A stretch of DNA of 64,000 bases from an uncultured delta proteobacterium. Lineage in GTDB: Bacteria; Desulfobacterota; Desulfobacteria; Desulfobacterales; SG8-13. The DNA is taken from assembly GCA_963719015.1 (NCBI GenBank), contig CAVRBA010000024.1, positions 8,791 through 72,790 on the forward strand, read 5' to 3'. The translations under genes were made by a program, and so were the position numbers. Positions 1 through 64,000 of the stretch are shown one piece after another (the stretch's first letter is position 1; the number at the start of each line of letters is the position of its first letter). Below the pieces are notes generated by a model, which ran no database searches, was not told the DNA's origin, and saw only the letters and a list, made by a program, of their open reading frames with translations.

Positions 1-1044
1 CAACGGCATTTAGATTCCGATGGCCATGCTAAAATCGCTTCGGTCTGTGGGCGCTATTACGCCATGGATCGTGACAACCGCTGGGAGCGGGTTGAAAAAG
101 CCTACCGGCTATATGTGCATGGCGAAGGTCGCAAAAGCCACAATCCGATTGCCGCAATCAAAGATTCTTACCAGCGGAATCAAACCGACGAGTTTATCGA
201 TCCGGTCGTTGTTACCGACACGGCCGGAATCCCCCTGATGCCCATCACGGACGATGACGGTATCATTTTTTTTAACTTCCGGGCCGACCGTGCCAGGGAA
301 ATTACCCGGGCCTTTACCATTTCGAATTTCGACGGCTTCAGAAGGGATGTTTTCCCCAAACTCTGCGGTTTTACCTGCATGACGCTCTACGACGAGACAT
401 TTAGATTGCCAGTTGCCTTTCCCCCAGTTCATTTAGAAGGGCTTCTCGGTGAAATATTCAGTCGGGAGCACTTGCGGCAGCTACGGATTGCAGAGACGGA
501 AAAATATGCCCATGTCACCTATTTTTTTAACGGTGGCGAGGAAAAGGCCTTTCGGCTTGAAGACAGGTGCATGATACCCTCGCCACGCGATGTCGCAACC
601 TATGACCTAAAACCAGAAATGAGTGCCGTACCGGTCACTGATGAAGTGCTTGCAAGGTTGAAATCCGGTCGCTACGATGTCATCGTCATGAACTTTGCCA
701 ACATGGATATGGTCGGGCACACCGGCGTGCTGCCGGCAGCTGTCAAGGCCTGTGAGTCGGTAGACCGGTGTATCGGTCGTATTATCGAACAGATAAGGAC
801 CATGGGCGGGGTGGCGTTGATTACGGCAGACCATGGAAATTCGGAGAAAATGGTCGATAAAGAGGGCCGGGTCCACACCGCGCATACCCTCAACCCCGTC
901 CCCCTGATTCTAGTGGACGACTCTCGCCGTGGTACCGTTCTGCGAAATGGCATTCTGGCTGATATCGCCCCGACAATCCTTGAATTACTCGCGATCGAAA
1001 AACCTAAAGAGATGACGGGGTCGTCACTACTAAGGCCCTCGTGA
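1..1044 (+). CDS. gpmI: 2,3-bisphosphoglycerate-independent phosphoglycerate mutase, C-terminal part (5' end outside window)
   Basis: Frame 1 is open from nt 1 ([31 protein letters not shown]...), so the listed M at 64 is internal. Typical iPGM C-terminal half including the ADHGNSEKM metal-site region. Confidence 0.9.
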
Positions 1045-1066
1045 GCATGAAAAAAGGAGTTTAGGA

Positions 1067-1624
1067 ATGACCGAAATACTCAAACCTTACCGAATGATTA
1101 AAGATTTCGTCACGGGCAAGGACATTCCCGAAGTCGGCGCAGAAGCGAACCGCCAGGCAGTAGAACGGCTGCTGATCCAGGATAAAGGCTTTACGCGGGA
1201 TGATATTGAGGTGGATACGGACATCGCTTTCGAGGTGGCCGGTGAACGGTACGCCTCTGTGGTTGACCTTGTGGTCAGCGTCGACGGAGACGCCCATCGC
1301 TGCATGGTGTTCAAATGTGTTCCCGGATCATTGGCGTCATGCGAGAGGGAAATTGTTGCAGCGGCGCGGTTGTTGGATGAACGCTATCAGATTCCACTTG
1401 CCGTCGTGTCGGACGGTACGAGCGCCGTGGTCCTCGATACAAAAACGGGGAAAAAAATCGGCGACGGTTTGGTGGCGATCCCGAACAAGGCCGCAGCTCG
1501 CCAAATGATGGCTACCCTTCCGTTGCAAGCGTGTCCTGACAAACGCATCGAACGAGAGCGCCTCATTTTCCGTACGTATAACTGTGAATATGTAAATGTG
1601 GCCAAAAACCTGCCGCCACGGTAA
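1067..1624 (+). CDS. Hypothetical protein, HsdR-N-terminal / PD-(D/E)xK-like domain (tentative)
   Basis: 185 aa. AAGGAG Shine-Dalgarno 7 nt before the ATG, 22 nt after gpmI. The VVDLVV...MVFKCV core resembles the stand-alone 'type I restriction enzyme HsdR N-terminal domain' family. This is from memory only. Confidence 0.55.
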   Translation: MTEILKPYRMIKDFVTGKDIPEVGAEANRQAVERLLIQDKGFTRDDIEVDTDIAFEVAGERYASVVDLVVSVDGDAHRCMVFKCVPGSLASCEREIVAAARLLDERYQIPLAVVSDGTSAVVLDTKTGKKIGDGLVAIPNKAAARQMMATLPLQACPDKRIERERLIFRTYNCEYVNVAKNLPPR

Positions 1625-1737
1625 TGAAAGACCTTACCATACCGCTTTTCTGCCAGGAAAGCTTTTACGCCCTACTCCTCGAGGGCGCATTCTGGTTCGG
1701 GACCGCATATTGAATGCCCGAGCCTTTGTCTTAAGAC

Positions 1738-2415
1738 TCAAAGCCCGGCCACATCCGCTCCACAGTATTTGCATTTCTTGGCGCGGCTTTTGATTATTTC
1801 GGCGCAGAAGGGGCACTCTCTTGTAAAATTGCGTTCATGTATTTTTGTTACCGCTTCCTTAAGCTTCGTCTCGAGTATCTGGTTGCCGACCTTGAGATTT
1901 CGCAACGGTTCGATCGCATCGATCTCCCCGATGTCACCAAGCATCTCCACCGCTTTGGTGCGCACACGCATCGGTTCGGTTGGGTCAAGCAGTAATCTTA
2001 ATACCGATGGGCCGTCTTTTGTGACGTAACATTCCGAAAGAAGCGAAAATCCCCGTTTTATGGATTCTTTCAGCGCCTCCTGAGCAGCCACGGCGGCCTC
2101 ATCGATGATCTGGCCCTGAGCACCCATAGGGCTGAAAACAGGCATCAGCTCAAACTGACTCGTACCAGGGTAGTTCATGCACCTGTATGAGGCCGTGTGG
2201 GCATAATTTTCTTTGAGGTGATCCCATCCCTGGGTGTATAGTGAACAGTTATCGTTGAAACAGAGAAACAGGTAAGGTGCTCCCCAACCCAAACCGTCGC
2301 TGAAATTTAGGGGGGGGACTTCCCACAAATTCATTTCTTCGTCACAGTGGGGGCACTTGGGCTTCTCCATTGCAAGCACACGCTCAAGCACTTCCTCCTT
2401 GGTCTCAAATGCCAT
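1738..2415 (-). CDS. Double zinc-ribbon protein with HEAT-like helical repeat region
   Basis: I chose the start at MAFETKEE (ATG 2415), which has a GGAGG 6 nt upstream. The longer listed ORF (to 2631) has an implausible N-terminus. CPHC...CFNDNC near the N-terminus, CPFC...CKYC at the C-terminus, and AVEMLGDIGEIDAIEPL is HEAT-like. Confidence 0.6.
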   Translation of the reverse strand: MAFETKEEVLERVLAMEKPKCPHCDEEMNLWEVPPLNFSDGLGWGAPYLFLCFNDNCSLYTQGWDHLKENYAHTASYRCMNYPGTSQFELMPVFSPMGAQGQIIDEAAVAAQEALKESIKRGFSLLSECYVTKDGPSVLRLLLDPTEPMRVRTKAVEMLGDIGEIDAIEPLRNLKVGNQILETKLKEAVTKIHERNFTRECPFCAEIIKSRAKKCKYCGADVAGL

Positions 2416-2995
2416 GTACATCCTCCATATCTGACTGTGGTCTCGTGCCCGGCATAGCAACATCCTCTCGGAATGACCGGTTTCGCCAGGGCGGGTATTT
2501 GTTTCGAAATACGCGGTAAACGTAATCCTGAATTGCGGATTGTCAACAATGTCGGAACGATCGCCGCCGCCAAAAAGAATACGCGTTCGAGCCATGCATC
2601 GGAAGTCCCACCGGAAGCCATACCATGGCATTCACTCCAATCCACACATATGTAACGGCGTACGAATCCTATTGCAGAATGCATAGAAAATATGCTGCGG
2701 CGAAACCGCGGTTACAGAAACAGTGTATTTGAACGATACCCGGTCTGAAATATAACGACAGCCTCACAGTAATTAACACTTTTAGCCGTGAACATTCACT
2801 TCCGCATCAGCAGCTGAAATGCAAATCGGATTACATACCGCATCGGTGCTATTGCGCGGAATGTCGGCATTGTTGACGGGGACGTTCGCATGCGGATACG
2901 CCTGTCGGCGACCGGGAAAAGTATCTTCTCAATCGCTAAAAAAAGGTATGAAAAGGGTTCAATTATTGAAAGGAAAACAAAGAGGGGAAGGGGTA

Positions 2996-3199
2996 ATGAC
3001 CATCGATCGCTACATAATGGCTTTCGCCGGAGGATTCATCATTATCAGTGTCCTGCTGGCTGTATTTCACAGCTTGAACTGGCTTCTATTCACAGCATTT
3101 GTGGGATTCAATTTGCTCCAGTCTGCATTCACGGGGTTTTGTCCGTTGGCGATTGTGTTGAGAAAGCTCGGGATTAAAGCCGGAGCGGTCTTTTCTTAA
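2996..3199 (+). CDS. DUF2892 (YgaP-like) small membrane protein
   Basis: 67 aa from the internal ATG 2996, preceded by a GAGGGGAAGGGG purine tract. Two hydrophobic helices and the hallmark TGFCPL motif. The upstream part of the listed ORF looks non-coding. Confidence 0.65.
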   Translation: MTIDRYIMAFAGGFIIISVLLAVFHSLNWLLFTAFVGFNLLQSAFTGFCPLAIVLRKLGIKAGAVFS

Positions 3200-3360
3200 T
3201 CTACACCCTTGCTGGAGGAATTGTTGAATGGTCTCGTCGAGACCTCTGTGCCTCAACGCGTGGAAAAACCGCCAGTTACGGATAGATCGTCATATCGCAT
3301 CAGGGGAATGAGGCGGAGTAACCGGCGCTCGCAAGCCGGTTGCCGATCTTTCGGCCCCGC

Positions 3361-3981
3361 TCATTTCCCAACGAGAAATATACCGTAAGTGGCCCGCAAA
3401 TTCTGCATCCATTGAACGGTCCTGCCTTTGCGGTCGTGGATACTGATGGCTGTTTCCTTAAAGATTTTGAAACCGACGGTGCGGGCGAACTTTCTGAAAT
3501 CTTTGAGGGATATTACGCGGATATTGGGCGTGTCATACCACTGGTAAGGGAGTTGTCGCGTGACCGGCGCATAACCGGTTGTCAGAAGCTGAAATCGCAC
3601 CTGCCAATGGCTGAAGTTCGGGAAACTCACGACGGCTTTTTTCCCAATGCGTAAAATCGAACGGAGCAAAGCGGCCGGTTCATAAACCTGCTGCAGGGTT
3701 TGGCTCAAGATGACATAATCGAAAGCACCGTCAGGATAGTCAAGGACTTCAGCATTGATATCTCCCTGGAGAACTGTCACACCTTTTTCAATACATTGAG
3801 CGACCTTCTCTTCATCATGTTCGATGCCGGTTCCGCGAACTTCCTTGCGCGACTTCAAATAAAACAGCAGATCCCCCTCGCCGCATCCGAGGTCCAGCAC
3901 CCGGGTGTTCGGTTCGATCCACGAAGCAATAATCTGAAGGTCGAACCGGATCCTATTATTGTCGAAATTCAGAGTGGACAC
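3361..3981 (-). CDS. metW: Methionine biosynthesis protein MetW
   Basis: 206 aa. VLDLGCGEGDLL SAM-MTase-like motif and full-length resemblance to MetW. Its start overlaps the metX 3' end by 26 nt. Confidence 0.9.
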   Translation of the reverse strand: MSTLNFDNNRIRFDLQIIASWIEPNTRVLDLGCGEGDLLFYLKSRKEVRGTGIEHDEEKVAQCIEKGVTVLQGDINAEVLDYPDGAFDYVILSQTLQQVYEPAALLRSILRIGKKAVVSFPNFSHWQVRFQLLTTGYAPVTRQLPYQWYDTPNIRVISLKDFRKFARTVGFKIFKETAISIHDRKGRTVQWMQNLRATYGIFLVGK

Positions 3982-5128
3982 GTCCTAAAAACCCTTCGAT
4001 CAATTTTGTCAGCCGTTCACTGGGGAGGAGAAACGCATCGTGTCCCCAGTCCGCCTCAATTTCGCAAAAACTGACCTCCAATCCGTTTTTCTTCATGGTC
4101 TGCACTATCGACCGGGATTGGTAAGTCGGATACAACCAGTCGGACGTAAATGAAATCACGAAATATTTGGCAACAGCGCCTGAAAAGGCTTCGACCAGCG
4201 AACCGCCACCGTATTGTCGCTCCAGATCGAAGTAATCAGCCGCTTTGGAAATGTAAAGAAAACTATTGGCATCGAAGCGCTCGACAAATTTGGTCCCTTG
4301 ATATCGCAAATAACTCTCAACCTGAAAGTCAGCATCAAAGTTAAAAGAAAGGTCATTTTTATCCTGTAGTCTGCGTCCAAATTTTTGACGCATGGCAGCA
4401 TCGGAGAGATAAGTGATGTGACCGATCATTCGCGCAACAGCCAATCCCGTATCTGGTCGCTGTTTACCATAATAGTTTCCGTTGTTCCAATTCGGATCGG
4501 CCATAATCGCTTGTCGGGCGACCTCGTTAAACGCAATGGCCAGCGCTGAATGCCTGGTGGTGGTCGCCAGCGGGATGGCGGCATAAACCATTTCCGGATA
4601 CCGGACAGTCCATTCCAGGACTTGCATACCACCGATGGACCCGCCGATTACCGCCAGGAGTCGATCAACACCCAGGTGATCGACCAGGGCCTTTTGCGCC
4701 CTAACCATATCACCGATGGTCACCATTGGAAAATTCTTACCATAAGGTCGCCCAGTGGCCGGATCAATCGATCGCGGGCCGGTTGACCCCATACAGCTGC
4801 CAAGAATATTAGAACAGATGACAAAGTATTTATCCGTATCGATTCCCTTACCGGGCCCCACCATGATGTCCCACCAACCTGGTTTCGGATCCTCCGCGTT
4901 GTAATACCCGGCCGCATGAGCATCACCGGAAAGGGCGTGGAGCAAAAGTATGGCATTCGATCGGTCAGACGCAAGTGTCCCGTAAGTTTCATAAGCAATC
5001 GAAATGGGTCCCAAATGCGTACCACTCTCAAGGACCATCTCGTTCGGGGATTCTGCAAAGGTGAAGGTCTTTTTCACCACGATACCAACCGACCGCCCTT
5101 GGGTATCGTGTTCGATGTATTCACTCAT
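3956..5128 (-). CDS. metX: Homoserine O-acetyltransferase
   Basis: 390 aa alpha/beta hydrolase with GGSIGGMQ nucleophile elbow and the typical MetX N-terminus (SVGIV...FTF...LESG..L....IAYETYG). Confidence 0.92.
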   Translation of the reverse strand: MSEYIEHDTQGRSVGIVVKKTFTFAESPNEMVLESGTHLGPISIAYETYGTLASDRSNAILLLHALSGDAHAAGYYNAEDPKPGWWDIMVGPGKGIDTDKYFVICSNILGSCMGSTGPRSIDPATGRPYGKNFPMVTIGDMVRAQKALVDHLGVDRLLAVIGGSIGGMQVLEWTVRYPEMVYAAIPLATTTRHSALAIAFNEVARQAIMADPNWNNGNYYGKQRPDTGLAVARMIGHITYLSDAAMRQKFGRRLQDKNDLSFNFDADFQVESYLRYQGTKFVERFDANSFLYISKAADYFDLERQYGGGSLVEAFSGAVAKYFVISFTSDWLYPTYQSRSIVQTMKKNGLEVSFCEIEADWGHDAFLLPSERLTKLIEGFLGRVHSEFRQ

Positions 5129-5138
5129 GGTAAATATG

Positions 5139-5242
5139 TTATACCGCTTTTCAAAAATAAATTCCGCAATACAGAAGGTTGGTATAAGTGGTTGTAGAAA
5201 AAAACGTTCGCATAACGGAACGTTTTTTTGACAACCACTAAA
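5139..5242 (+). repeat. Structured intergenic repeat, copy 1 (orientation A on + strand)
   Basis: TTATACCGCTTTTCAAAAATAAATTCCGCAATAC...GTGGTTGTAGAAAAAAACGTTCGCATAACGGAACGTTTTTTTGACAACCAC. Near-identical to the copies at 10509, 43497 and 58915. Confidence 0.9.
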
Positions 5243-5421
5243 TCAAGAAAACCGAGTCGCCTATAGTCGCGTTGCATCTTATTCTGAACAATATTCATTA
5301 ATTTGGCGGGGAAACTGCTACGGGTCGATCGAAGGGAAGGCCTCGTCAACCATGACCATAAAACGTATAGGGTAATGGGGTCAGCTGGCCAACGCCAGCA
5401 ACGGATAATTGGTCAGGGGGG

Positions 5422-5802
5422 CTATGTAGCAGTCAGATTCTTGAAGATCTTACAGGATCGACAAATGGCCATTTTTTCTTTCCATGATTTCTGGATCGTG
5501 CCGCAGCAAATCGTTCCATTGATGAACCAGCACATCTTACCGGTTTGAAATTCCCAAGCCGGACAGTTTGTCCTGCGTTCGTCTGGGCAATTTTTCGTCT
5601 GCCAGCAATTTTGGGTAGAATGACCATCTGGCCGTTTTCGGGAAATGAGGAAAAATACCTGCCGTTCGACGGAAGCCGGCACGGACCGCCATCCCTGCTC
5701 GTAACTGTGAATCGCTTTGATGGATACACCAAGCAATTGGGCCATTTCTTTTTGAGTTTTTTCAAGCTTCTTGCGGTAGAGTTTAAATTCCTTGTTGTCC
5801 AT
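5422..5802 (-). CDS. XRE-family HTH regulator fused to a Cys-rich two-CW-like domain
   Basis: 126 aa. The N-terminus (LYRKKLEKTQKEMAQLLGVSIKAIHSYEQG) is a Cro/C1-type HTH. The C-terminus (NCWQTKNCPDERRTNCPAWEFQTGKMCWFINGTICCGT...CRSC) has 9 Cys including two C-W pairs. Confidence 0.7.
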   Translation of the reverse strand: MDNKEFKLYRKKLEKTQKEMAQLLGVSIKAIHSYEQGWRSVPASVERQVFFLISRKRPDGHSTQNCWQTKNCPDERRTNCPAWEFQTGKMCWFINGTICCGTIQKSWKEKMAICRSCKIFKNLTAT

Positions 5803-6080
5803 GCCCGATCCTTTTCACCCGTTTCCGTCCGGCCCTGCCGCAGAGAAGCGCTACAATTCTGAGGGCACTCTATACACCGGCAATGCTTGTATTATGTTGC
5901 ACCTAAATATTAATAACTCCCACATTGTGGCAATATCTGTCAACAGGAATTATGTTCCGCTACTTTTAAAAGCAAAATAAATATTTTCGTGTTAAGATTG
6001 CACTCTTTTTGAAAGGGCTGAAAAATATTCATTAAAAATATGGGCCATAGGTATTATATCATCGTAACAAAGGTAGGCGG

Positions 6081-6791
6081 ATGCATCTTCATAAAGTAAT
6101 CATCGCAAACAGCAGGTTCCCGACCGTCAAACACTTTCCCTTCAATCTAACGATCTTAAGGCGGACGGCATCCCTTCACTTTCACACACCGATCACTTTT
6201 TTTTCCGGCGAGAACGGCACCGGCAAATCGACCCTACTTAAAGCGGTCGCCCGACGCAGCGGTGTCAACATCTGGCAGGGAGAACAACGCATCCGCTACG
6301 CTGCCAGTCCCTATGAAAATTACCTGAGCCAGGCCATCGATCTGGAATGGATTGGCAGTCCTGTCGGCGGTTCCTTCTTTGATTCACAGGTATTTAGGAA
6401 TTTCGCCCAGATATTGGACGACTGGGCTGCCAGCGACCCCGAAGTGCTGGTATACTTCGGCGGCAAGTCGCTGATGCAGCAATCGCACGGTCAATCTCTC
6501 ATGTCATTTTTTAACTCGCGCTTTAAGATTGAAGGATTGTACATCCTGGATGAACCTGAGACCGCACTTTCGCCCAAAAGCCAGATAGAACTCTTAAAGC
6601 TTCTCAGAAACATGGCCGCGGCCGGCCACGCACAATTTATCATTGCCACGCACTCACCGATTCTCCTGGCCTGCCCGGAGGCCAAAATTCTAAGTTTTGA
6701 TCACGCGCCGATCCACACAGTTAAATACGAAGAAACCGACTACTATCGCATTTACAAGCAGTTTCTGGACGATAGATGGCACTATCTCTAA
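6081..6791 (+). CDS. AAA/ABC-like ATPase (stand-alone, COG3910-like)
   Basis: 236 aa. Walker A GENGTGKST, Walker B LYILDEPETALS, and a H-loop-like ATHSPIL. No fused effector domain. Confidence 0.75.
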   Translation: MHLHKVIIANSRFPTVKHFPFNLTILRRTASLHFHTPITFFSGENGTGKSTLLKAVARRSGVNIWQGEQRIRYAASPYENYLSQAIDLEWIGSPVGGSFFDSQVFRNFAQILDDWAASDPEVLVYFGGKSLMQQSHGQSLMSFFNSRFKIEGLYILDEPETALSPKSQIELLKLLRNMAAAGHAQFIIATHSPILLACPEAKILSFDHAPIHTVKYEETDYYRIYKQFLDDRWHYL

Positions 6792-6832
6792 TTCCCGGTG
6801 CCCAGCAAGGCTATCATCTCGCCTGAAACGGC

Positions 6833-7879
6833 TCATCCTTGATCGTTAAAAAATGGTCGGGCGTCAGTGGCAGTTTGCTCCGGAGACGAAAAAGTGGTCA
6901 TGTCACCCAGCATGACTTCATAACCGGTATGATCGCTACGTACCCAGCAGGCATGGTTCGAGCGAGCCAGAATAACGGTTCGCAGTTCAAGGCGGCTGTC
7001 CGGTTCCTCTACGGATAAAATCCCCAGGTTGTATCCATTGCGACCGAGGCTACGGTAATAACGATGGATGTTGAGAAGGCCCTCGGAAAGGTATAACCAA
7101 TCTTCTTGGCGAAGATTTACAAGGGAACACTCACCGGGTAGAATCCCCCAGACCTCGTAGAATCCTTCGGGTGCAAACGCTGAGATCCACTCCCAATTAC
7201 CGGTCCGACCAATGTAACGTTTACCGTCTGTTTTCTCGTGTTTCAAATAGCTGCTGAAAAGGCGGTGACCAGAAAGTCGGTAGAACCGGTCCGCCTGAGC
7301 TTGCAGAAACCGGTGATAGTTGGGGGGAAATCTGTCGGCATTAATTTGCAGATGGGGATGAAGCAACGACCCGCCGGCCGATGGTAAATGGTTCTGGGTA
7401 ATAGCCGTGTAAACTGCCGGTGGGTCATGCCCGCGGATCCGACGGAGGTAATTTCCGCAGTTGATGAAGCTATCGGTGTAGGTTGATGCAGAGGCTGTGC
7501 CGATTTCAACAAAGTGCGCATCGTCAATCAGGCTGACGGCCGAATAGCTGCCGTAAGGGTACAGGTTGGGAAACAGAATCGATTCTCCCTGCACCAGGCG
7601 ACCTTCCGGAGCCAACAAGGGATCTATGCGAGGGGTTTGTGTAACCACCTGCGGCCGGCAAAATGGACAAGAAACCCTGTCATTCCGGTCGGGAGGTGCT
7701 TCGGGTAAGGTTTCATTTCCAATATCTTTTTCATTCGCCCGGCTAAAGGCAATTCGGCAGGTCCGACCGGATATGGGATGTATTCGGATCTCTATCACCC
7801 TCTCCACCGGCTGACCAGCGGGATCGACAAACCGTGCGGTAATTCTTTGGCCTTCGAACGTTAGTTGTGACTTCTGCAT
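6833..7879 (-). CDS. Galactose-1-phosphate uridylyltransferase-family (HIT superfamily) protein
   Basis: 348 aa. CPFC zinc motif and a HPHLQ His-x-His-x-Gln nucleotidyl-transfer motif, as in GalT / ADP-glucose phosphorylase-type enzymes. Confidence 0.7.
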   Translation of the reverse strand: MQKSQLTFEGQRITARFVDPAGQPVERVIEIRIHPISGRTCRIAFSRANEKDIGNETLPEAPPDRNDRVSCPFCRPQVVTQTPRIDPLLAPEGRLVQGESILFPNLYPYGSYSAVSLIDDAHFVEIGTASASTYTDSFINCGNYLRRIRGHDPPAVYTAITQNHLPSAGGSLLHPHLQINADRFPPNYHRFLQAQADRFYRLSGHRLFSSYLKHEKTDGKRYIGRTGNWEWISAFAPEGFYEVWGILPGECSLVNLRQEDWLYLSEGLLNIHRYYRSLGRNGYNLGILSVEEPDSRLELRTVILARSNHACWVRSDHTGYEVMLGDMTTFSSPEQTATDARPFFNDQG

Positions 7880-7929
7880 CGGCAGATCTTTCTGCGAACG
7901 TGCGGTCGCTTACCGCCTATTCTCATATT

Positions 7930-9456
7930 TCAGTCCGTTTGTTCGGGGGCGGCGGAAAGAATCTGCACGCCGAGCTTGCCGATTATGTGCACCAGAGGCA
8001 GCAGATCATTAAGCGCATCACCTTCCACTAACTTGATATGGGTCGCATCGGCCGGGACTTGACTGAAAATGGGGTCCACCGCCACCCAACGGCCTTCAAT
8101 TAAGCTCTCGTCCCAGCTGTGGTATAGAAACCCGGTTAAACGGGGAACATATACAATCCCGTTGACGACGCGGGTTGGTATGTCCAGACTCCGCGCAAAC
8201 GCCGCAAAGAGCATGGCGTAACCCTGGCACTCTGCCCGACGGTTTTTTAAAACGTCAAAGGCAGTAAATACATCGACCGCCTCGCGTTTGATATGGGTCT
8301 GCATCCAATCGATCAATGTCTGCACGCGATCCTGATCATCTTGCGCAGCCGCTGCGATCTCGAGGGCCATTCGGCGAATATCGGGGTGTTCCGAGGAAAC
8401 ACTAAACGAGGGAAGCAGGTAACGGCGATCGAAATTCTCTCCCCCCGACAGCCGTTTATTTTCAGATCCGGGGGCAATGGACGCTTTCGATATCTGACAG
8501 ATCTTGGCATTGCCCCAGCGGTGGCAGGTTTGTCGTTCATCATCGGGCAGACCAACGGTATCGGTCAGACCTGAGATAACCACTGTCATCGATTGAAGTG
8601 TTTCGGGTGCGTGGTCAAGACTGTCGCTTTTTATCAGGCTGAAGTCGAGCAGAGCCTCTTCTTTGTTAAAAGCGGCCTGGGTAAGGTATTGCAGGGCGTC
8701 TTTCTGGCTCTCGAGGGCCGATATGACAGTTCCGCCCAGTGACATTTCCAGCTGCGGCACCCCCCGGTTGTCCATCCAGGTTGTCACCGTTTGGCCCCTG
8801 AACCGGGTCTGGATTTTAAACGCCGGGCCTGTAAACAGCTCGCTTTCTTCATAAGCGGTAATTTCCTGTTCCACGCGCTCTATTTTCTGTGTCTGCCCGT
8901 CGAAAACATCATACCTGTATTGGCGACCGACTTCAAGCCCGTGAACCAGTGGATAGAGCAGAATGGCGCTTGAGGGATAAACCGGGGATGCGGTCGGAAT
9001 GCTCTGACGAATCGTCTCTCCCCCACTGTGGATGGTCATCGTCAATTGGTTCCCATTCAGCTGGCCGGATACCGCTAACTGACTCTCATCAAGACCAATG
9101 GTGTAATCGAAACGAATGAGTGAAAGGTCAGCGGCAACCAGGTCATGAGATTTAAGGTTAACTTTTTTGTCTATCAGCAGGAAACGGAATTGGAAATAGG
9201 CTTCTGAATATATGTCATAACGGTTCTGGTCGTTTGGGGATGGCGATCGGTGGAAATGGGAGAAGCCGATTTTGGTACCGTTGAAAACGATGCCGGTCCA
9301 ATATTCAGATACAGGCTGTTCGAATAGGAGCATCTGCGTCAACCGTGGAGCCTGATCAACTTTGCGGAAATATCGACCGGTGCAACTTCCCAAAATCAGA
9401 ACACAAACCAGAACAGTGAGGGGATAAAGGTATTTCGGCTGTAATTTTGAGTCCAT
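7930..9456 (-). CDS. Transglutaminase-like domain lipoprotein
   Basis: I chose the start at MDSKLQPKYLYPLTVLVCVLILGSC, which has a lipobox (LGSC). The C-terminal transglutaminase core is CQGYAMLFAAFARSLDIPTRVV...YHSWDE...VAVDP (Cys-His-Asp). Confidence 0.75.
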   Translation of the reverse strand: MDSKLQPKYLYPLTVLVCVLILGSCTGRYFRKVDQAPRLTQMLLFEQPVSEYWTGIVFNGTKIGFSHFHRSPSPNDQNRYDIYSEAYFQFRFLLIDKKVNLKSHDLVAADLSLIRFDYTIGLDESQLAVSGQLNGNQLTMTIHSGGETIRQSIPTASPVYPSSAILLYPLVHGLEVGRQYRYDVFDGQTQKIERVEQEITAYEESELFTGPAFKIQTRFRGQTVTTWMDNRGVPQLEMSLGGTVISALESQKDALQYLTQAAFNKEEALLDFSLIKSDSLDHAPETLQSMTVVISGLTDTVGLPDDERQTCHRWGNAKICQISKASIAPGSENKRLSGGENFDRRYLLPSFSVSSEHPDIRRMALEIAAAAQDDQDRVQTLIDWMQTHIKREAVDVFTAFDVLKNRRAECQGYAMLFAAFARSLDIPTRVVNGIVYVPRLTGFLYHSWDESLIEGRWVAVDPIFSQVPADATHIKLVEGDALNDLLPLVHIIGKLGVQILSAAPEQTD

Positions 9457-9705
9457 GATTTTAACGGTCGAAATGTAATTCCCTTTCGGGCAGAATGGTG
9501 AAGAAGCTATCCGGCCACTGCGGGATGCTCCGAAAGAACTGGTTTTCAGGGCGATTATCCGGTCTGCCTCAAATCGTGCGAGAATCAAGGTGGCAGGGAC
9601 TTCGGCCCATGCCTCCGGCTTGACACCCGGGATAAACGCTCTTAGTCTCTCTCATTGCTAACATAAAATTGGATCTTTGGGAAAAGAGTGTGTGTTGACG
9701 CCGCC

Positions 9706-9766
9706 ACTCTACAGCCACTGATACCACCCTTCCAATTTCTGGATCTTATTTTTGAAAAGCAGTTTG
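9706..9766 (-). repeat. Decayed/partial copy of the intergenic repeat
   Basis: CTACAGCCACTGATACCACCCTTCCAATTTCTGGATCTTATTTTTGAAAAGCAG matches the right half of the family. The inner long hairpin is deleted. Confidence 0.7.
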
Positions 9767-9784
9767 TAAAAACAAGAGGCACTT

Positions 9785-10030
9785 ATGAAAAACAGCGCAT
9801 TATCTAAACACAAGTTCATGATCGATCTTCAGAAACTCAACGAGCTAAACGCTGAGGGCTGTCCTGCTTGCGGAAACAAGTTCACTCTGGGGGAGACCGC
9901 TGTGGTCGCCTGCGGCGCGTGGGAAGGTGGGTCGAAAGCCATTCACGAAAACGAAGCGGTTTGGGACGATCAGCAGCGCGGTTATGTCGAACGGCGATGT
10001 TTCGACTCTCGAAGAGGCAAGATCGGCTGA
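9785..10030 (+). CDS. Small hypothetical Cys-containing protein
   Basis: 81 aa. AAGAGG 7 nt upstream of the ATG, CPAC plus further Cys residues. No family recognised. Confidence 0.4.
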   Translation: MKNSALSKHKFMIDLQKLNELNAEGCPACGNKFTLGETAVVACGAWEGGSKAIHENEAVWDDQQRGYVERRCFDSRRGKIG

Positions 10031-10508
10031 TCACCTCACGCGGATTATAATATGCATTTCAGAGCAATCGCTTTGCTGTAGTGTAACGTCTCAACCGTTC
10101 AAACTCTGGCCAGAGATAACATCTTTCCCAACATCGCGACGATATCACCCCACAGTGGAATAAAAGCCGCGACCGCCGGATTTAAAGGCCCCGCCGCCAG
10201 TCACCCTTTTATTCTGGTTCCGAACAGAATAATTTCTGTTGACAGACCCATACGCCATAGGTTAAAACCCCCAAAATTTTTCGCTGCAAAATCATTGATA
10301 GTGGGCATTCATTCCGGTTGCGTTGGAGTTGTTGCGAAACTCTTCTCGAGCGATTGTTCCTGTGGACTGACCATACTGACCTGTGCTGAAGCTGTGCTGA
10401 GCTGATCATGTTCCGATTCGCAATGCCCGTTTTGAACCCCCGAGGGCTTCTGGCTCTCGGGGGTTCGCATTTCGTGAGTTCCTCATCTCATCATGCGCTG
10501 CCGCAGCC

Positions 10509-10612
10509 TTATAAAGGTTGTCAAAAAAACGTTTCGTTATGCGAACGTTTTTTCTACAACCACTGATACCACCCTTCCGTATTGCGGAATTTATTTTTGA
10601 AAAGCGGTATAA
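10509..10612 (-). repeat. Structured intergenic repeat, copy 3
   Basis: TTATAAAGGTTGTCAAAAAAACGTTTCGTTATGCGAACGTTTTTTCTACAACCACTGATACCACCCTTCCGTATTGCGGAATTTATTTTTGAAAAGCGGTATAA. Confidence 0.9.
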
Positions 10613-10769
10613 CCGCCATCCTGTTCGCCTATCGACCCGTGCTTGAATGACCTGAGAAGATTTCACGCTTCGAACCAAACGAAGGCTTTCAAGGCAAGAC
10701 ATTTTGGAGCAACTCTGTTTCCACTCGCAGTGAACCGCCAATATACCCCGGCCACGAAAATCCCGCGTT

Positions 10770-11765
10770 TTACCCACTACCCGCGCCAAAGGCGCAGTGC
10801 CACTCTGCCAACACCCGGTCTGGCGTAATCTGTCTCAACAATGCAGGTTCGAAGTAACCTGTACTTGCGGTATTTGTGCAAGGACAACAGATTTCAGACG
10901 GTGTGACAACCCGCACATTGTCACCAAATGGGCGCCAACGCACGGAATCTGACGGCCCGAAAATAACCAAAGTCGGCAAACCTAAAAATGCTGCCAGGTG
11001 ACTGATACCTGAATCATTCCCAATGTATCCATCGGCAGAATTAAGAATGTCAATTAGCTCCGGGAAAGACGTGCATTTAACAACGCCAGGCTGGGTTTCC
11101 CTGCGCTGTTTCAGGGCCACTTCGATATCCGACTCGGCCGGCCCCAGAAGCATCACCAAACGCATTCCTTGAGATAACAATTTGGCAGCGACGACAAGAA
11201 ACCGTTCCAGCGGCCAGCGCTTTTTTATGCTGCCGGCTCCCGGACTGAGAATAAGCGTTGCCCCCACCGGGAGTTTGGTCGGCCGGCTTTGCGCCGCAGC
11301 ACAAAAAGTACGATAGAATTTATCACGCTCCCCAGACGACAGGATGCCGCATTTCTGTGTTCGGTTCGCTAAAAATTCAGTTACTTGTAGCCTGTGCGTC
11401 TCCTCCGGCCAAGGCTCGATACGAAAAACCCGGTCTGCATTGATTTTTTTCATGGAAAATTCAAGAATCGCGGAGAAAGAGATCAGCAGAATGTGACTAT
11501 AGGCAGATACGAGCTGACTCATTTCGGGATCGATCCGGTTGGCGTATAAACTTGAAACACGGGCGGACTCCAGTGGGTGGTGACGATCCAAGACACCGAC
11601 TTCGACAGCCAACTGGCCAAAAGACGCTCGGCAAATAGCGTCGACACGAGAGAATGACACCCTGAGGGCCTTTAGGACGGGAAATGTAACAATGAAGTCG
11701 CCGAGAGCACCCTGGTGAACGATCAACAAGCTTTTCTCAACTTGCGGTATACGGTCCAAATTCAT
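10770..11765 (-). CDS. Glycosyltransferase family 9 (LPS heptosyltransferase-like)
   Basis: 331 aa. N-terminal LLIVHQGALGDFIVTFPVLKAL and C-terminal GNDSGISHLAAFLGLPTLVIFGPS are the typical GT9 signatures. Confidence 0.85.
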   Translation of the reverse strand: MNLDRIPQVEKSLLIVHQGALGDFIVTFPVLKALRVSFSRVDAICRASFGQLAVEVGVLDRHHPLESARVSSLYANRIDPEMSQLVSAYSHILLISFSAILEFSMKKINADRVFRIEPWPEETHRLQVTEFLANRTQKCGILSSGERDKFYRTFCAAAQSRPTKLPVGATLILSPGAGSIKKRWPLERFLVVAAKLLSQGMRLVMLLGPAESDIEVALKQRRETQPGVVKCTSFPELIDILNSADGYIGNDSGISHLAAFLGLPTLVIFGPSDSVRWRPFGDNVRVVTPSEICCPCTNTASTGYFEPALLRQITPDRVLAEWHCAFGAGSG

Positions 11766-11816
11766 GCGAATCTTTTTCCACGCTGAGGTGAACCTTTCAT
11801 GTTTTGACGAAAAAGA

Positions 11817-11922
11817 TTATATAATGGTTGTCAGAAAAACGTTCCGTTGTTCGAATGTTTTTTTATACAACTACTTATACCACCCTTCCGTATTTTGGAA
11901 ATTATTTTGAAAAGCAATTTAA
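11817..11922 (-). repeat. Structured intergenic repeat, copy 4 (diverged)
   Basis: TTATATAATGGTTGTCAGAAAAACGTTCCGTTGTTCGAATGTTTTTTTATACAACTACTTATACCACCCTTCCGTATTTTGGAAATTATTTTGAAAAGCAATTTAA. Confidence 0.85.
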
Positions 11923-12079
11923 CACCCGCTAACGATTCTTTCGGGCTGCCAATATGCGATCGCGCACTCAAATCCGGTAGCTTTGGAGAATCTGCAACAG
12001 GTATCGGCTACACGCTGATCGATACGTGTGGCGTATTCTGTTGCCCGACATCAACAATTCCAGGAAATGAGGATCGACC

Positions 12080-14143
12080 ATGACATTTGGCCGCAATTTG
12101 TTAAGAATTTGTGTTGCGCTCACTTTCGTTTTCTTCGTCGCTACCTTGTATGCAGCTGAAGGCAATAATGATGCCGACAAAAAAGTGTCAGTTCCTGAAT
12201 TCAGCATCGGCCAAGGGATGCAATCGACTATAAAAGAACAGGCCGAAAATGTCAGTGAAGAGTTTGCCAAGCAAGCCCGTTCTCTATTCGATTCCTCACC
12301 GCTGGGATGGAACATGAAAACCCTGCACGACATTTATACGTGGACGCTCGAACTCCCTTCATTATTACCAGAATTGGCTCAAAAAATCATGGAGCAGAGC
12401 CGAATCTTGGGAATGATCGGCTCTTTGGTCGTGTTCACCTTTATTGCCGCCGTCATTTACAGCCTCATCGGGCGCAAAAAGGTTTTGAAGCGTATCGAGG
12501 GAATCGTGCGGCCGTTTGAGCAGAAATTACCCCCAAAACTGTTTCCCTATTTTTTATCCCTTTTGAAGGTGGTCGTTGCCGCACTGATACCGTTGTTACT
12601 GCTGGGCGCATTTTCTCTGATCAACGCCTTTATGACCTACCCGGCCGCCTGGTTTCAATTGACGGGACGTCTGTTGGGACTTTGGGTCGTTGGTGCGTTA
12701 ATCACCGGTCTGTTGCGCGAATCTCTGACCCAGAATCTTTTCCCGCGAACCGCCCGTTACGGCAGAAAAATTTTCAATCTGGCGCGCCTGACGCTGTTCT
12801 ATGTTCTGGCCGGATTTATCGTCATCTGGAGCGCAGAGGTTTTTGATATCCGCCCCGATATCGTCGCCCTGCTTAAATTCGTTATCGCCGTATCGATTGT
12901 GGTGGTCCTATTTCTGCTCCATCTGATGAAAAAAGTTTTCATGTCGTTGCTGCCCGACCTCCCTTACGGCCCTTATCGGATTTTCATCCGCCAATTGAGC
13001 CGGTTTTACTACCCCTTCATTATTCTGTCATTCATTGTAGCCCTGCTCTGGTGCATCGGATACCACCAGCTCGGTCGTGTGGTGCTCCTGAAAACCTGGT
13101 ACACCGGTGGTGCCTATGTACTTATCATGCTGGTTTACCACAACCTGACGGTGCGGCTTGAAAAATGGCATGCCGGTAAGGATCGCTCCGATGATACCGT
13201 CCGTTTACTCCATAAATCACTGAAATCATTACTACTGTATGCCACGGTAACAGCGGCAACCGGAATTGTTTTGAACCTGCTTGGGCTGCTCGGACCTCTG
13301 GTGCAGATCATCTCCTTTCCGGTCGTCAAAATCGGCACCAATGACATTACTCTCTGGATCATCATCAAAGCCATTTTAATTCTTTTGGCTTTCGTGTTTT
13401 CGACACGCCTTCTTCAGGCCTACCTGGACTATCGGGTGTATCCTTCCTTCGGCATCGACCCCGGTCTGGGATACGCTGTTAATATCTCCCTAAAATATTC
13501 GCTGCTGTTGATCGGATTTCTGATATCGCTCAAAGCCGTCGGAATCGATTTGCGGTTTTTGCTGGTGTTCGCGGGTGCTGCTGGTATCGGCATCGGACTT
13601 GGTTTGCAGCACATGGCCGCAAATATCATCAGCGGCTTTACGATCATCTTTGGCGGGCGTATTCGAAAAGGCGACTGGATCGAGGTCGAAAACACTCTGG
13701 GCATCGTCACCGACATTGACCTGGCATCGTCCCGGGTCAGAAATCGGGACGATATCGAATATCTGATCCCGAACTCGAATCTCATCTCGAACACGATTGT
13801 CAATTACTCTCTGACCTCGCCGATGATCCGGATCGAGCTCCTGGTGGGTGTGTCATACAACGCAGATCCACGAGTGGTGGAGAAGATTCTGCTGGATGCG
13901 GCCTCGGCCGAACCTTTGGTCGCCGATCATCAGCCGCCGGTGGTGCGCTTTGTGGAATATGCAGACAACTCGATTAATTTCGAACTGCTGTTCTGGATCG
14001 ATGTGCGCGAAACGCCTCGGAGAAAAGTTCGCAGTGCGCTCTATTTTGCCATTTTCGATGAACTCAAAAAGGCGGGAATCGAGATTCCATATCCGCAACG
14101 GGACCTTCACATCCGCAGTTCCGATTTGAAACAGTTGACTTAA
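12080..14143 (+). CDS. Mechanosensitive ion channel family protein (MscS/MscK-like, multi-TM N-terminal extension)
   Basis: 687 aa. Signal-like N-terminus, about 10 hydrophobic helices, then the MscS core ...GDWIEVENTLGIVTDIDLASSRVRNRDDIEYLIPNSNLISNTIVNYS. Confidence 0.88.
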   Translation: MTFGRNLLRICVALTFVFFVATLYAAEGNNDADKKVSVPEFSIGQGMQSTIKEQAENVSEEFAKQARSLFDSSPLGWNMKTLHDIYTWTLELPSLLPELAQKIMEQSRILGMIGSLVVFTFIAAVIYSLIGRKKVLKRIEGIVRPFEQKLPPKLFPYFLSLLKVVVAALIPLLLLGAFSLINAFMTYPAAWFQLTGRLLGLWVVGALITGLLRESLTQNLFPRTARYGRKIFNLARLTLFYVLAGFIVIWSAEVFDIRPDIVALLKFVIAVSIVVVLFLLHLMKKVFMSLLPDLPYGPYRIFIRQLSRFYYPFIILSFIVALLWCIGYHQLGRVVLLKTWYTGGAYVLIMLVYHNLTVRLEKWHAGKDRSDDTVRLLHKSLKSLLLYATVTAATGIVLNLLGLLGPLVQIISFPVVKIGTNDITLWIIIKAILILLAFVFSTRLLQAYLDYRVYPSFGIDPGLGYAVNISLKYSLLLIGFLISLKAVGIDLRFLLVFAGAAGIGIGLGLQHMAANIISGFTIIFGGRIRKGDWIEVENTLGIVTDIDLASSRVRNRDDIEYLIPNSNLISNTIVNYSLTSPMIRIELLVGVSYNADPRVVEKILLDAASAEPLVADHQPPVVRFVEYADNSINFELLFWIDVRETPRRKVRSALYFAIFDELKKAGIEIPYPQRDLHIRSSDLKQLT

Positions 14144-14220
14144 GCGGCTGTAATACCCCGCATAGAGGTGTTTCTATCCGCCTGCCGACATCCAAAACGC
14201 ACCCGCCAGCAACCCGATCG

Positions 14221-15756
14221 TCAGACCGGTACCCGTTTTCGATCAAGACTGCGGTACTGAACCGCTTCGGAAACATGTTCCGAGGAAAGGGCCTCAATTC
14301 CGGCAAGATCGGCGATGGTGCGGGCAATTTTCAGAATCCGGTTGTAAGCTCTTGCAGATAGTCCAAGTTTGTCGATGACGGTTTCCAGTAGTCGTCGCGA
14401 ACTGTCGTCGACACCGCAGAACCGCTTCAGTTGGCGGCTACCCATCTGGGCGTTGGCATAAATTTTAGAGCGATGGAACCGATCGGACTGAACGGCTCGA
14501 GCCTTGTTGACGCGGGTTCTGATGTCCGCCGATGATTCAGCGCTGTTTTGCGCTGCCAGATCTTTGTATGGCACAGCCGGAACCTCCACATGAAGATCAA
14601 TACGGTCGAGCAAGGGGCCTGAAATCTTGGAACGGTATCGATGAATCTGTTGATAGGTGCAACGACACTGGTGCTTTGTATCGGTTAAGTACCCGCAAGG
14701 GCAGGGATTCATGGCAGCAACGAGCATCAATCGCGAGGGGTAGGTGATGGTCAGGGCCGCACGGGAAATGGTGACGCTTAAATCCTCAAGCGGCTGGCGC
14801 AAGACCTCCAGCACATGCTTTTTGAATTCAGGCAGCTCGTCCAGAAACAGAACGCCGTTGTGGGCCAGACTGACCTCTCCCGGTCTCGGTATGTGGCCGC
14901 CACCGATCAATCCTGCATCTGAAATCGTGTGGTGGGGCGAGCGGAACGGACGCTGAGTGATCAGGGTCTGGTTGCGAGCCAGCAGACCCACCACACTGAA
15001 AATTTTGGTTGTTTCAATTGCCTCCTCGAAGGTGAGTGGTGGCAGGATTGTCGCTAATCGCTTCGCAAGCATTGTTTTACCGGAGCCGGGAGGGCCGATC
15101 ATCAACAAGTTGTGCCCACCTGCGGCAGCAATTTCCAAAGCACGCTTAACATGCGCCTGCCCCATGACCTCACTGAAATCCAAATCCGGCCGCCGGTCGT
15201 GGTTGAAGAGCTTGTCCAGATTGGCCTTGAGTGGTGAAATACGGACCGCACCACGCAAGTACTCTACCAGTTCCGCGAGCGTTCTTACTGGAATGGCATC
15301 AATTCCGCTGACTACCGATGCCTCATGCCCGTTTCCAAATGGTACGACAATACCGGTATAACCGGCTCCCTTTGCCGCCAATGCCATGGGAAGAGATCCA
15401 TTGACCGGTTTGATTCGTCCGTCCAGGGAGAGTTCACCCAGCACAAGATGTTCGGTTAGTGATTCTTTGGGCACAACACCGGTGGCGGTGAGTATTCCGA
15501 GAGCGATAGGAAGGTCAAAGCCCGTGCCCTCTTTTTTTATATTTGCGGGTGCCAAATTAACGGTGATGCGATCATCGGGAAAAGCGTAGCCGGAATTATT
15601 TATGGCCGCCTTTACCCGTTCCTTGCTTTCCTTTACCGATGCTTCCGGCAGCCCGACAATGGTAAAAGTGGGCAACCCGCGGGCAATGTCCACTTCGACT
15701 TCGACCAAATAGCCGTCGATTCCGATCACGGCGCTGCTCAGAATTTTGGCCAGCAC
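14221..15756 (-). CDS. comM: YifB/ComM family Mg-chelatase-like AAA+ ATPase
   Basis: 511 aa. [24 protein letters not shown]-terminus, Walker [12 protein letters not shown] and [11 protein letters not shown]. Full-length family resemblance. Confidence 0.92.
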
Positions 15757-16125
15757 ATTGCCTCCAACGGATAGGAATTCGATGCCAAAAACTAAATCTT
15801 TTTAACTATTCGGGCCACAGTAAATAGCAATTTTACACGCTTGAATAACGTTTGATAAATGTCTGACAGCATGTCTATTTCAAAACCTGCAGCGAAACAT
15901 TATATAACAAGTCAGGTTATTAACCAGAAATCGCTTAGCACACCAAGCAAACTCAATCAATGGATATCATCGGTTGTTCGCTTTGTGGGACTGGTATCGA
16001 TCTGCGCAATGGATATCGCCGCTGCAATATCACCCATCGTGTAACAGCTGCTGAATGGCTGGCGTCCAGGCAATATCGAAAGAAAAGAATGCTACAACAA
16101 TGAAATTCAGGGTAGTTGCCGTTAC

Positions 16126-17268
16126 CTATAGATATGATCGCATCATCTGCTTCACCCCAGCAGCCTCAGCCACCGTTAACAATGTGCACATGCCGCTTTT
16201 TTCCTGATCCGACTGGGCATCTACCCACTCGGTCAATTTCTGCAGCGCCCGGCCGCTACCGATAATTTCTTTGCTCATTGCTACACCTGTAGCAATATCT
16301 TCGGCCTTGCCCACCAGGTAAAGGACCGCCCCGGCGTTGAGACAAGTAATATCTATGCACCCATTGTGGCCTATTCCGCCGATAACTTTAAGGAAACGAA
16401 CGGCCTCTTTGCGCACGTCGCCAGTGGCGGCTATATCCCCGTATGCGGAGCGCTTCAATCCGACGTCTTCGGGGGCGATCGTGTGCGATACGTCACTCCC
16501 GTCCGCACGGATTTCCAGCACGACGCTTTCCCCAATGTTGGACAACTCGTCCATACCTTTGTCATTTTCGGCGTCAAATCCGTGTACGACCATCGCACGC
16601 TCGATTCCGATGGCTTTCATGATTTTCGCCACTTTCGGTACCATTTCAACTGAATAAACACCGCGCAGCGCATGGGTTGTTTGGCAGGGGCTTGCCAAAG
16701 AGGCGGCAATATTCAAGGTAGACCCAAACCGGATTTGACTGAGAATCCGGGCCAGGGACTGGGGGTGAACCAGAGCGCTCATACCGTTAAACAGCCCGAT
16801 ACCGGCCGTCTTGATGCTGCGCCCCACGGTATCCACGTCGCATTCCACGTTGATACCAATCGATTCGAGCAGATCAACGGTTCCGCAGCTTGATGTCAAC
16901 GCTCTCGCCCCATGGCGGGCCATACGGGTTCCAGCAGCCGCGGCAACAATCGCAGCCGCCGAACTGACATTGAATGTTTTCAGCTGATCCATGCCGGTAC
17001 CCGAATTTTCAACCAGCGGTTTCCCAAGGTCCTCTGTGACCGTCTCGGTGTCCAGTTCAAGGATGGCCTGCCATGCACCGGCAATTTCCGCAGGACTTTC
17101 CCCTTTGGCCGTCAGGGCGGCCAGAAAAGCACCCTGCTGCAAATCCGGTTGCTGGTTTTGCAGAACTTGGCGGAACATTTCCTGGCTTTCCTCACGCGTC
17201 AAATCTTTTTTATCAATCAATTTCTGGATATTCGATCCAAACGACTTTAATAGTTCATCCGTCCACAT
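16126..17268 (-). CDS. TrpD-family (glycosyl transferase family 3) phosphoribosyltransferase paralogue, non-canonical motifs
   Basis: 380 aa. TrpD-like N-terminal helical domain (DLTREESQEMFRQVL...GAFLAALTAKGESPAEIAG) and alpha/beta core. It has GTGMD instead of GTGGD and HGAR instead of HGNR. No other trp genes are nearby. It is the second gene behind the cobalamin riboswitch. Confidence 0.75.
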   Translation of the reverse strand: MWTDELLKSFGSNIQKLIDKKDLTREESQEMFRQVLQNQQPDLQQGAFLAALTAKGESPAEIAGAWQAILELDTETVTEDLGKPLVENSGTGMDQLKTFNVSSAAAIVAAAAGTRMARHGARALTSSCGTVDLLESIGINVECDVDTVGRSIKTAGIGLFNGMSALVHPQSLARILSQIRFGSTLNIAASLASPCQTTHALRGVYSVEMVPKVAKIMKAIGIERAMVVHGFDAENDKGMDELSNIGESVVLEIRADGSDVSHTIAPEDVGLKRSAYGDIAATGDVRKEAVRFLKVIGGIGHNGCIDITCLNAGAVLYLVGKAEDIATGVAMSKEIIGSGRALQKLTEWVDAQSDQEKSGMCTLLTVAEAAGVKQMMRSYL

Positions 17269-17284
17269 GGTGTAATTTCCGCTT

Positions 17285-18259
17285 CTATGGGTAGAGTAAT
17301 ATTTTCATTCCTTGCCGGGACGCGACAAGATCCAGTGCCCGGGTGAGATCGGTAAGCGGCAAACGATGTGAAATCATGTCACTCACGCCAACCTTGCCGC
17401 TCGAAATTAGACCGAGCGCTTCCTCGCCGTGACGGAAGCTGCAGCCGTATGCGCCGACAACGGTTTGCTCCATATAGTGAATATGATTCAGATCAAGGGA
17501 CAAAAAACAGTCATCGGGGGGAAGACCGGAAAAAATCACCAACCGCCCCCGGGGATTCAAGTGGGTTTTGGCTTCATTGTAGGCTGTCAGGTTTCCGACT
17601 GCGACCACACAGATATCGAATCGCAGATCCTCCGGGCAAACGGCGTATCCATCGATCAGGCGCCGACGGCGTTCATCGGTTTCGATGCATGTCGGCTTTG
17701 CCCCCATGGCCTCGGAAGCTCTGGCGAGAAGAGTTCCAGCCGGTCCCCCCCCCCATATTCCAACCTGTTTACCACTAGCGACTTCAGCCAGTTCCAGTGC
17801 ATTTAAACAGCATGACAACGGTTCGGCAAACACGGCATGTTCCGGCGACAGGCCCTGCGATACCTTGATGACACTTTGTGCGGGTACTGTCACAAAATCA
17901 GCAAACCCGCCATCACGATGAAATCCCATAATCTTCATATCACGGCAAAGATTCTCCGCCCCCGCGGCACATGCCGGACATGTTCCACACCAGATTCCAG
18001 GATAGACGTATACGCGATCACCTTCTGAGACGTTGACAACCTGCGCCCCTTTTCGCTGGATGACCCCAACAACCTCCTCACCCGGAATACGCGGCAGCAC
18101 CAGGTCCCGGTGTCCCGATCGAATAATCTTGAGGTCAGTGCGGCACATGCCGGTCACCTCAACCTGCACGAGGACCTCATCCTCCCGCGGTTCTTTAACA
18201 GGAAGTTCTTGTACCTGGAAACCACCGACTTCGGTTACCATAATGCATTTCATATTCAA
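17285..18259 (-). CDS. MDR-superfamily zinc alcohol-dehydrogenase-like protein (threonine/sorbitol DH-like), atypical catalytic site
   Basis: 324 aa. GGAGGTG SD, GMCRTD, structural Zn site CGTCPACAAGAENLC, Rossmann GGGPAG. The usual GHE is PGEE here. It is the first gene behind the cobalamin riboswitch. Confidence 0.8.
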   Translation of the reverse strand: MNMKCIMVTEVGGFQVQELPVKEPREDEVLVQVEVTGMCRTDLKIIRSGHRDLVLPRIPGEEVVGVIQRKGAQVVNVSEGDRVYVYPGIWCGTCPACAAGAENLCRDMKIMGFHRDGGFADFVTVPAQSVIKVSQGLSPEHAVFAEPLSCCLNALELAEVASGKQVGIWGGGPAGTLLARASEAMGAKPTCIETDERRRRLIDGYAVCPEDLRFDICVVAVGNLTAYNEAKTHLNPRGRLVIFSGLPPDDCFLSLDLNHIHYMEQTVVGAYGCSFRHGEEALGLISSGKVGVSDMISHRLPLTDLTRALDLVASRQGMKILLYP

Positions 18260-18344
18260 ATTTACACCTCCAGACAGATGCGCCGTCGCGATCTATGCCA
18301 ATAAAGCTTGGACCGGACGGATGTCAGGGTGAAACACGTTCACC

Positions 18345-18610
18345 CTGAAACAAACAATAAAGGGTTCCGGCAACCGCGATTGCGGTCAGCGGAACCCTTT
18401 GCCATCGGATATCCGATTGATCCGTATCCGTCGTCTTCTGGCTTCCCCGTATCCATCGCGACCTTCCCATGTCGATGCATCGACACAGTGGTTCCGTGCG
18501 ATCGAAAATTACCTGAATTGCGGGGTCACAGCGGCGGGACCGCCACGGATTTACACCGTGTTCCGTTACGGATGGGACCGACCCATTTTTCCGAACCAGT
18601 ATCAGATTAG
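18345..18610 (-). promoter_or_regulatory. Cobalamin (B12) riboswitch with intrinsic-terminator expression platform
   Basis: The minus strand reads ...ATGGGTCGGTCCCAT CCGTAACGGAACAC GGTGTAAATCC GTGGCGGTCCCGCCGCTGTGACCCC ... CCACTG-TGTCGATGCATCGACA-TGGGAAGG ... GGGGAAGCCAGAAGAC. This covers the core junction, the GCCACUG...GGGAAGG element and the B12 box. It is followed by the hairpin AAAGGGTTCCG/CGGAACCCTTT plus ATTGTTTGTTT at 18400-18345. The boundaries are approximate. Confidence 0.87.
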
Positions 18611-18957
18611 GCCAAACGCGTCAAATAATTCCTAACCGAAAGATTGCGCGATTGGCAGATTAAGTCTGTCAATCGTCTGACCCAAATGCACTAAATGCCT
18701 TGACATGCCGCGGAAGTTCCTTAAACTGAAGACCAGTTACGTATATCTGGTCGATTGCAATAATCGTCCAAATGAAACGACAGATATTTCGCCCACGCCA
18801 CCACGAACACGAGGCGACAGACGGCCCGACAGCTGCCGGGGATATGGAACGAGTTAATTTGACCGCTTTTTTGATTGTATTTTTCACCCGTATGTGGGAA
18901 ATATATTACGTCTGAGTTGACTATCCGACCGACAGCCAATGGAAGGACTTCATAAAT

Positions 18958-19863
18958 ATGCATTTATGTCAACGGACCTTAAAGAAGACAGTCCGGTGCG
19001 AAGGCATTGGACTGCACTCTGGAAAATCTGTCCATTTGACGCTCAAACCAGCGCCCATCAATCACGGAATACGATTCATTCGCGTGGATTTACCGGGCGC
19101 ACCCGGTGTCACCGCCCAGTTTAACCGTGTGGTGGATACCAGTCTGGCTACGGTCATCGGCAGTGATGGATGTATCGTTTCTACGGTCGAACACTTGATG
19201 GCTACATTCGCAGGTCTTTCAATCGACAACGCATTGATTGAACTCGATGCCTACGAAGTGCCCGTAATGGATGGCAGTGCTGGTCCTTTCACTGAATTGA
19301 TAACGAAATCCGGTATCAAGGACCAGGGGGTACCACGACACTTTTTTACACTCAAAGAACCCATTGAACTGATCGATGGCGACAAATCCGTCACAGCTTA
19401 TCCCTCTGACCGTTTTCAAATCACGTGCACCATAGATTTCACACACCCGTTGATTGGTAAACAGACCCTCTCCATCGCGGTCACTGACGAAGCATTTTCC
19501 ACCGAGATCTGTCGGGCACGAACTTTCGGTTTCTTACACGAAGTCGAATATATGAAACGCTATGGATTGGCCCTGGGTGGATCATTAGACAACGCAGTGG
19601 TGATCGACAAGGACCATATCATCAATACGGACGGCCTCAGGTTCCCCAATGAGTTTGTCCGCCACAAAGTTCTGGATTGTCTCGGAGATTTTTCCCTGCT
19701 GGGAATGCCGATCCTCGGTCACTTGAATGTCGTCAAATCCGGCCATGCATTCAATCACGCCTTCCTCGAAAAATTCTTCTCTCAGAAAGAGTCCTGGGAA
19801 ACCCGCTGGATCCCCGGCTCATCGCCACGTCCGGCCTCACAACCAAAATCTGTTGCCATTTAA
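18958..19863 (+). CDS. lpxC: UDP-3-O-acyl-N-acetylglucosamine deacetylase
   Basis: 301 aa. QRTLKKTVRCEGIGLHSGKSVHLTLKPAPINHGIRF is a typical LpxC N-terminus. GGAAGGA lies 10 nt upstream of the ATG. Confidence 0.93.
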   Translation: MHLCQRTLKKTVRCEGIGLHSGKSVHLTLKPAPINHGIRFIRVDLPGAPGVTAQFNRVVDTSLATVIGSDGCIVSTVEHLMATFAGLSIDNALIELDAYEVPVMDGSAGPFTELITKSGIKDQGVPRHFFTLKEPIELIDGDKSVTAYPSDRFQITCTIDFTHPLIGKQTLSIAVTDEAFSTEICRARTFGFLHEVEYMKRYGLALGGSLDNAVVIDKDHIINTDGLRFPNEFVRHKVLDCLGDFSLLGMPILGHLNVVKSGHAFNHAFLEKFFSQKESWETRWIPGSSPRPASQPKSVAI

Positions 19864-20107
19864 TAAGGTTTTCGTGTATGTTTTGAAGACCCAGCCGATT
19901 GGGTCTCAGATACGTCGTTGGAGCATTCAAACCTACAAGGCGTTGATTAACTGCTGCAGCGCATATGCGCGGTTTACTACAAATCATATCACAAAATCGT
20001 GTACAGATATCGTATGCTTTCTGACCTATATCTCGTGTCTCGCAGGCACCGATTACCTTTTAGAATCTTTTGCCAATGAATCATGACAGAGGGGTGTATT
20101 TGACCGT

Positions 20108-20680
20108 ATGGCTTCGGTAAACCCCATTAAAACAGGTGTCGTCTGTTTAGGACTAATGTTCTCGCTATTGTGTGGAAGCAACCCGTTGCTGGCACAGGAC
20201 GCCGTGTTGACCCACATTACCGTTTCCAACACCCGTGATGATCTTCTGCTCAATTTAAATCTCGAGGGCAGCTTTACAGAAAGACTCAAAGCCGCCATCA
20301 TCAGCGGTGTTCCGGCAACATTCACATTTTATATCAACCTCTACCGAATCCGCAGCTGGTTGCCCGACAAAAAAATTACCAATATCACCCTCACACACAC
20401 CATCAAATATGACAATCTAAAGAAAGACTTTACGATCAAACGTTCATGGCGAGAAGGAGACCCGATGGTTACCCATTCTTTCTCACAAGCACAAAAGTGG
20501 ATGACCGAAATCGATGCCCTGCCGGTATATCCACTGAAAGAACTTGAAAAGGGCCGCCAGTACCAAATTCGGGCAAAGGCCGAGGTCAGCAAACTGACCC
20601 TGCCTTTATATCTTCACTACATACTCTTTTCCTTATGGGACGTCGAAACGGATTGGTATACGATCGATTTTATTTATTAG
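20108..20680 (+). CDS. DUF4390 domain protein (periplasmic, signal peptide)
   Basis: 190 aa. Signal-like N-terminus, and LTHITVSNTRDDLLLNLNLEGSFTERLKAAIISGVPATFTFYINLYR resembles DUF4390. It lies immediately upstream of an NtrY-like kinase, as is common. Confidence 0.7.
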   Translation: MASVNPIKTGVVCLGLMFSLLCGSNPLLAQDAVLTHITVSNTRDDLLLNLNLEGSFTERLKAAIISGVPATFTFYINLYRIRSWLPDKKITNITLTHTIKYDNLKKDFTIKRSWREGDPMVTHSFSQAQKWMTEIDALPVYPLKELEKGRQYQIRAKAEVSKLTLPLYLHYILFSLWDVETDWYTIDFIY

Positions 20681-20795
20681 TCACGGATTCCGCCCGCTAT
20701 ACCGCCGCCAAATCTTCAACTGTCCATGGTGACAACCAAAGGCATTGCCTTCAGTAAAGAAATAGCGGCGTCACCTTTCATTATCCCTATTTCCC

Positions 20796-23033
20796 ATGAA
20801 TGAAACCAGGGCAAATAAGAGCATATCGCTGACACCGAATCAGGCCGACAAAAAAAGGCGCAAACGTGAGGCCATTCTCATTGTCGTCATATTTGTCGTT
20901 GTTGCGTTTCTGACCCTTGCGGAATTTCGGGTCATTAATTTCGGTACAGACATCCCTGTCTCCAACACCATTCTGATGTTTATTCTCATCAACATCAATT
21001 TGCTGTTGTTGATCTTGTTGATTTTCCTGGTTTTTCGCAACCTGGTCAAACTGCTTTACGAGCGCAAACGTAAGGTTATGGGTGCCAAGCTTCGAACGCG
21101 TCTCACGGTTGCGTTCATTGCGCTTACTCTTCTTCCGACGATTGTCTTGTTTTTCTTCTCGATAAACTTCATCACCACCAGTCTCGACTTCTGGTTTAAC
21201 GTTCCGGTGGAACAGGCGCTGGAGAATTCTCTCGTCGTGGGGCGTAGCGTATATCGGCAGGTCGAGACCAACAGCCAGTTCTTCCTCGAAAGAGCATCCT
21301 ACCAGATCGTTAAAAAGGAATTTCTACATCCCAAAAATTCCACCGCACTTTCGCGCTATATCCGGGTTGTTCAGCGTGAATTCAATATTGCTGCAATCGA
21401 AGTGTACGATCTTAAAGCCAATCGGTTGACCTTTTCCCTTTCCGAAGAACTTGAAAATACGGTTTTTGGAATCGTCCCTTCCCACGTACTTCTTGAAAAC
21501 GAAATTCCCAAAAGTGTCTGGACGCATTCAGAGTACGTCACTAAAGGAGAGCTGATTCGGACTGTGGGAACAATTCCCTTCGGAGCCGACCCCGACCAGA
21601 TCGAAGGTTACCTTATCATTTCGATTCTTCTGGTGCCCGACATCTCCCAGAGCATGAAGTCGATAACCAGAGGGTTTGAAGAGTACCAGCAAATCAAGTT
21701 ACTGAAAAAACCGATTCAAAATACGTACTACATCGTTTTGTCGATCGTGGCCTTGCTGGTTCTGTTCTGCGCTATCTGGTTAGGCTTTTATCTCGCCCGC
21801 TCAATGAGCATACCCATCAAAGAGTTGGCAGAAGGCACCCGGCGTGTGGCCGAAGGTGAACTGAGTTTCACCATTGAACGCGTCGCCGACGACGAAATCG
21901 GCAGTCTGGTCGATTCATTTAATAAAATGACCCGGGATTTGCGTGGCAGCCGTGAGCAACTGGAGCTTTCAGCTGCCAAGCTTCAGCAACAAAATGCCGA
22001 AATAGAAGAAAAACGGCAATATATGGAAATCGTCCTGAAAAATGTCTCCGCTGGTGTCATTACACTCGATGCCGGCGGAATCATCAAGACAATCAATCGG
22101 TCCGCTGAAAGAATGCTCGGAATCAAAACCGACGAGGTTCTCAATCGCGGTTATGATCACCTATTGGACGGCCAGTTCCGATGGTTGGCCAACGAGATTA
22201 TGGACAGCCTCACTCTCTCGAAAAACGATGCTTTCCAACTGCCACTACGGCTGATCATCGACGGCCGGCCGCGCAGTTTTATGACCCATGTCAATGCGCT
22301 CAGGGATGATACCGGCAATCACATCGGTATCGTGATGGTGTTCGATGACCTGACCGAGATGGAAAGAGCCCAACGGATGGTCGCATGGCGGGAGGTGGCC
22401 CGGAGAATTGCACACGAAGTTAAAAATCCCCTCACTCCGATCACGCTTTCCGCCCAACGATTGAAACGAAAATTTGCAAAGGATCACGAGGATCCCGTCT
22501 TCGATGAATGCATCCGGATGATCATTGATCACGTTGAACTTATTCGTAATCTAGTCAACGAGTTTTCAGCGTTTGCCAAATTCCCGAGCGTTGATCTGAA
22601 GCCTTGCGAACTGCTGCCTATAATCGAGGAGACCGTGGCGCTTTACATGGAAGGTTATACTGAAATCGTTTTCCAGACGCAACTGGCCGATACTGTCCCG
22701 GTGATGAACCTTGATCGCAAACAGATCAAACAGGCCATGATCAACCTGCTGGAAAATGCCATTGCCGCCATAAGGGGTAAAGGTGATATCACGATCACCT
22801 TGTCATACGATTCAATTTTAAATCGTGTCCGGATCGAAATCGCCGATAATGGGCCCGGTGTTTCGGATGCCGACAAAACCCGCCTGTTCGAACCCAATTT
22901 TTCTACCAAAAAGGCCGGAATGGGTCTGGGCCTAACGATCGTCAGTACGATCGTCGGCGACCACAATGGTGTGATCAGCGTCCAAAACAATCAGCCTACC
23001 GGGGCGAAATTTGTGATCGAGCTGCCGGTATAG
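20796..23033 (+). CDS. Sensor histidine kinase, NtrY-like (TM-HAMP-PAS-HisKA-HATPase)
   Basis: 745 aa. N-terminal TM helices, HAMP, PAS, H-box IAHEVKNPLTPI, then N/G boxes (NLLENAI, DNGPGV, GMGLGLTIV). Confidence 0.85.
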   Translation: MNETRANKSISLTPNQADKKRRKREAILIVVIFVVVAFLTLAEFRVINFGTDIPVSNTILMFILININLLLLILLIFLVFRNLVKLLYERKRKVMGAKLRTRLTVAFIALTLLPTIVLFFFSINFITTSLDFWFNVPVEQALENSLVVGRSVYRQVETNSQFFLERASYQIVKKEFLHPKNSTALSRYIRVVQREFNIAAIEVYDLKANRLTFSLSEELENTVFGIVPSHVLLENEIPKSVWTHSEYVTKGELIRTVGTIPFGADPDQIEGYLIISILLVPDISQSMKSITRGFEEYQQIKLLKKPIQNTYYIVLSIVALLVLFCAIWLGFYLARSMSIPIKELAEGTRRVAEGELSFTIERVADDEIGSLVDSFNKMTRDLRGSREQLELSAAKLQQQNAEIEEKRQYMEIVLKNVSAGVITLDAGGIIKTINRSAERMLGIKTDEVLNRGYDHLLDGQFRWLANEIMDSLTLSKNDAFQLPLRLIIDGRPRSFMTHVNALRDDTGNHIGIVMVFDDLTEMERAQRMVAWREVARRIAHEVKNPLTPITLSAQRLKRKFAKDHEDPVFDECIRMIIDHVELIRNLVNEFSAFAKFPSVDLKPCELLPIIEETVALYMEGYTEIVFQTQLADTVPVMNLDRKQIKQAMINLLENAIAAIRGKGDITITLSYDSILNRVRIEIADNGPGVSDADKTRLFEPNFSTKKAGMGLGLTIVSTIVGDHNGVISVQNNQPTGAKFVIELPV

Positions 23034-23130
23034 CCAGCTGTCCGGAATTATTACCTTATGTTGTGGTGACAAAGGGTGTTCCGGTAGCCATGATATTTGA
23101 CACCCACAAAATCAACAAGGAGTTCGGGCA

Positions 23131-24489
23131 ATGAATCCCACAATATTGATCGTTGATGATGAACCGTCTATTCTCCAATCTCTCGGGGGACTGTTGACTG
23201 ACGAAGGGTTCGAAGTCCATACCGCATCCAATGGATACGAAGCCCTGAAAAATATCGCAAGCGATTCACCGGACCTGGTGTTGCTCGATATCTGGATGCC
23301 GGGCCTAGACGGTATCGACACATTGCAGGAAATCCGGAAAAATAACCCTTACATACAAGTGATCATTATCACAGGCCACGGAACGATAGAAACCGCCGTG
23401 AAGGCAACCAAAATGGGTGCGTATGACCTGATCGAAAAGCCGCTGTCCATCGACAAGGTTATCGTTGCCATCAACAACGCTTTGAATTTTCGCCGGCTCG
23501 AAGAAGAAAACCGCTACCTGCGGAAAAAGATGATCGAAAAAAATTCCATCAGCGGTAACAGTCCCCCGATACAGCTGCTTAAAAAACAGATCGCCGTAGC
23601 CGCACCAACCGACACGTGGATATTGATAAAGGGCGAGAACGGTACCGGCAAGGAACTCGTGGCCCGGACAATTCATCAGCTCAGCCGCCGGGCTTCCCAG
23701 CCCCTGATAACCGTCAATTGTGCAGCTATTCCTGAAGAACTGATCGAGAGTGAACTCTTCGGGCATGAAAAAGGCGCGTTCCCCGGGGCATCCATGAAGA
23801 AAAGGGGTAAATTTGAACTGGCACACAGTGGAACTATTTTTCTGGATGAAATCGGTGATATGAGCTTGCGGACACAGTCAAAAATGATGCGCGTTCTGGA
23901 AGAGCAAAAGTTCAACCGTCTCGGAGGCAGTCGAACCATCACTGTGGATGTCCGTGTCATTGCCGCCACCAACAAAGATCTGGAAAAAGAAATCGAAAGC
24001 GGTCAATTCCGAGAAGAATTGTACTACCGCTTGAACGTGGTGCCGATAGAGGTTCCGGCGCTTCGCGAACGAATGGAAGACATTCCGGTCTTAGTCGATA
24101 TTTTTTTCGAAGAATTTGCCAAGCAAACACAAAAAGATAAAAAAAAGATAACACCGGCCGCTGTTGAGCAATTGCGCCAATCAGTCTGGCCGGGCAATGT
24201 TCGAGAACTCAAGAATCTTGTGGAACGTCTGGTCATAATGGTTGAGAAAGATATCATCGATATGGCGGAACTTCCCGATGCATACAGTCCCGACATCAGA
24301 CCGGATTTATCGGCCGATGAGTCCGGTCTGCTTTCAATCGACACCCTCAAAGAAGCAAAACAGGAATTTGAAAAAGAATATATCCAAAAAAAGCTTAAAG
24401 AAAATAAGAATAACATCAGCCGGACCGCTGAAATGATTGGGGTCGGACGTAGCTACCTTTATAAAAAAATGAAGAAAATCATCAAATAA
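23131..24489 (+). CDS. NtrC/NtrX-family response regulator (REC-AAA+-Fis HTH), GAFPGA variant
   Basis: 452 aa. REC (ILIVDDEPSI...LLDIWMPGLDG), Walker A GENGTGKE, ESELFGHEKGAFPGA, and a C-terminal HTH ISRTAEMIGVGRSYLYKKM. Confidence 0.88.
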   Translation: MNPTILIVDDEPSILQSLGGLLTDEGFEVHTASNGYEALKNIASDSPDLVLLDIWMPGLDGIDTLQEIRKNNPYIQVIIITGHGTIETAVKATKMGAYDLIEKPLSIDKVIVAINNALNFRRLEEENRYLRKKMIEKNSISGNSPPIQLLKKQIAVAAPTDTWILIKGENGTGKELVARTIHQLSRRASQPLITVNCAAIPEELIESELFGHEKGAFPGASMKKRGKFELAHSGTIFLDEIGDMSLRTQSKMMRVLEEQKFNRLGGSRTITVDVRVIAATNKDLEKEIESGQFREELYYRLNVVPIEVPALRERMEDIPVLVDIFFEEFAKQTQKDKKKITPAAVEQLRQSVWPGNVRELKNLVERLVIMVEKDIIDMAELPDAYSPDIRPDLSADESGLLSIDTLKEAKQEFEKEYIQKKLKENKNNISRTAEMIGVGRSYLYKKMKKIIK

Positions 24490-24595
24490 TGTAATGTCCG
24501 CTTATTTCACAAACATTTTCCACTTCTTTCTCCGATCATAAAAGTCAAGTTTACGGAGCGTAAACCACCATTTATCGACAAACACGTTATAAAAG

Positions 24596-25162
24596 GTGAA
24601 TAGTCAGTTGCGAGTTATCGGGGGATCATTACGAGGCAGAAAACTGTCGCCCATAAAAAACACGAACATCCGTCCGACGGCCGACCGATTGAGAGAATCA
24701 ATCTTCAATATTATCGCCAAATGGGTACCGGAGGCTATTGTTTTGGACCTTTTTTCCGGTACGGGTGCTTATGGTATCGAAGCACTTAGCCGTGCCGCAC
24801 ATTCCGCCGTCTTCATCGACAGCAGCCAGGCTGCCATCTCCGTCATTTCTCGCAATTTGGAACTTTGTCGGCTCGAATCCCGTTCACGTATCATCCGCTG
24901 GGATGTCACCGCTAATCTTAACTGTCTCAACACATCGGACAGTCCGTTTAACCTCGTTTTCATGGATCCCCCCTACAACACCAATTTTGTCGGGGCCAGC
25001 TTGAAAATTCTTCAAAACCATCCGATTCTGGCCCCCCGTAACCGCTTGGTCGTCGAGCATTCTTCCCGCGAACCGTTGCCGGTCGATTTGGATAATTTTA
25101 TTCTCCACGACCAGAGGCGCTATGGGAAAACCCTTGTTTCAATTTTAGAATGTGTGCTATGA
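24596..25162 (+). CDS. rsmD: 16S rRNA (guanine966-N2)-methyltransferase
   Basis: 188 aa with a GTG start. IGGSLRGRKL, LDLFSGTGAYGIEALSRGA-like and FMDPPY motifs. Adjacent to coaD, as is typical. Confidence 0.85.
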   Translation: MNSQLRVIGGSLRGRKLSPIKNTNIRPTADRLRESIFNIIAKWVPEAIVLDLFSGTGAYGIEALSRAAHSAVFIDSSQAAISVISRNLELCRLESRSRIIRWDVTANLNCLNTSDSPFNLVFMDPPYNTNFVGASLKILQNHPILAPRNRLVVEHSSREPLPVDLDNFILHDQRRYGKTLVSILECVL

Positions 25163-25247
25163 AATTAAGCGTGCCTTTTACAGGCCCGGACACGACTACC
25201 GGTAGCTGATCTCGGTTTTGATTCACTCAAACTTTGTGGGCATTGTG

Positions 25248-25742
25248 ATGGGGAAGGTAGCAATATATCCGGGATCCTTCGATCCGGTAACAAATGGGCA
25301 TCTGGACATCGTCAAGCGCGGATTGAAGCTGTTTGACAAAATCATCGTCACCATATTGTATAACCCCGGCAAGGAAACGTTGTTCTCCGTCGAAGAACGG
25401 TTGGACATGTTGCGAATAAGCGTGAAGGGGTTGTCAAGAATTGAAATCGATCGTTATGACGGTCTCCTGGTGGACTACGCTGCGAAACGTAAGGCCACTG
25501 CGATTCTGCGTGGCATGCGGGCGGTTTCGGATTTTGAGTACGAATTCCAAATGGCCCTGATGAACCGTCGACTCAACCGTGAAATTCAAACTGTTTTTTT
25601 GATGACAGGCCTCCGTTGGATATTTACCAGTTCTTCGATTATCAAGGAAGCCGCCCGGTTTGGTGGTAACATTGAGGGTATGGTACCACCGATGGTTTTG
25701 AAAATGATAAAAGAAAAATTTCGTAACCAGTCCGCACCGTGA
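25248..25742 (+). CDS. coaD: Pantetheine-phosphate adenylyltransferase
   Basis: 164 aa from the internal ATG 25248 (MGKVAIYPGSFDPVTNGHLDIV). Full-length CoaD resemblance. The listed upstream extension is unlikely. Confidence 0.92.
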   Translation: MGKVAIYPGSFDPVTNGHLDIVKRGLKLFDKIIVTILYNPGKETLFSVEERLDMLRISVKGLSRIEIDRYDGLLVDYAAKRKATAILRGMRAVSDFEYEFQMALMNRRLNREIQTVFLMTGLRWIFTSSSIIKEAARFGGNIEGMVPPMVLKMIKEKFRNQSAP

Positions 25743-25802
25743 CAACCGGCGTGCCGACAAACCACCCAATACCGCCACTCTCCCAAGACGCTTGCTTACG
25801 CA

Positions 25803-26726
25803 ATGGACCTCTGGCAGCTCAATATTTTCTGCAAAGTCGTCGAGCAGCGGAGTTTTTCCAAAGCGGGAAAGCTGGCCCATCTATCTCAACCGACAGTCAG
25901 TAGTCATATTAAGGACCTTGAGAATCATTTCGGTTGCCGGTTGATCGACCGATTGGCCAAAGAGGCCGTTCCCACCAAGGAAGGTGAACTTCTATACCAT
26001 TATGCCCAACGGTTGATTGGTTTGCGGGACGAAACCGAAGAGGCGCTAAGAAAATTCAAGGATTCTGTGGAAGGCAATTTGATTGTCGGAGGCAGCACCA
26101 TTCCCGGTGGTTATCTGCTACCACAGTTGATCGCCGGATTCCTCAAGAAATTCCCGAAAGTTTATGTCTCCCTGCGGGTTGGGGGTACCGGAAAGGTCAC
26201 GACCGACATTCTGTCAGGAAAGATTGAATTGGGGGTTGTGGGCGCCCGGATTTCAGACAATCACCTAGAGCAAATAGTCTTGCTGGAAGATAAAATGCGT
26301 CTGATTGTCCCCCGTGATCACAAATGGAGCGACAGGCGCAGCATCGATCTGAATACGTTGCTCCGTGAGCGATTCATTGTGCGTGAAACGGGTTCAGGTA
26401 CACTTAAATCAATCCAGCACAATCTACGGAAAAGCGGATACACCCTGGAGCAATTCAATATCGTCTCAGAACTCGGTAGCACTGAATCAGTCGTCCAGGG
26501 GATAAAGAACAACATCGGCCTTTCGATTGTCTCTCCGATCGCCGTTGCAGACGAGCTAAATTCCGGAATGCTTAAGGCCCTGAGGATCAACGGTCTGAAA
26601 CTCAAGCGCCATTTCTACCTCACACGGCACAGACACCGCAGCCTTTCACCGGCCGGGCAGGCTTTTATGGCGTATCTGCCAAAGGTGCTGGCTGATGAAA
26701 ATCCGTTGCAAAACTTCCTGCAATAA
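25803..26726 (+). CDS. LysR family transcriptional regulator
   Basis: 307 aa. N-terminal wHTH (LNIFCKVVEQRSFSKAGKLAHLSQPTVSSHIKDLE) and a LysR substrate-binding domain. Confidence 0.88.
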   Translation: MDLWQLNIFCKVVEQRSFSKAGKLAHLSQPTVSSHIKDLENHFGCRLIDRLAKEAVPTKEGELLYHYAQRLIGLRDETEEALRKFKDSVEGNLIVGGSTIPGGYLLPQLIAGFLKKFPKVYVSLRVGGTGKVTTDILSGKIELGVVGARISDNHLEQIVLLEDKMRLIVPRDHKWSDRRSIDLNTLLRERFIVRETGSGTLKSIQHNLRKSGYTLEQFNIVSELGSTESVVQGIKNNIGLSIVSPIAVADELNSGMLKALRINGLKLKRHFYLTRHRHRSLSPAGQAFMAYLPKVLADENPLQNFLQ

Positions 26727-27059
26727 ACACAATTAGTTAATGTCCATCTACTTTTCACAGATGGACATTAGAAGTCATCTCAAAAAAGTTTTTTGGCTCA
26801 ATCTCTGCGTTGGTACCTCGTTTCAAATCCTCGACATACTTTAGTATGCCTGCGTGTTGAAACTCGGATCCGCCTTGATCTTGAACCAAAATCCTAATTT
26901 TGAGATGGCTTCTAGTTAAAGACTTCTCAAGCGGTGTGGGCCTTTCGATGGAATAGGTACACAGATCGCCATCCCGTTGACACAACCAGAGCGAATTATG
27001 GCCGACACATCTGACTGCCGAAAGGGCAGATATCGTCAGGCAGAGTATGGGACCAGTGA

Positions 27060-27641
27060 TTAGAAAAAGTGTTTGATAACCACAAAACCGGCGATCAAGA
27101 GGACCGTAAAGGCCACGGCCAGAATGTTGAAATATTTTTCTATAAAACGCTGGATCCTAGATCCGAAAAGATAGATGAGACCACCGACGAGAAAGAACCG
27201 CGCCGAGCGTGAAACGAAGGATGCGAGGATAAACACGACAAAGTCTATTTTAAACATACCGGCGGCAATTGTGAAAACCTTATACGGGATTGGGGTAAAA
27301 CCAGCGATCCCAATGGCCCAGGCATCGTAATCCCTGTACAGATTGCCGATGTAGTCGACTTTGTTACCCAAACCGTAGAAGGCGATAATCTTATCACCAA
27401 CGCCGCTCATGAATTGCCAACCGATCAAGTAGCCAAAACAGCCCCCCAGAACTGAGCCTACCGAACAAATCAGTGCAAACCGCATCGACTTCCGCGGCAC
27501 GGCCACTGCTAAAGCGATCAAAAGAACATCCGGCGGAATCGGAAAAAAGGAGGATTCACTGAATGCCAGCAGGAAAAGCGCCCAAGAACCGTAAGGCGTT
27601 TCAGCCCAATGCAACACCCAATTATAGAGTTTTCTAAACAT
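27060..27641 (-). CDS. YqaA/DedA-family membrane protein
   Basis: 193 aa. FLLAFSESSFFPIPPDVLLIALAV is a typical SNARE-associated/DedA motif. The ATG directly abuts the pcm stop codon. Confidence 0.8.
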   Translation of the reverse strand: MFRKLYNWVLHWAETPYGSWALFLLAFSESSFFPIPPDVLLIALAVAVPRKSMRFALICSVGSVLGGCFGYLIGWQFMSGVGDKIIAFYGLGNKVDYIGNLYRDYDAWAIGIAGFTPIPYKVFTIAAGMFKIDFVVFILASFVSRSARFFLVGGLIYLFGSRIQRFIEKYFNILAVAFTVLLIAGFVVIKHFF

Positions 27642-28304
27642 TTAGCGTTCGCTCCAACCATTTTCACCGACCAGTTTGACAAATCGACAACCACCGAGGT
27701 TGGATCGATTTACACCTTGTTCATCTTTATATACCTTTATCATTTCTTGCGAGTGCTGGTCGCCCACGGGGACAACCATCCGTCCACCGCTAGCAAGCTG
27801 AGCAATGAGAGCATCCGGAATTTTCGGCGCTCCGGCGGTAACGACAATAGCGTCGAAAGGACTTTCATCAACCCATCCGACGGTACCATCCCCATAGCGC
27901 GTTATGATGTTGTGATAGCGGAGCTGATCGAAAAGACGGCGTGTCTTTATCAACAGCGAGTGTATTCTTTCAATCGTGTATACCTTGTAGGCTATTTCGG
28001 CTAAAATAGCGGCCTGATACCCGGAACCCGTCCCAACCTCGAGTACGCGGTCGTCTTTTGCTAGTTGTAACGCCTGAGTCATTTCTGCGACGATGTATGG
28101 TTGGGAAATCGTTTGCTGCTCGCCAATAGGAAGGGGAAAATCACCGTACGACTGATCCCTTAAGGCTTCACTGACAAAAAGGTGCCGGGGAACCTTACGC
28201 ATGGCTGCCAGCACATTTTGGTCAGTAATGCCGCGTCCTTCAATCTGGCGTTTGACCATTTCATCGCGCTGACGTTCGAATTTTATCGATTCCTTTTCGA
28301 TCAT
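27642..28304 (-). CDS. pcm: Protein-L-isoaspartate O-methyltransferase
   Basis: 220 aa. QTISQPYIVA, VLEVGTGSGYQAAILA, and a full-length Pcm pattern. Confidence 0.92.
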   Translation of the reverse strand: MIEKESIKFERQRDEMVKRQIEGRGITDQNVLAAMRKVPRHLFVSEALRDQSYGDFPLPIGEQQTISQPYIVAEMTQALQLAKDDRVLEVGTGSGYQAAILAEIAYKVYTIERIHSLLIKTRRLFDQLRYHNIITRYGDGTVGWVDESPFDAIVVTAGAPKIPDALIAQLASGGRMVVPVGDQHSQEMIKVYKDEQGVNRSNLGGCRFVKLVGENGWSER

Positions 28305-28685
28305 ACGTTCTCCGGCGAGGGTTTTGCAGTCACCAAACTCTTTTCGCAGGTGATGGATTTATCTCTTGTTGGAATACAGTTGGACGGCAAGTTCTCGATG
28401 CACCACCATATACATATCCGAGTTCCTTGAGGATCTTACCATCTATTGCTATCATGAATGCATCGCTGCGGCAGGCCATCCGATATTGAGCGTATGTTGG
28501 AATTTTTACTATCAGTTCCACCGGTTTAGGTCAAGAATATAGCTTGATAATTCCATCGAAGGCAGGGTTAGGTCGATAGGTTGCGAGGAAATGGTGCGCA
28601 GGATGCGAAATATAGCTGTTGAGGCGGCGGTCAGAACAGAATCAATCAGTTTCTGACCACGAAATGTGGCAACTGGTACAGCGAA

Positions 28686-29273
28686 TCATATTTTGTATAT
28701 GATTCGCTTATCGGTAATAATGATGTCTACATATTTGTCGTGGGATTCAACCGGTACCATGGGGATGATTTGATCGTCTAATGCCAGGGCCACTTTGCGT
28801 GTTGTAATCGGTAGATGTGGAATGAGTCTGTCGTAATATCCATCGCCAGAGCCGATTCGCCCCCCTTTTTCATCAAATGCAATACCGGGTATAATTGCGA
28901 TATCAATGCAGTCGATCGGTACGGAACGGCACTGATCAGAATCCGGTTGCAGATCGGTTGACCCACCGGCTTTCAGATCATTTGAAAAATCATTTATTTT
29001 AAACAGTTTGAACTTCTTGGATCCGGTATCAATCAAGGGTAAAACAACGATCTTGTTGTGGTCAAAAGTCCGTTTGATAATCTCTTTTGATTGAACCTCG
29101 TTCGGATTATCGAGGTACATTAAGGCAATTTTAGCTTCGAGGAAATTAGCAAAATCAAAGAGGCGATCTTCAATTTGCTTGGTCTTTTCGGCAAGCGTGT
29201 TCTTGGGCAGTTTACCCAATGCGGTGGCAATCTCTTTGCGAATATCGTCCTTGCTTTTGTGAATTTCTTCCAT
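28686..29273 (-). CDS. 5-formyltetrahydrofolate cyclo-ligase
   Basis: 195 aa from ATG 29273 (GAGGGGA 9 nt upstream). Family pattern ...IALMYL......E......I......K.VVLP...., GIAFDEKGGRIGSGDGYYDR. Confidence 0.85.
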   Translation of the reverse strand: MEEIHKSKDDIRKEIATALGKLPKNTLAEKTKQIEDRLFDFANFLEAKIALMYLDNPNEVQSKEIIKRTFDHNKIVVLPLIDTGSKKFKLFKINDFSNDLKAGGSTDLQPDSDQCRSVPIDCIDIAIIPGIAFDEKGGRIGSGDGYYDRLIPHLPITTRKVALALDDQIIPMVPVESHDKYVDIIITDKRIIYKI

Positions 29274-29283
29274 AAACACTATC

Positions 29284-29517
29284 CCCTCACAGAATTCTGA
29301 TGACCTTATAGATAAACCTGCCCCGCGTCAACCTGTATTCATTATTGACTAAAAAGTAACCCCATGTTAGATGGTTTCTGCGATTTTCCGGTTTCAGACG
29401 CCATCCTCAACCGGAACCCTGCCCTGCCATATCCTGTTATAGAGCTGCCGCATATATTGAATTACACGCGGTAATATTTCATGGCATCTACCTGAGCAGG
29501 AACATACCGAAAAAACG
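29284..29517 (-). ncRNA. ssrS: Candidate 6S RNA (by synteny and rod-like fold), boundaries approximate
   Basis: Lies directly upstream of, and co-oriented with, the 5-formyl-THF cyclo-ligase gene, which is the classical ssrS-ygfA arrangement. Sigma-70-like promoter on the minus strand: TTGATT (29552-29547), 17 nt, TATGTT (29529-29524). A long interrupted helix pairs 29500-29459 with 29340-29284 around an internal UUCCGGUU/AACCGGAA hairpin. Not verified by a covariance model. Confidence 0.4.
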
Positions 29518-29538
29518 GAACTAAACATAGGTACAGAT

Positions 29539-30813
29539 ATGCTGGAAATCAAGTTTCTGAGGCAGAATTTAGCGGAGATTAAACGTGCATTGAACGCCCG
29601 TCAGTCTGACCTCGACCTCTCCACCTTCGAAGCGGCAGATGACCACCGCCGTGAAGTCCTTTTGGAGCTTGAGGAATTGCGACACGAACGCAATGTCGTT
29701 TCCAACCGGATTGCCGAATTGAAAAAAAACGGTGCCGATACACAGGACCGCGTGGAGCAGATGCGTGCGGTTGGGGCAAGAATAAAGACGTTGGAGTCAA
29801 TGCTGGCCGATCATGAAGAAACGGTCAATAAAATATTAATGGAATTACCAAATATCCCGCATGCCTCAGTACCCGAAGGGAAGGACGAAAACGATAACCC
29901 TATACTCAGACAGGTGGGCACTCCGCCACATTTCGAATTTATCCCACAGGCACACTGGGACCTGGGCGCGAAACTTGGCATTCTGGACTTTGAACGGGCA
30001 TCCAAAATTACCGGTGCAAGATTCCCCTTGTATTTTGGCCTCGGTGCCCGGCTGGAAAGGGCATTGATAAATTTTATGCTCGACATGCATGTTACCGAGC
30101 ACGGCTATACAGAGGTCCTGCCCCCGTTTGTCGTCAATCGGCAGAGTATGACCCATACCGGCCAACTGCCTAAATTCGAGCATGATCTGTTCAAATTAGA
30201 AGGTTGGGATTACTTTATGATCCCAACTGCCGAAGTGCCGCTCACCAATATCCACCAAGGTGAAATCCTGGTTGTGGACCAATTGCCGATCTATTACACG
30301 GCCTACTCTCCCTGCTTTCGATCTGAAGCCGGATCCTATGGTAAGGACACCCGGGGGTTGATTCGACAGCACCAGTTCAACAAGGTTGAAATGGTAAAAC
30401 TGGCGGCGCCGGAAACGTCCTACGATGAACTTGAGAAAATGTTGAGCAATGCCGAAGCCATTCTTCAACGACTGGACCTTCCCTATCGGGTTGTCACCCT
30501 TTGCACCGGTGACATGGGTTTTTCAGCGGCAAAAACATACGACATTGAAGTTTGGATGCCCGCTCAAAATACTTATCGCGAGATATCATCTTGTTCCAAT
30601 TGTGAAAGCTTCCAGGCCCGCCGGGCGAATATCCGCTATCGGCATAAAGGCAAGAAAGGTACCGATCTCCTTCACACTTTGAATGGTTCGGGTTTGGCTG
30701 TCGGGAGAACTGTGGCCGCGATCTTGGAGAATAATCAGCAGCACGACGGTAGTATCGTCGTACCGGAGGCCGTGCGAGCCTATCTCGGTGGCCTGGAAGT
30801 CATAAAGCCGTGA
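29539..30813 (+). CDS. serS: Serine--tRNA ligase
   Basis: 424 aa. N-terminal coiled-coil arm ([11 protein letters not shown]...), class II motifs (FRSEAGS..., [16 protein letters not shown]). Confidence 0.95.
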
Positions 30814-32306
30814 GAATAGAAGAATTCCCCGAAGATATCCGCCCCCTCATCATTCCCCGGCCCACAGGCGAACTGATTTATCGCTGTTTGGGTTGCCGTG
30901 AGGAATTCGGAATCGAAAAACTTTTATATACCTGCCCGAAGTGCCGCCAGGTGCTCCTGCTAGAAGATCGTTCATTGCATAGATTACGGCAGATTGATGG
31001 CGCAACCTGGCATCGAATCTTTGACTACCGGAAAATGCTCTCCCAGCCAGCTCTCAAGGGAATCTATCGCTACCAGGAGTTTATCGGTCCGGTAATCCCG
31101 CTGGAGGACATGGTGTATCTTGGTGAGGGGCACACACCGGTAATCGAGGCCAACGATTTCATGCAGGAAAGGGTCGGCCTGCGGTATTACTTCAAGAACG
31201 ACGGGCAGAATCCAAGTGCCAGCTTCAAAGACCGAGGTATGGCCAGTGCCATCACTTATATTAATTACCTGATCAAACGTAAATTGGTAACCGATGTATT
31301 AGCCGTCTGCGCGTCAACTGGCGACACATCCGCTGCTGCTGCCCTGTACGCCGCCTATTTGAATCCCCATATCAGATCCGCCGTACTGCTGCCCCACAAA
31401 AAAGTCACGCCACAACAACTTTCACAGCCTCTGGGCAGCGGTGCCGCTGTTTTTGAAATCCCCGGTGTGTTCGACGACTGCATGAAAATCGTCGAGCGAC
31501 TTTCGGAAACTTACGATGTGGCACTGCTCAACTCGAAAAACGCCTGGCGGATCTTGGGTCAAGAGTCCTATTCTTATGAAATCGCGCAGGATTTTGAATA
31601 TGATTTGCACGATAAAGTCATTGTCCTACCGATAGGAAATGCCGGGAATATAACAGCCGTGATGAATGGTTTCCTTAAATTTTATGAAACCGGCATCATC
31701 GACAGCTTACCGAAGATAATCGGCGTGCAGTCACAACATGCCAATCCGGTTTTTGGTTACTATCGGGAGCCTGTCCCGGCGATGAGAAAATTTGTGCCCG
31801 TCACCGTAAAACCCTCTGTCGCCCAAGCGGCCATGATCGGTAACCCTGTATCCATGCCCCGGGTTATCCATTTGGTAAATCGCTACAATCAGGAAGCCGG
31901 CGGCCAGCGTGTTCATATTGTTGAGGTGACGGAACAGGCAATTATGGACTGGGAACTTCTGGCCAATAGAAACGGCCACATCGCTTGTACCCATGGCGGG
32001 GAATCCTTGGCAGGTTTGGTGACTGCCAGGATGAATGATCTGGTTTCCGAAGACGAGATTGCAATCGTAGATTCCACTGCCCATGTGTTGAAGTTCGCCG
32101 GTTTTCAGCAGATGTATTTCGACGATGGGTTTCCACCAGAGTTTGATATCAAGGCCGATGGGAACCTCGTTAACATACCGCAGTACGTAAGGCCGACGAA
32201 CCTCAAAAAAGTACCGGAACCCGGTAGACCGCTGACTGGTAAAGATCTCGAAAGGTTCGTCAAGAGTATTTCCGAAGAAGTCGCTCGCAGATTAAAACTG
32301 ATATAA
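30810..32306 (+). CDS. thrC: Threonine synthase (long form with N-terminal zinc ribbon)
   Basis: 498 aa. The GTG start overlaps the serS stop (GTGA). CLGC...CPKC ribbon and the PLP lysine motif SFKDRGMA. Confidence 0.88.
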
Positions 32307-32377
32307 ACTTGAGCTTTGCTGCTTTAAATAACTGTTTCTGGTATTTTCGAACGCCAGACGCATAGGGAGAGGCCTGC

Positions 32378-33142
32378 ATGAGAAGCAAACTATTGTTATG
32401 GACAGCCTGCTGGGCGGGCATCATTGTTATAACCGCATGTGCCAGTGATAATTCAGATGTGCGTAAAAGGGAAATTGCTTGGCGTGATCTGGGAAAGCAG
32501 TATTACCTTGCGGGTGATTATACGGCAGCCCTCAAGTACCTATTGGACGCGGAAAACCTGTATCCGAATGACCATATTCTTCAGAACTACCTTGGCCAGG
32601 TCTATCTTGCCAAGGGCAAACCGGACCTGGCTGTCAAACACTTCAAGAACGCAATAAGTTTGAAACCGGACTACGCGGTAGCCAAAAACAATCTCGGGGT
32701 CGCCTATTTGGAGGAAGAAAAATGGGATGAAGCCATCGCGGTATTCAAGGAGGTTACCGGCGATCTATTGTACGCGACGCCTCACTATCCTTTGAGCAAT
32801 ATCGGCTTTGCCTATTATAAAAAGAAGAACTTTAAGGAGTCGGAAAAATATTATTTAGATGCCTTGGCTCTGGAAGCGAACTTCCCTCCGTCCCTCAGAG
32901 GACTGGGGCGGACATATGTTGCGATGGGCAAGGGTGCCGAGGGAGTGGCCGCCCTGTCTGCTGCAACCGACCTTTACCCGGAGTTTGCCGCAGCATACTA
33001 CGATCTGGGTGAAGCTTATGTTTTGCTGAAGAACGTTCCCAAAGCCAAAGCGGCCTATGAAAAGGTCATCCAGCTCAAACCGGAATCACCGGAAGCCCGG
33101 GAAGCCAAGAGAGCACTGGTAAAATTGCAATACATACGCTAG
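32378..33142 (+). CDS. TPR-repeat lipoprotein, PilW/PilF/Tgl-like (candidate secretin pilotin)
   Basis: 254 aa. Lipobox (VITAC) and about 6 TPR units. The size and architecture match type IV pilus biogenesis TPR lipoproteins. Convergent with pilQ. The pilotin role is an inference. Confidence 0.65.
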   Translation: MRSKLLLWTACWAGIIVITACASDNSDVRKREIAWRDLGKQYYLAGDYTAALKYLLDAENLYPNDHILQNYLGQVYLAKGKPDLAVKHFKNAISLKPDYAVAKNNLGVAYLEEEKWDEAIAVFKEVTGDLLYATPHYPLSNIGFAYYKKKNFKESEKYYLDALALEANFPPSLRGLGRTYVAMGKGAEGVAALSAATDLYPEFAAAYYDLGEAYVLLKNVPKAKAAYEKVIQLKPESPEAREAKRALVKLQYIR

Positions 33143-33197
33143 AAAGATATTTCGTTCGGTTTCAAAGAGGGGACGGACAAGGCTTTCATTTGGACGC

Positions 33198-33301
33198 ATA
33201 TAGTGGGTGTCAAAAAAACGTTCCGTTGTGCGAACGTTTTTTTCTAAAACCACTTATACCACCTTTTCGTATTTCGGAAATTAATTTTAAAAGTCGTATA
33301 A
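33198..33301 (-). repeat. Structured intergenic repeat, copy 5 (diverged)
   Basis: ATATAGTGGGTGTCAAAAAAACGTTCCGTTGTGCGAACGTTTTTTTCTAAAACCACTTATACCACCTTTTCGTATTTCGGAAATTAATTTTAAAAGTCGTATAA. Confidence 0.85.
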
Positions 33302-33348
33302 AAAACAGCGGCCCGCCTTTCAGTTAATAAGCGGGCCGCTGTTTTTTT
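33301..33348. terminator. Bidirectional intrinsic terminator between the TPR lipoprotein gene and pilQ
   Basis: AAAAACAGCGGCCCGC-ctttcagttaataa-GCGGGCCGCTGTTTTT. A 16-bp GC-rich stem flanked by an A-run and a T-run, 13 nt from the pilQ stop. Confidence 0.8.
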
Positions 33349-33360
33349 ATTTTTTAGATG

Positions 33361-36174
33361 TTAAAGCACTTGGCGCTGCTCCAGTTGGACGATTCTCGGC
33401 GTAATGAAAATCAGCAGTTCATTGTTAGTTTTCGATTCCGACTCGGTTTTGAACAACCAACCCACCAGCGGGATGTTTTTGACCCCTGGCCAACCGGTAG
33501 AGGAATCCTGCTCGTTTTTCTTGATGATGCCGCCGATAACGATCGTGTCGCCATCGTTGACCAACAGTTCGGTCTGCGCTTCGTTAGTGTTCAGAGACGG
33601 AACGCCCAGGGTGATAACACCGATATCATTTTTTGTAATGAATATTTTCATCAGAATGCGATCGTCCGGTGTCACCGTCGGGGTCACCTCCAAAAGCAGG
33701 TCGATATTTTTAAATTTTACGGTGGCATTACCGGACGAATCCCTCTCCAGGTAGGGCCACTCGACACCCTGCTTGATTTTGGCTTTTTTGTTGTCGAGGG
33801 TGACGATTTTCGGTGCGGTAATAATCCGACCCTGTTTGTTGGCCTCAACCGCGTTGAGAGTGGCTTCGAGAGTCAATGGCGTTCCGCCGAGTTTCGTAAA
33901 ATTGAATCCGACGGTCGAGGAAGACGCCGACGGGAAGTTCATGGCAACATCACCGCCGATGCCAAAACTGCCGATAGTGCCCGGCCCCCAGGCCATTTGC
34001 CAGTCGATACCCAGTTCCATCGAAAACTCGTCGCTAACTTCAACCACCTTGGCCTCTATGATAACCTGTGGTGTCACGGTGTCGATCCGGCTGACAATTT
34101 CCTTTATCTGCCCAATTTTGCTTGCGGTATCGGTAACGATCAGTTGGTTGTTGCGCTTATCGACACTGACGCTTCCGCGATCTTTCGTCAGCACCTTTTG
34201 AACGAGGGGTAAGACTTCGCCGCTGGCATCCGAGTAGTTAACGGCAATGTATTCAGTCACTAAAGGCTCCAAGGCCTTGACCACTTCCCGGGATTTCTGT
34301 TCAGCGGCAATCTGATCCTGCTTGGCCTTCTCTTCCGCTGTCAGTGTCGATATGGTGGCAATGCGAATAATATCGCCCTCATAAACCATTCCAAGGCGAT
34401 TCATCTTTAGTACCAGATCCAGTACTTGATCCCATGGAACCGGTTTTTCGAGAGTCAGTGTCACCGTACCGGTAACATCTTTGTCGATTGCGAAGTTCTT
34501 GCCACTGATTTCACGAATGATGCGAAACACATTTTTAATGTCTGTTTCATAGAAATCAAGCGCAATTTTTTCACCGGTGTACCGCTTGGGAGAAGCGTAG
34601 CCTGACAACGAATACGACATGGGGGCACTCATCGTCATCGTCATCATACCTGAAGGTGACGCTTGCGCCGCAGGCGCTTCGGCTCCCATAATTTCAATGA
34701 CGCCCGGTGTTTCTTGGGCACTTTGAACGGTCAATGTTGCCGGCGGGTCAGCAGGTGTTGGCCTTTGTGGCTGTGAAGTCTCTTCGCTCTCAGTTAGGGC
34801 CTCTGTCTGGGCCAAAACCTGTTTCCAACTTGGCAGATCAGCCTGTTCGAGCGGTTTGGGAGGAATGGAGGATGCACCGAACCGAATCATCAGAACATCG
34901 TCCTCTTGCTCAATATCGTATGACACGGCCTCCCGAAGTTCTATAGTCACCGAGGTTGTCTGTGGTTCCAAATTTTTATAAACGGGCGTTATCCGGTTAA
35001 CAGCGCTCTCAAACCGGGTTGTGATCAACGGGCGGTCACGGTACTTTGGTAGCTTTGTGTCGTACAGTTTCAGCTGCAGTAATGTATCCGTGGTACTCTT
35101 TAAATCATAAGTGACCGGACGTGTTGTACCGACGATAAGGGTCGACTGACCGGCATCTTCGGTGATGAAGTCAAGACGGTTTATCCAGGCCGTTTTATCT
35201 TGAACGACACCCGCTGTCTCTGCTGAGGGCGCTGGGGTTACTGCCGGCGCTGGTGCCGGTACAAGGGGCTGCGGTGTTTTCTCAGCGGCAGCGATAGGTT
35301 CTGGCGCCGTAATCGTTTCCTCAGTGCCAACCTGAACCAGCAGTCCCGTCGGAGTTGATACAGCCGAATACGATTTCAAATACTCCGAATGGGTGTCGAC
35401 AACCATCCGGATCTTTTTGGGGTAAACGAAGTAGCGAACTTGCCGCACCGATTCGGTGTCCGCCTTTACCACCTGTTCACCTTGGGTGGGGCTTTTCAAA
35501 TTTGGTATATCGAATACGATCCGGGCGGGTTTATCCAAAGCGAAGACTTTGAAGTCTTCGATGGTACCGTCGGTGTTGACACTAATTTGGGTCTGATTTT
35601 CCGTTTTATTTACGTAAACGCCTTCAAGACGGGAGGCCGGAGCAACGGTGGATGTCTCTGCGGGAACGTTGCGGGTTTCGGATTCACTCACCGGTGCCTC
35701 ACTGATCGTGGTGTCAAGAGGCTTGGCAAAAGAAATTCTGATGCCTTTCTTTTCAGCCGTTACTTCATAAGGAACGTCCTGTTTCAAGCTGATCAACAGG
35801 CGTGATATATCCTGTTTATCATTAATCGGCGAAACTTCGACGGAGTCAATGATTTCATGATTCGATAAAACAAGAGGCTCGACAGCACCGTCGATTTCTG
35901 TGTCCTGAAAGTAAAACAATATACCCAAAGGCAGGTTTTGTTTTACTGACGTATAAGTAAGCTGACGATTACCGTTGACCACGACAACATAGGACGAATC
36001 GTCCTCGGAAGCGGTAATCCCGGTGATGCGTTTCGAATCGGGAAGTTGCTGAGCGCTGGACGCGTCATTGACCACCGGCTTGTTGGCGGTACAACCACCT
36101 GACAGCCCGAACAGGACGATAAGAAAAATGGCCAGTGCTGCGCGTTTGTTGACTTTTGCAAATACGGTGCTCAT
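33361..36174 (-). CDS. pilQ: Type IV pilus secretin PilQ (AMIN domains + secretin)
   Basis: I chose the start at MSTVFAKVNKRAALAIFLIVLFGLSGGC (ATG 36174), 4 nt after the pilP stop. N-terminal AMIN-like repeats, A/P-rich linkers, and a C-terminal secretin core (...NELLIFITPRIV). Confidence 0.9.
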   Translation of the reverse strand: MSTVFAKVNKRAALAIFLIVLFGLSGGCTANKPVVNDASSAQQLPDSKRITGITASEDDSSYVVVVNGNRQLTYTSVKQNLPLGILFYFQDTEIDGAVEPLVLSNHEIIDSVEVSPINDKQDISRLLISLKQDVPYEVTAEKKGIRISFAKPLDTTISEAPVSESETRNVPAETSTVAPASRLEGVYVNKTENQTQISVNTDGTIEDFKVFALDKPARIVFDIPNLKSPTQGEQVVKADTESVRQVRYFVYPKKIRMVVDTHSEYLKSYSAVSTPTGLLVQVGTEETITAPEPIAAAEKTPQPLVPAPAPAVTPAPSAETAGVVQDKTAWINRLDFITEDAGQSTLIVGTTRPVTYDLKSTTDTLLQLKLYDTKLPKYRDRPLITTRFESAVNRITPVYKNLEPQTTSVTIELREAVSYDIEQEDDVLMIRFGASSIPPKPLEQADLPSWKQVLAQTEALTESEETSQPQRPTPADPPATLTVQSAQETPGVIEIMGAEAPAAQASPSGMMTMTMSAPMSYSLSGYASPKRYTGEKIALDFYETDIKNVFRIIREISGKNFAIDKDVTGTVTLTLEKPVPWDQVLDLVLKMNRLGMVYEGDIIRIATISTLTAEEKAKQDQIAAEQKSREVVKALEPLVTEYIAVNYSDASGEVLPLVQKVLTKDRGSVSVDKRNNQLIVTDTASKIGQIKEIVSRIDTVTPQVIIEAKVVEVSDEFSMELGIDWQMAWGPGTIGSFGIGGDVAMNFPSASSSTVGFNFTKLGGTPLTLEATLNAVEANKQGRIITAPKIVTLDNKKAKIKQGVEWPYLERDSSGNATVKFKNIDLLLEVTPTVTPDDRILMKIFITKNDIGVITLGVPSLNTNEAQTELLVNDGDTIVIGGIIKKNEQDSSTGWPGVKNIPLVGWLFKTESESKTNNELLIFITPRIVQLEQRQVL

Positions 36175-36178
36175 GGGA

Positions 36179-37228
36179 TCATTCTCCGGGAGGTTTCGGG
36201 AGTACGAGTTCTTTGTTACGGATTTTCTGTGTTCCGGCAACTTCATCGGTTTCTTCCTCGATAACAACGCGGTCTTTTTTTATGTCAGTAACTTTTCCGG
36301 AATGAAGGCCGATAAAGGTCCCCTCTTTTATAATATATCCTTTACCGGAAGCCTCCTGTACAAGGGCCCTGTTGCCGCTGCTGGCCATTATGATTCCGAC
36401 CAATTTCAGCTGTCCGATGTCGATTCTCTCCAGGGGCGTCCGGGGGACCCGTCTTTTTTTCTTGGCAGTGACCGGGGGCGCTTCGGGCTCATCCTTGAAG
36501 AGCGGCTCAAAAGGATTGATCCTGCCTTGTGGATTATACCTTACAGGGGCGCCTTTCTGCATGGCAACGGTCGTAGCGCCCTTTTTCACCGCGGGATTAA
36601 CGGCAGCAACCGTTGCGGCAGGGTCGGTCGGTATGATCGTATCAGGCTCGGGTGTTAATGGTGCTGTTGCCGGCTGAATCACAGCGGCTGAAGAAGGCAC
36701 GGCTTCTGTGGCTGGTTTTTCCTGAGCAACGGCGTTTGTAGCAGAGGGGGCTGCCTGGGGCCGTGCCATCTCTGGCGGTAATCTTTTTACCTCCGGAATT
36801 GCTGCCGGTTGCTCGGCTGATGCCGTTGTCGCCTTGTTGGCAGTTACCTCTGGGGGCATTTTGACCTTCGGCTGCGAAATGGCGGTCGATGCTGTCACCG
36901 GTGCCGTTGAGTTCTTGGCAACCATTGGGGGGGCTTTCCTGCTCGCCGGCGTTGCAGCTATATCGGATTTAGGCCTGAGTTCTGCCGTTGAAATTCTTTT
37001 CACCACCGGGGCCGCCTGGATTCTTTTACCTACTTTGGCGACGGTGACAGCCGGCGATGCGGACTGGGCACTATTGCGGGCAAGTGCAGTGGGCGTTTTC
37101 GGAGCGACAATTTTCTTCCTAACCACCTTGGGCTTCGGAAGGGTCTGCTTTTGAAAATCGCAGCCCCAGGTTGCCACAACAAAACAAGACAATAAGGCCA
37201 GTGTAATAATACCGCGCAGTTTGCTCAT
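36179..37228 (-). CDS. pilP: Pilus assembly lipoprotein PilP with a long Ala/Pro/Thr-rich linker
   Basis: 349 aa. Lipobox (ATWGC), about 200 aa of low-complexity linker, and a C-terminal PilP beta-domain (NPFEPL...QLKLVGIIMASSGNRALVQEASGKGYIIKEGTFIG). Confidence 0.75.
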   Translation of the reverse strand: MSKLRGIITLALLSCFVVATWGCDFQKQTLPKPKVVRKKIVAPKTPTALARNSAQSASPAVTVAKVGKRIQAAPVVKRISTAELRPKSDIAATPASRKAPPMVAKNSTAPVTASTAISQPKVKMPPEVTANKATTASAEQPAAIPEVKRLPPEMARPQAAPSATNAVAQEKPATEAVPSSAAVIQPATAPLTPEPDTIIPTDPAATVAAVNPAVKKGATTVAMQKGAPVRYNPQGRINPFEPLFKDEPEAPPVTAKKKRRVPRTPLERIDIGQLKLVGIIMASSGNRALVQEASGKGYIIKEGTFIGLHSGKVTDIKKDRVVIEEETDEVAGTQKIRNKELVLPKPPGE

Positions 37229-37257
37229 ATCGGATCGTTTCTGGGTTTAAGCGTTGG

Positions 37258-37902
37258 TTATTTTTTGCTTTTCTTTTTCTTCTTCTTGGACGATTTCTTT
37301 TTTGAAGGCGGAGCACTTTCAATAAACTTATAGGTCACGGCTGTGCATGATGTGACCAATGAATCATTCCCTTTCACAGGTTTCATCGAGATGTCTCTGA
37401 TATTGACGACCCGTGACAGCCTGGCGACCCGATCGAAAAATATGGCAACGTTATGAAAATCGCCGTTAACCTTAATGGCAACCGGAATCTCGGCGTAGAA
37501 ATCTTTTTTCGTTTCATTTTTTGGCTTGAACAAAAGAAATTCGAGGCCAGATTCTCTTCCGGAGTCTGAAATACTGGTAAGCAGTGATGGTATCTCTTCT
37601 TTTTCCGGAAGCGACTTCATAACGATCCTAAATTGGTCCTCGGCATCCTTCATTTTTCTCTGAAACTTTTTTAGATCTTTTGCGTTTTTCTTTGCCGTTT
37701 TAAGCTCCGCCTCGAGTTTTGCAAGCTCTTTGTCAAGCGTATCGATAGTCTTGTATTTTGGCATATAGAACAAGAAAACCGCTGCAGCGATGAAGATCAG
37801 ACAAATCCCTGCACTTATCAGGAGGCGATAGATTTTGGAAAGTTTTTCGATTTTATCGAAAAACGGTTCAAGGGCATCCAAAGAGAGATCAGGTTTTTTC
37901 AT
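37258..37902 (-). CDS. pilO: Type IV pilus biogenesis protein PilO
   Basis: 214 aa. N-terminal TM, coiled coil, and PilO-like core (LPEKEEIPSLLTSISDSGRESGLEFLLFKP...). Lys-rich tail. 4-nt overlap with pilN. Confidence 0.8.
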   Translation of the reverse strand: MKKPDLSLDALEPFFDKIEKLSKIYRLLISAGICLIFIAAAVFLFYMPKYKTIDTLDKELAKLEAELKTAKKNAKDLKKFQRKMKDAEDQFRIVMKSLPEKEEIPSLLTSISDSGRESGLEFLLFKPKNETKKDFYAEIPVAIKVNGDFHNVAIFFDRVARLSRVVNIRDISMKPVKGNDSLVTSCTAVTYKFIESAPPSKKKSSKKKKKKSKK

Positions 37903-38501
37903 GTTCGTTTTCTTTTCTTTTTCGCTTTGTCCGGTGCACCAATTTGTGTTTCTTTCGTGTCGGCCTTTTTGTCACAGACAATCGAGAACTTTTTCAGGTT
38001 CGAGCCTTGGACCACATGTTTTTCTAAAGTATTTAGCTTTACAGCACTAAACCACCCAGATCCTTCCAGGCGGGTCATGAAGTCGGCCACCGTTTTATTA
38101 TCCAGCGCGATACCGGTAACCTTGATATCCTTGGGATGGTCGCTAAATGAAGTGAACCACATCCGCTTGGCAATGATTTTCTCGGTCATGGCTTCGAGTA
38201 TCTGAACCGGTTCGAAACGGTCGGTCTCCAGTTTGCGGATGACTTCGGTCTTTTTCTGCAGAATCGCAAGCTTCTTTTTGATATCTTCGATCTGCTGGGT
38301 AATCTTCTGGTATTTTTTCAGTTCGTTTTCCGTGACGGTCACGTTCTTTTTGAGTGCCTTTATCCGTCCTCCGAGATGGATGTTGTAAAAGGTAAGGACG
38401 GCCAGCATTAGAAAAACTGAAAGAAAGAAGACCGAAATCTGGCGTCGGATGTTTTCTTTTTTCCGGGCGGCTCTGAAAGGGAGCAGGTTGATGCGTATCA
38501 T
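37899..38501 (-). CDS. pilN: Type IV pilus biogenesis protein PilN
   Basis: 200 aa. The conserved MIRINLLPFR N-terminus (the PilM-binding peptide), a TM helix and a coiled coil. 4-nt overlap with pilM. Confidence 0.85.
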   Translation of the reverse strand: MIRINLLPFRAARKKENIRRQISVFFLSVFLMLAVLTFYNIHLGGRIKALKKNVTVTENELKKYQKITQQIEDIKKKLAILQKKTEVIRKLETDRFEPVQILEAMTEKIIAKRMWFTSFSDHPKDIKVTGIALDNKTVADFMTRLEGSGWFSAVKLNTLEKHVVQGSNLKKFSIVCDKKADTKETQIGAPDKAKKKRKRT

Positions 38502-39550
38502 TTATCGTTAATCTTCCTTATGGCCAGGCCCATAGTAATTGCAGCCTGGGGAGCAATTTGTTCAATGTACGCAGGGTCAAAGCTGCTGTCTAAGACAAAG
38601 TTACCGAAAGGATTTATGGTCGTCACTTCAGACGACGTTTCATTCGCCAGAAGTTGGCGGAAGTCCGAGATGTTACCACCGCCACCACTGAGCATGATCC
38701 TTTTGATCTGATCTTCCGGGTATGTTGAATAGAAGAAATCGATGGCTCTCCGTATTTCCGTACACCAGTCAGAAACAACGCCGATAACGATTTCCTTCAA
38801 GTCCTCTGCAGAAATTTTGTCTGTCTGCCCACCGAGTTTGATCGTTTCCGATTCATCGAACGAACAATTGACCAATGATATAATCTTCTGATTGATCTGA
38901 CCGCAACCCAGGGCGACATCCCGCATGAAAACCGAGTTGCTGCCCTTCAGGATGTTAAGCGAGGTTTTGCTTGCTCCGATGTCGATCAATGCGACGTTCT
39001 CGTCTTTGACTTCATAATTGACTTCAAAAACATTCTGAAGGGCAAACGCTTCAATATCAATGATGCAGGGGTTTAATCCGGCCATGCTTACTAAGTTTAT
39101 GTAATCATTGACCATTTCCTTCTTTGCGGCCACAAGAAAGACGTTCATCTGATTGGGATTGTTTTCGTTCGGTCCCAGAATTTGAAAATCCAGATTGACG
39201 TCGTTGATATCGAAGGGAATATATTGTTCGGCTTCGTAATGAATGGTCTCCTGGAGTTGGTCTTCGGCCATTGTCTGAACGTTGATCTTTTTAACAATGA
39301 CCGAATAGCCGCCGATCGATACTGCAACATTTTTCTCATGAATATTGTACGTCTTGAACAGTTCTTTAATTTTGTCGGCAACGTCCTCGGGTTCGTTGAT
39401 CGTTCCGTCCTCGATCAGACCCGGGGTAATGTCGATCATTCCGAATCGCTTCAGCGTCCGGCCTTTGGGCGATTCGACAATTTCAGCGGCTTTTATCGTT
39501 CTGGAGCCAATGTCAAGCCCGACGAGTTTGTCCTTTTTTCCGAATAGCAT
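38498..39550 (-). CDS. pilM: Type IV pilus assembly ATPase-like protein PilM
   Basis: 350 aa from the internal ATG 39550 (MLFGKKDKLVGLDIGSRTIKAAEI). Actin-like fold pattern. The listed 36-aa extension is implausible. Confidence 0.9.
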   Translation of the reverse strand: MLFGKKDKLVGLDIGSRTIKAAEIVESPKGRTLKRFGMIDITPGLIEDGTINEPEDVADKIKELFKTYNIHEKNVAVSIGGYSVIVKKINVQTMAEDQLQETIHYEAEQYIPFDINDVNLDFQILGPNENNPNQMNVFLVAAKKEMVNDYINLVSMAGLNPCIIDIEAFALQNVFEVNYEVKDENVALIDIGASKTSLNILKGSNSVFMRDVALGCGQINQKIISLVNCSFDESETIKLGGQTDKISAEDLKEIVIGVVSDWCTEIRRAIDFFYSTYPEDQIKRIMLSGGGGNISDFRQLLANETSSEVTTINPFGNFVLDSSFDPAYIEQIAPQAAITMGLAIRKINDK

Positions 39551-39560
39551 ATGCGTTCTC

Positions 39561-39758
39561 TTAGTCTTTAAATATTTTGTCTTTGTCTGAAAGTTCGAGT
39601 CCGAGGGCCAGTATGATCTTGCGCTTTGTTTCCATGCGACATGGTAAACCATTTTCAATTCGGGTTATCGTAATCGGCGATACCTCAGCAGCCCGTGCGA
39701 GTTCGGCTTTGCTCATCAGCAGGGCTTCCCTGGTTTTTTTTAATGCGTTTTCTTTCAT
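39561..39758 (-). CDS. Small XRE-family HTH protein upstream of pilM
   Basis: 65 aa from MKENALKKTREALLMSKAELARAAEVSPITITRIENG. The start is uncertain, because the ORF remains open up to 39854. Confidence 0.6.
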   Translation of the reverse strand: MKENALKKTREALLMSKAELARAAEVSPITITRIENGLPCRMETKRKIILALGLELSDKDKIFKD

Positions 39759-40512
39759 TCGCCCGGTCAGCTTTAACGGTCTGGTAGAGTCCTTAGAGGA
39801 CAGTCGTGATTGAATTCGTTGGTTCGCTCTTTTTGATCTTCTTAATGATCGCATTCTATTGTGTTTAAGTCAAGCTAATTGTGGCATAATTATATATAAT
39901 TATAGATAGTTACATCATGTTGCGGATGTTCGGAATTGTATTGACCCATATCTTGGGTCCCTGCTGCGATTCTTTTTAATGAATTTCATTTGGATTACAT
40001 TGTAACACATTTTTTTAATTTTGGTAATATAATTTCGGCCCTTGCGCCCGCCCCCATCGCGTGTAACCAGTTGTCAATGGGTCGGATAATAAAAATATCT
40101 GCAAATGGGTCAAGCATGGTGGTTAACCGGTCATTACTTGAAGTAACAAGGCTACCGCATTGAATGACGGTATTTTCAACTCTTTTTAATCGCTCACGCA
40201 TCAATGTGTATATCGGTCTTTTTGGCTGAGGGTTTAGTCGCAGCGTAAAAAAGATCGGTTCCTACTGAGTGTCAGTTGCTCCCGGGACGATTGGTTACGG
40301 TCGGAATTTGACGACCGCTGGCGTCGACTGAAGGACAAATACACCGGTATCGAGGTTTATGGATCGGACGGTTGGCACGCATTCGATGTCGATTGTAATT
40401 TTTTACCCAGCATGCTAACAAAAGCCACTGCTTTAAGTTCACTTATACCCGTCATATCAACTGCTTTCACCGGATAGACCGGTTTACCGGAGAAATCGAT
40501 TCATCAGGCGCA

Positions 40513-41988
40513 TTGCACCTCTTCGCGCGCCCGGATCTTATTACGAAAGGTGTGCACACATTGACTGTTAATGATCAATCGGCTGAAGAGAGAAACAAAC
40601 CGTTTCGCCTGGTCAAATATTTCGCCGTTACCAGCTTGAGCCTCATATTTTTAGGGACCTTAGTTCTGTCGATGTTGAATAATCACTGGGCCCGTGCGAT
40701 GCAGCGTGAAAAAAGTGAAGAATATGCTTTCGTGATCATCGAAAACCTCAACCATCAAATATTTTTGCAATTTGTAATGCCAGTGGTGTTGCGTTTTGGC
40801 AAAATACAACTACGAAATGAAGAGCAATACGAGCTCATGGATAAGGTTGTGCGAAATACTCTTCACAGTTTCAAGGTAGAGATGGTCAATATCTACGACA
40901 TGAACAATGTGATTTCATACAGCTTTGACCAAGACCTGATCGGTAAGATGAATATGGGCGGTAACAGCTACCAAACGGCGGTAAATGGCCAGACCGTGTC
41001 ACGGCAGTCACAACGGGGCAATTTTTTGGAAATCCTTTTGGGTATTCCGAAGGAAAGCCGTTTTATCACCTTTGCACCACTACGGGCGGAACAGCTCCCT
41101 TCTCGAATATCGGGGCCGGTTTTGGGCGTGATTGAAATCGTCCAGGACCTGTCTGCTGAGTACAAGTCGATTTTCAAGTACCAGGTTTATGTCGTCACGA
41201 CCAGTGCCCTGATGATGTTAACGCTCTTTCTATTTCTTATTTTTGTTGTGAAGAGAGGTGAGGGTATCATCGAAAAAAGGGCCCAGGAAAGACTGCGGTT
41301 GAAAGAGCAGCTCGATCGAGCGGCCCACCTTTCTTCTCTTGGGGAAATGGCCGCCGTTATTTCCCATGAAATCAGGAATCCTTTAGGCATAATTTACAGC
41401 TCGTCCGAACTGTTAAAGAAAAAGATGGCGAAGCTGGAACCGAGCAACACGATCCCCGACATTATCGTCGAAGAATCCACTCGCCTGAACAATATCATTA
41501 CCGATTTCTTAAATTATGCCAGACCCCGATCTCCCCGCCTGGCACCCTGTCACGTAGAAGATGTTCTTGAAAAAAATATAAACTTCCTGGCGCCACAGAT
41601 GAAAAGTAAGGGGCACGATGTCCATATTTCAATTGACGGCGATCTGTCGGAAGTCATGGCGGACACGGACATGCTCTATCAGGCGTTTTTAAACATCTTC
41701 ATCAATGCCTTGCAGGCCATGCCCGACGGTGGGGAAATTTCAATCCAGGTTCGACCCGTCGAGGGAGCCGTGCAAATAAGCTTTGCCGACCAAGGCGCAG
41801 GCGTCCCGGAAGACTTGCTTGAAAAAATATGGGACCCTTATTTCACCACCAAGGATAAGGGAACCGGATTGGGACTGGGGATTGTAAAAAACATTATCGA
41901 CGCCCATGGCGGCGATATTCGGATTGAAAATACTCCTGAAGGAGGGGCTCGGGTCGTGGTCCAGTTGCCCCGCAACCGGAAAGGTTGA
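40513..41988 (+). CDS. Sensor histidine kinase (2 TM, periplasmic sensor, HisKA-HATPase)
   Basis: 491 aa. H-box ISHEIRNPLGII, N box INALQAM, G boxes DQGAGV and GTGLGLGIV. The start is uncertain (TTG 40513, with alternatives GTG 40552 or TTG 40561). 4-nt overlap with the downstream regulator. Confidence 0.85.
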   Translation: MHLFARPDLITKGVHTLTVNDQSAEERNKPFRLVKYFAVTSLSLIFLGTLVLSMLNNHWARAMQREKSEEYAFVIIENLNHQIFLQFVMPVVLRFGKIQLRNEEQYELMDKVVRNTLHSFKVEMVNIYDMNNVISYSFDQDLIGKMNMGGNSYQTAVNGQTVSRQSQRGNFLEILLGIPKESRFITFAPLRAEQLPSRISGPVLGVIEIVQDLSAEYKSIFKYQVYVVTTSALMMLTLFLFLIFVVKRGEGIIEKRAQERLRLKEQLDRAAHLSSLGEMAAVISHEIRNPLGIIYSSSELLKKKMAKLEPSNTIPDIIVEESTRLNNIITDFLNYARPRSPRLAPCHVEDVLEKNINFLAPQMKSKGHDVHISIDGDLSEVMADTDMLYQAFLNIFINALQAMPDGGEISIQVRPVEGAVQISFADQGAGVPEDLLEKIWDPYFTTKDKGTGLGLGIVKNIIDAHGGDIRIENTPEGGARVVVQLPRNRKG

Positions 41989-43370
41989 TTATGGAAACGA
42001 TACTGATCGTCGACGACGAAAAAAATTACCCGCGAATCCTCGGCGCTGTCTTGGAAGAAGAGAACTTTGAGATATTCACTGCTAACAGCGGTCCGGAGGC
42101 GATTGAGATTTTGGCCAATTCAGACGTTGATCTGGTGCTAACCGACATGAAAATGCCTGTGATGGATGGCATCCAGTTGCTTGAGAAAATCAAAACGAAA
42201 GATCCTGAGCTTCCGGTTATCATGATGACGGCCCATGGTACGGTTGACAAAGCGGTGGAAGCCATGCAGAAGGGCGCTTATAGCTACATATTGAAACCCT
42301 TCGACAATGACCGTCTGATCATCTATGTCAACAAAGCGATATCCATGTACAGGGTGATCAAAGAGAACCGTGACCTGCGTAATGCCGTTTCCTCCCAATA
42401 TAGCTTCGGCAACATCATCGGTAAAAGCAAACCCATGCAACAGGTTTTCGATATGATCCGTAAAGTCGCCCCGACCAGCGCGACGGTACTTATCGCGGGG
42501 GAGAGTGGCACCGGTAAGGAGCTTGTCGCCAAATCAATTCACTTCAATAGCACCCGCCGGGATAAACCATTTGTGGCTGTCAACTGTTCGGCGCTGGCAG
42601 AAACCTTACTTGAGAGTGAATTATTCGGACACGAGAAAGGCGCCTTCACTGGCGCAGTGGCAATGCGAAAAGGACGGTTTGAACTGTCCGATAGAGGGAC
42701 ACTTTTTTTGGATGAAATCGGCGAGATGTCCACCGGGTTGCAGGTCAAACTTCTGCGGGTTCTGCAGGAAAAGGTTTTCGAACGTGTCGGTGGAACAAAA
42801 CCGATTACGGTCAACATCCGCGTGATAACCGCTACGAATCGTGACTTGAAAGAGGAAATGAAACAAGGTCGCTTCAGGGAAGACCTTTACTACCGGCTCA
42901 ACGTCGTTCATATTGAATTGCCGTCACTCAAGCAACGCCAGCAGGACCTCCGCCTTCTGGCGGATCATTTTATTAAAAAGTACGCCCAAGAACGCAAGCA
43001 TGGTATCCCGGTATCCGGCATTGATCCCGAGGTCGAAAGACTCTTCTACGAGTACAGCTGGCCGGGAAATGTGCGCGAACTCGAAAACCTCATCGAACGC
43101 CTGATGATAATGAGTCCCGGTGGGACGATAAGACCCGCCGATCTGCCCAAAAGTTTCAGGGATACTGTTCATGACGACCTTTACCTGGAGAGCATTCCGG
43201 CCGATGCAAAACTTCAGGATACATTGGTAATGATCGAAAAAACGATGATTTTAAGAGCGTTGAAAAAAACCAATTACGTCCAGGCGAGAGCCGCGGAACT
43301 GCTCGGAATTGGTAAAAGCGGTTTGAATCAGAAAATCAAGAAGTACGATCTGGATGTCAGGCCCGGATAA
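41985..43370 (+). CDS. Sigma-54-dependent response regulator (NtrC/PilR-type)
   Basis: 461 aa. REC (ILIVDDEKNY...DMKMPVMDG), Walker A GESGTGKE, intact GAFTGA, and a Fis-type HTH (RAAELLGIGKSGLNQKIKK). Confidence 0.9.
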   Translation: MIMETILIVDDEKNYPRILGAVLEEENFEIFTANSGPEAIEILANSDVDLVLTDMKMPVMDGIQLLEKIKTKDPELPVIMMTAHGTVDKAVEAMQKGAYSYILKPFDNDRLIIYVNKAISMYRVIKENRDLRNAVSSQYSFGNIIGKSKPMQQVFDMIRKVAPTSATVLIAGESGTGKELVAKSIHFNSTRRDKPFVAVNCSALAETLLESELFGHEKGAFTGAVAMRKGRFELSDRGTLFLDEIGEMSTGLQVKLLRVLQEKVFERVGGTKPITVNIRVITATNRDLKEEMKQGRFREDLYYRLNVVHIELPSLKQRQQDLRLLADHFIKKYAQERKHGIPVSGIDPEVERLFYEYSWPGNVRELENLIERLMIMSPGGTIRPADLPKSFRDTVHDDLYLESIPADAKLQDTLVMIEKTMILRALKKTNYVQARAAELLGIGKSGLNQKIKKYDLDVRPG

Positions 43371-43496
43371 ATCGATTCCAAGTAGCATTGATTAATTTGG
43401 CCCGAAATCTCAACACTGGAATAGCGTACCGCCAACGAAATGCTCATCTGATTTCCTCCGTTAAGTCCGACAAGAAGAAACCGTTTCTGTTCGATT

Positions 43497-43602
43497 TTAT
43501 AGTGGTTGTCAAAAAAACGTTCCGTTATGCGAACGTTTTTTTCTACAACCACTTATACCACCCGTTCCGTATTTCGAAATTTATTTTTGAAAAGCGGTAT
43601 AA
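43497..43602 (-). repeat. Structured intergenic repeat, copy 6
   Basis: TTATAGTGGTTGTCAAAAAAACGTTCCGTTATGCGAACGTTTTTTTCTACAACCACTTATACCACCCGTTCCGTATTTCGAAATTTATTTTTGAAAAGCGGTATAA. It abuts the stop codon of the gene at 43603. Confidence 0.9.
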
Positions 43603-44328
43603 TCACTCTGCCGGAGTTGCCGAAACAACCGGTTTGACAGCAGCGGACCCGATGCGCTCTCGCGCTAAATCAGCATAAAGCGAATCTGGATATTCGGAGA
43701 GGATCTTCTGGTAGGCAACCATGCTTTTTTCTGTGTTTCCCAGCGTGCCGTATAGCCGCCCGAGGTTAAAGAGGGCTTCACCTTTAAGCGCGGCATTGCT
43801 TCCCGCCGCAGTAGTTTCAAAATACTCTGCTGCCTTTTCAAGTTCGTTTTTTGCTTCGTGGGCATAGCCCAGCCCGTTCAAAATCTGTCCCCGGTAAAAC
43901 GGATCCACGAAGTCTTCAAGGGCGATTTCGTATAGCGCAATCGCCTTATCGGGATCGCCGCCATTATAACAGATATTGGCCAATATGACGCGGGCGGCTT
44001 TCCCTCCCGGTTGACCACCATAATTGATCAGTATTTTGTCAAATTCAGGACCGACGGCCTGATAAGCTTCAAGCGGCCCTTTTTCATCGCGAAGGGTTTC
44101 ATATCGGCTCCAGCTTTCTTGCAATTGTGCCTCAGCCGCGCTGGCCTGCCTGTGGGCATAATAGCTGAATCCTGAAATCCCCAGGACGATCAAAATGACT
44201 CCCCCCATCGCACCGAGCACCTGGATCTTGTATTTCACTATCGTATTGAACAGTTTGGCCGAAAAGGTCAAAAACTCATCGGGTTCCTTTAGCAATTGCT
44301 TACGTGTGACCTTTTTTGCTTTTGCCAT
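43603..44328 (-). CDS. Membrane-anchored TPR protein (YfgM-like)
   Basis: 241 aa. Basic N-terminus, one TM helix (VLGAMGGVILIVLGISGFSYY), then TPR-like repeats. Confidence 0.7.
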   Translation of the reverse strand: MAKAKKVTRKQLLKEPDEFLTFSAKLFNTIVKYKIQVLGAMGGVILIVLGISGFSYYAHRQASAAEAQLQESWSRYETLRDEKGPLEAYQAVGPEFDKILINYGGQPGGKAARVILANICYNGGDPDKAIALYEIALEDFVDPFYRGQILNGLGYAHEAKNELEKAAEYFETTAAGSNAALKGEALFNLGRLYGTLGNTEKSMVAYQKILSEYPDSLYADLARERIGSAAVKPVVSATPAE

Positions 44329-44329
44329 A

Positions 44330-45349
44330 TCAACACTCCTCCAACACCTTCTTTATTCGCGTCCATCCTTCGTCAGGCACAGTCGCGCCGACAGCCTGAC
44401 ACACCTCGTATCCACAGGCTGAACCTATTTGTCCACATTTTTCGAGTGAAAAACCGTTTACCAGCCCATACAAAAAACCGGATGCCCACAGGTCACCAGC
44501 GCCGGTTGTATCCACCGCCCGGTCATCGCCAATAGGGTCAATTTGAATCATCTGATCCCCGCTGGCGATGAAACTGCCACGTTCTCCGACTTTAACAACG
44601 GCGATGGCAGCCTTTTTCGTCAGGGCTGCCAGAGCTTTCCTTTCATCGGAAAAACCGGTAAACGCCCGCGCTTCGTCCTCATTTGCAATGACGATATCGA
44701 CGGACCGGCTGACGATCCGGTTTAGCAACTCTCTGGACTCTTCAACGACCGTATAGCTGGCCAGGTCCAATGAAACCAAAGCACCACTCTGCCGAGCGGC
44801 GCTAATGGCAGCCGTGATCAATTCCGGGTTAAAGAGCAGATAACCTTCAATATGGACAACAGCCGCTTTATTGAAGCAACCGTTGGTCAATTCTTGCGGT
44901 TGTGTTTCTGAAGACGCTCCCAGGTAAGTAAACATCGAGCGCTGGGCATCCGGTGTGATAACCGACAGTACCCGACCGGTGGGGGAGTCGGAAGTAAAAA
45001 GGACCGGGTCCACTTTGTTCTTTGAAAGATCCTCTCGGAACAGTTGGCCCCAAGTGCCGTTGCCGCACTTGCCGACAAACCGGGCCTGTCCACCAAGCTT
45101 TCCGACACCAACCGCGGTGTTGCACGCCGACCCACCGGGTACGATCTTGGGGTTGCTGGACGCCCGTGCAAGGGTATTCTCGATGAACGCCTTGTCCACT
45201 AAGATCATGCCTCCCTTAGCCGCACCGGTTTGCTCGAGAAAGGCGTCATCTTCATTGCACAGGATGTCCACCAGGGCCGATCCGACGCCAACGATCAATT
45301 TGTTTTCAGATTTTAACTTTTCCCGTACGTCCATGAGCCGATCCGTCAT
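44330..45349 (-). CDS. PfkB-family carbohydrate/nucleoside kinase
   Basis: DTTGAGDLWASGFLYGL anion-hole motif and a GVGSALVD N-terminal motif. The start is uncertain (ATG 45349, GTG 45388 or ATG 45334). Confidence 0.8.
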   Translation of the reverse strand: MTDRLMDVREKLKSENKLIVGVGSALVDILCNEDDAFLEQTGAAKGGMILVDKAFIENTLARASSNPKIVPGGSACNTAVGVGKLGGQARFVGKCGNGTWGQLFREDLSKNKVDPVLFTSDSPTGRVLSVITPDAQRSMFTYLGASSETQPQELTNGCFNKAAVVHIEGYLLFNPELITAAISAARQSGALVSLDLASYTVVEESRELLNRIVSRSVDIVIANEDEARAFTGFSDERKALAALTKKAAIAVVKVGERGSFIASGDQMIQIDPIGDDRAVDTTGAGDLWASGFLYGLVNGFSLEKCGQIGSACGYEVCQAVGATVPDEGWTRIKKVLEEC

Positions 45350-45435
45350 TGATATAACCCGCGTATTGTGTGAATTACTTTCAGTCACGTAAGAAACAAT
45401 TGCCGCCGCCTCTCATGATGAGATCGTCAGAATCG

Positions 45436-45867
45436 TTACCACACCAAAGACGAGTGAATCCATCCCCGGTCACCGTCCGCATGCTCAATATTCAACCAGT
45501 CGCCTTTACGATCCAATACCTTGAAGGGCACACCGTTTTCGACGGTAAATACGATTTCATGCTGGCTCCCGGGACCCTGGCGAATATTGCATTGCGGTTT
45601 GTTGGTAATAACGGTTTGAATTTTTCCGGTCAAACTATCGTGAACCCAGCCGACATCATTTTCAAAATCTCGAAACTGGATCCAGCCCCCTTCTTTATTT
45701 ATGACCTCAAAAGGATAATACTGTTGTACTTTCCAGATCACATCGTGTGCGGTCCCCGGACCAGAGCGGATATTGGCAATACTGCCGGTAATTGCGAGAC
45801 GCTCGGCCAGGGCCGTTGCGCTGCAAAGAACCAGGAATAGAAAAGTAACCAATGCACAAGATTTCAT
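45436..45867 (-). CDS. Secreted tandem SH3b-domain protein
   Basis: 143 aa. Signal peptide, then two repeats of the ..NIRSGPGT.H.V...V....PF.V....G.W... pattern. Confidence 0.75.
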   Translation of the reverse strand: MKSCALVTFLFLVLCSATALAERLAITGSIANIRSGPGTAHDVIWKVQQYYPFEVINKEGGWIQFRDFENDVGWVHDSLTGKIQTVITNKPQCNIRQGPGSQHEIVFTVENGVPFKVLDRKGDWLNIEHADGDRGWIHSSLVW

Positions 45868-45937
45868 TTATATTCACCAATAGGGTCTGATCGCCCGTTG
45901 CCGGCTTTTCTTCCGGAATTGTCTGGATATTTTCGGT

Positions 45938-46573
45938 TTAGATCGTATAAAACACCAATTCCGGCAGCCGAACGCATGTGAGCTTGTTACCGTACACGGC
46001 TCCCGTATCTATACCTATTTTATTTGGCAAGAGCAGCGGTTCGTGCAGCGGTGTGTGACCGAACACAACCATCTTACCGAAATCATATTTGGATTGAATG
46101 AAACGTTTTCGAATCCAGAGGAGGTCCTCGGTTTTCTGATCCTTGATTGGCACCTTGTTTTTCAATCCCGCATGTACAAAGATGTAATTATCTGTTTCGT
46201 AGAAAATCCTGAGGCTGTTGTAAAAATCGAGATGCTTCCGAGGAATCGGAGGCTCACCATCTTCCCGAGGGCGGTTCATGTAACTTTCCAGAGTTTGCTG
46301 TCCGCCGTTGACCAGATAGGTAAGCCGGTCATCGCCTGAGAGGTATTTCTCCAGCATTTCTTCATGATTGCCTTTCAGAAAGACCGTATTGGCATGTCGT
46401 AATTTCAGATCGGCAAGGTACTCGACGACTTCGAAAGATTGCGGCCCCCGATCGATGTAATCACCAAGGAACACAAGTGTGTCGGATTCGAAGTCAAGGT
46501 CGATCTTGTCCATCAACGCCATGAGCTTGTCATAGCACCCGTGAATGTCGCCGACCGCGTATATTTTATTCAT
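45938..46573 (-). CDS. Metallophosphoesterase (Ser/Thr phosphatase / ApaH-like)
   Basis: 211 aa. GDIHG, GDYIDRG, GNHE and GH motifs in the canonical order. Confidence 0.85.
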   Translation of the reverse strand: MNKIYAVGDIHGCYDKLMALMDKIDLDFESDTLVFLGDYIDRGPQSFEVVEYLADLKLRHANTVFLKGNHEEMLEKYLSGDDRLTYLVNGGQQTLESYMNRPREDGEPPIPRKHLDFYNSLRIFYETDNYIFVHAGLKNKVPIKDQKTEDLLWIRKRFIQSKYDFGKMVVFGHTPLHEPLLLPNKIGIDTGAVYGNKLTCVRLPELVFYTI

Positions 46574-46611
46574 AACCTATATAAGAAATTTTTTAGATTG
46601 AGGGTGTCTGC

Positions 46612-47547
46612 TCAATGAAACCAAAAGGCGCGTCGCGGACGATCGAAGCGCCGAATCCCTTCTTCTTCCGCGGCCCTATGGGCATTAGAAAAGTCGTCTG
46701 CAGTCGGTCTCGCTGCCAGCGCCTCTATTTCGGCGGCCCGTCCGCAGGGCCTGTATTGAGACATAAGGTTCACATATGTGTCGGGTGAGATTTCATTGGC
46801 AATGAAACGCATGATATCTCTTGTGCCGGCCAGCCCACGCGGAAGAATGAGATGGCGAACCAACAGCCCGCATCTGGCGATCCCGTTGTCATCAATAAGC
46901 AGGTCGCCAACCTGTCGATGCATCTCCCGCATCGCCCGGCGGGCAACCGCAGGATAGTCAGCGGCGTTACAGGTTTGCTCAGCAATCTGGGAATCCCAGA
47001 ATTTAAAATCGGGCATGTAGATATCGAAAACGTCTTCGACAAGCTTCAGCGTCTCGATGCTGTCATAACCGCCGCTGTTGTAAACCAGGGGCACCCGAAG
47101 GCCATCTTCAACGGCAAGGACAAGCGCTTCAAGGATTTGTGGTATGACATGGGAAGGCGTGACAAAATTGATGTTATGGCAGCCCATCTCCTGCAGCTCA
47201 TTCATCATTGCAGCCAACTGCACGTCAGTGACCTCCTGCCCGCTCTCCTGGTGGCTGATGTCGTAATTTTGGCAAAAAGTGCACATCAGATTGCAATGGG
47301 TAAAGAATATGGTGCCGGATCCATTTGAGCCTACCAGGGGCGCCTCTTCGCCAAAGTGGGGACTGTAGCTCGAAACCCATGCATTCGCACCGGTCTTGCA
47401 AATACCCGTCTGACCGGCAAGACGGTCGACTCGGCACTCCCGGGGGCAAAGAGTGCAGGCACGCATAATTTTCCTGGTTAACCGGATCCTTTCCGAAAGT
47501 CTGTTTTCTTGGATGAGACGGATGTATGACGGAAGTATGTCGGTCAC
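46612..47547 (-). CDS. Radical SAM protein, PflX-like (COG1313-type)
   Basis: 311 aa. CNLMCTFCQN (CxxxCxxC) plus an upstream CTLCPRECRVDR cluster. Architecture resembles the PFL-activase-related PflX family. Confidence 0.8.
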   Translation of the reverse strand: MTDILPSYIRLIQENRLSERIRLTRKIMRACTLCPRECRVDRLAGQTGICKTGANAWVSSYSPHFGEEAPLVGSNGSGTIFFTHCNLMCTFCQNYDISHQESGQEVTDVQLAAMMNELQEMGCHNINFVTPSHVIPQILEALVLAVEDGLRVPLVYNSGGYDSIETLKLVEDVFDIYMPDFKFWDSQIAEQTCNAADYPAVARRAMREMHRQVGDLLIDDNGIARCGLLVRHLILPRGLAGTRDIMRFIANEISPDTYVNLMSQYRPCGRAAEIEALAARPTADDFSNAHRAAEEEGIRRFDRPRRAFWFH

Positions 47548-47596
47548 CCTATTTATCCCTGCGGTCGTCAGTATTTACGCACTCCCCGCCACTGAA

Positions 47597-48277
47597 CTAA
47601 TGCTGTATCAGTTCCACAAGAATCTTCTCGGCCAGTCCAAACCCGAGCGCATACCGATTGACGTCGGCCGCGATCACGACTTGGCCTTTGTTCTGGTTGG
47701 TAATGATTTCGATAGGATCGCCGATTCTAAGCCCCATTGTCAGCAATCGCATCCGTGCCCCGGAACCGCCGTTGATCTCTCTGATAATTAACCGTTCCCC
47801 CTGTTTTGCATTGACAAGCGACATCAGCTGTTCTCGATCTTTCAGGCAGTCGGTACATATGCCATAGAGCTCCATTTTATGCTGAAGCACATGGAACCCG
47901 AATTCGGCAGCGATCTTTAACTGCAGGGTTTCCATTTGATCGTTACGGAATTCGACAATATTCTTGCATTTGGTGCAGATCATGTGATCGTGATGATGGC
48001 CGATATGGTGGTGCTCATATCGAACCTGGCCATTGTTGAACCGGTTTTTTCGAGCAAAGCCGAAACGGCACATCAAAACCAGGGTTTCATGGATAAATTC
48101 TTTCGAAAATTCAACGCCATCCCCCTGGAGGTGTTGCCGCAGATCTGCTTCGGTAACATGTTGCTCCGTTTTCAGGAATGCCTCGAGGATCTTGAACCGC
48201 TCTTCAAATCGGTCGATATGCTCCTGCGTGAATAGTTTTTTGAACTGTTCTTTTTCCTGTTTATGGATTTGTTGCAT
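47597..48277 (-). CDS. Fur-family regulator fused to a C-terminal FeoA domain
   Basis: 226 aa. Fur-like wHTH and metal sites (HHHIGHHHDHMICTKC...CTDC), followed by about 75 aa of FeoA/SH3-like sequence (GERLIIREINGGSGARMRLLTMGLRIGDPIEIITN...). Confidence 0.75.
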   Translation of the reverse strand: MQQIHKQEKEQFKKLFTQEHIDRFEERFKILEAFLKTEQHVTEADLRQHLQGDGVEFSKEFIHETLVLMCRFGFARKNRFNNGQVRYEHHHIGHHHDHMICTKCKNIVEFRNDQMETLQLKIAAEFGFHVLQHKMELYGICTDCLKDREQLMSLVNAKQGERLIIREINGGSGARMRLLTMGLRIGDPIEIITNQNKGQVVIAADVNRYALGFGLAEKILVELIQH

Positions 48278-48416
48278 GGCAGGTGGTCAGACTTTTTGGC
48301 CCGCACTCACGGTGTCTATCAGTCGTCAGGACGTCTTGTATTCACCGTTGGCGATGCTGGGTGGTGAAATGCACGAACGGTTCCGCTGGCAGGGCGGCAT
48401 GGAAAAAATTGGTGTA

Positions 48417-48662
48417 TTAACGTGATGGCCCGGGAATCTCGAGCGTTGAGCAGGACCCTCCCGAGCATTGCCGTGTCTCAGTTTTAGTGCTTTGACTGGC
48501 ACCCGCTCCGGCATTCACTGCATAATTGGTGCAGCTTAGAATACGTTCGAAATCTTCAGCGCCACATTTCGGGCAACACATTTCGACGGTATCATTATCC
48601 TTCATGATTAGAATTTCGAAACATTCAGAACACTTTGAGCATTTGAATTCATATATCGGCAT
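48417..48662 (-). CDS. FmdB-family zinc-ribbon protein
   Basis: 81 aa from ATG 48662 (AAGGA 7 nt upstream). MPIYEFKCSKCSECFE...CPKCG is the CxxC_CxxC_SSSS pattern. Confidence 0.75.
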   Translation of the reverse strand: MPIYEFKCSKCSECFEILIMKDNDTVEMCCPKCGAEDFERILSCTNYAVNAGAGASQSTKTETRQCSGGSCSTLEIPGPSR

Positions 48663-48676
48663 CACTCGATCCTTTA

Positions 48677-48730
48677 TTTAATACTAATTATTAAAAGAGG
48701 AAATATATTTTATATGTCCACGCTTGTCAA
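48677..48730 (-). promoter_or_regulatory. Sigma-70-like promoter with an overlapping AT-rich 19-bp palindrome (Fur-box-like operator candidate)
   Basis: Minus strand: TTGACA (48730-48725), 17 nt, TATATT (48707-48702). The imperfect palindrome TTTAATA-n5-TATTAAA at 48695-48677 lies at or just downstream of the predicted start site. Confidence 0.45.
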
Positions 48731-48784
48731 GCGGATGAAGACGCAACAGGGCACATCGCCACGGGTACCCGACAGACATCGCGT

Positions 48785-50482
48785 TCAGCCCTTCAACAGC
48801 TCCCGGGCGTGATTTAAAGTTGCGGCCGTAATATCGACGCCGCCGAGCATGCGGGCGATTTCTTCGACGCGCTCTTTATCATCCAACGGATTGATAACCG
48901 TCAGGGTTCGACCGTTCACAACCTGCTTTGATATGCCCAGATGGTGATGGCCGAATTTGGCTATTTGGGGCAGGTGGGTGATGCAGAACACCTGGTGATG
49001 GCGAGCCAGCTCCAAGAGCTTATCGCCCACGACTTCTGCCGTCCCACCTCCGATTCCGGCATCGACTTCATCGAAGATGACAGTTTCAACCGTTTCGGTT
49101 TCTGCCAATATGGCTTTCAAGGCCAGTACAATTCGGGACAGTTCACCTCCGGATGCAATGGCGGCCAAGGGTTTGAGGTCCTCGCCGATATTCGGGGCGA
49201 TTTTGAAGGTTACACGATCGACGCCGGTTTCAATAATCTGCATACCGTCAATCTGCAGACAAGAAGCGGTCTGATCTTCGGCCGGAAAGCGGCGTATCGC
49301 CGCCTCAAATCTCGTCTGCGGCATGCTCAGGCTCGCCAACTCGGCTTCTACTTTTCCAGCCAACTCCCCGGCCGCTGCCTCCCGCTCTTTTGAGAGACGG
49401 GTTGACAGGTCAGAAAGTCGTTTGTGCAGTACTGACAGTCTTTCTTCTGCCTTGGCAATCTTATCATCGAGGTTTCCAAGCTCAGATAATTGCTGGGAAA
49501 TGTTGCCATGGTGTTTAAATACGCCAATCAGGGAGCCGCCGTATTTACGTTTGAGCTTGTTGATCAAATCCAGCCGCTCCTCCACCGCATCCAACCGGCT
49601 TTCATCCGTCTGGACCGTTTTAAGGTAAGACCTGAGATCTGCAACCAGATCCTCAAGGTGAAAGGATATCTCTGTCAGTGACTCGAATCGTGGCGTTAAG
49701 GCGGTATCTATTCGAGCGGCCTTGTCTATATTGTGACGCACAACGACCAATTGCTCGATAGCTGATCCCTGGCGGCTGTAAAGTTCTTCAATGGCCTGAT
49801 ACACCGACTGTGACAAAAACTCGCTGTTTTTGAGTCGGCTGCGCTCTTGCTCAAGCGCGATGTCCTCTTCTTTCTCTAACGTCGCCGCCTCGATTTCCTT
49901 TTTCTGAAACTGCAACAATTCGCATTGCTTCGCCTGGTGGTTTTTGAGCAATTTGAGCCTGTTCACTTGTTCCATCTGCGGCAGCACCCGACGATAACAG
50001 TCGACATGCGACTGGCGCAGAGGCAACAAACCCCCGAATTGATCGAGGATTAACAGGTGCTGTTCGTCTTTGAGAAGGCTCTGATGGGCGTGCTGCCCGG
50101 AAATACTGGCCAGATTTGCGGTGACGGTGCTAAGCAACTGCATTGTCGCCAGGCGGTTGCCGATATAGATTCTATTGCTTTCGCTGTGTGAAATGATCCG
50201 CCGGATCAACAAGGCCTCGTCGGTAGGGTAACCATGTTCGGCTAAGGTTAGGGCAGCCTTGCTGTCCGCTGGCAATTTAAACAGGGCTTCCAGCTCGGCG
50301 GCCTTGCAACCGGTCCGGATTAGCGTCGCTGACGCCCGACTGCCGAGAAGCAGGTTGACGGCGTTGATGAGAATCGATTTTCCGGCACCGGTTTCACCGC
50401 TCAAAATCGTGAGTCCAGATGAAAAGTGAATCCTCAGATCATCGATTATGGCGAAATTGCGGATGGAAAGTTCCAGGAGCAT
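48785..50482 (-). CDS. recN: DNA repair protein RecN
   Basis: 565 aa. MLLELSIRNFAIIDDL...GETGAGKSI N-terminus, long coiled coil, and a C-terminal SGGELSRI signature with FDEVDAGIGG. Confidence 0.93.
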   Translation of the reverse strand: MLLELSIRNFAIIDDLRIHFSSGLTILSGETGAGKSILINAVNLLLGSRASATLIRTGCKAAELEALFKLPADSKAALTLAEHGYPTDEALLIRRIISHSESNRIYIGNRLATMQLLSTVTANLASISGQHAHQSLLKDEQHLLILDQFGGLLPLRQSHVDCYRRVLPQMEQVNRLKLLKNHQAKQCELLQFQKKEIEAATLEKEEDIALEQERSRLKNSEFLSQSVYQAIEELYSRQGSAIEQLVVVRHNIDKAARIDTALTPRFESLTEISFHLEDLVADLRSYLKTVQTDESRLDAVEERLDLINKLKRKYGGSLIGVFKHHGNISQQLSELGNLDDKIAKAEERLSVLHKRLSDLSTRLSKEREAAAGELAGKVEAELASLSMPQTRFEAAIRRFPAEDQTASCLQIDGMQIIETGVDRVTFKIAPNIGEDLKPLAAIASGGELSRIVLALKAILAETETVETVIFDEVDAGIGGGTAEVVGDKLLELARHHQVFCITHLPQIAKFGHHHLGISKQVVNGRTLTVINPLDDKERVEEIARMLGGVDITAATLNHARELLKG

Positions 50483-50603
50483 GAGAGCGCCATTCTAAAT
50501 GCGTGGAGCCGTTTTCTTGATATTTGCGCCGCACCGGCGGTAATGGTAAGGCAATTTTATCGCACAAGCGTGATTTTTTGTAAAGATTGCGGCCAGACGC
50601 CGG

Positions 50604-50705
50604 TTATAGTGGTTGTTCAAATACATCCGTTATTCGAACGTTTTTTCTACAACCTCTTATATCATCCTTCCGCATTTCGGCGTTTATTATTGAAAATCGA
50701 TATCA
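50604..50705 (-). repeat. Structured intergenic repeat, copy 7 (most diverged)
   Basis: TTATAGTGGTTGTTCAAATACATCCGTTATTCGAACGTTTTTTCTACAACCTCTTATATCATCCTTCCGCATTTCGGCGTTTATTATTGAAAATCGATATCAA. Confidence 0.75.
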
Positions 50706-50764
50706 ATAGGCGCAAGGCCAAAAGACTCCCAATGTATGCGCATCAATATATCTATTGGTGACTA

Positions 50765-52327
50765 TTACTCCGGATACCCGGTTATTTCTCGAATGCGGCG
50801 ATAAAGGGGCTTAAGACGCCGATACAGTTTCTTGTAAACGTCGCGATACAATGAATCATACACGTGATGAGCGGCCATGTCCGGTTCAAAGACCTGTCCA
50901 ATCCGGACCATGGCTGCGACGGCCGAACTGCAATCCGGGTGAAATCCAAGACCCACAAAGGCCGTCAAAGCGGCCCCGAGACCGGAAGTTTCATAAGTGT
51001 GCGGCCTTGCGGTCGGCATGCCGAACACGTCGGCCGTGAGTTGCATGGCACTATTACTCCGGCTGCCACCACCGGAAACCCGCAAGCTGGTCATTGGAAT
51101 CTTGGTCCGCTTCTCGATCCGCTCCTTGCCCTGCCGCAGGGCATACGCCAGTCCCTCGAGGATGGACCGATAGAGATGAGCCCGCGTGTGCACATCGCCG
51201 AATCCGATGATTGCGCCTTTGGCCTCCGGGCCGGGTTGTTTCAGTCCCGGGGACCAGAAGGGTTGCAGCATGAGCCCCTGGGTTCCCGGAGGCACCTTTG
51301 CAACCAAGTCTTCGAACAGTGTTTCGATTTCTAAGCCTTTTTCGGCAGCCATTTGCTGTTCCGGAAAACCAAATTCTTCTTTGAACCAACTGACCATCCA
51401 AAATCCACGGTAAATTTGAATCTCCATGGTGTAATGGCCCGGAATAACCGACGGGTAGGCCGGTAGCAGGCGCACGGGTTCCATATATTTAGCGTTGGTC
51501 ACGTTGATAGTGGCGGTGGTGCCATAGCTGAGACAACCAACTTCCGGGGTTATTCCACCCGATCCGACCACTTCACAGGCCTTATCGGCTGCCGCAGCCA
51601 CGAGAGGCAGGCCGGCAGGCAACCCGGATTCCTTGGCCGCCTGCCGGCAAACATCACCCATTTGATTCCCCGGCGACACAAGTTCGGGAAGTTGATCGTG
51701 TTGAATCGGAAGCACCCGCCATTTCCAGTCACGGGCAGATGCCCATCGTAGCTTACGGTAATCGAACGGAATATAACCGACCTGACAACCGACGGAATCG
51801 ACAAATCTCCCGGTAAGCTTGTAGGTTAGATATCCAGAAAGCAGAAGATATTTGTCGGTGTTTTGCCATATATCTGGTTGGTGACTGGCTATCCAGTTGG
51901 CCTCGGCTTCGGTTTGCAGGTAAGCCATGGTCCGGCGCAGTCCGGTAAGCCGGAACAGAACGCCCCACCACCCGCCAACTGGCGGCAAGCCGTGGGTTTT
52001 GCGCTGATCAAGCCACACGATGGCCGGCCGCAACGGTAGGCCATTGTGGTCCAAATTAATTACAGTCCCACGTTGCGTTGTCAGCGTCAGACCGGCAAGA
52101 CGGTCACGTTCCACGCCGCCCGGTTGCATTAACTTCTGGCAAGCCTGACAAAAAGCCTGCCAGAAGACTTCAGGATCCTGCTCTGCCCAACCAGGGTAGC
52201 GAGCGTAATACGGCCGAATGGCAACAACATTCCTGGCCATTATCCGGCCCTGTTGATCGAAGGCCAGCGCCTTAACGCTCTGGGTTCCAATATCTACGGC
52301 CAGGATCAGGTCTTTGGTCTGCGTCAT
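50765..52327 (-). CDS. FGGY-family carbohydrate kinase
   Basis: 520 aa. [19 protein letters not shown]-terminal actin-fold motif and C-terminal GGGSRSN. Substrate not assignable. Confidence 0.85.
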
Positions 52328-52520
52328 CGCCTTGATTCTTACTGTGTCTAAAGGGGTACCCTACTGGGCATCTCATTTGGTAATCGGATGAGAATTGATT
52401 CTTAAATTGAAGGCGCAAATGCGGCACGCCACAATTGTCGGAAGGAAATGATAATTGCATAACCCATCGCCTGCACGCGTGTAAAGTAATATTCACGCAA
52501 AGTCATGTGGCCAAAAATGC

Positions 52521-52549
52521 TTTACAAAAACAGCGCTATGAACTATATT
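52521..52549 (+). promoter_or_regulatory. Strong sigma-70-like promoter (orphan; about 355 nt upstream of rdgB)
   Basis: TTTACA (52521-52526), 17 nt, TATATT (52544-52549). Confidence 0.45.
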
Positions 52550-52910
52550 TTTCTTTATAATTTAAAAAACTTAGGCTCGCTGCTGCATGGCAGACCAGGC
52601 TGAGGACATTTCACCATACCGACCGGTTTGCGGCATTCTGTGGAGCCAAATGACCGTGCAGTGGGCACTTGCCGCTTAACAGCTTGAAAACTGCCGAAAT
52701 CTGCGCTAAGCCTCTTAATCGTCATTCCAAAATCTTAGATCGCGACGAAGAAGGATGCGTAAGCCAACGCTAAAAAATAGCATACAGAGAAATATTTAGG
52801 CACAGGTGAGTCCCTGTGGACCTTGCCAGCGGCGGTCCGCAACGCAGAGAGCCAGTATTCGACAACGTTTTGATTATACTTCTTCTATGCTTAGCAAGCG
52901 AAGGAATGTT

Positions 52911-53570
52911 ATGGGTAACAGCGTTTCCATAGTTATCGCCACCCGTAATCCGGGGAAGACGGCGGAGATTCGTGACCTTTTGCAGGATTTTCCGATCCAG
53001 ATCAGAAATCTCGAAGATTTCGGCCCCATCCCCGAGGTGGAGGAAGACGGTAATACGTTCGAAGAAAACGCATATAAAAAGGCGAGTTTTACAGCCCGGA
53101 TCCTGGGACTGCCCGCGTTGGCGGATGATTCCGGCTTGGTCGTCGACGCTCTCAACGGTGCGCCCGGCGTCCTCTCGGCCCGCTATGGCGGAAAAGAAGC
53201 CACCGATGCCGACCGCTGCACCAAACTCCTGGCTGAACTGGCTGGACAAACAGATCGACGCGCAGCCTTTGAATGTGTTATCTCCATTGCAATGCCCACC
53301 GGCCCGGCTCTGACATACGATGCGCGCTGTGAAGGATTGATCACCGAACTGCCGGCCGGTCACAATGGCTTTGGCTATGATCCCGTGTTTTTCTATCCGC
53401 CTCTAGAAAAAACATTCGCCGAATTGAACCGGGATGAAAAAAGCCGGGTGAGCCATAGAGGTAAAGCCTTGGCAGAACTGAAGCTCGAGATGGATAAGGT
53501 CATGATTTGGATACAACGGCATATGCCAGTTCCGGAAAAATTCTGCCTCCGCGACCATCCGAGCACTTGA
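52911..53570 (+). CDS. rdgB: RdgB/HAM1 non-canonical purine NTP pyrophosphatase
   Basis: 219 aa from the internal ATG 52911 (AAGGAA SD). IVIATRNPGKTAEI, EEDGNTFEENA, FGYDPVF motifs. Confidence 0.9.
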   Translation: MGNSVSIVIATRNPGKTAEIRDLLQDFPIQIRNLEDFGPIPEVEEDGNTFEENAYKKASFTARILGLPALADDSGLVVDALNGAPGVLSARYGGKEATDADRCTKLLAELAGQTDRRAAFECVISIAMPTGPALTYDARCEGLITELPAGHNGFGYDPVFFYPPLEKTFAELNRDEKSRVSHRGKALAELKLEMDKVMIWIQRHMPVPEKFCLRDHPST

Positions 53571-53726
53571 TATTCTTCCGGTCCCGCTAAACGGATAAGT
53601 CAGTTGCGAAACATTCACTGAAACTTGCCGATGAACCCCGTTGACAAGTGGCATGAATTGGTCGAATGATATTAGCCAAGCACAAGGTATTATTGTCGAG
53701 ACTGAATTCTTGAGGGGAGTTGTCAA

Positions 53727-55697
53727 ATGTTGAAAAAGAGGGAAGGGATTGACGTCGTCGCTGAAATCGGCAGAATAACAAAACCAGAAGCCGCCCTACA
53801 GCTCTTCGAACGAAAGATGGCTGCCGAGCAACTGGACAGAATTCAACAGATCAAGCACACGGAAGCCAGGCTGAAAATAGCCAATGCCATCTCCATGTGC
53901 CGGCCGGATCGCGTATTCATCAACACTGGCTCGGAGTCTGACCGGCAGTTTATTCGCCGCATGTCCCTCGACAAGGGGGAAGAGGCCAAGTTGCCGATAG
54001 ATGGTCATACCATCCACTACGATTTGAAAGAAGAGCAAGGACGGATCATAGATCGTACATTTTATCTCACCAATCCGGATGATCTTGTTAGTTCGCTGGC
54101 CAACAAAATCGACCGGATAGAAGCCTTGGCAGACATCCGCGAAAAGATGTCCGGTATCATGACCGGAATGACGATGATTGTCGGCTGCTACCTTCGCGGC
54201 CCGGTGGGATCACCGGTGTCCAACCCTGCGCTCGAAATCACCAGTTCCGCCTATGTGGCCCACAGTGCTGAAATACTCTACCGCAATATCTTTGCACAAT
54301 TCGACGATCTGGTTGACCGTGTCGGTCATTACTATACCAATGTACACAGTGAAGGGTTGAACCGTCCGGAAGACCTGCCCAACGCCCGTGTCTATATGGA
54401 CCGCAGCCACCAAACCACTTACAGCATCAATTGCACTTATGCCGGGAACACCTTACTGCTGAAAAAAGGCAACCATCGCTTTTCCGTCGATCGGGCAATT
54501 TACGAAAATCGCGGCAATGAACTCTCCGAGCACATGTTCATCACGGGCATCGACGGTCCCGGTAACAGGATTACCTGGGTCACAGGAGCGGCGCCCAGCG
54601 GATGCGGCAAAACGACGACGGCAATGGCCGGCAACCACTTTGTCGGAGACGACCTGGCTCAAATGTGGATCGATGAAAACGGCAGCGTCCGTTCCGTCAA
54701 CCCGGAATGTGGCATCTTCGGGATCGTCGAGGACGTCAACTTGGATGGTGACCCCAAATTGATGAAATGCCTGCGTGAACCCGGAATTGAGGTTATCTGG
54801 TCTAATGTATTGATAGACGCGCAGGGTGTCCCCCAATGGACCGGCAATGGTGAAGACCCGACAGCGGGGGTCAATTTCCAAGGCCCCTGGAAAAAAGGCA
54901 TGCTTGACGGAAATGGTAAACCGGTGCCGGTATCGCACCCCAATGCCCGCTGTACGCTGTCGTCATCGGCCCTTGAAAACTACTCGCCATCGGCGGAGGA
55001 CCCTGCTGGTGTCGAAACCGGCGTGATCACTTACAGCGGCCGGGACAGTGACACCATGCCGCCGGTCTGGGTAGCCAAAAGTTCAGACCAAGGTGTGGTC
55101 ATTGGCGCGTGCATCGTTTCTGCCGCAACGGCCACTGAAGTCGGCGCCACCGGTGTCCGCCGCGCCCCGTGGGCGAACGCGCCGTTTATCCCAGGCTCCC
55201 TTGGAGACTATATGGACGCTCAGTTCAAATTTTTCGGCAGTCAGAAAATAGCCGTGAACCATCAACCCATCATGGCAGGCCTGAATTACTTCCTCACCCA
55301 GGAGGCCAGAGGTGGGAACTCAAAAAAACTTCTTGGCGAAAAACGCGATGTCAAGGTTTGGCTGTCCTGGCTGGAGAGGAGAACCCACCGGGAAGTGGAA
55401 GCAATAGACACACCCATTGGATACCTACCAAAGTACAACGACTTAAAATTGCTTTTTAAGGAAATCATCGACAAGGATTATTCGGAAGACCTCTATGTCA
55501 AGCAGTTTTCTCTGTATATCGACAACATTCTGGGACGGATCGAATTGCAGACCAACGCCTATAGCAAAGAGGAAAATATCCCCGAACGATTGTTCGGCAT
55601 TCTCAAAGAACAACAGCAAGGTCTCACGAATTTGAAAAAAAAGTATGGCGCTATCGTGGCGCCAGCCGATCTGATTAAAGAAAACACAGGCGTTTAA
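53727..55697 (+). CDS. pckG: Phosphoenolpyruvate carboxykinase (GTP)
   Basis: 656 aa. Kinase-1a loop APSGCGKTTTAM and overall GTP-PEPCK-like organisation (...NPECGIFGIV..., ...HPNARCT...). Confidence 0.85.
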   Translation: MLKKREGIDVVAEIGRITKPEAALQLFERKMAAEQLDRIQQIKHTEARLKIANAISMCRPDRVFINTGSESDRQFIRRMSLDKGEEAKLPIDGHTIHYDLKEEQGRIIDRTFYLTNPDDLVSSLANKIDRIEALADIREKMSGIMTGMTMIVGCYLRGPVGSPVSNPALEITSSAYVAHSAEILYRNIFAQFDDLVDRVGHYYTNVHSEGLNRPEDLPNARVYMDRSHQTTYSINCTYAGNTLLLKKGNHRFSVDRAIYENRGNELSEHMFITGIDGPGNRITWVTGAAPSGCGKTTTAMAGNHFVGDDLAQMWIDENGSVRSVNPECGIFGIVEDVNLDGDPKLMKCLREPGIEVIWSNVLIDAQGVPQWTGNGEDPTAGVNFQGPWKKGMLDGNGKPVPVSHPNARCTLSSSALENYSPSAEDPAGVETGVITYSGRDSDTMPPVWVAKSSDQGVVIGACIVSAATATEVGATGVRRAPWANAPFIPGSLGDYMDAQFKFFGSQKIAVNHQPIMAGLNYFLTQEARGGNSKKLLGEKRDVKVWLSWLERRTHREVEAIDTPIGYLPKYNDLKLLFKEIIDKDYSEDLYVKQFSLYIDNILGRIELQTNAYSKEENIPERLFGILKEQQQGLTNLKKKYGAIVAPADLIKENTGV

Positions 55698-55858
55698 CGG
55701 GCTGCTGCAAAACGTTAAAAACGCCGGCAGGGCATTGCAAATTTCTTCGAAAATGAGCGGTTTATATATAAAATGTGAGCACTTTGAGTCGAATTTTAGC
55801 GTCGGCCAGTCGTAATAACTTTTCAAAAACCTGATAGGGTGTTCGCCATCAATCGGAT

Positions 55859-57157
55859 ATGGGGGTCATGAAATTGCCGTCTTCGCGGGAAGAAAGCCGA
55901 TCGGCAACGACCGCCCGGCAATTAAATGACGAACGACCCGTGTTGGCGAAAGTCATATTCAGCAGGCGCATGCTTGTCGCGCTGGTGATGGGTTTTTCGT
56001 GTGGACTCCCCTTACTGCTCACGGTAAGCCTTTTACAGGCTTGGATGAAAGACGAAGGTGTAGACCTGGCCGTTATCGGGTTGATGTCACTCGTCGGACT
56101 TCCTTATACCCTAAAGTTCCTCTGGGCTCCCATAGTCGATCGCTTCACCCTGCCGTTTCTCGGACGCAGAAGAGGCTGGTTGCTTGTGGCTCAACTGGCA
56201 TTGATGGCTGCCATTATTGGCCTCGGCCTTAGCCGTCCGGCCGCGGACCCTTGGATGCTGGCAATTACCGCATTTCTGGTCACCTTCTTCAGTGCATCCC
56301 AGGACATTGTCGTAGACGCTTACCGTCGAGAAGATTTGTCCAACGCAGAACTTGGCCTCGGATCGTCCCTTTACATCAACGGTTATCGGGTAGGAATGCT
56401 GCTGGCCTCGGGTGGTGGTTTGATTTTGGCCGACCACCTGCCATTCTCTATGGTCTACCTGATCATGGCACTTTGCCTGCTGCCCGGCGTGCTGACCACG
56501 GTGCTCACGCCGGAGCCCGAAGTCGTTTCCGGAACTCCTGGAAACCTCAAAGAAGCGGCATTAATGCCTCTGGCCGAATACTTCAGCCGTCACGGTGCAT
56601 TATGGATACTCGCTTTTATACTTTTCTACAAGATCGGTGACTCGATGGCCACTACCATGACCACGCCTTTTTACCTGGATATCGGGTTTACAAAATCAGA
56701 GATCGGAACCGTCGTAAAGCTTTTTGGCTTCTGGGCCACTGTTACAGGCGGCTTGGCCGGAGGGGTGCTGATGATCCGCCTCGGCATCAATCGCAGCCTC
56801 TGGATCTTCGGATTCCTGCAAGCCGCGTCCACGGCTGGTTTTGCCATCCTGGCCCGGGTTGGCCATAGCCTGCCTTTACTGTCGGGGGTGGTGTCATTCG
56901 AAAATTTCAGCAGCGGAATGGGCACCGCGGCTTTCGTCGCATTCATGGCCAGTATTACCAACAAGAAGTTTACCGCTACACAGTATGCCTTGTTATCGAG
57001 CTTGATGGGGGTTCCCCGGGTTGTCGCGTCGGCGCCCACCGGCTACCTTGCCAAAATAATTGGCTGGCAGTCTTTTTTCATTTTTTGTGCGCTGATCGCT
57101 ATTCCCGGTATGATCTTGCTGCTGAAGATAACTCCCGATATGACCGAACGCGAATAG
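55859..57157 (+). CDS. ampG: AmpG-family muropeptide MFS permease
   Basis: 432 aa, about 12-14 TM helices. GLPYTLKFLWAPIVDR is a typical AmpG motif. The start could be the ATG at 55868. Confidence 0.85.
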   Translation: MGVMKLPSSREESRSATTARQLNDERPVLAKVIFSRRMLVALVMGFSCGLPLLLTVSLLQAWMKDEGVDLAVIGLMSLVGLPYTLKFLWAPIVDRFTLPFLGRRRGWLLVAQLALMAAIIGLGLSRPAADPWMLAITAFLVTFFSASQDIVVDAYRREDLSNAELGLGSSLYINGYRVGMLLASGGGLILADHLPFSMVYLIMALCLLPGVLTTVLTPEPEVVSGTPGNLKEAALMPLAEYFSRHGALWILAFILFYKIGDSMATTMTTPFYLDIGFTKSEIGTVVKLFGFWATVTGGLAGGVLMIRLGINRSLWIFGFLQAASTAGFAILARVGHSLPLLSGVVSFENFSSGMGTAAFVAFMASITNKKFTATQYALLSSLMGVPRVVASAPTGYLAKIIGWQSFFIFCALIAIPGMILLLKITPDMTERE

Positions 57158-57173
57158 TAGAGAGTAGAAAACG

Positions 57174-58913
57174 ATGAAGGACATCGGCGACAAACAGGTC
57201 CAGATCCGGATCGATAAATTGTTTCAGAAAAAAAAAGAACTTCTCTCCCTTCCGCCGGAAGAAGCCCTGGCACTCATTCTGAAAACCGAAGAGCCGGCCG
57301 CCCTGGTCCACTCGATTCCGGAACAGGATCTCTATTTCCTGGTTAACGACATCGGCCCTGAAGACGCCCTACCGCTGCTGGCACTCGCCTCAAGGCGGCA
57401 ATGGGAGTACTTTCTGGATCTCGACATCTGGCATCGGGACCGGATCGACCTGGCATCGACCACCCACTGGTTCAATTTGCTGTACCAGGCAAATGCCCGC
57501 CAAACCGTCAGATGGTTGGTAGAAGAAAAAAATGATCTTCTCGAACTTTTTCTCTCTAACAGCATCGAAGTGAAAATCCGGGAACATGACCAAGATCCGT
57601 CGGATTTCGGCCATGATTACACGTCACTGGATAACGTTTTCTATGTGCGGATAACCGGCCCTCTCGCTGCGCCGGAATCTGAGTTCGGGGACGTTGAAAA
57701 GGAAAACCTTCGGGAATTTCTATCGAAGCTGATGGAGAGCATTGCCGACCTTGACCACATTGCCTACCAAAAAATATTGCTGGAGACAATCAGCGTTCTT
57801 CCGGCAGAATGCGAAGAGGAAATCTATCGGCTCAGAAACGTGAGGCTGGCGGAGAAAGGTTTCCTGCCGTTCGAAGAAGCTGTGGGTGTCTACCAATCGC
57901 TCGAATTAGAGCAGATTCCCAATCGGGCCTCCGGGGACATTTCGCGCACACCAGCTGAAGCCAGTGCCCCCGTACCGCATTACCCGGCGGAACTGCTCGC
58001 GGACGGCACGCCGTTCGCCGCCGGTCTGGCCAGAATCGACAGTGAACCCTTATTGCAGCGTCTGCAAACCGAATTCGCCGGCTTGTGCAACCGTATTGCC
58101 GCCACGGATTTTACCAAGGTGAACAGTAAAGAAGTGCTCAGATCGATCGTCGAAAAAGCCAGCGGCTATCTATCGATTGGTCTCCGCACCCTCATCCAAG
58201 ACTCACGTGTCGACGACCAGGCGGACGGCAATCAGTATGCCACTCTCGTGCAGCGTCATATGCTGTCCGATATATTCAGGGTTGGTTACAGCCGAGCACT
58301 CAAGCTCAAATGGCGCGCTCAGCAATGGATGGATGACGCCTGGTTCGCCCACCAGGGACTTTCCCTGACTTTCTGGGACGAAGAACGGCTTGGCGTGCTT
58401 GGCGGTTTACTGATAAAGAAACCGATGTTTTTCGATAACTACCAATCGGGACGCATGTACCGGGAGTTCGGCAGAGTAGAGGACCTTCAGCAATCTGAGG
58501 CGGTGCTGAACGATATTATCGCCATTGACAACCTGCTTTCATTGCTGAATGTCAATCTGGGCACGCTTGTCGCCAGAAGATATCTGACCTTTAAAAATCT
58601 CTTCTTGACTCTTTGGGCGCTTGATCGGATCGGCAACGGCAGAGACATCCGGCTTCTGAAACTCACGGAATTCCAAGATTTTTTCGTGGACCTCTGGTAC
58701 TTTGACGAAGGATCTCGGCGCATAAAGACAGGAATGAAAAAATCTTTTCTAGATTGGCTTTGCGAACGGTCCGGGCTTAGCGACTTTGAAATCACCGACA
58801 GACTCGGCCACGTTCTGGAAGCCCTTTTCGCAGAGATCGAGGATGAATATGGCCGTGTGGATGTGGCCGAACTCGATCCGAGATTCATTTATTTGTTTCT
58901 GCTGGAGAATTGA
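57174..58913 (+). CDS. Conserved hypothetical protein (helical; family not recognised with confidence)
   Basis: 579 aa. Clean ORF 16 nt after ampG. No catalytic or binding motif recognised by eye. Confidence 0.6.
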   Translation: MKDIGDKQVQIRIDKLFQKKKELLSLPPEEALALILKTEEPAALVHSIPEQDLYFLVNDIGPEDALPLLALASRRQWEYFLDLDIWHRDRIDLASTTHWFNLLYQANARQTVRWLVEEKNDLLELFLSNSIEVKIREHDQDPSDFGHDYTSLDNVFYVRITGPLAAPESEFGDVEKENLREFLSKLMESIADLDHIAYQKILLETISVLPAECEEEIYRLRNVRLAEKGFLPFEEAVGVYQSLELEQIPNRASGDISRTPAEASAPVPHYPAELLADGTPFAAGLARIDSEPLLQRLQTEFAGLCNRIAATDFTKVNSKEVLRSIVEKASGYLSIGLRTLIQDSRVDDQADGNQYATLVQRHMLSDIFRVGYSRALKLKWRAQQWMDDAWFAHQGLSLTFWDEERLGVLGGLLIKKPMFFDNYQSGRMYREFGRVEDLQQSEAVLNDIIAIDNLLSLLNVNLGTLVARRYLTFKNLFLTLWALDRIGNGRDIRLLKLTEFQDFFVDLWYFDEGSRRIKTGMKKSFLDWLCERSGLSDFEITDRLGHVLEALFAEIEDEYGRVDVAELDPRFIYLFLLEN

Positions 58914-58914
58914 T

Positions 58915-59019
58915 TTATACCGCTTTTCAAAAATAAATTCCGCAATACGGAAGGGTGGTATCAGTGGTTATAGAATAAAACGTTCGCATAACGGAACGTT
59001 TTATTGACAACCACTATAA
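58915..59019 (+). repeat. Structured intergenic repeat, copy 8 (orientation A on + strand)
   Basis: TTATACCGCTTTTCAAAAATAAATTCCGCAATACGGAAGGGTGGTATCAGTGGTTATAGAATAAAACGTTCGCATAACGGAACGTTTTATTGACAACCACTATAA. It starts 1 nt after the TGA of the preceding gene. Confidence 0.9.
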
Positions 59020-59090
59020 CGCCTTTGGCCCTGTTCACTCTTTGGAAGTTCTGGCCAGGAATTTGACCGATTCGGCAGGGATCTCACATC

Positions 59091-59912
59091 TCATTTAGCC
59101 CCGACCTTGCTTTTGACTTTGTTTTTCAGCCACTCTATCCAAGGCTCAAATCCCTCTTCGGTCTTGGCTGACAGCTCGAAGATTGGCATGCCGGGATGGA
59201 CCTGAAGAATTGTATTGACCGCCGCTCTCCTGTCGTAGTCCAAATATGGCAGCAAGTCGATTTTGTTGAGCAGGGCAGCATCGCACTCGCGAAACATTAA
59301 CGGGTACTTTGCGGGTTTGTCTTCCCCTTCGGTTACGCTCAGAACCACTACCCGGCAGTCTTCACCGATATCGAACTCCGCCGGGCAGACCAGATTACCG
59401 ATATTCTCCACAATCAACAGGTCCAGGTTATCAAGGTCCATACCGTCGAGGGCTTTCTCAATGACATGAGCCGCCAAATGGCAGTCACCACCAAACTCGT
59501 CGGTGTTGATCTGCACAACCGGTGCCCCGCTGCAGGCCAAGCGGTCAGCATCGTTGGTGGTACAGATATCCCCCACGATCACTGCGCTGCGAATTTCCGG
59601 CATGATTCGAGTCAGCGTTTTTTCTAAGGTCGCGGTCTTTCCGGAACCGGGGCTGCTCATCATATTGAGAACAAAAACGTTTCTTTTCTTAAACAGCCTA
59701 CGGTTTTGACCGGCCATGATGTCGTTGGCATCAAGTACCCTGCGAACCACCTTGATCTCTTGGGTGCCGCTTTTGCGGTTCGACATTCCCCCACCGGTGC
59801 GGTCGCTGCGGCTCCGGTCGTGTTTGGGGGGCCGAGAAGGATCGTGGTGACAGTGAAAAACGAGTTTATCAGCGGGCAAAGCCTGATAATTTTTTATTCT
59901 TAACTGTTTCAT
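59091..59912 (-). CDS. hypB: Hydrogenase nickel incorporation GTPase HypB
   Basis: GTPase core SSPGSGKT...VENIGNLVCPAEFDIGE...NKIDL. The start is uncertain: ATG 59912 keeps an N-terminal HCHH metal motif, and ATG 59786 or GTG 59954 are alternatives. Confidence 0.85.
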   Translation of the reverse strand: MKQLRIKNYQALPADKLVFHCHHDPSRPPKHDRSRSDRTGGGMSNRKSGTQEIKVVRRVLDANDIMAGQNRRLFKKRNVFVLNMMSSPGSGKTATLEKTLTRIMPEIRSAVIVGDICTTNDADRLACSGAPVVQINTDEFGGDCHLAAHVIEKALDGMDLDNLDLLIVENIGNLVCPAEFDIGEDCRVVVLSVTEGEDKPAKYPLMFRECDAALLNKIDLLPYLDYDRRAAVNTILQVHPGMPIFELSAKTEEGFEPWIEWLKNKVKSKVGAK

Positions 59913-59974
59913 GTTTTTTTCAGTACCCTTATAAGTATGGCCTTGGCTAATCACGTTCCATGTTACAGTGTTTG

Positions 59975-60331
59975 TCAGTCATTTTCATCGCTTATTTCGA
60001 TCGATTCGATATCCAGTTCGCGGCCTGATAGTAGCTCGATCTTTCCGCTCTGACATTGATTGCAGATAAACACGGGGGATTCAACCGTCCACTTGACCCC
60101 GCAAGCGTTGCACAGTGCAATTACTGGAATTTCATCGATTACAAGCTCAGCCCCCTCAAGGGCGGTATCTTTAGCAGCCACTTCGAAACAGAAACGAAGG
60201 CTGTCGGAAACAACAGCTGATAGTTTACCGACTTTCAGATTGACCCGTAACACACGGGATTGGACGGAATTTTCAGGAATCGATGCCGTCGCAATCTCGA
60301 TGATCTGCATGGCTACCCCCATTTCGTGCAT
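59975..60331 (-). CDS. hypA: Hydrogenase maturation nickel metallochaperone HypA
   Basis: 118 aa from the internal ATG 60331 (AAGGTAAGGG SD). Starts with MHEMGVAMQII, and has two CxxC pairs (CNAC, CNQC). Confidence 0.88.
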   Translation of the reverse strand: MHEMGVAMQIIEIATASIPENSVQSRVLRVNLKVGKLSAVVSDSLRFCFEVAAKDTALEGAELVIDEIPVIALCNACGVKWTVESPVFICNQCQSGKIELLSGRELDIESIEISDEND

Positions 60332-60748
60332 CACCCTTACCTTCTTTGGAGACGAAAACGGCGGTAGAATTTGCCCTTTACCGCTCTTTTTCATAAAAAA
60401 AGTGTTTAGTGTTGTCTATTCGGTTCCGCACGGATAGGGCACGAATACCTAAAGCCAGGCACCAAACACTTGCAGGATTGTTAGTTAGTGTCCATCCATA
60501 AATGGCCCTTTTCCGCAATTCCCCGCCTGCTTCGGGACAGGTCGGCGTCAATCGGCAGAATCGTTTGTGCGGCGTACACAAGTACGCCTCCGCGCAATTC
60601 CTTGATTTTATTGAACTTGCAGAAAATTGCACATTTCTGAATCGGAAACATATTAGAGCTCTTCATAAAGTCGTGGATGGACACTAGTCAATTTTCGCGG
60701 AGCGACCACCTCCGTGGTCTTTTGTGCGGTAAAATCCGACGCATCTCT

Positions 60749-61621
60749 TTATTTGAAAACCTCAGCGCACAACTTGCCTAAGGTACCAAGGTCCTCGCAA
60801 ACATGGATACCGCTTTCCTTCATGACGGCAATTTTACTTTGGGCCGTTCCGCTGTTGCCACTGATGATTGCCCCGGCGTGACCCATGCGCCGACCGGGAG
60901 GCGCCGTCAAACCTGCAATAAACCCCACCACGGGTTTGGTCACACTTTCGGTAATGAAAGCCGCCGCCTCCTCCTCCGCGCTACCACCGATCTCCCCCAC
61001 CATGACGATCCCCTTGGTCGCAGGGTCAGACTCAAAGGCTTCTAAACAATCAATAAAATTTGTTCCGTTGACGGGGTCACCCCCAATACCGAGACAGGTC
61101 GTTTGACCGATGCCTTCCCTGGTGAGCTGATGGACCACTTCGTAGGTGAGGGTGCCTGAGCGGGAAACCACGCCGATGGGCCCACCAGGTTGATGGATCG
61201 GTCCTGGCATAATACCGACCTTACACTCACCGGGAGTGATAATGCCTGGGCAGTTGGGACCAATAAGGCGCGAGGATTTGCCTTGCATGTAATTTTTAAC
61301 CCGCATCATGTCGAGCACCGGAATTCCTTCGGTAATAGCGACGATCACCGCCAATCCGGCATCCACAGCTTCCATAATGGCGTCGGCAGCAAATGGGGGC
61401 GGTACGAATATCATGGCACAATCGGCTCCGGTTCCCTTGACGGCATCTTTCACGGTATTGAAAACCGGTACGGCATCCATTTTTTGTCCGCCTTTTCCCG
61501 GTGTAACCCCGGCCACCACAGTGGTACCGTACTCAATGCACTGCCTGGTGTGAAACATGCCTTCACGGCCGGTGATTCCCTGAACCACAATTCGCGTGTT
61601 TTTGTTTACGAAAATGCTCAT
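60749..61621 (-). CDS. sucD: Succinate--CoA ligase subunit alpha
   Basis: 290 aa. VQGITGREG, catalytic His region GHAGAIISG. Full-length match to SucD. Confidence 0.95.
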
Positions 61622-61736
61622 TGTATTTACCTCTTTCGCTTGACCGTAAAGTAGAGATATCTGAGGCTCCGCTCATTCAGTGTATGGGGATACAGTCACT
61701 CTAATTTATCCCTTTCCCCATCAATCCTCCATACCC

Positions 61737-62900
61737 TTAAAGTTGGACGATTTCAGCCACCTTCTGCGCAGCATCTTTCAAATCAACCGCAGTTGTCAGG
61801 TTCAAACCGGAATCAGCCAGGATTCTCCGGCCATCCTCCACATTGGTCCCCTCCATCCGTACGACGACCGGTACGTTGATACCGGTCTTCTTAGCAGCCT
61901 CCACAACGCCTTGCGCGAGAACATCACATCGGAGAATACCACCGAAGATATTGATGAGGATTCCCTTGACGTTCTTATCGCTGAGTATAATCCTGAACCC
62001 GTTCTCCACCATCTCGGCACTGGCGCCACCGCCAACATCCAGAAAATTGGCCGGTTCGGCCCCCGCCAGTTTGATGATATCCATGGTCGCCATAGCGAGA
62101 CCGGCACCATTGACCATGTTGCCGACGTTGCCGTCTAAATTAATATAATTCAGATTGAACTTCGATGCCTCAACCTCCAGCGGATCCTCTTCGTCCAGAT
62201 CGCGGTATTCGAGGATGTCCTTATGGCGAAAAAGGGCATTGTCATCGAAATTGACCTTGGCATCCAGCGCTATCACGGAATCCTCAACGGTCAGTACCAG
62301 TGGATTAATTTCCACCAGCGAGCAGTCATACGCTACGAACATTTTGTAGAGGTTGACCAACATACCGGAAAATGGCCTGATCGCTGCCGGTGGCAGGTTC
62401 AATCCGAATGCTGCCTCACGGCAATGGTAAGATTGAATACCCTGAAGCGGGTTGATGTACACTTTAATTATTTTCTCCGGGCTCTTCTCGGCCACGGCCT
62501 CGATGTCCATACCTCCGGCTTGGCTGACCATGATAACGATCTGAGCCGTCGACCGGTCTGGAATGATGCTCAGGTATAGTTCTTTGGCAATATTTAGCCC
62601 CTGTTCCACCAGGACCTTCTTCACCAGCCGACCCTCTGGCCCTGTCTGGTGGGTCACCAGCGTCATACCGAGAATCTGATCGGCCAAGTCTTCAGCTTCC
62701 GCAAGGGTTTTGGCCAGTTTAACACCACCCCCCTTTCCACGACCACCGGCGTGGATTTGGGCCTTTACGACCACCGGAAAACCGCCGAGGGTCTCGGCAA
62801 CAGCCTTGGCTTCCTTCGCTGAAAATGCAACCCCACCCTCAGGAACCGGCACATCGAATGTTCTGAATAACTCCTTGGCTTGATACTCGTGAATCTTCAT
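61737..62900 (-). CDS. sucC: Succinate--CoA ligase (ADP-forming) subunit beta
   Basis: 387 aa. [12 protein letters not shown]..., ATP-grasp pattern, and a C-terminal GILRCD...VVVRMEGTN. Confidence 0.95.
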
Positions 62901-63219
62901 CTCCTTCGCTCCTTCCCTAAAGGCTGCGTTCTATCAATATCGGTGTCGACATTTCTGCCAACAGGTCGTTGGAAACAGAAACGGAGAACTGATGAACTTT
63001 ACGTCCGAAGGCAATGCTCGCTCCGGTTTTCATTTCATCTATTCTCCGATTCCTAAAGGTACAACCCGGCCCGGCTTGAACCGCATCAGAGGCGAGTAAT
63101 TTTCCCGTCATCAAGGCGAAGGCTGAACGGCTTTTGAGACGTAAATCTCAGACGCTTCATGAACTATTCAGAAGAAAAGCCCTGGTTGTGCGGGATAAGA
63201 GCGCCCCCAAAAAAGAAAA

Positions 63220-64000
63220 TCAGCCGATCACCGCCAGCACGTCGTTCTTTTGCACCGAGTCACCGCTGGCAAAGTTAATGGCTTTGACGGTACCGCTGAC
63301 AGGGGCCGGCAGGGCGTTTTCCATCTTCATCGCCTCGAGGATCACCACCGTTTCACCTTCACTGACCGTGTCACCCATTTTTTTCTGGTAGTTGACGATC
63401 ATGCCCGGCATCGGGGCCTTGAGCGCTGTCCCTTCAACATCGGCAGCCGCTGCCGCCGGTGCGGGAGCCGCTTCCTCGGCCCGGCTGGTGCCGATGTCGC
63501 CTTGACTGCCGGTGCAGGGGGCGCCGCCGCCGGCATGGCCATGGGTGCGGCCGGCATGGCCGGCATCTGCTGGATGTAGCTGAGCACGGGCGAACCGCCG
63601 ACTTCGTCAACACCGACCTCGAAGTAATCATCATCCACGTAGACATTGAAGGTGCGCAATGCATCACTTTTGGGCGGCCCGGCACTTTGACTGGCTTTTT
63701 CTACCACTTGCCCGGCTTTGGCTTTTTGAATCAAATCCTGTTCCTTAAGGGCTTGTGCGAGACTGCGTGGTTTGACCTCCGGCGGTGGTTCTTCTTTACC
63801 GTATTTCCATTTCAAAAACCGTTTGCCGGTCACAGGATATATCGCATAAATAATGACATCATCCAGGTCCACGGCCAATCCATCGGTTTCAGCCTTGGCC
63901 TTTTCCAATTCCGGTTCGAGCACTTCGGCCGGGCGAACAGTAATGGGTTTCTCGCCTCTTTCGTAGCCTTTAAGGGCCTTTTTCTGAACTTCCGCATCGA
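63220..64000 (-). pseudogene. Pyruvate carboxylase subunit B / oxaloacetate decarboxylase alpha-like gene, 3' part, with an apparent 1-nt frameshift in the A/P-rich linker (5' end outside window)
   Basis: The upstream frame (...ITVRPAEVLEPELEKAKAE...YFEVGVDEV...PAAAPPAPAVKATSAPAG) runs into Arg-rich nonsense and stops at 63399. A different frame is open from about 63480 (AEEAAPAPAAAAADVEGTALKAPMPGMIV...EAMKM...) and encodes the biotinyl domain ending at 63220. Confidence 0.75.

Follow-up and report, generated by a model that had tools for sequence, protein, structure and literature searches.

A two-gene operon on the minus strand of the 64-kb stretch of DNA analysed here (the window) lies behind a cobalamin riboswitch, probably of the AdoCbl type, with an intrinsic terminator, and the pair of proteins that it encodes is likely to serve late cobamide assembly as an accessory module that has yet to be characterised. 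Gene 1 encodes a Zn-ADH/threonine-dehydrogenase-like MDR (18253-17285) and gene 2 a TrpD-fold phosphoribosyltransferase paralogue (17268-16126). An earlier note on this DNA had described them as an MDR Zn-ADH-like protein and a TrpD-family phosphoribosyltransferase paralogue, and had placed a gap of about 700 bp between the operon and lpxC; both points agree with our analysis, in which gene 1 encodes an MDR protein with ADH_N and ADH_zinc_N domains, gene 2 a Glycos_transf_3 (TrpD-fold) protein, and lpxC starts at 18958 on the plus strand. The features of the locus are as follows.

18413..18610, minus strand: cobalamin riboswitch aptamer, long class-I-like form with GCCACUG...GGGAAGG extension and B12 box AGCCAGAAGAC (RF00174)
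18391..18414, minus strand: pre-terminator (candidate antiterminator) hairpin, GGAUAUCC / loop GAUGGCAAA / GGGUUCC (covariation, truncated folds)
18348..18400, minus strand: intrinsic terminator, 11-bp outer and 7-bp inner stem (AAAGGGUUCCG-CUGACCGC...GCGGUUG-CGGAACCCUUU), then AUUGUUUGUUU (minimum-free-energy fold, covariation)
18325..18347, minus strand: second hairpin (CAGGGUGAACGUGUUUCACCCUG), without U tail (minimum-free-energy fold)
18251..18271, minus strand: Shine-Dalgarno GGAGGUG (18271-18265) and probable ATG (18253-18251) (sequence)
18259, minus strand: alternative start TTG (sequence)
17285..18253, minus strand: gene 1, polyol/threonine-dehydrogenase-type MDR oxidoreductase, 322 aa (Pfam, NCBIfam, AF2/Foldseek)
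16126..17268, minus strand: gene 2, TrpD-fold (type III PRT) paralogue, 380 aa (Pfam, structure alignments, AF2/Foldseek)
15931..15950, minus strand: terminator-like hairpin about 175 nt past the TrpD-like stop codon, likely to close the two-gene operon (consensus scan only)

The riboswitch and its expression platform

When the window was searched by cmscan against all 4227 Rfam families the sole match was to RF00174, at 18413-18610 of the minus strand (67.1 bits, E=2.2e-14, against a gathering score of 31.5 bits), covering model positions 1-189 of 189. This upholds the earlier note's call of a cobalamin riboswitch, for which a covariance-model search had been proposed as the check. The sequence elements quoted in that note were all found on this strand with coordinates off by at most about 1 nt: GGAACACGGTGTAAATCC begins at 18564, CCACTG at 18491-18486 is followed by the GTCGATGCATCGAC hairpin, TGGGAAGG lies at 18469-18462 and AAGCCAGAAGAC at 18444-18433. 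Alignment to the RF00174 consensus places the conserved core (GGAA..GGUG.AAAUCC, GCCACUG...GGGAAGG and the B12 box AGCCAG.AGAC), and in 16 orthologous leaders this core is invariant, P1 and peripheral pairs covary and the core helices are conserved or covarying. Aptamer and operon share a strand, and the aptamer occupies the 5' leader. Judged by these sequence features the element is a genuine class-I-like cobalamin riboswitch, and AdoCbl would be its ligand.

The terminator hairpin, AAAGGGTTCCG...CGGAACCCTTT at 18400-18359 with the tail ATTGTTTGTTT at 18358-18348, places a U tract about 90 nt ahead of the start codon. It was overlooked by a simple terminator scan because its loop exceeds 8 nt, and it is contained in the minimum-free-energy fold (z = -4.2 and -5.1 against shuffles). 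Of 62 orthologous leaders, 56 have the same hairpin and U tail in the interval from the aptamer to the start codon. In an alignment of 60 leaders from many phyla, 95.9% of the cells of the stem are paired (33-60% in slid controls) and both sides have changed in 184 cells as against 52.5 in shuffles, with none of 500 shuffles as high. The fold and this strong covariation bear out the terminator-type platform suggested by the earlier note. Overlapping the terminator is a shorter hairpin whose GGGUUCC is common to the terminator 5' strand. Across 60 orthologous leaders 79% of its cells are paired, compared with 30-64% when the partner is slid, and covariation is seen at its outer pairs, where GC has become AU in 8 and 6 sequences. 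In 12 of 16 leaders cut short before the terminator 3' strand, the minimum-free-energy fold pairs its upstream strand with GGGUUCC; in the window the hairpin contains a single bulged U, and in the fold of the truncated window leader GGGUUCC takes another partner. We infer that this hairpin acts as an antiterminator.

In the mechanism proposed here the short hairpin (of the GGAAUCC/GGGUUCC type) would form first after the aptamer, and its 3' strand would then serve as the 5' strand of the long, G+C-based terminator hairpin ending in the U tract. If it works as other cobalamin riboswitches do, a bound corrinoid would favour the terminator, giving an OFF switch in which AdoCbl represses through transcription termination and the operon is transcribed only at cobamide scarcity. 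In the closest relatives (L001 and L002) the aptamer core has been lost while the terminator and full-length genes are kept, which fits an OFF switch but proves nothing. The opposite polarity, or a response to incomplete corrinoids, would have an imported corrinoid induce the module for remodelling with CbiZ or CbiR and not for de novo synthesis. At -27 to -33 kcal/mol the terminator is very stable and the competing hairpin has only about 7 bp, so that termination could be the default unless the small hairpin is stabilised in some way. We regard an ON switch as distinctly unlikely, however, as the orthologous leaders revealed no structural element through which a bound ligand would stabilise the small hairpin and the intact genes of the core-deleted relatives are easier to explain by de-repression on loss of the sensor. 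To our knowledge, almost all characterised cobalamin riboswitches are OFF switches.

The two proteins

The earlier note had placed an ATG at 18259, but the codon there is TTG and the ATG that aligns with homologues is at 18253. In most tblastn matches the alignment with the homologue extends to residue 1-3 of the ORF as counted from the TTG, and the MKC... N-terminus is kept in one related locus (L003). The gene that follows the operon, yifB/comM-like at 15756-14221, is conserved solely in the closest relative.

Gene 1 matches Pfam ADH_N with 93 bits, and its AF2 model (pLDDT 90) has 4ejm and the threonine dehydrogenase (TDH) 2dq4 as its nearest structures. It keeps the structural-zinc Cys4 motif and an acidic residue after the GxGPAG Rossmann motif, and is probably NAD-dependent. 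Glu stands in place of the catalytic His (PGEE), as it does in 58 of 62 family members, and the metal site is an unusual Cys/Glu/Glu one. Identification of gene 1 as L-threonine 3-dehydrogenase (Tdh) was rejected: it scores 141.8 and 140.6 bits with the TDH equivalogs NF003808 and TIGR00692, whose cut-offs are 380 and 458, and the Cys-His-Glu zinc site is lost. The same findings weigh on an explanation in which a TDH-like enzyme would oxidise L-threonine to 2-amino-3-ketobutyrate and, by way of aminoacetone, supply (R)-1-amino-2-propanol as linker, filling the widespread absence of PduX, with the TrpD-like protein as an accessory. L-threonine 3-dehydrogenases are indeed the top-scoring named families for gene 1 and solved TDH structures are among its nearest (2dq4 is third by Foldseek); cbiB and cobD/Q adjoin the pair in several loci, and pduX and cobD annotations are missing from most verified producers (PMC6461909). 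We nevertheless consider this explanation unlikely, since it offers no role for a strictly co-inherited PRPP-transferase paralogue and Chlorobium retains Thr-P decarboxylase, which needs Thr-P and not aminopropanol. Linker supply can also be phrased for a threonine-phosphate linker in place of aminopropanol.

Gene 2 matches Pfam Glycos_trans_3N (65.8 bits) and Glycos_transf_3 (173.9 bits), and for its AF2 model (pLDDT 84.5) the top Foldseek matches are all structures of anthranilate phosphoribosyltransferase (AnPRT). It passes the trpD equivalog TIGR01245 with 245 bits against a cut-off of 199.05. This explains why its named database relatives are all called anthranilate phosphoribosyltransferase but conflicts with a test of the anthranilate-binding residues. 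In the Mtu enzyme N138 (of KHGN) and R193 on helix alpha8 bind anthranilate, and GTGGD and DE serve PRPP and Mg2+ (PMC9835598). Aligned to solved AnPRT structures, gene 2 has GTGMD, RHGAR and FGSTLN where GTGGD, KHGN(R/K) and (I/V)RT(I/V)FN are canonical; K135/N138 (KHGN) give way to RHGA, R193 to Gly and GPLTNP to ASLASP, with the N/S of the NxS helix, the Mg2+-binding DE pair and GTGxD retained. The Ala of RHGA and the Gly at the R193 position are invariant in 20 and in 8 aligned family members. Both anthranilate-carboxylate ligands are therefore absent, which argues that gene 2 is not TrpD. The Gly of the PRPP loop that contacts the 5'-phosphate is replaced by an invariant Met, and because this affects the 5'-phosphate site the use of PRPP by gene 2 is uncertain. 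Its residues suggest that it most likely ribosylates a different, non-carboxylate acceptor, presumably with PRPP.

A reading of gene 2 as the true anthranilate phosphoribosyltransferase of the organism, with a riboswitch linkage unrelated to cobamide metabolism, is hardly credible. The TIGR01245 score and the names of its relatives would have to outweigh substitutions that are invariant in the family and a riboswitch linkage kept across phyla. A separate canonical trpD is present elsewhere in the genome of Chlorobium phaeovibrioides, and trp genes are absent from the recurrent neighbour clusters and from the cob/btu reference matches in 160 loci.

Conserved linkage and probable role

Relatives of the paralogue number 330 among GTDB species representatives. 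When 160 related loci were examined, the ADH-like gene immediately preceded the paralogue in 127 of the 130 that could be judged, and a cobalamin riboswitch lay at most 800 nt upstream in 85 of 115. Of 16 loci sampled by cmscan, from at least seven phyla, 12 have a match to RF00174 at or above the gathering score ahead of the ADH-like gene (the sample spans Desulfobacterota, Thermoleophilia, Kiritimatiellia, Nitrospirota, Firmicutes, Acidobacteriota and Spirochaetales). The earlier note had asked whether orthologues of both ORFs are preceded by such aptamers elsewhere; they are, in many phyla, and the linkage is not accidental. The sequence of the expression platform (GAUGGYAAAGGGUUCC...GGAACCCUUUU) is conserved across phyla along with the genes, which suggests that platform and genes may be inherited or transferred as a unit. 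The module also occurs in the methanogen Methanothrix, there without a riboswitch, and in several lineages the pair lies inside cob operons without a riboswitch of its own (L063, L080, L086, L138).

Neighbouring families were verified by Pfam and NCBIfam, and verified representatives served as BLAST references for counting loci. Of 140 ORF-called loci, 41 have one or more cob/btu neighbours within 4-8 kb. There is cobT in 13 loci, cobU in 10, cobD/Q in 9, and cobS, cbiB and cobA-hemD in 5 each, with btuB/C/D also among the neighbours. In five loci there is cbiZ, its start overlapping the paralogue stop codon. Six Methanothrix-type contigs have an archaeal cobT, which the pair follows in Methanothrix. 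The orders found include RS-ADH-TrpDlike-cobT (L033), btuBCD-ADH-TrpDlike-cbiB-cobDQ (L080), hemB-ADH-TrpDlike-hemL-cbiET (L063) and, in C. phaeovibrioides DSM 265, cbiA-RS-ADH-TrpDlike-RS-btuB...cobQ-cobD-cbiB...cobU-cobT-cobS. The last arrangement is already annotated in RefSeq, and a Chlorobium genome table (PMC8620254 supplement) lists it without interpretation. In Ca. C. antarcticum the contig that carries the pair matches the contigs of CobN/BtuB and CbiZ/Btu in population frequency, with 25% in summer and 10% in winter. The cbiZ overlap and this co-variation also favour the remodelling reading set out above with the ON switch. In most Desulfobacterota, this window included, cob genes were found nowhere within 4-10 kb of the pair, which stands alone there, so that the evidence from context comes from the PVC group, Thermoleophilia, Chlorobium and Methanothrix. 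Early (hemB/hemL), middle (cbiET) and late (cobUTS, cbiZ) steps are all represented among the neighbours, which therefore do not fix a specific one. CobT usually co-occurs with the pair, which is therefore no replacement for CobT; bza homologues were not noted in the loci examined.

The earlier note had left two options, a step in lower-ligand or nucleotide-loop activation or salvage, and a B12-independent bypass of a B12-dependent reaction that, like metE or nrdDG, would be off when B12 is available. The logic of cobalamin repression fits a bypass equally well, and in Desulfobacterota the pair is mostly a stand-alone riboswitch-controlled operon, as metE often is. Genomic context favours the first option: the informative neighbours are genes of cobamide biosynthesis, salvage or transport, the pair sits in cob operons without its own riboswitch or behind archaeal cobT in Methanothrix, and in Ca. 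Chlorobium antarcticum it co-varies with accessory contigs and is not universal. The sole B12-independent isozyme gene noted near the pair is nrdDG in C. phaeovibrioides, further upstream, just before cbiA. A PRPP transferase with a dehydrogenase would not plausibly stand in for any known B12-dependent reaction, and we consider a bypass unlikely.

The pair, which recurs in many anaerobic bacteria, acts as a single conserved module of the cobamide regulon, and it probably marks an undescribed step in the making or remodelling of B12-type cofactors. Most likely it would help to produce, activate or exchange the lower ligand or the ribotide of that ligand, working with CobT, CobU, CobS and CbiZ, and the substrate of the MDR may be the phosphoribosyl or ribityl moiety or else the acceptor. 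Transfer from PRPP proceeds with inversion and yields beta-ribosides, and cobamides require an alpha-glycosidic bond; this makes a simple role as a second CobT chemically awkward. We propose, tentatively and at less than even odds, that the pair catalyses an unrecognised anaerobic cobamide reaction, either in a third pathway, beside BluB and Bza, that would use PRPP to supply a lower-ligand base or ribotide or in a new nucleotide-loop or remodelling step. In Pfam and NCBIfam the two proteins gave MDR and TrpD-type matches only, which places them outside the described cobamide enzyme families (such as CobT, CobU, CobS, CobC, CbiZ, CbiR, Bza, BluB and PduX). The earlier note knew of no described role for the pair, and no published function was found in the literature. 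Known determinants predict the structure of the lower ligand in only 58% of predicted cobamide producers (PMC6461909), which may leave room in the pathway for a new module.

Significance and comparison with known systems

The structure of a cobamide, and of its lower ligand above all, decides which microbes can use which B12 analogue and thereby the make-up of syntrophic, gut and sediment communities. Several anaerobic steps, among them those of pduX, cobR and the supply of lower ligand outside bluB/bza, lack an assigned gene in most producers, and the module (330 species-level genomes and Methanothrix) is a concrete, testable candidate for one such gap. If the proposal is correct, a PRPP-dependent or remodelling reaction would be common to many anaerobic bacterial phyla and Methanothrix, and might account for part of the approximately 40% of predicted producers whose lower ligand is unpredictable. 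The systematic misannotation of the paralogue as anthranilate phosphoribosyltransferase can distort reconstructions of the tryptophan pathway in the taxa that carry it.

The leader resembles RF00174 riboswitches with terminators before cob/cbi/btu operons in its full-length aptamer, B12 box, position on the coding strand, terminator and competing hairpin, whereas the genes behind it fall outside every described cobamide gene family. Gene 1 shares with TDH and the polyol and sugar-phosphate dehydrogenases (2DQ4, 4A2C, 1E3J) the fold, Cys4 loop, catalytic Cys, EPLS Glu and GxGxxG NAD site, but is shorter, carries Glu for the catalytic His and falls far below every equivalog cut-off. Gene 2 has the two-domain fold of TrpD (PDB 1ZVW, 1ZYK, 9UCW; Foldseek probability 1.0, TM 0.83-0.93 on target) with about 28-31% identity in structural alignments and the NxS, DE and GTGxD PRPP/Mg2+ elements kept; it differs in an extra C-terminal helix of about 30 aa and in context, being almost always paired with the MDR gene, usually with a B12 riboswitch, and not found in a trp operon. 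Like CobT/ArsAB, the NaMN:base phosphoribosyltransferases of lower-ligand activation, and archaeal CobT (TIGR00303), it would be a ribosyl-phosphate transferase of the cobamide regulon, and CobTs are frequent direct neighbours of the pair. It is not homologous to CobT, matching only Glycos_transf_3 families and not DBI_PRT (PF02277), and its donor is likely PRPP (alpha), giving beta products, where CobT uses NaMN (beta) and gives alpha products. The bza operon (bzaAB/F-cobT-bzaCDE) of anaerobic benzimidazole biosynthesis is repressed by a riboswitch and supplies the lower ligand (summarised in PMC6461909). Both are riboswitch-controlled accessory modules found beside cobT in anaerobes, but bza combines ThiC-like and B12-radical-SAM enzymes where the present module combines a PRT with an MDR.

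The riboswitch and its expression platform

The cobalamin riboswitch called in an earlier note at the head of this two-gene operon was borne out by a scan against all 4227 Rfam families, in which RF00174 was the sole match at gathering threshold in the 64-kb window (67.1 bits against a threshold of 31.5, E=2.2e-14), and the motifs quoted in that note all lie on the minus strand, about 1 nt from where it had placed them. The aptamer RNA is an ordinary RF00174 member. The terminator that the note had described downstream of the aptamer was also recovered, as a long hairpin and tail within the minimum-free-energy structure. The fold of the leader is much stronger than that of shuffled controls (z = -4.2 and -5.1). 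This hairpin is absent from a simple terminator scan solely because its loop exceeds 8 nt. After a second hairpin come GGAGGUG and then the start codon, which had been given as an ATG at 18259; the ORF caller has a TTG there, and ATG 18253 is the probable start of gene 1, to judge from homologue alignments and from a conserved N-terminus (MKC...). A consensus scan of the minus strand upstream of the aptamer gave no convincing sigma-70 promoter. A 100-aa TTG ORF antisense to the riboswitch (window 18308-18610, plus strand) and a 119-aa ORF placed by a gene caller in the corresponding leader region of L001, a related locus, are almost certainly spurious.

Features of the operon in the window
18413-18610, minus strand: RF00174 cobalamin riboswitch aptamer (Rfam scan, full model covered)
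18400-18359, minus strand: terminator hairpin AAAGGGUUCCG-CUGACCGC...GCGGUUG-CGGAACCCUUU (minimum-free-energy structure)
18358-18348, minus strand: terminator tail AUUGUUUGUUU, directly after the hairpin
18347-18325, minus strand: second hairpin, without U tail, after the terminator
18253-17285, minus strand: gene 1, ADH-like, with ADH_N and ADH_zinc_N domains
17268-16126, minus strand: gene 2, TrpD-like, with two Pfam domains of the TrpD/nucleoside-phosphorylase-II fold

The platform looks like a terminator/antiterminator arrangement and is shared by relatives. Of 62 leaders, 56 carry a hairpin and U tract downstream of the aptamer and ahead of the start codon (median aptamer-to-start distance 93 nt), and alignment of 60 platforms from many phyla revealed the common design GGAAUCY-GAUGGYAAA-GGGUUCC...GGAACCCUUUU. 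In this alignment the 18-bp terminator is 95.9% paired, against 33-60% in slid controls, and 184 of its cells are changed on both sides, compared with 52.5 in shuffles, none of 500 of which reaches 184. A short upstream hairpin, GGAAUCC/GGGUUCC, has its 3' strand in common with the terminator. Covariation is seen in the outer pairs of this hairpin (GC replaced by AU in 8 and 6 sequences), the matching terminator columns changing likewise, and in 12 of 16 leaders truncated before the terminator 3' strand the predicted partner of GGGUUCC is the short hairpin. As to kissing-loop and P1-sharing models of signalling from aptamer to terminator, no covarying long-range contact was found, and some 35 nt separate the 3' strand of the covarying P1 helix from the small competing hairpin downstream. 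In a further candidate antiterminator, aptamer-core pairing of GGAAC with GUUCC, both partners are invariant. We infer an OFF switch, in which ligand would repress the operon, because this is the norm for the cobalamin riboswitch family; the rival reading is an ON switch, in which ligand would induce it.

In the closest relatives, L001 and L002 (88% amino acid identity for the ADH-like and 91% for the TrpD-like protein), the aptamer core has been removed by a clean 116-nt deletion (in the region L001:8560-8995) equivalent to window 18566-18451 and flanked by short TAACGG/TACGG repeats. Both loci retain the 3' end of the B12 box, the small hairpin, the terminator and full-length copies of both genes, and L002 has no RF00174 match. 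The deletion is a natural sensor knock-out.

Other variants were seen. An insertion of about 110 nt breaks the aptamer of two loci (L029:2508-2782 and L122:8-269) into two nhmmer pieces and leaves platform motif and terminator intact. In Thermoleophilia (L037, L043, L054, L103 and L153) a second cobalamin riboswitch directly follows the TrpD-like gene and controls cobU-cobT (for example L153:8103-8244). Its platform has no terminator and looks like the RBS-sequestering type (GGGAGGG), so that two adjacent B12 switches of different mechanisms would stand side by side.

Conservation and genomic context of the pair

In one genome per GTDB species, a degenerate-pattern search turned up 330 relatives of the TrpD-like paralogue, and a scan of JGI metagenomes at least 254 further confirmed ones. 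Among the 160 loci analysed, the ADH-like gene lies directly upstream of the paralogue in 127 of the 130 with enough flank (pair counted by tblastn), and 85 of 115 have a cobalamin aptamer within 800 nt upstream of the ADH-like gene, as found by nhmmer searches with a profile of Rfam-confirmed matches. Cmscan returned RF00174 at gathering score upstream of this gene in 12 of 16 sampled loci, which span Desulfobacterota, Thermoleophilia, Kiritimatiellia, Nitrospirota, Firmicutes, Acidobacteriota and Spirochaetales. Loci with no riboswitch are mostly of three kinds: those with the pair inside a longer cob operon, archaeal loci, and the nearest relatives L001/L002.

The operon is isolated in the window and in most Desulfobacterota, with a divergent lpxC on one side and a yifB/comM-like gene on the other, and no cob, cbi or bza gene was found among 20 window ORFs scanned against family libraries. 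The yifB/comM-like gene (14221-15756, minus strand), 370 nt downstream of the operon and beyond a terminator-like hairpin, encodes a Mg-chelatase-like AAA ATPase of the YifB/ComM family (666 bits). It was rejected as a third operon member because L001, the nearest relative, alone has a counterpart, which is broken into two ORFs, and it is probably unrelated to cobalt chelation. The window also carries a selenium-metabolism-associated LysR regulator (25803-26726, plus strand), metX (homoserine O-acetyltransferase; 3956-5128, minus strand) and a PilQ-type secretin (33361-36267, minus strand).

At some loci elsewhere the pair keeps company with cobamide genes. Representatives of each neighbour family were verified by Pfam and NCBIfam, and the families were then counted by BLAST to these references.

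Neighbour families of the pair
cobT: 13 loci
archaeal-type cobT (TIGR00303): 6 loci
cobU: 10 loci
cobS: 5 loci
cbiZ: 5 loci
cbiB: 5 loci
cobD/cobQ: 9 loci
cobA-hemD: 5 loci
btuB/C/D: several loci, 3-10 each

Gene orders (RS, cobalamin riboswitch; aCobT, archaeal CobT)
RS-ADH-TrpDlike-cobT: L033, L160
ADH-TrpDlike-cobT-cobS: L145
RS-ADH-TrpDlike-RS-cobU-cobT: Thermoleophilia
cobU-cobT-cobS-RS-ADH-TrpDlike: Kiritimatiellia
btuB-btuC-btuD-ADH-TrpDlike-cbiB-cobD/Q: L080
hemC/cobA/hemD-hemB-ADH-TrpDlike-hemL-cbiET: L063
ADH-TrpDlike-cbiZ-btuB: L138, L147, L154
aCobT-ADH-TrpDlike: Methanothrix

The CobT of the contigs with archaeal-type cobT clusters with a Methanothrix protein. On the Methanothrix-type contigs (L156-L162) archaeal cobT (TIGR00303, 324 bits) directly precedes the pair, with no riboswitch (for example L157:6700-9080 and L159:2530-5830); the module thus crosses domains with its cobT association retained. 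At five loci (L138, L147, L150, L154 and L125; for example L150:6367-7200) a gene for CbiZ (adenosylcobinamide amidohydrolase, PF01955), apparently with a signal-peptide-like N-terminus, starts 7 nt ahead of the TrpD-like stop codon and is followed by a TonB-dependent receptor gene, an arrangement that points to salvage or remodelling. PVC-type loci (L044, L045, L115, L148 and L151; for example L148:2107-2790) repeatedly have a gene for a PF01902 'diphthamide synthase'-type PP-loop ATPase close to the pair and to cob genes. On a Syntrophobacter chromosome (L082:6326-8329) the three genes immediately upstream of the riboswitch encode a UbiE-like methyltransferase, an AP_endonuc_2 protein that weakly matches CbiR (58 bits, cut-off 105) and a small protein of the nitroreductase family that weakly matches BluB; no riboswitch was detected ahead of this set.

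The pair also occurs in Chlorobium. The RefSeq annotation of Chlorobium phaeovibrioides DSM 265, with the order cbiA-RS-ADH-TrpDlike-RS-btuB...cobQ-cobD-cbiB...cobU-cobT-cobS, is reproduced in the supplement to a study of an Antarctic Chlorobium population (PMC8620254). The related Ca. C. antarcticum has a second trpD elsewhere in its genome, in a region matching DSM 265 (PMC8620254). The pair's contig was present in 25% of cells in summer and 10% in winter, and its genes were classed under 'general function' and 'other metabolism' (PMC8620254). The CobN/BtuB and CbiZ/Btu contigs have frequencies very close to these.

The two proteins

The best named relatives of gene 1 are L-threonine 3-dehydrogenases and polyol or sugar-phosphate dehydrogenases, and it scores far too low for any of their curated cut-offs (141 bits, for example, where 380 and 458 are required). 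The structural-zinc Cys4 loop is conserved across 62 family members, as are the catalytic Cys and the EPLS Glu; at the position of the catalytic His, 58 of the 62 have Glu (PGEE). The second Rossmann strand is followed by an acidic residue, which suggests that the cofactor is NAD and not NADP. The AF2 model is confident (pLDDT 90) and lies nearest, among solved structures, to an uncharacterised Sinorhizobium MDR and to threonine dehydrogenases.

Gene 2, which follows after 16 nt, scores 245 against the NCBIfam trpD equivalog TIGR01245 (cut-off 199), and because the paralogue exceeds this cut-off its public relatives are named anthranilate phosphoribosyltransferase (AnPRT); all of the database relatives P0001-P0120 are so called wherever the source gives a name. 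This naming, of the paralogue and its relatives alike, is a systematic misannotation. In AnPRT, PRPP and Mg2+ are bound by GTGGD, N117/S119/T120, K135 and D251/E252, and the anthranilate carboxylate is held by N138 and R193 (Mtu numbering; PMC9835598). Comparison with solved AnPRT structures showed that the gene 2 family retains the NxS, DE and GTGxD elements and has GTGMD for GTGGD, RHGAR (N138 to Ala), FGSTLN (R193 to Gly) and ASLASP for GPLTNP. These substitutions do not vary among the aligned members, 20 close and 8 distant. Judged by these residues, gene 2 encodes a TrpD-fold enzyme that very probably still uses PRPP, and it should be unable to bind anthranilate in the canonical way. The predicted fold resembles that of AnPRT, with about 30 further residues as a C-terminal helix. 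For both proteins the neighbours from AF2 and Foldseek were all generic (AnPRT and MDR) and gave no hint of function, and sequence searches against solved structures led to the same outcome.

A proposed place in cobamide metabolism

The two genes are a conserved module of the cobamide regulon, widespread and cross-domain. Of the two roles put forward in the earlier note, genomic context favours the first, a step in cobamide lower-ligand or nucleotide-loop activation or salvage, and disfavours the second, a B12-independent bypass: the occurrence of the module inside cob operons, next to cobT in bacteria and an archaeon, and its co-variation with cobamide acquisition genes argue for cobamide assembly or salvage. 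The lower-ligand, nucleotide-loop or remodelling branch is favoured within this pathway since the commonest and most intimate partners are the late-pathway genes cobT, cobU, cobS, cbiZ and cbiB. The paralogue would be a PRPP-dependent ribosyltransferase with a non-carboxylate acceptor, and the polyol-dehydrogenase-type MDR might act on the phosphoribosyl or ribityl moiety or on the acceptor. Three points stand against assigning a precise step: PRPP chemistry yields beta-glycosides whereas cobamides require alpha-glycosides, CobT is not replaced by the pair, and the neighbours also include early-pathway genes.

There is room for an undescribed activity, given that the lower ligand is predictable from known determinants for only 58% of predicted producers and that most verified producers lack annotated pduX, cobR and cobD (PMC6461909). 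Replacement of CbiJ was considered, as cbiJ is often absent in delta-proteobacteria (PMC545781), and is unlikely: the B12-elements of Geobacter and Desulfovibrio precede other genes, namely a large cob locus, cbiK-cbiL with btuCDF, and nrdDG (PMC545781), and a TrpD-fold enzyme is unfit for the step.

Full-text literature on B12 riboswitches, cobamides and lower ligands, TrpD/PRPP and threonine dehydrogenase yielded no functional assignment for the pair. Both proteins belong to known superfamilies, with no match to a described cobamide enzyme family; they are an uncharacterised enzyme pair within the cobalamin-riboswitch regulon. In the features that define the known systems, gene 1 differs from Tdh in its score and its catalytic His, and gene 2 differs from TrpD in its anthranilate ligands and in standing outside a trp context.

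Follow-up and report, generated by a model that had tools for sequence, protein, structure and literature searches.

The open reading frame at positions 16126–17268 on the minus strand encodes no anthranilate phosphoribosyltransferase but a protein from a distinct and widespread subfamily of the TrpD fold, a conclusion reached without enzyme activity data. Its gene is predicted to be repressed by B12 together with the gene of a dehydrogenase, and in other genomes the pair lies next to CobT or is joined to it by gene fusion. The pair therefore likely carries out an undescribed step in the assembly of B12-type cofactors.

The frame contains no internal stops and translates into 380 residues (P0001). 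It starts 16 nt after the stop codon of the dehydrogenase gene, and this start is backed by full-length homologues of 380–381 aa. Pfam assigns Glycos_trans_3N to residues 14–71 and Glycos_transf_3 to residues 83–342, and the AlphaFold model (pLDDT 91, pTM 0.91) superposes on solved TrpD structures with TM-scores of 0.77–0.83 by query length and 0.85–0.92 by target length, which confirms the two-domain TrpD layout proposed in the initial annotation. Sequence identity to the best TrpD sequence matches is ∼ 30%. The protein scores 245 bits against the TrpD model TIGR01245, above the cut-off of 199, and relatives are named ‘anthranilate phosphoribosyltransferase’ in the databases. The canonical trpD of this genome is found on contig C41, scores 422 bits and is flanked by genes that resemble trpG, trpE, trpC and trpF (judged by eye, no family scan). 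Scores in the other genomes tested are bimodal, with canonical TrpDs at 335–440 bits and the paralogues at 254–288 bits; in one Akkermansia MAG the paralogue is the sole TrpD-like match. As the initial annotation had stated, trp genes are missing from the window (the whole 64-kb stretch of DNA that was analysed), at least for TrpB, TrpE, TrpG and two further trp-operon proteins, none of which gave a match by tblastn. The TrpD query did match the 16126–17268 frame, and this was the only match of any trp query. In a tree of 91 family members and only five canonical TrpDs, with NP-II as the outgroup, the two groups are split by a branch with SH-aLRT values of 98 and 96. The protein is thus a TrpD paralogue that lies outside the canonical clade, and the clustering inside bona fide TrpD that would have refuted the initial annotation was not observed.

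Other branches of the fold had been left open and were rejected. The TrpD2/YbiB model NF006005 scores 40 bits (cut-off 185) and covers the N-terminal two thirds only; YbiB chains in the PDB are matched with E-values of about 1e-9, compared with 1e-48 for TrpD. The NP-II nucleoside and AMP phosphorylase models (TIGR02644/TIGR03327) reach 47 bits, against cut-offs of 409–535, over the N-terminal 150 residues. This exclusion by HMM scores was absent from the initial annotation, as were the zinc-dehydrogenase partner and the linkage to CobT and other nucleotide-loop genes in relatives.

The residues of the active site were compared between the 91 family members and the five canonical TrpDs. The glycine-rich PRPP loop, for which GTGGD is the signature motif of the TrpD family (PMC5537072), reads GTGMD at residues 90–94 (16987–17001, minus strand), exactly where it had been placed before, and Met93 is present in 89/91 members. 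The KHGNR motif, in which Lys serves anthranilate and HGN serves PRPP (PMC5537072), is replaced by RHGAR at residues 118–122 (16903–16917, minus strand); in place of Asn, 83 of the 91 proteins have Ala and the other 8 have Ser, so the change reported for this one protein extends to all of them. Both the Gly of GTGGD and the Asn of KHGN are present in all five canonical enzymes. A third substitution was located by HMMER alignment to TkTrpD (5noe): Leu176 (16741–16743, minus strand) occupies the position of the Arg that is essential for anthranilate binding (Tk R159/Ss R164/Mtb R193; role described in PMC5537072). Leu is found here in 90/91 members and Arg in 5/5 canonical TrpDs. The metal-binding ‘DE’ motif (PMC5537072) is kept as Asp240-Glu241 (16546–16551, minus strand) in every member. 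G90, T91, G92, D94, N100 and S102 are likewise invariant, H119 is kept in 90/91, and T/S103 is also kept. R174, R202, N161, S164 and Q178 are (near-)invariant residues that are new to the family.

Judged by this alignment, the motif substitutions are a family-wide trait and not chance. Retention of the PRPP/Mg residues beside a rebuilt acceptor site is, as far as sequence can tell, the mark of a TrpD scaffold that has been retooled. The new invariant arginines R174 and R202 suggest that the acceptor may still be anionic. Alternatively, the changes seen in GTGMD, HGA and CGTVD could reflect a different donor and not a different acceptor. The proposal of the initial annotation, a paralogue that acts on a substrate other than anthranilate, is supported by the position outside the TrpD clade, the loss of the Asn and Arg of the anthranilate-binding site, the coexistence with a canonical trpD and the co-transcription behind a riboswitch.

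The first cistron (17285–18259, minus strand; start at TTG 18259 or ATG 18253) encodes a Zn-dependent MDR dehydrogenase of the Tdh/polyol-dehydrogenase subfamily (Pfam ADH_N and ADH_zinc_N). In NCBIfam it is matched best by L-threonine 3-dehydrogenase models, but at 141 bits it stays far under their cut-offs of 380–458; among solved structures it is nearest to 4ej6, described as a ‘putative zinc-binding dehydrogenase’. Across 75 partner proteins the catalytic Cys39, G(E/H)E61-62 and Glu146 are conserved, as are the four structural-zinc cysteines, the GxGxxG motif and an acidic residue at 193. The family also has a specific block, C-R-T-D-L-K ... G-H-R-D-L-x-L-P-R, and its conserved pocket contains many Arg and Lys residues. 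Conservation of both the catalytic and the structural zinc site indicates that the partner would perform real redox chemistry.

Upstream of the dehydrogenase gene lies a cobalamin riboswitch aptamer (RF00174; 18413–18610, minus strand) that was identified by cmscan at 67.1 bits (gathering threshold 31.5, E = 2e-14) over the full model, 1–189. The whole genome has only one other RF00174 match, which controls btuCDF-cbiL. The initial annotation had recognized a B12 riboswitch upstream of the TrpD-like gene: the element is real, but it directly precedes the dehydrogenase gene and not the TrpD-like gene. The aptamer is followed by an expression platform (18347–18400, minus strand) in which an 18-bp G+C-rich hairpin (18359–18400) and then a U-rich tract resemble an intrinsic terminator, i.e. 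an OFF switch. The RNA of 18330–18430 (minus strand) folds with −39.9 kcal/mol (z = −3.3), and none of 200 shuffled sequences was as stable; a simple terminator scan missed the hairpin because its stem is interrupted. On the minus strand the order is therefore riboswitch with terminator hairpin, dehydrogenase, TrpD-like gene. A second terminator-like hairpin, found by pattern scan 3′ of the TrpD-like stop codon (15931–15950, minus strand), probably ends the operon; the next gene on this strand is yifB (14221–15756). The dehydrogenase and TrpD-like genes form one two-gene operon behind the riboswitch, which would terminate transcription when B12-type cofactors are plentiful. RF00174 directly precedes the pair in 7/11 loci of the phylum sample and in 15/21 further bacterial loci, i.e. 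in 22/32; the survey of the wider set was run with Rfam on 26 loci, not on all 80.

A scan that took one genome from each species gave at least 567 matches to the TrpD-like family, and those with names come from bacteria and archaea of more than 12 phyla. Among the 120 best relatives of a Dehalococcoidales member, the only names are those of uncultured Dehalococcoidia/Chloroflexi and of archaea. The dehydrogenase gene adjoins the TrpD-like gene in 76 of 80 loci (> 12 phyla), which establishes the dehydrogenase as the obligate partner of the TrpD-like enzyme. A natural dehydrogenase–TrpD-like fusion was also found (P0244), the only one of its kind in a search for longer proteins. The same search gave a single protein that combines a TrpD-like domain with Peptidase_C11, which we rejected as a probable gene-calling artefact. 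The pair occurs in only 11/301 genomes of the source phylum, and such patchy spread resembles that of accessory lower-ligand genes. It is found mostly in anaerobes or sediment MAGs.

In relatives the pair often adjoins cobT, cobS, cobC, cobU or cbiB. One operon (L020) reads riboswitch–ADH–TrpDl–cobT–cobS–cobD–cbiB, and another (L095) reads btuFCD–cbiB–cobD–riboswitch–ADH–TrpDl–cobT–cobS–cobC–...–cobU, with btuFCD and cobU assigned by ORF cluster only; L017 and L044 are further loci in which the pair is in operon linkage to cob genes. Two genomes encode dehydrogenase–CobT fusions with the dehydrogenase at the N-terminus and CobT at the C-terminus. In a Methanotrichaceae locus (L103) the pair is immediately preceded by a CobT gene of the archaeal type (TIGR00303), and L102, which was not family-scanned, has the same layout. 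A bacterial CobT is present in 41 of 50 pair-bearing genomes; five genomes without one were tested and three have the archaeal type, in one case in frameshifted pieces. When the ORFs of the 80 loci were clustered, the only conserved neighbours were cob and btu genes, each in 5 to 11 of the 80. The pair stands alone in about 80% of loci. In the present genome, too, cobT does not adjoin the pair but is located on contig C45, and the link to CobT therefore rests on relatives. C45 also carries cbiF, cbiD, cbiG, cobQ and cbiA, which marks the genome as a de novo producer, and the pair is found as well in small Dehalococcoidales genomes without detected cbiF. This combination fits a role in the nucleotide loop or the lower ligand over one in corrin-ring synthesis.

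Two or more ThiC copies are present in 3/11 pair-positive and ∼ 48/290 pair-negative genomes (counted by eye from the listing), and ThiC-family paralogues occur in about 6/50 genomes of the wider pair-bearing set. As such paralogues are not rarer in pair-positive genomes, i.e. there is no anticorrelation with the Bza type, we rejected the idea that the pair simply replaces the known anaerobic benzimidazole (Bza) route.

We regard a function of the pair that is tied to cobamides and CobT as very likely. The fuller reading, which we consider rather probable, is that of a B12-repressed module supplying the CobT step, the activation of the lower ligand. The TrpD-like enzyme would bind PRPP–Mg and move the phosphoribosyl group onto a nitrogen nucleophile other than anthranilate; we hold PRPP-dependent transfer to a non-anthranilate acceptor to be somewhat better supported than not, with both the use of PRPP and the kind of acceptor inferred. 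The dehydrogenase is then inferred to oxidize or reduce the resulting phosphorylated intermediate, and CobT would receive the product, probably in the form of a lower-ligand base or precursor derived from ribose carbons (cf. the BluB and BzaF routes). The order TrpD-like enzyme, dehydrogenase, CobT is likewise an inference, suggested because the dehydrogenase occurs in fusions both with the TrpD-like enzyme and with CobT. The identity of the product is inferred, and that it is a base or base precursor for CobT is a tentative proposal on which we would not insist. Still more doubtful is an extension of this scheme to a third route to cobamide lower ligands, independent of oxygen and of radical SAM chemistry, in which the ribose carbons of PRPP and a simple nitrogen nucleophile form the base, which then goes straight to CobT inside a complex. 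If it were true, many anaerobes presumed to make purinyl-cobamides would make a different, possibly unrecognized lower base.

Several points weigh against the main reading, among them the separation of cobT from the pair in this genome, the many loci in which the pair stands alone, the ThiC counts, the new arginines and the possible change of donor. There is no biochemical evidence for any member of the family. The hosts probably use different lower ligands, which is awkward for a single dedicated base. An OFF riboswitch is also typical of B12-independent isozymes. From the last point one may construct a B12-independent bypass, in which the pair replaces a B12-dependent reaction under scarcity, as metE or nrdD do, and has no part in making cobamides. 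The terminator-type control and the large share of loci in which the pair stands away from cob genes would agree with this. It would leave unexplained, however, why dehydrogenase–CobT fusions exist, why the pair is embedded within cobT–cobS–cobC/cobD–cbiB operons and why it is linked to the bacterial and archaeal CobT families alike; moreover, no known B12-dependent reaction could be replaced by a PRPP transferase and an alcohol dehydrogenase. We consider such a bypass improbable.

Two explanations that retain a cobamide context have a similarly small chance. The TrpD-like enzyme might use PRPP to reconvert the nicotinate released by CobT to NaMN, keeping the local NaMN concentration high, with the dehydrogenase as an accessory or scaffold. 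Nicotinate recycling of this kind is tied to CobT whatever the lower base and so fits the wide host range, and the new invariant arginines could hold a carboxylate at a new position. Yet all five pair-bearing genomes tested have NadC and with it the de novo route to NaMN, the conserved zinc sites of the dehydrogenase are left without a purpose, and the pyridine nitrogen is, from general knowledge, a poor nucleophile for TrpD-type chemistry. The other explanation is a PRPP-dependent route to the α-ribotide: with PRPP, the TrpD-like enzyme would convert a lower base into its β-N-ribotide, which the dehydrogenase would invert at C1′ by way of a transient 2′-keto species, yielding the α-ribotide for CobS. 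Two enzymes would suffice for this; the PRPP/Mg motifs are kept while the carboxylate-binding residues have become Leu, Ala and Met, and the Arg/Lys-rich pocket of the dehydrogenase suits a phosphorylated ribotide. Nearly all pair-bearing genomes, however, have a CobT that already does this job, a fusion of the dehydrogenase to CobT is hard to reconcile with a route that competes with CobT, and a 1′-epimerase of the MDR type is without precedent.

Remodelling is less credible again. Here the TrpD-like enzyme would use (pyro)phosphate to break a ribosidic bond, such as that of an unwanted α-ribotide or cobamide, and so free or exchange the lower base. Phosphorylases do belong to the fold family, and the pair is present in apparent corrinoid salvagers beside btuFCD, cbiB and cobTSCU, but the phosphorylase-family HMMs give only 40–47 bits against cut-offs above 400, the stereochemistry of an α-glycoside is, again from general knowledge, unsuited to an enzyme built to turn α-PRPP into a β-product, and the dehydrogenase has no role. 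Least of all can we credit the current automatic annotation as a genuine second anthranilate phosphoribosyltransferase, for which the above-cut-off TIGR01245 score, the database names of relatives and the Akkermansia MAG without another TrpD might speak, since the essential Arg and the KHGN Asn are lost throughout a family that forms a separate clade, the trp operon of the same genome includes a canonical trpD, the gene is controlled by B12 and not by Trp, and none of the other trp proteins tested has a homologue in the window.

We found no paper that describes the pair or that places either gene family in a cobalamin-riboswitch regulon or in the cobamide pathway; one Chlorobium paper has a figure of genome regions, including cobalamin genes, in which ‘trpD’ and ‘DH’ are labelled without comment. 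Cobamide biosynthesis is regarded as essentially solved except for some lower-ligand routes, and the identity of the lower ligand decides which microbes can share the cofactor. A B12-repressed pair whose TrpD-like family has at least 567 matches in bacteria and archaea, and which is fused to CobT in some genomes, is therefore a testable candidate for a missing step. Our analysis also corrects a systematic annotation error, as the names given to these genes are ‘anthranilate phosphoribosyltransferase’ and ‘threonine/alcohol dehydrogenase’. Misnamed paralogues inflate predictions of tryptophan prototrophy, for instance in the Akkermansia MAG mentioned above.

Compared with TrpD (EC 2.4.2.18; TIGR01245; e.g. 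PDB 9UCW, 5NOE, 1ZYK, 4X5B), the TrpD-like protein has the same two-domain fold and keeps G-T-G-x-D, N-x-S-T/S, the His-Gly of KHGN and the DE metal motif. It differs in GTGMD, in Ala for the KHGN Asn and Leu for the essential Arg, in ASLA(S/N)P where TrpD has GPLTNP, and in a seven-residue insert before the DE motif; it also stands in its own clade, is B12-controlled and is paired with a dehydrogenase and not with trp genes. Engineered variants of Mtb TrpD with the same two substitutions, N138A and R193L, exist as PDB entries. The partner shares the MDR fold, both zinc sites and the NAD-type Rossmann motif with L-threonine 3-dehydrogenase and polyol(-phosphate) dehydrogenases, but in 48/75 partner proteins Glu takes the place of the His of GHE. 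In Propionibacterium freudenreichii a BluB/CobT2 fusion reportedly joins BluB, which makes the base, to the CobT that then activates it. The ADH–CobT fusions have the same arrangement, with the partner N-terminal and CobT C-terminal; BluB, however, has the nitroreductase fold and is a flavin destructase that depends on O2, whereas the partner here is a Zn-dependent MDR dehydrogenase that needs the TrpD-like enzyme. Finally, an RF00174 aptamer with a terminator, repressed by corrinoids, is what the operon has in common with the known cobalamin-riboswitch regulon of cob, cbi and btu genes and bzaAB/F–cobT operons.

The open reading frame at 16126–17268 on the reverse strand translates into 380 residues, and its start codon is supported by full-length homologues of 380–381 amino acids (61–91% identity). 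Pfam matches both domains of the TrpD fold (N-terminal helical bundle, residues 14–71; α/β domain, residues 83–342). An AlphaFold model calculated from a 14-sequence family alignment (pLDDT 91, pTM 0.91) superimposes on solved TrpD structures with TM scores of 0.77–0.83 by query length, bearing out the two-domain layout proposed in the initial annotation. The altered motifs described there are indeed present in the translation: GTGMD (16987–17001) corresponds to residues 90–94 and RHGAR to residues 118–122. The reported absence of trp genes from the 64-kb window also held, since tblastn with TrpB, TrpE, TrpG and two other proteins of the trp operon found no homologue, and the TrpD query matched the ORF itself. 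On one side the ORF is flanked by yifB, an mscK-like channel gene and a gene resembling heptosyltransferases; the other side carries lpxC, a DUF4390 gene and a two-component pair. These neighbours are unrelated. The DUF4390 gene, a HAMP/PAS histidine kinase gene and an NtrX/AtoC-like sigma-54 response regulator gene (20108–24489) adjoin lpxC in this order and appear to form a conserved three-gene unit.

The ORF scores 245 bits against the TrpD model TIGR01245 (cut-off 199), whereas a canonical trpD on another contig of the same genome (C41) scores 422 bits and has neighbours that by eye, without a family scan, resemble trpE, trpG, trpC and trpF. These two levels recur in four further genomes representing different phyla, with canonical TrpDs at 335–440 bits and the paralogue at 275–288 bits. 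A maximum-likelihood tree, for which nucleoside/AMP-phosphorylase-like proteins served as the outgroup, places the 91 paralogues on one side of a branch (SH-aLRT 98) and the canonical TrpDs, of which only five were sampled, on another (SH-aLRT 96). The protein is thus a TrpD paralogue, as first suggested, whose family stands apart from canonical TrpDs. TrpD2/YbiB and phosphorylase identities were rejected; their HMMs gave only 40–47 bits, far below the cut-offs. In an Akkermansia muciniphila MAG (G344), which carries cbiF, a TIGR01245 search found no canonical TrpD, and the top match was the paralogue itself (L110 / L096:7992-9053; 254 bits). Automatic annotation of this genome would wrongly infer a TrpD.

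Active-site residues were tallied for the 91 family members and five canonical TrpDs by alignment to solved TrpDs, with residue roles taken from PMC5537072. Nearly every residue that holds PRPP and the metals is retained. The glycine-loop residues G90, T91, G92 and D94 occur in 91/91, as do N100, S102 and the D240–E241 pair; His119 occurs in 90/91, and residue 103 is T or S. The anthranilate-binding residues, by contrast, have been lost. The arginine essential for catalysis in TrpD (Ss R164, Mtb R193, Tk R159; PMC5537072) is leucine in 90/91, and the asparagine of KHGN is alanine in 83 and serine in 8. The fourth glycine of GTGGD is methionine in 89/91, GSAD reads (T/A)VD and GPLTNP reads ASLA(S/N)P. 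R174 (91/91), R202 (89/91), N161, S164 and Q178 are newly conserved. We infer from this signature an active site that is rebuilt rather than degraded, in a working enzyme whose donor chemistry is unchanged and whose acceptor is different, though possibly still anionic; an altered donor instead is not excluded. The earlier proposal of a substrate other than anthranilate gains support from the lost Arg and Asn, with activity itself inferred. Public annotation names the family proteins anthranilate phosphoribosyltransferase, and a true second enzyme of that activity remains a possible explanation.

The ORF is the second gene of an operon. A gene for a 324-residue Zn-dependent MDR dehydrogenase (17285–18259, reverse strand) ends 16 nt upstream of it and is itself preceded, on the same strand, by a full-length cobalamin riboswitch aptamer (18413–18610; 67 bits, gathering score 31.5), which places the B12 riboswitch noted initially before the dehydrogenase gene. 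Between them lies an 18-bp G+C-rich hairpin followed by a U-rich tract (18347–18400, reverse strand; fold z −3.3), and a terminator-like hairpin follows the TrpD-like stop codon (15931–15950, reverse strand). Because the aptamer is followed by a G+C-rich hairpin and U-rich tract, this order indicates that corrinoid binding stops transcription of the operon. The genome has only one other RF00174 element (contig C22; L120:1533-6781), preceding btuC, a corrinoid ABC ATPase gene (btuD), a btuF-like binding-protein gene, cbiL and a 351-residue ORF without a family match. Immediately upstream of the pair, RF00174 is present in 7/11 loci of the phylum sample, in 15/21 additional bacterial loci and in 0/5 archaeal loci. 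One pair without a cobalamin riboswitch has a SAM riboswitch just upstream on the opposite strand (L043:4183-4278).

Scanning prokaryotes at one genome per species confirmed at least 567 stretches. The best 80 come from bacteria (Desulfobacterota, Myxococcota, Spirochaetes, Thermoleophilia, Dehalococcoidales, Bacillota including a Dehalobacter, Aquificota, Nitrospirota, Akkermansia, Lentisphaerae, Kiritimatiellia, Acidobacteriota and Omnitrophota) and archaea (Methanomassiliicoccales, Methanotrichaceae, ANME-1/Methanophagales and Methanomicrobiales). The dehydrogenase gene directly adjoins the TrpD-like gene in 76 of the 80, usually upstream and, in some archaea and Aquificota, downstream; protein cluster P0244 is a direct dehydrogenase–TrpD-like fusion. 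The dehydrogenase is an obligate partner of the TrpD-like enzyme. Its family keeps the catalytic Cys, G(E/H)E, Glu146, four structural-zinc cysteines, GxGxxG and an acidic NAD-type residue; a conserved Arg/Lys-rich block would fit a phosphorylated or otherwise anionic substrate. Within the phylum of the host genome the pair is patchy (11/301 genomes sampled). Many of the genomes analysed are MAGs whose completeness is unknown, and ORFs in the loci were called mechanically. In the same order, genome G206 (L018:9380-11099) has a TrpD-like gene without dehydrogenase or riboswitch, preceded by a shikimate-kinase-family gene. A more distant sister form (L023:9394-11768; 37% identity; GTGSD, AKKGAQ, GPLTMP) is likewise preceded by a cobalamin riboswitch and is accompanied by a longer, 414-residue MDR dehydrogenase closest to IolM/Tdh models. 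A 787-residue metagenome protein (P0243) joins a GTGMD- and RHGAR-bearing member to a Peptidase_C11 domain, possibly a gene-calling artefact. Full-text literature searches found no description of the pair; a Chlorobium population-genomics paper shows ‘trpD’ and ‘DH’, without comment, in a figure that depicts genome regions with cobalamin genes among them.

Several loci tie the pair to CobT, the lower-base-activating enzyme. The operons read riboswitch–dehydrogenase–TrpD-like–cobT–cobS–cobD–cbiB (L020), riboswitch–dehydrogenase–TrpD-like–cobT–cobS (L017) and, in a Dehalococcoidales MAG (L095), btuFCD–cbiB–cobD–riboswitch–dehydrogenase–TrpD-like–cobT–cobS–cobC–...–cobU (the btuFCD and cobU identities rest on ORF clusters alone). 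Dehydrogenase–CobT fusions occur in two genomes (dehydrogenase, residues 2–330; CobT, residues 360–701), so that fusions physically couple the dehydrogenase to CobT as well as to the TrpD-like enzyme. At the Methanotrichaceae locus L103 an archaeal-type CobT (TIGR00303, 310 bits; cut-off 240) lies directly upstream of the pair, which links the pair to CobT function rather than to one gene family; L102 has the same layout (upstream gene not family-scanned). Bacterial CobT is found in 41/50 pair-bearing genomes, and archaeal-type CobT in 3/5 tested genomes lacking it, once in frameshifted pieces. Small Dehalococcoidales genomes carry the pair and cbiF was not found in them, which assigns the pair to the lower portion of the molecule rather than to ring synthesis. 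A Dph6-like/PAB0415-family PP-loop ATP pyrophosphatase, which may be another unassigned cobamide-related gene, lies inside or beside pair-holding cobamide loop operons in 4/80 loci (L095:11700-12386, L087:10092-10793, L072:1808-2491, L077:4905-5612).

The host genome is a de novo cobamide producer, with cobQ, cbiG, cbiF, cbiD, cbiA and cobT grouped on contig C45. Its cobT (C45:94133-95220; L119:10134-11221) is split into two frames (224 and 136 residues) by two single-base insertions within ∼10 nt, beside GGAC and GATC words. An error of assembly or sequencing is a more probable cause than pseudogene formation, though unproven. No ThiC-family gene (ThiC, BzaF/BzaAB) was found in this 94.6% complete genome, despite its full anaerobic corrin pathway.

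Our data establish the pair as a B12-repressed, obligate two-enzyme unit; functional statements are all inferred from comparative genomics. We suggest that the TrpD-like enzyme, with PRPP-Mg, would ribosylate a non-anthranilate nitrogen nucleophile, that the dehydrogenase would process the resulting phosphorylated intermediate, and that its product would be a CobT substrate. A PRPP-dependent α-ribotide route, a remodelling phosphorylase and a B12-independent bypass remain as alternatives. Nicotinate recycling also remains, weakened by NadC in 5/5 pair carriers tested, which makes NaMN shortage an unlikely reason for the module. The pair is not a plain substitute for the Bza route, because it shows no avoidance of genomes that carry Bza-type ThiC paralogues.

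By analogy, we favour a base or base precursor as the putative CobT substrate made by the pair, on three grounds. To our knowledge, BluB–CobT2 is the sole earlier example of a CobT fusion, and its fused partner makes the base. BluB and BzaF, the two known benzimidazole routes, both use a ribityl or ribosyl unit derived from ribose as a source of ring carbons. Finally, the patchy, transfer-prone distribution of the pair is similar to that of lower-ligand genes.
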